A DNA stretch of 25,069 nt from assembly GCA_964016885.1 (NCBI GenBank), contig CAXHJY010001725.1:1-25069 (forward strand). The letters are read 5' to 3'. Origin of the DNA: Eledone cirrhosa (lineage: Eukaryota). The notes beneath the pieces were generated by a model, which saw nothing but the letters and a program-made list of their open reading frames with translations, made no database searches and was not told the origin of the DNA. Position numbers and translations under genes: made by a program. This document shows, one piece after another, positions 1-25,069 of this stretch; position 1 is the first letter of the stretch, and the number at the start of each line of letters is the position of its first letter.

Positions 1-10739: not shown

Positions 10740-11390
10740 GACACTAGACTGATAGTGGTGGTGGTGGTGGTTATGGTGGTGGTGGTGGTGGTGGTGGTGG
10801 TGATTATAGTGGTGGTGGTGGTGGTGACACTAGACTGATGGTGGTGGTGGTGGTGGTTATGGTGGTGGTGGTGGTGGTGATTATAGTGGTGGTGGTGGTG
10901 GTGACACTAGACTGATGGTGGTGGTGGTGGTGGTGGTTATGGTGGTGGTGGTGGTGGTGGTTATGGTGGTGGTGGTGGTTATGGTGGTGGTGGTGATTAT
11001 AGTGGTGGTGGTGGTGGTGGTGATTATAGTGGTGGTGGTGGTGGTGGTGGTTATGGTGGTGGTGACACTAGACTGATGGTGGTGGTGGTGGTGGTGGTGG
11101 TGACACTAGACTGATGGTGGTGGTGGTGGTGGTGGTGGTGGTGGTGGTGACACTAGACTGATGGTGGTGGTGGTAGTGGTGGTGGTGACACTAGACTGAT
11201 GGTGGTGGTGGTGGTGGTGGTGACACTAGACTGGCGGTGGTGGTGGTGGTGACACTAGACTGGTGGTGGTGGTGGTGGTATAGGGTGGTGACAGAGGTGG
11301 TGGTGGTGGAGACTGCAGTGGCGGTGGTCGTGGTATAGGGTGGTGACAGAGGTGGTGGTGGTGGAGACTGCAGTGGCGGTGGTGGTGTAG
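10740..11390. repeat. (GGT)n-based minisatellite with GACACTAGACTGAT and GATTATAGT units
   Basis: Read directly. Confidence 0.92.
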
Positions 11391-11583
11391 GGTGTAGAGA
11401 GGTGGTGTTAGTAGTGTGGGGTGACGACTGCAGTGTTCGTGGTGGTGGCGGTAACTGTGGTTATGTTGTCGGTGATGATGCTGTGATCTTGTGGGAGCAA
11501 GTTATGGTGTGTTGACGGTAGTGGTGTTGTTTGGGGCTTTGTACTGATGTCTTCTTCTTCTTCTTATTATTATTATTATTATT

Positions 11584-13332
11584 GTTCTTTGAGTCTCAGT
11601 CATTGATGTTAGTTAACTGGAAAGTTTGTTGAAATGAATATCAAGCCACTACCTGCAGCCTCAGATATTCAGGACGTATCGGAGGGTTCTTGCTGTTCCC
11701 AGCAAGCATGCCTTTTGAAGCGTTCCAAAAAGCGTGGCGGAGCCAATTTTCTTTAACCATCCCTGGAAACTTTTCGAGATAGTACCTAGTGCGCCCATGA
11801 CAATCGGGACCACTTTGACTTCATGGCAGTTCCAAATCCTTTTTACCTCCCACTTTAAGTCCTGGTGTCGGTTAATTTTCTTCCTCTCCTTCTCTTGCAC
11901 TCTCGTGTCGAATGGCCAGGCCACATCCACAATTAGGCACGATCTTTTTTCCTTGTCCAAAACCACCAGGTCAGGCCTATTGTATTCCAGTTTCTTCTCC
12001 GTCTGTATCCTAAAATCCCACAACACCTTCACCTGATCGTTTTCTATCACCGACTCTGGCTTATGCTCATACCACTTCTCAGAATGTGGTAAATTGTTTA
12101 CTTTGCATAGGTGCCAGTGGATCACCCTGCCCATCACATCATGTCTCCAGCCCTTATAGTGAGTCTGGGCTAGGTGTTTACACTCGGATACAATGTGAGC
12201 CACAGTCTCCTCTCTCTCTCTCCACGGATCCTGCACAGTGGGCTAGTCTCCTCCTTGTAAATATGGTGTTTCAACCACTTCGTTTTGAGGGCCTGCCCTT
12301 GCGCAGCCATTAACATTCCTTCTGTAGCCTTTTTAAGGTCTCCAGTTCCATGTCTGTGGATCTCTGAATTCAGTTTTCTCAAAGAAGGTACTATGAAGGG
12401 ATTTTTCATGAAGGCTGCTCTTTCTCCTTGTTGTTATTTCCTCCTTGGACATCCCCTGGTCTATTGTCCTCTCCTTCAGTACAATTCTGAGCATTGGCTC
12501 CTTACTATCAGTCACGTATTTGTGTAGGTTGTTTTTCTCCATCTGAACACAGTCCTCTATGCTGATAAGACCTCTTCCACCTTCAGATCTCCTTAAGTAG
12601 AGTCTATCGACATCACTCCTCTTGTGGAACATGTTGTAGATAGTCAATAGCTTCCTAGTCTTCCTATCCATTTCTTTTTGTTCAGCAACATTCCATCTCA
12701 GAATTCCCGCACTGTACCTAATAATAGACACAGCTCGGGAATTTACTGCACTTATTGCATTCCTACTGTTCAGATGTGATTTTAATACGCTCCTTACTCT
12801 CCGAATGTATTCAGATCTTATCAATTCCTTCATTTTTTTGTTCTTGATGTCATCAGCCTCCAGAACACCCAAATACTTCTATCCTTCTTCAGTGTCAATT
12901 TCCTTTATCATCTCACCTGTTGGTACCTGGATTCCGTTGCTTCTACTCAATTTACCCCTCTTCATCACAAGGACTCCACACTTACTAATACCAAATTGCA
13001 TACATATATCATTGCTGAAAATACGGACAGTGTCAACAAGCACATCCAACTCCTTCTCACTCTTCCCGAAGAGCTTAAGATCGTCCATGAAGAGGAGGTG
13101 ATTGATGGTAAGCTCTCCCTTTCCCAACTTGTATCCTGCTCTCACTTTTCGCAGTATAATGGTCAGGGGCATCAGGGCAAGGACAAACAACAGAGGGGAC
13201 AGACTATCTCCCTGGAAGATACCTCTCTTGATCTTCACGCCTCCCAAGGATTCTCCAGCTGATGTTAACTCTGTTTTCCAGGACTTCATACTTTTGCTCA
13301 ACAACTGGCTGATGTTATCTGCCACCTTGAAG
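11584..13332 (-). mobile_element. 5'-truncated Dong/R4-clade non-LTR retrotransposon inserted in (TAA)n
   Basis: RT motifs GIFQGDSLSPLLF and HLLFMDDLKLF, RLYLRRSEGGRGL, a decayed CCHC knuckle, RHD and RLE motif RPDLVV...DVAWP. (TTA)n flanks it at 11564-11583 and 13333-13359. Confidence 0.92.
11661..13332 (-). pseudogene. Disrupted RT-RLE polyprotein (C-terminal part)
   Basis: Split over ORFs 12879-13388, 12333-12872, 12170-12409 and 11661-12236 by an in-frame TAG (12879-12881, just before KYLG) and by frameshifts. Confidence 0.9.
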
Positions 13333-13486
13333 ATTATTATTATTATTATTATTATTATTCCTGAGAGGGTCGTGGGGACCTCAAACACTCCTTCCAGCGG
13401 GTCCTGTCACAAGCAACTGCAGTGTCACAGGAGACACATGTTCTATAATCTCCATTGTCAAGTCTATTTCTATACACATTGTTATC

Positions 13487-13702
13487 GCAGCTCAGGTGAC
13501 CAAGGTGGACTTGATCAGGGTGTGATAGTTGCGGTTCCTCTGCACCTATTGTAATGGTTCAGTGAAGTTATTGATGTCACAGCATAGGTGACTATTGTCG
13601 TCTTAATCTGGGTGTGACAGTTGAGATTTCATTGCACATATTGTAATGGTTCAGTGAACTTATTGATGTCACAGTTCAGCTGATCAAGGTGGACTTGATC
13701 AG
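13487..13702. repeat. ~92-bp diverged tandem repeat, ~2.3 copies
   Basis: tattgtaatggttcagtgaa.ttattgatgtcacag at ~13547 and ~13639, with caaggtggacttgatcag at both ends. Confidence 0.8.
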
Positions 13703-13868
13703 TTTGATGGCTTTGGTATGTGGTAATTTATGTTTGTTGTGGAACCATGTTCTTTGGGTTACTTAAATAGTATTAAAGAAGTAATGCGACAGTGCTTTGT
13801 GAATGGAAGGCGTGTGTGAGTATGACTGACTGTTAGACTAAACCAGTGAGTATGGCTGACTGTTAGAC

Positions 13869-14032
13869 TATTTTTGACCGGTGGTCAGTCAATGTTAAAC
13901 ATTGAGACCGGATGATTTAACTGTGAAGATATAAAAGTTACAGAGGCGAAAACCAACCAAATAGTGTGTGTGTTTTGTTATTATTTCTGGCAATATTATT
14001 ACAACAATATGACTCTCCCCAAGTATAATAAT
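13869..14032 (+). repeat. Unclassified dispersed repeat, homologous to 1385-1553
   Basis: Same shared blocks as 1385-1553. Confidence 0.85.
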
Positions 14033-14116
14033 ATTTGTTTCGACACACGATTTCATATCAAAAACCTCGCAAAACAAATTCATCGCCATTATATATATAT
14101 AACTGGATAATGGCCG

Positions 14117-14299
14117 TGGATTGGCAGTATCGGTAGAGGGTCGGACGCCATGCTTTCCAGCATAGTTACGTCCCTTTACGATCTGAGTTCAAATCCCGCC
14201 GAGGTTGACTTTGCCTTTCATCCTTACGGGGTCGATAAAATAAAGTACCAGTAATGCACTGGATAATTGCTGGCCTTGTGCCTAAAGTAGAAACAATTA
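14117..14299 (+). mobile_element. tRNA-derived SINE, copy 5
   Basis: Essentially identical to 5608-5790. I see one substitution (gggtaatt vs ggataatt). Confidence 0.92.
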
Positions 14300-14419
14300 T
14301 ATATATATAACCTGAGGGCGGTCGACGCAGCTACAAGTCGCTAAAATACCGGCCGCCCTCTTGTCTCTGATTTAAACACCAAGGATTTTTATCTGGTATA
14401 TTCCTTCGTTATATTTTAA

Positions 14420-14481
14420 ATTATCTGATGATGTCACTGGATTCATACTGAACCCGGTCATTGAAATGATCATGGTATAAT
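14420..14481 (+). ncRNA. Degenerate type I hammerhead motif
   Basis: CUGAUGA 14425-14431, hairpin acuggauuca-uac-ugaacccggu, GAAA 14463-14466, palindromic stem III AUGAUCAU. G occupies the cleavage position and stem I is offset. Confidence 0.55.
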
Positions 14482-14525
14482 AAACCTTTCAAGGATTTAC
14501 ACCAGTCCAGCCTCCTGTTATTTTG

Positions 14526-14526
<1 letters not shown>

Positions 14527-14608
<82 letters not shown>

Positions 14609-14696
14609 GATATATATATATATCATATATATACGATATATATATATATCATATATATATATATATATATACGATATATATATATATATATATACG

Positions 14697-14727
<31 letters not shown>

Positions 14728-14939
14728 ATATATATATATATACGATATATATATATATATATATATACGATATATATATATATATATATATACGATATAT
14801 ATATATATATATGATATATATATATATATACGATATATATATATATATATATATACGATATATATATATACGATATATATATATATATATATACGATATA
14901 TATATATATATATACGATATATATATATATATATATATA

Positions 14940-14977
<38 letters not shown>

Positions 14978-15067
14978 GATATATATATATACGATATATA
15001 TATATATATACACGATATATATATATACGATATATATATATATATATATATACGATATATATATATA

Positions 15068-15109
<42 letters not shown>

Positions 15110-15300
15110 GATATATATATATATACGATATATATATATATATATATATACGATATATATATATATATATATACGATATATATATATATATATATATATA
15201 TACGATATATATATATATATATATATACGATATATATATATATATATATATACGATATATATATATATATACGATATATATTATATATATATATATTATA
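14527..15300. repeat. (TA)n tract punctuated by CG or TG (tatacgata units)
   Basis: Read directly. Confidence 0.95.
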
Positions 15301-15721
15301 CTTACATACATGCATACATATACAGAGAGACAAAGATAAACAGACAACTAGAGCACAGTCACGCAACTATATAACAAAACCATTCATGTGTGTGTGTGTG
15401 AAGAAATAAGCGTGCCTGCGTTTGTAGTGTATCCTACAAAAGTGTCATCTTCTATGTGGGAGGTGTGTTTATGTTTTCACGCATGTGTGCTTACACATGG
15501 CCGTTTGTCAATGTGTTGGAGTGCATGAGTATGCGTGATTGATGGTGTGTGTGTGTAGGTTGGGTGTATGTGTGTATGTGAGTAAATGTGTATTTGTGTC
15601 AGTCGGTGTTTGTAGTAGTAGTGGTAGTAGTAGTAGTGGTGGTGTTAGTGGTAGTAGTAGTAAAAGAAGAGAGAAAACAATAAATGCATTAAATAATGAG
15701 GCAAGAGAATGAGGGAGGAGT

Positions 15722-15836
15722 AACTCTACACCCCCTGGTTACGTGGTATATCCCAGCTGCACTACATGGACAAGATAACGAAGCCTCGGAGGAGAAGAGC
15801 CAGTGACACCCGCTGCATGAACCACTCACCCTCCTC
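15722..15836 (-). mobile_element. 3' fragment of a probable CRE-like non-LTR retrotransposon
   Basis: Minus translation of 15836-15762 is EEGEWFMQRVSLALLLRGFVILSM*. Homologous to 8575-8667. Confidence 0.55.
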
Positions 15837-16112
15837 ACTTCATATCCATCATCCGTATATACCACGTTCGGTACTATAGCCTCTAGCGGCTCAGAAAATA
15901 ATTCAGTTTCAACTATAATTCGGCGGATTCAGCTTTTACTATACCCTTAATAAAGTTGACTCGTCTCTGATCAATACCGCCGATCGTACCGGATCGATTG
16001 TACAAAAGCTTTTAAGTCTTGATGTGTACCCCTGTTTACCTTACTTTGAATAAACATATGTCCATTAACACAGACAAATAAAGCTCAGACAAGTCACTGT
16101 TTATAATCGGTG

Positions 16113-16153
<41 letters not shown>

Positions 16154-16425
16154 TAAAAAACAATGCATAAAAACAAAGAAACAGTTCCTTATATTAAAAA
16201 ATTCATCATTTTACGATCGTTTCTATTTTTGAATACATATTTTCTTTTCACGATATTTGGATTTCATTGAGTTCTTCATACGGATTGGACACTACCGTAT
16301 ATTTTGGTAGATTTATCTACATATATATATATATATAAAAGACGTAAAATACAAAAATGTGGAACAATTATATGAAAGACGTAAAATAAGAAAATTATAA
16401 TAATTAACTTACTTACTTAATTTTC

Positions 16426-16503
16426 ACTCCAACTAATTAGTTTCTGAAAGGGGATATACATAGTGTTCAAAACCATGGACAATTCATTTCTTCATCAAGG
16501 AGT
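16426..16503 (-). ncRNA. Type I hammerhead motif with a C3-to-U core change
   Basis: Minus strand reads acucc-UUGAUGA-(long stem II)-GAAA-cuaauuag-UU-ggagu. Confidence 0.7.
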
Positions 16504-17005
16504 CAATTCTCTGTTAAGATCCCAGGCGATAGGCGGACACAGGGATCTCAAACAAAAATAATTCAGTGAATGGAAAAGAAGCAAGCGCGGACTAAATTTC
16601 AAGACACTTTCATATAATTGTTCTACATTTTTGTATTGAACCACAAAGTTACTAAGACAAAACCTATATCTTGCTAGCATAAGTATACTTCTGTATAAAT
16701 ATGTTGGTAGATATACTAATTCTTTATAATTATCTCCAAATTATTTGTTGAGCAAAAATTCGCCTGAATTACGGCTATGATTCATAGTAGTATTTTGGCT
16801 ACTGTCTTTTTAACACCTCCTCCTCCTCACTGATTAACCTCGATGTCACGTGATTGATTCTTTTGAATTTGCCACTGCCCGGGAAGGTAGTGAAATTTTC
16901 AGTGTCTTGAAATTTAGTCCGCGCTTGCTTCTTTTCCATTCACTGAATTATTTTTGTTTGAGATCCCTGTGTCCGCCTATCGCCTGGGATCTTAGCAGAG
17001 AATTG

Positions 17006-17083
17006 ACTTCCTGATCAAGAAAGGAATTCTCCATAGCTTTGAACACTATGTATATCCCCTTTCAGAAACTAATTAGTTGGAGT
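17006..17083 (+). ncRNA. Type I hammerhead motif with a G8-to-C core change
   Basis: acuuc-CUGAUCA (17011-17017), stem II gaaagg/ccuuuc plus cauag/cuaug, GAAA (17065-17068), cuaauuag-UU-ggagu. Confidence 0.7.
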
Positions 17084-17247
17084 GAAACTTAAGTAAGTAA
17101 GTTAATTATTATAATTTTCTTATTTTACGTCTTTCATCTAATTGTTCTATATTTTTGTATTGAACCACAAAGTTACTAAGACAAAACCTATATCTTGCTA
17201 GCATAAGTATACTTCTGTATAAATATGTTGGTAGATATACTAATTCT

Positions 17248-17278
<31 letters not shown>

Positions 17279-17368
17279 TCAGGAAAGAAGAGTGACACGG
17301 TTTGCTATACAAAAAAGGTTTTTGGACTACACTTAAGTGGACTACCTATAACAATAATTTGTTACCCC

Positions 17369-17411
<43 letters not shown>

Positions 17412-17414
<3 letters not shown>

Positions 17415-17620
17415 CCTTCCACCGTTTTTCCTCCATTTTCTCCCCTCCCCCCCCCCTTTTTCTAAATGTCTCTCCACCACTCCCTCACACACCCCTCTTC
17501 CCACCCACTTTTCGCCTGAAGAAGGGCTTATGCCCGAAACGTCCCCCCCCCCACTCAAGAGCGTGAAACTAATAAACCTTTGTTTGTACTGCCTCTCTGT
17601 TTTTGTTCCCGTTCCAGTTT

Positions 17621-17625
<5 letters not shown>
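17412..17625 (+). mobile_element. Short (TA)n-embedded PLE pLTR-like element
   Basis: Pyrimidine-rich head, minimal hammerhead, AATAAA at 17571-17576, tail homologous to 1581-1660, (TA)n on both sides. Confidence 0.7.
17509..17543 (+). ncRNA. Minimal PLE-type hammerhead core
   Basis: CUGAAGA (17516-17522)-A-GGGC-uuau-GCCC-GAAA-CG-UC. The 3' strand of stem I is replaced by poly-C. Confidence 0.7.
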
Positions 17626-17679
<54 letters not shown>

Positions 17680-17752
17680 TCACATACCGAAACCGCAATG
17701 TCTGTTCCTCAAGATATACAAAAAGGAAAGAAAGACATCTCGATGTGTCTGC

Positions 17753-17825
17753 GATAAGACGACATTGACACCGATATAAGACGACCTTGACACCGATTTA
17801 ACACGACCTTGACACCGATATAAGA
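17753..17825. repeat. 22-bp tandem repeat, ~3.3 copies
   Basis: Unit ataagacgaccttgacaccgat. Confidence 0.88.
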
Positions 17826-17894
17826 ATATCTTGTAGATTTCCTGCATGTAAATTATGTCGTATATTTCTGATGTTTAACAGAATATATTATACT

Positions 17895-18128
17895 ATATAA
17901 GTGGAATATATATATAATATACTTATATATATATTATATAAGTGGAATATATAATATATAATATACTTATATATATTATATAAGTGGAATATATATATAT
18001 ATATATAATATACTTATATATATATTATATAAGTGGAATATATAATATATAATATACTTATATATATTATATAAGTGGAATATATATATATATATAATAT
18101 ACTTATATATATATTATATAAGTGGAAT
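17895..18128. repeat. AT-rich minisatellite, ~42-50 bp unit with aagtggaa core, 6 cores
   Basis: tataagtggaata...aatatacttatatatatat repeated. Confidence 0.9.
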
Positions 18129-18380
18129 AAATTTTATTTTCTATATTTCCCTATTGTTTCTTTCCTTGTGTTTCCCCTTTTTAAAACTGTTTCTTACTAA
18201 ATAAGGTTTCTTTGTTTTGTATTCATTTGATTAAAATTATTTTCAATATGAAAATATAATTTGTAATATGAAAATATAATTTGTAATATGAAAATACAAT
18301 TTTCAATTAGAAACTAAAAAAAAAAGAAATCTGAGCTGTTTTCATTTTTACCAGATTTTGAGAAAATCTAACAAATAAGT

Positions 18381-18835
18381 ACTGAGTGGGTCAATTGCTG
18401 ACCTGGAGGAAGTGAGTAGGGGTGGGTACTACTGAGGGGGTCAATTGCTGACCTGGAGGAAGTGAGTAGGGGTGGGTACTACTGAGGGGGTCAGTTGCTG
18501 ACCAGTAGGAAGTGAGTAGCGGTGGGTACTACTGAGGGGGTCAATTGCTGACCTGTAGAAAGTGAGTAGGGTTGGGTACTATTGAGAGGGTCAGTTGCTG
18601 ACCTGTAGAAAGTGAGTAGGGTTGGGTACTACTGAGGGGGTCAGTTGCTGACCTGTATGAAGTGAGTAGGGGTGGGTACTACTGAGGGGGTCAATTGCTG
18701 ACCTGTAGGAAGTGAGTAGGGGCGGGTACTACTGAGGGGGTCAATTGCTGACCTGTAGGAAGTGGGTAGAGGCGGGTAGTACTAATATGCAACTGAGGGG
18801 GACAATTGCTGACCTGTAGGAAATGAGGGCGGGTG
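18381..18835. repeat. 50-bp G-rich minisatellite, ~9 copies
   Basis: Unit actgagggggtcaattgctgacctgtaggaagtgagtaggggtgggtact starts every 50 bp from 18381 to 18731, with a diverged copy at 18792. Confidence 0.95.
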
Positions 18836-19058
18836 TTGGCGGTATTGAATTTTGCTCTCTCTGTTTAAATATGCATTAAATTCACAAACACTCACATATT
18901 TCTGTGTTTCTTCCGTTATTTCTCATTCTATCTTCTGGTGAAGAACTAGTGCCAGAAAGACTTTTCCTACCATATCAAGCGTTAAACTAATCTATACCTT
19001 GATAGTACTGTATCGTTTGTTGAGTTGCTTTCCGTTCACGTTTCGCATACACACACAA

Positions 19059-19090
<32 letters not shown>

Positions 19091-19794
19091 CTGTGTTGCG
19101 TACTTTGAAGACACTCAAGCCGTTATTTCGACTGACATTCAATTCATTTTAGATAATAATTCTGTCAGACTTTGTTTTATTGTATTTTTATCTTTCGATG
19201 GTGAAACTCGCCATAAAAACTACACAGATTCCAGTCACAATAGTGCAAGTGTATTGTAAATACAGGCAGAAAACCAACAGAGCTGATCCTCCCACGACCA
19301 TCACACACGAGCCACCAAGTGGTCACCCGATCTGTCAGAAACCGCTACCTAATCTCCCTCAAATCACACCTTCTTCTTATTCGCCCACTTATTCCTGAGA
19401 GGATCGTGGAGGGCAAGAGTCCTCACACCTTTCTATCATAAATATGAATTTAATTTAACCGTAGATAAATCTTGTCTGAGTTCTAAAGAGGATGGGCTGT
19501 ACATAATGGCTGAGGAGGCACCTTTGATCCTTGGTCAGTAGTAAGAATGTTAACCTCGTGTTTTACACAGATAAAAAACATTGGAACGCACAACAGAGAA
19601 ACTACAAATCAATGAAGACAACTAACTACCATTTTCTGCTGAGCCACACTTTGGCTGATGTCCATACACGGAACAAACGCGCTACCTAAGATTTCAAGGG
19701 ACCACCTCCCCAGATTGTAAGAGAGATCAAACCTGTGACCTAGTCATCAGGCGTTTCGAGGATTTTGAAGACATCGTTAAACCTTCCAAGTAAT

Positions 19795-20006
19795 GGTTTC
19801 TTATATAGGCACAAAGCCAGCAATTGGGGGGAGGGGAAAGCCGATTAAATCGACCCCAGTGCGTGACTGGTACTTTTATTTTATCGACCCCGTAAGGACG
19901 AAAGTGGAAAGTTAACAAAGGCGGGATTTTAACTCAGATCATAAAGGGCCGTAACTCTATGCTGCAAAGCATGTTGTCTGACCCTCTACCGATACTGCCA
20001 ATCCAC
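19795..20006 (-). mobile_element. tRNA-derived SINE, copy 6, with a 16-bp target-site duplication
   Basis: Same family as copies 1-5. TSD aaaccttccaagtaat at 19779-19794 and 20007-20022. Confidence 0.92.
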
Positions 20007-20100
20007 AAACCTTCCAAGTAATCTTAATATTTACCTTTCTGTATACACACTGAGGGCTTTTTCAGTAGTGTTTACAATCCATTATTCGGAGAACTATATA

Positions 20101-20195
20101 CAGTGGAACCTCGGTTCACAAACACCTCTCACCACGAACAAAACGATTGACGAACAATTTTTCTGAACATAAAACGTTTCGGTTAGCGAATAAAA
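20101..20195 (+). mobile_element. Tigger/pogo-like DNA transposon terminus (single end)
   Basis: TA followed by CAGTGGAACCTCGGTT and repeated cgaac-like subterminal motifs. No partner TIR was seen. Confidence 0.6.
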
Positions 20196-20736
20196 CCACC
20201 AAAACTCCAAGATGGTGAGATGTGAGAAAAAGAATCATACCGCATCGGTGGCTTAAAAAGGGACACGTTTAGACCTTAGATAGAGGGGCCTGTTGGACAA
20301 ATATATTGCAGTCTCCATTTCATACCTTAAAAATTGGCGATGGGCCTACGACGTATATATGACAGTAAAAGTAATAAATAAAACACTATTATATCGAAAG
20401 ATAATGCTAAAATTTGGCACCTCCATTCTCCTTTGTCCTACCCACTTTTTTCCAATTATTCCAAGGAGTGAAAACAAAAGCAAATGATTGTTTACAACAT
20501 TACCTGATACATAATTACGTCTATTGGCAGAGAATCTATCATTGTTCATCTTAACACATCCAATTAGAAGTTCCCTTTTTTTGTCTCCCAAATGCTTTGG
20601 TGTAAATATACTTTAGTAGTAGCAGTAGTAGTAGTAGCAGCAGCAGTATATGAGTTAAGGGCCGCGAACTGGTTTACCTTAACACTTGTACTCTTGTGTG
20701 TGAATAAGGATTGCTTCCAATTAGGGCGAAGTACAA

Positions 20737-20769
<33 letters not shown>

Positions 20770-20987
20770 TATATATATAATATATATATATATATACATA
20801 CACGCACGTGCGCGTGCTCACACACGTGTGTAGAAAAAATGAAAAATTGAAATAAAGACGATGAAGTGGAGGAATATGTTGATGATGATGATGTAGTGGT
20901 GGTGGTAATGGTGATGACGATGATGATGACAATATTTACGTTGATGTGAACAACTGTAAGTACTAATGCTAACACGCAGACAGACTG

Positions 20988-21018
<31 letters not shown>

Positions 21019-21046
21019 CACTCAGATATATATATATACACACACT

Positions 21047-21113
<67 letters not shown>

Positions 21114-21646
21114 ATATATACTCATATATATATATATATATATATACTCACTCATATATATATATATATACTGACTCATATATATATACTCACTCATATA
21201 TATATATATATATACTGACTCATATATATATACTCACTCATATATATATATATATATACTCACTCATATATATATATATACTCACTCATATATATATATA
21301 TATATACTCACTCATATATATATATATATACTCACTCATATATATATATATATATACTCACTCACATATATATATATATATACACACACTCTCACATATA
21401 TATACACACTCACACATATATATACACACACTCACACATAAATATACACACACTCTCACATATATATACACACACTCACATATATATATACACACACTCT
21501 CACATATATATATATATACACACACTCTCATATATATATATACACACACTCTCATATATATACACACACACTCACACATATACATATATACATATATATA
21601 TATATACACACACACACTCACACATATATATATATATACACACACA
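20988..21646. repeat. (TA)n/(CA)n compound microsatellite with ctcactca units
   Basis: Read directly. Confidence 0.93.
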
Positions 21647-21791
21647 GAACATGGCTATTTATTCTTCTCTGTAGTCTAAGTTATTTCCCACATGTCAATC
21701 ACTTCACTTTATTTTTACGTTTCTCTGTATTTTACTCCGAAATAGAAATTTAGCCTATTTTTTAAAAGTGCTTCTCTGAAGTTTGTTTATC

Positions 21792-25069
<3,278 letters not shown>

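Follow-up and report, generated by a model that had tools for sequence, protein, structure and literature searches.

A 25,069-nucleotide stretch of Eledone cirrhosa DNA (contig CAXHJY010001725.1, assembly GCA_964016885.1; hereafter the window) contains what is likely a single insertion of a multi-copy, non-coding 524-bp hammerhead element. A Penelope-like element (PLE) probably supplied the reverse transcriptase (RT) and endonuclease that placed the copy in a (TA)n tract, and the lesions in the two ribozyme cores are likely neutral and private to this copy. The insertion combines a partial tandem with an inverted copy, is bordered by (TA)n at both ends of this one locus, and holds no coding remnant. 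Its junctions, along with G at ribozyme position 8, recur in other copies.

Self-comparison of the window confirmed the geometry given in a preliminary description of this DNA. Inverted arms of 261 bp (16348-16608 and 16901-17161; 12 mismatches, no gaps, E = 1e-120) enclose a 292-bp spacer, and a 122-bp direct repeat (16607-16728 and 17131-17252) differs at two sites. We named the segments of the unit a (16901-17130), b (17131-17161), c (17162-17252) and d (16729-16900), so that the insertion reads rc(a b), then b c d a b c. The tandem part, which follows the 261-bp inverted copy, measures 646 bp, or 1.23 units at a 524-bp period, and the two parts overlap by 2 nt at the inner junction (16607-16608). 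Since the middle partial copy lacks the hammerhead, the locus has one hammerhead per strand, without two consecutive hammerhead-bearing units. On the right the insertion breaks off in CTTTA, which also comes just before TA where c meets d internally, and the two outer ends differ by 91 bp, with segment b (31 bp) between the two putative priming points. The arrangement had also been called typical of PLEs, and it agrees with the insertions described in the available text of PMC8557442 and with the opposite-strand hammerhead pairs in that of PMC4209133. The parts of the locus are:

16321-16337, no strand: (TA)n left flank, read from the sequence, the putative target site
16338-16347, minus: re-copy of 10 nt of the element (17125-17134), located at the outer left end, read from the sequence
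16348-16608, minus: inverted 5'-truncated copy, segments a and b, 95.4% identical to 16901-17161
16607-16728, plus: partial tandem copy, segments b and c, a "pseudo-LTR" (pLTR) lacking the hammerhead by self-comparison and motif scan
16729-16900, plus: segment d of the 524-bp unit, non-coding
16901-17161, plus: right arm of the full unit, segments a and b, by self-comparison
17162-17252, plus: segment c, the 3' end of the insertion, by self-comparison
17249-17273, no strand: (TA)n right flank, by repeat annotation

We scanned 81 non-repetitive frames of the window against Pfam, leaving out one low-complexity frame of 82. A single frame exceeded the cut-off (12882-13406, RVT_1, E = 8e-10); it belongs to a broken non-LTR retrotransposon remnant spread over several frames of the minus strand at 11661-13406, which may resemble the RTE clade. 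The four frames overlapping the insertion had no Pfam match, no ORF of 90 aa lies within it, and neither the scan nor the ORF listing revealed the RT or GIY-YIG ORF of an autonomous Penelope-like element there. The 524-bp element does not qualify as an autonomous PLE. Among the scanned frames we found no host exon, although such a scan is blind to untranslated or unprofiled exons. Pol III boxes and polyadenylation hexamers were absent from the sense strand of the unit. The block of segment d at 16819-16872, which far more abundant relatives have in common with it, includes an E-box-like palindrome, CACGTG at 16847, and is a candidate internal promoter.

When the two strands of the window were scanned for the structure, a type I hammerhead emerged in each arm. 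As the preliminary description had it, there is one per arm, with U3 in one and C8 in the other, so that each arm departs once from the core CUGANGA / GAAA / NUH. The hammerhead features, detailed for the right arm, are:

16426-16503, minus: left type I hammerhead, core TTGATGA (U3) at 16498, GUU triplet
17006-17083, plus: right type I hammerhead, core CTGATCA at 17011-17017, C8 at 17016
16960-16993, plus: stable hairpin just 5' of the hammerhead, the same in both arms
17006-17010/17079-17083, plus: stem I, 5 bp
17018, plus: extra A after A9
17019-17024/17058-17063, plus: stem IIa
17032-17036/17046-17050, plus: stem IIb
17064, plus: extra unpaired A between C11.1 and G12
17065-17068, plus: GAAA
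17068-17077, plus: stem III, a 10-nt perfect palindrome
after 17078, plus: predicted cut, GUU triplet

In both hammerheads 47 nt separate the core from GAAA. With stem I open, the helices around the core comprise 5 bp in stem I, 6 bp in stem IIa (5 in the left arm, where one pair is broken at 16486, equivalent to 17023) and 5 bp in stem IIb. Shuffling the 524-bp unit by dinucleotide 1000 times yielded no comparable match, at thresholds set after the motif had been seen. Stem III has 3 bp, or 10 bp as a dimer. Lunse et al. are said to have described, in 2017, PLE hammerhead variants that cleave as dimers.

Both arms carry the extra A after A9 (17018) and a further A between C11.1 and G12 (17064). 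Stem II thus does not close directly on G12 in either arm, although A17064 can be read equally well as an A10.1-A11.1 mismatch. The preliminary description took the consensus of the arms for an intact ribozyme and overlooked this unpaired A, with which the consensus is not clearly intact. Nor did it mention the broken stem IIa pair of the left arm, the 524-bp period or the 10-nt re-copy at the left end. The extra A is probably a trait of the family, and no change at 17064 occurs among the 40 of 204 substitution rows and 12 of 30 indel rows listed. We did not find an extra base between C11.1 and G12 described in the literature searched, although the supplementary alignments of PMC4209133 and PMC7229834 and the tables of bioRxiv 10.64898/2026.07.22.740005 may hold variants of this kind, with an extra base or a long stem II. 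The variants in section 8 of PMC3088659 are U3-A8, A6C, A6a, U13a, U15.1-A16.1 and a U-U mismatch at 10.1-11.1, U-U being the mismatch best tolerated there. Stem II had been called unusually long, which holds against the 6-8 bp helix of PLE hammerheads (PMC4209133) but less so within the window, where four other motifs have 28, 31, 31 and 48 nt. Judged from sequence, what is unusual about this putative ribozyme is confined to the extra A and its 47-nt stem II domain.

The long stem II and the core lesions would lower the score of these motifs in Rfam. A search of the region returned six matches at E ≤ 10, none of them to a hammerhead family and all sub-threshold and unrelated, and a search of the whole window returned only miRNA-like matches driven by microsatellites. 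As for the lesions themselves, a U3-G8 combination may make for a weak rather than a dead ribozyme, and our literature search found no paper assaying U3-G8 alone. The earlier statement that the C3-G8 pair is essential fits the right arm, G8C having abolished activity in an anole PLE hammerhead (PMC11167929, in its available text), and may overstate the lesion in the left.

Other repeats fill much of the window, 44% of which is masked as tandem repeats. Eight more CTGANGA...GAAA hammerhead-like motifs, belonging to other families, lie at 1319(+), 3375(-), 5170(+), 6360(-), 7113(-), 14425(+), 17516(+) and 19750(-), with 12-48 nt from core to GAAA. The motifs at 5170, 7113, 14425 and 19750 have 28, 31, 31 and 48 nt there; of these four, only 5170 and 7113 passed the structural scan, a related pair (76% over 63 bp) with a stem I of 8-12 bp. 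The motif at 17516 is compact and broken by a poly-C run. It sits in another short element (17412-17624), which has (TA)n tracts on either side and whose 3' part (17546-17612) recurs on the other strand at 1594-1658 with 84% identity. A SINE-like repeat of about 190 bp occurs in six copies (810-1044, 2889-3061, 3148-3256, 5607-5801, 14108-14309 and 19855-20039), with 5608-5801 and 14117-14309 being 99% identical. Directly after (AT)n, a 110-bp fold-back at 5978-6087 is 93% self-complementary and related to 4845-5026 (78%). Positions 21008-25052 form a degenerate (TA)n array of 4 kb in which G is confined to one strand.

Four of eight listed public sequencing runs (X1, X4, X6 and X7) were aligned to 16729-17252 at a minimum likeness of 80%. 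Matches comprised 1474 contigs in X1, 35 contigs in X4, 4888 reads in X6 and 3836 reads in X7, although RAD reads concentrate at few loci and do not count as independent, and depth does not equal copy number. Most matched records were 90-99% or less than 90% alike, indicating that the sequence is multi-copy and diverged. Depth was about a hundredfold higher in blocks 16819-16872, 17053-17142 and 17161-17250, which are common to more distant relatives; the second of these takes in GAAA and stem III as well as the cut site and stem I. Read by eye, a loose-end consensus of three X4 contigs kept stem IIb with a different loop. Metagenome contigs scanned with a 21-nt pattern gave no match, nor did viral contigs. 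The sole match to a gapped pattern, in a bacterial contig (L001), had just 15 nt in common and was attributed to chance. At 3003-3133, upstream of a 549-codon ORF, that contig has an intergenic 21-bp perfect inverted repeat around GAAA...CTGATGA, possibly a hammerhead in permuted form or else a REP-like element.

At position 8 of the ribozyme (17016), G was read in 44 of 44 reads of X6, in 32 of 32 of X7 and at the full depth of X1 (12 contigs), with X4 lacking coverage. The other copies had been expected to keep the core, and at this position they did, in 76 of 76 reads and the 12 contigs. Because every related record covering the site reads G, C8 appears private to the right arm of this locus, and G8 is supported as the family state. 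None of 16995, 17009, 17011 (C3), 17023 and 17029 has a row among the 40 of 204 variant rows listed; the ten listed rows that we checked each reach at least 77% in some run. U3 is thus probably not fixed in the family, an indirect indication of C3 as the family state, and the same goes for 17009, where the preliminary description has C.

The joint between c and d occurs in other copies, in 10 X1 rows with differing intervening letters, one X4 row and two X7 reads. The d-a junction is spanned by four pieces with 13-21 other letters and at least 31 nt on each side. Since both junctions recur in diverged copies, the 524-bp unit is a property of the family rather than a one-off deletion, and they support a head-to-tail arrangement of a non-coding multi-copy unit. 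The unit as a whole is predicted to be strongly structured: it folds at -123.3 kcal/mol (z = -4.3), none of 100 shuffles was equally stable, and as a circle it is 58% paired, in a region of about 31% GC.

These observations bear on whether the insertion is instead a 3' relic of an autonomous PLE, with a-b-c as its pLTR and d as a lineage-specific internal scrap. The layout is that of autonomous PLE insertions (PMC8557442), PLE hammerheads come mostly from truncated copies (PMC4209133), both in the available text, and short contigs and reads would miss an ORF-bearing minority. We nevertheless regard a relic as unlikely, given the recurrent junctions, the absence of any coding signal, the structure throughout the unit, and loose ends inside d that resemble d rather than new sequence. 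The preliminary reading of the repeat as a pLTR thus stands as to its Penelope-type layout, with the repeat belonging to the unit of a non-coding element and not to the relic of a coding one.

The arms differ at 12 sites, namely (in right-arm positions) 16995, 17009, 17011, 17016, 17023, 17029, 17035, 17037, 17088, 17138, 17148 and 17150. Seven fall within 29 nt (p = 0.003, for a window width chosen afterwards), differences are enriched in the hammerhead relative to the remainder of the arm (p = 0.034), and no difference falls in the inner 94 bp (p = 0.05). Five of these seven lie outside the core, of which only 17023 breaks a pair. Both alleles at 17035 and 17037 exist in other records, the left one in 40 and 36 of 81 reads, and either allele keeps stem IIb. 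Allele shares at these two sites track those at 16958/16977 across four read classes (r = 0.71-0.85), a linkage inferred rather than phased. The left arm has the minority alleles at 16958/16977, in common with the right arm, and the majority alleles at 17035/17037, which hints that it is a mosaic of two family types, arising from two templates, conversion or polishing. Without the two family variants the cluster has p = 0.02-0.07, and p = 0.08-0.27 if 17009/17011 are also counted as one event. Hence, family variants reduce the clustering of arm differences without fully explaining it.

The cluster, including one or both core lesions, could also be an artefact of assembly or polishing, in a repeat that folds back on itself and belongs to a large family. 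C at 17016 appears in no read or contig examined, and the mosaic look of the left arm at 16958/16977 versus 17035/17037 is what polishing might leave. Template switching or gene conversion would yield the same mosaic, however, the runs may represent other individuals, and rare variants drop from contigs. Together with the lack of any indel in 261 bp and an about even split of differences between the arms, this leaves an artefact distinctly unlikely.

We also considered how the RNA would fold. The isolated 91-nt hammerhead motifs did not outdo their shuffles in folding (z = -0.01 and -0.20); only the stem II domain did (z = -2.4). In the isolated right motif the four helices had pair probabilities of 0.78, 0.94, 0.98 and 0.43. 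In read-through RNA of either strand, equilibrium prediction placed all four helices at probability 0.0, with the bases of the motifs paired with the opposite arm at 0.90 and 0.93, and the antisense arm is transcribed first on either strand. A host transcript is thus predicted to stay uncut even with intact cores, because the arms pair and unfold both hammerheads. For sense RNA of the element itself, lacking the left arm, equilibrium prediction gave stem I a probability of 0.0007, making monomer activity doubtful.

The preliminary description offered drift or selection against cleavage of a host transcript as the cause of the lesions. Under selection, each ribozyme would have been inactivated independently because each cut a host transcript on its strand. 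In its favour, both arms are struck in the same two-base pair, with a chance of about 0.002 under uniform mutation or 0.05 given the cluster, and the chance of both being struck somewhere in the 12-nt core is 0.06-0.07; C8 is absent from other copies; and retrozymes are under-represented in the genic regions of Xenopus (bioRxiv 10.64898/2026.07.22.740005, in its available text). The core is not enriched in differences relative to the remaining hammerhead (2 of 12 versus 5 of 66 sites, p = 0.29) or the remainder of the arm (p = 0.10). The coincidence was spotted after the fact, in one copy among many. Selection is highly unlikely to be responsible, as it requires transcription of both strands, the only one of 81 frames with a Pfam match is an RT remnant rather than a host exon, pairing of the arms is predicted to unfold both ribozymes in read-through RNA, and a single hammerhead per strand precludes a dimer in cis. 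Drift is the better supported explanation, with the core unenriched and two of the clustered differences being standing family variants.

The insertion of a non-coding hammerhead element by PLE enzymes could have proceeded as follows. RNA longer than the unit, multimeric or circular, would have served as template while the PLE RT-endonuclease nicked (TA)n; more-than-unit copying from a circle has been proposed (PMC4209133). After first priming at 17252, 646 nt would have been reverse-transcribed, through an uncut ribozyme site. Second priming, on the opposite target strand, would have aborted at 17134 and then succeeded at 17161, giving the 261-bp inverted copy; the 10-nt re-copy at 16338-16347 likely reflects such abortive priming on (TA)n before re-priming. 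In vitro, an anole element initiates internally at two nearby RNA sites on both strands, and hammerhead mutants still insert (PMC11167929, in its available text). The inverted and tandem copies may have been joined at the 2-nt microhomology during repair. Within the living family, multimeric RNA would be divided into 524-nt units by the hammerhead, likely acting as a dimer via the palindrome. Part of the arm differences are likely older than the insertion or came from conversion with another copy. The remainder would have accrued after insertion without selection, since the arms would pair in read-through RNA and unfold both ribozymes.

More tentatively, it is possible that the family is an abundant non-autonomous one with an active hammerhead variant, that its PLE-footprint insertions constitute structural evidence of PLE enzymes integrating retrozyme-like RNAs, and that inversion silences the ribozyme. 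The variant would combine the 47-nt two-helix stem II, the extra A between C11.1 and G12 and a dimer-type stem III, a combination absent from the available text of the literature searched. If true, the templates would be circular or multimeric and the ribozyme silenced in host read-through RNA.

Taken by itself, the insertion is an ordinary dead copy of a retroelement that bears a hammerhead, and the window holds eight further hammerhead-like motifs. Its architecture has already been described for PLEs, and by its sequence the 524-bp element is non-autonomous and Penelope-type or non-LTR-retrozyme-like. The comparisons below extend to the available text of each source. In Craig et al. 2021 (PMC8557442), PLE insertions feature partial tandem copies, an inverted truncated copy, a (TA)n bias and non-autonomous partners. 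Those with pLTRs, including the putatively non-autonomous Chlamys partners, share with our locus the partial tandem, the adjacent inverted 5'-truncated copy, differing 3' end points and the (TA)n target. They have a 30-40 bp tail at one end, whereas here the outer ends differ by 91 bp, and the 524-bp element is without an RT or GIY-YIG ORF and has no autonomous partner among the sequences analysed.

Compared with the PLE minimal hammerheads of Cervera and de la Pena 2014 (PMC4209133), ours are likewise type I with a 5-bp helix I, G10.1-C11.1, an extra base after A9 and a small palindromic helix III, and opposite-strand pairs occur there 100-700 bp apart. They differ in having a 47-nt two-helix domain in place of a 6-8 bp stem II, the extra A between C11.1 and G12, and uncompensated U3-G8 and C3-C8 combinations where that study has a compensated U3-A8. 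Should the family RNA cleave, an extra base before G12 would add to what the hammerhead core is known to tolerate.

Non-coding hammerhead units are known as non-LTR retrozymes and have been proposed to be PLE derivatives (PMC7229834; bioRxiv 10.64898/2026.07.22.740005). Our element resembles these in its non-coding repeat unit, single type I hammerhead, multiple copies, low GC, strongly self-paired RNA and proposed PLE dependence. Its unit measures 524 bp, against 170-400 nt in PMC7229834 and 51-972 bp in bioRxiv 10.64898/2026.07.22.740005. In contrast to retrozymes, the locus has 1.23 units rather than two hammerhead-bearing ones, and its hammerhead is PLE-like with no evident loop 1-loop 2 contact. 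With one hammerhead per strand, the copy falls outside what bioRxiv 10.64898/2026.07.22.740005 terms an active retrozyme. Inverted pairs of this kind provide an internal control for comparing core decay with neutral change in host genes, for which hundreds of copies would be needed. At the level of the family, a non-coding unit with a PLE-type footprint bears on the proposal that animal retrozymes represent PLE derivatives that are non-autonomous.
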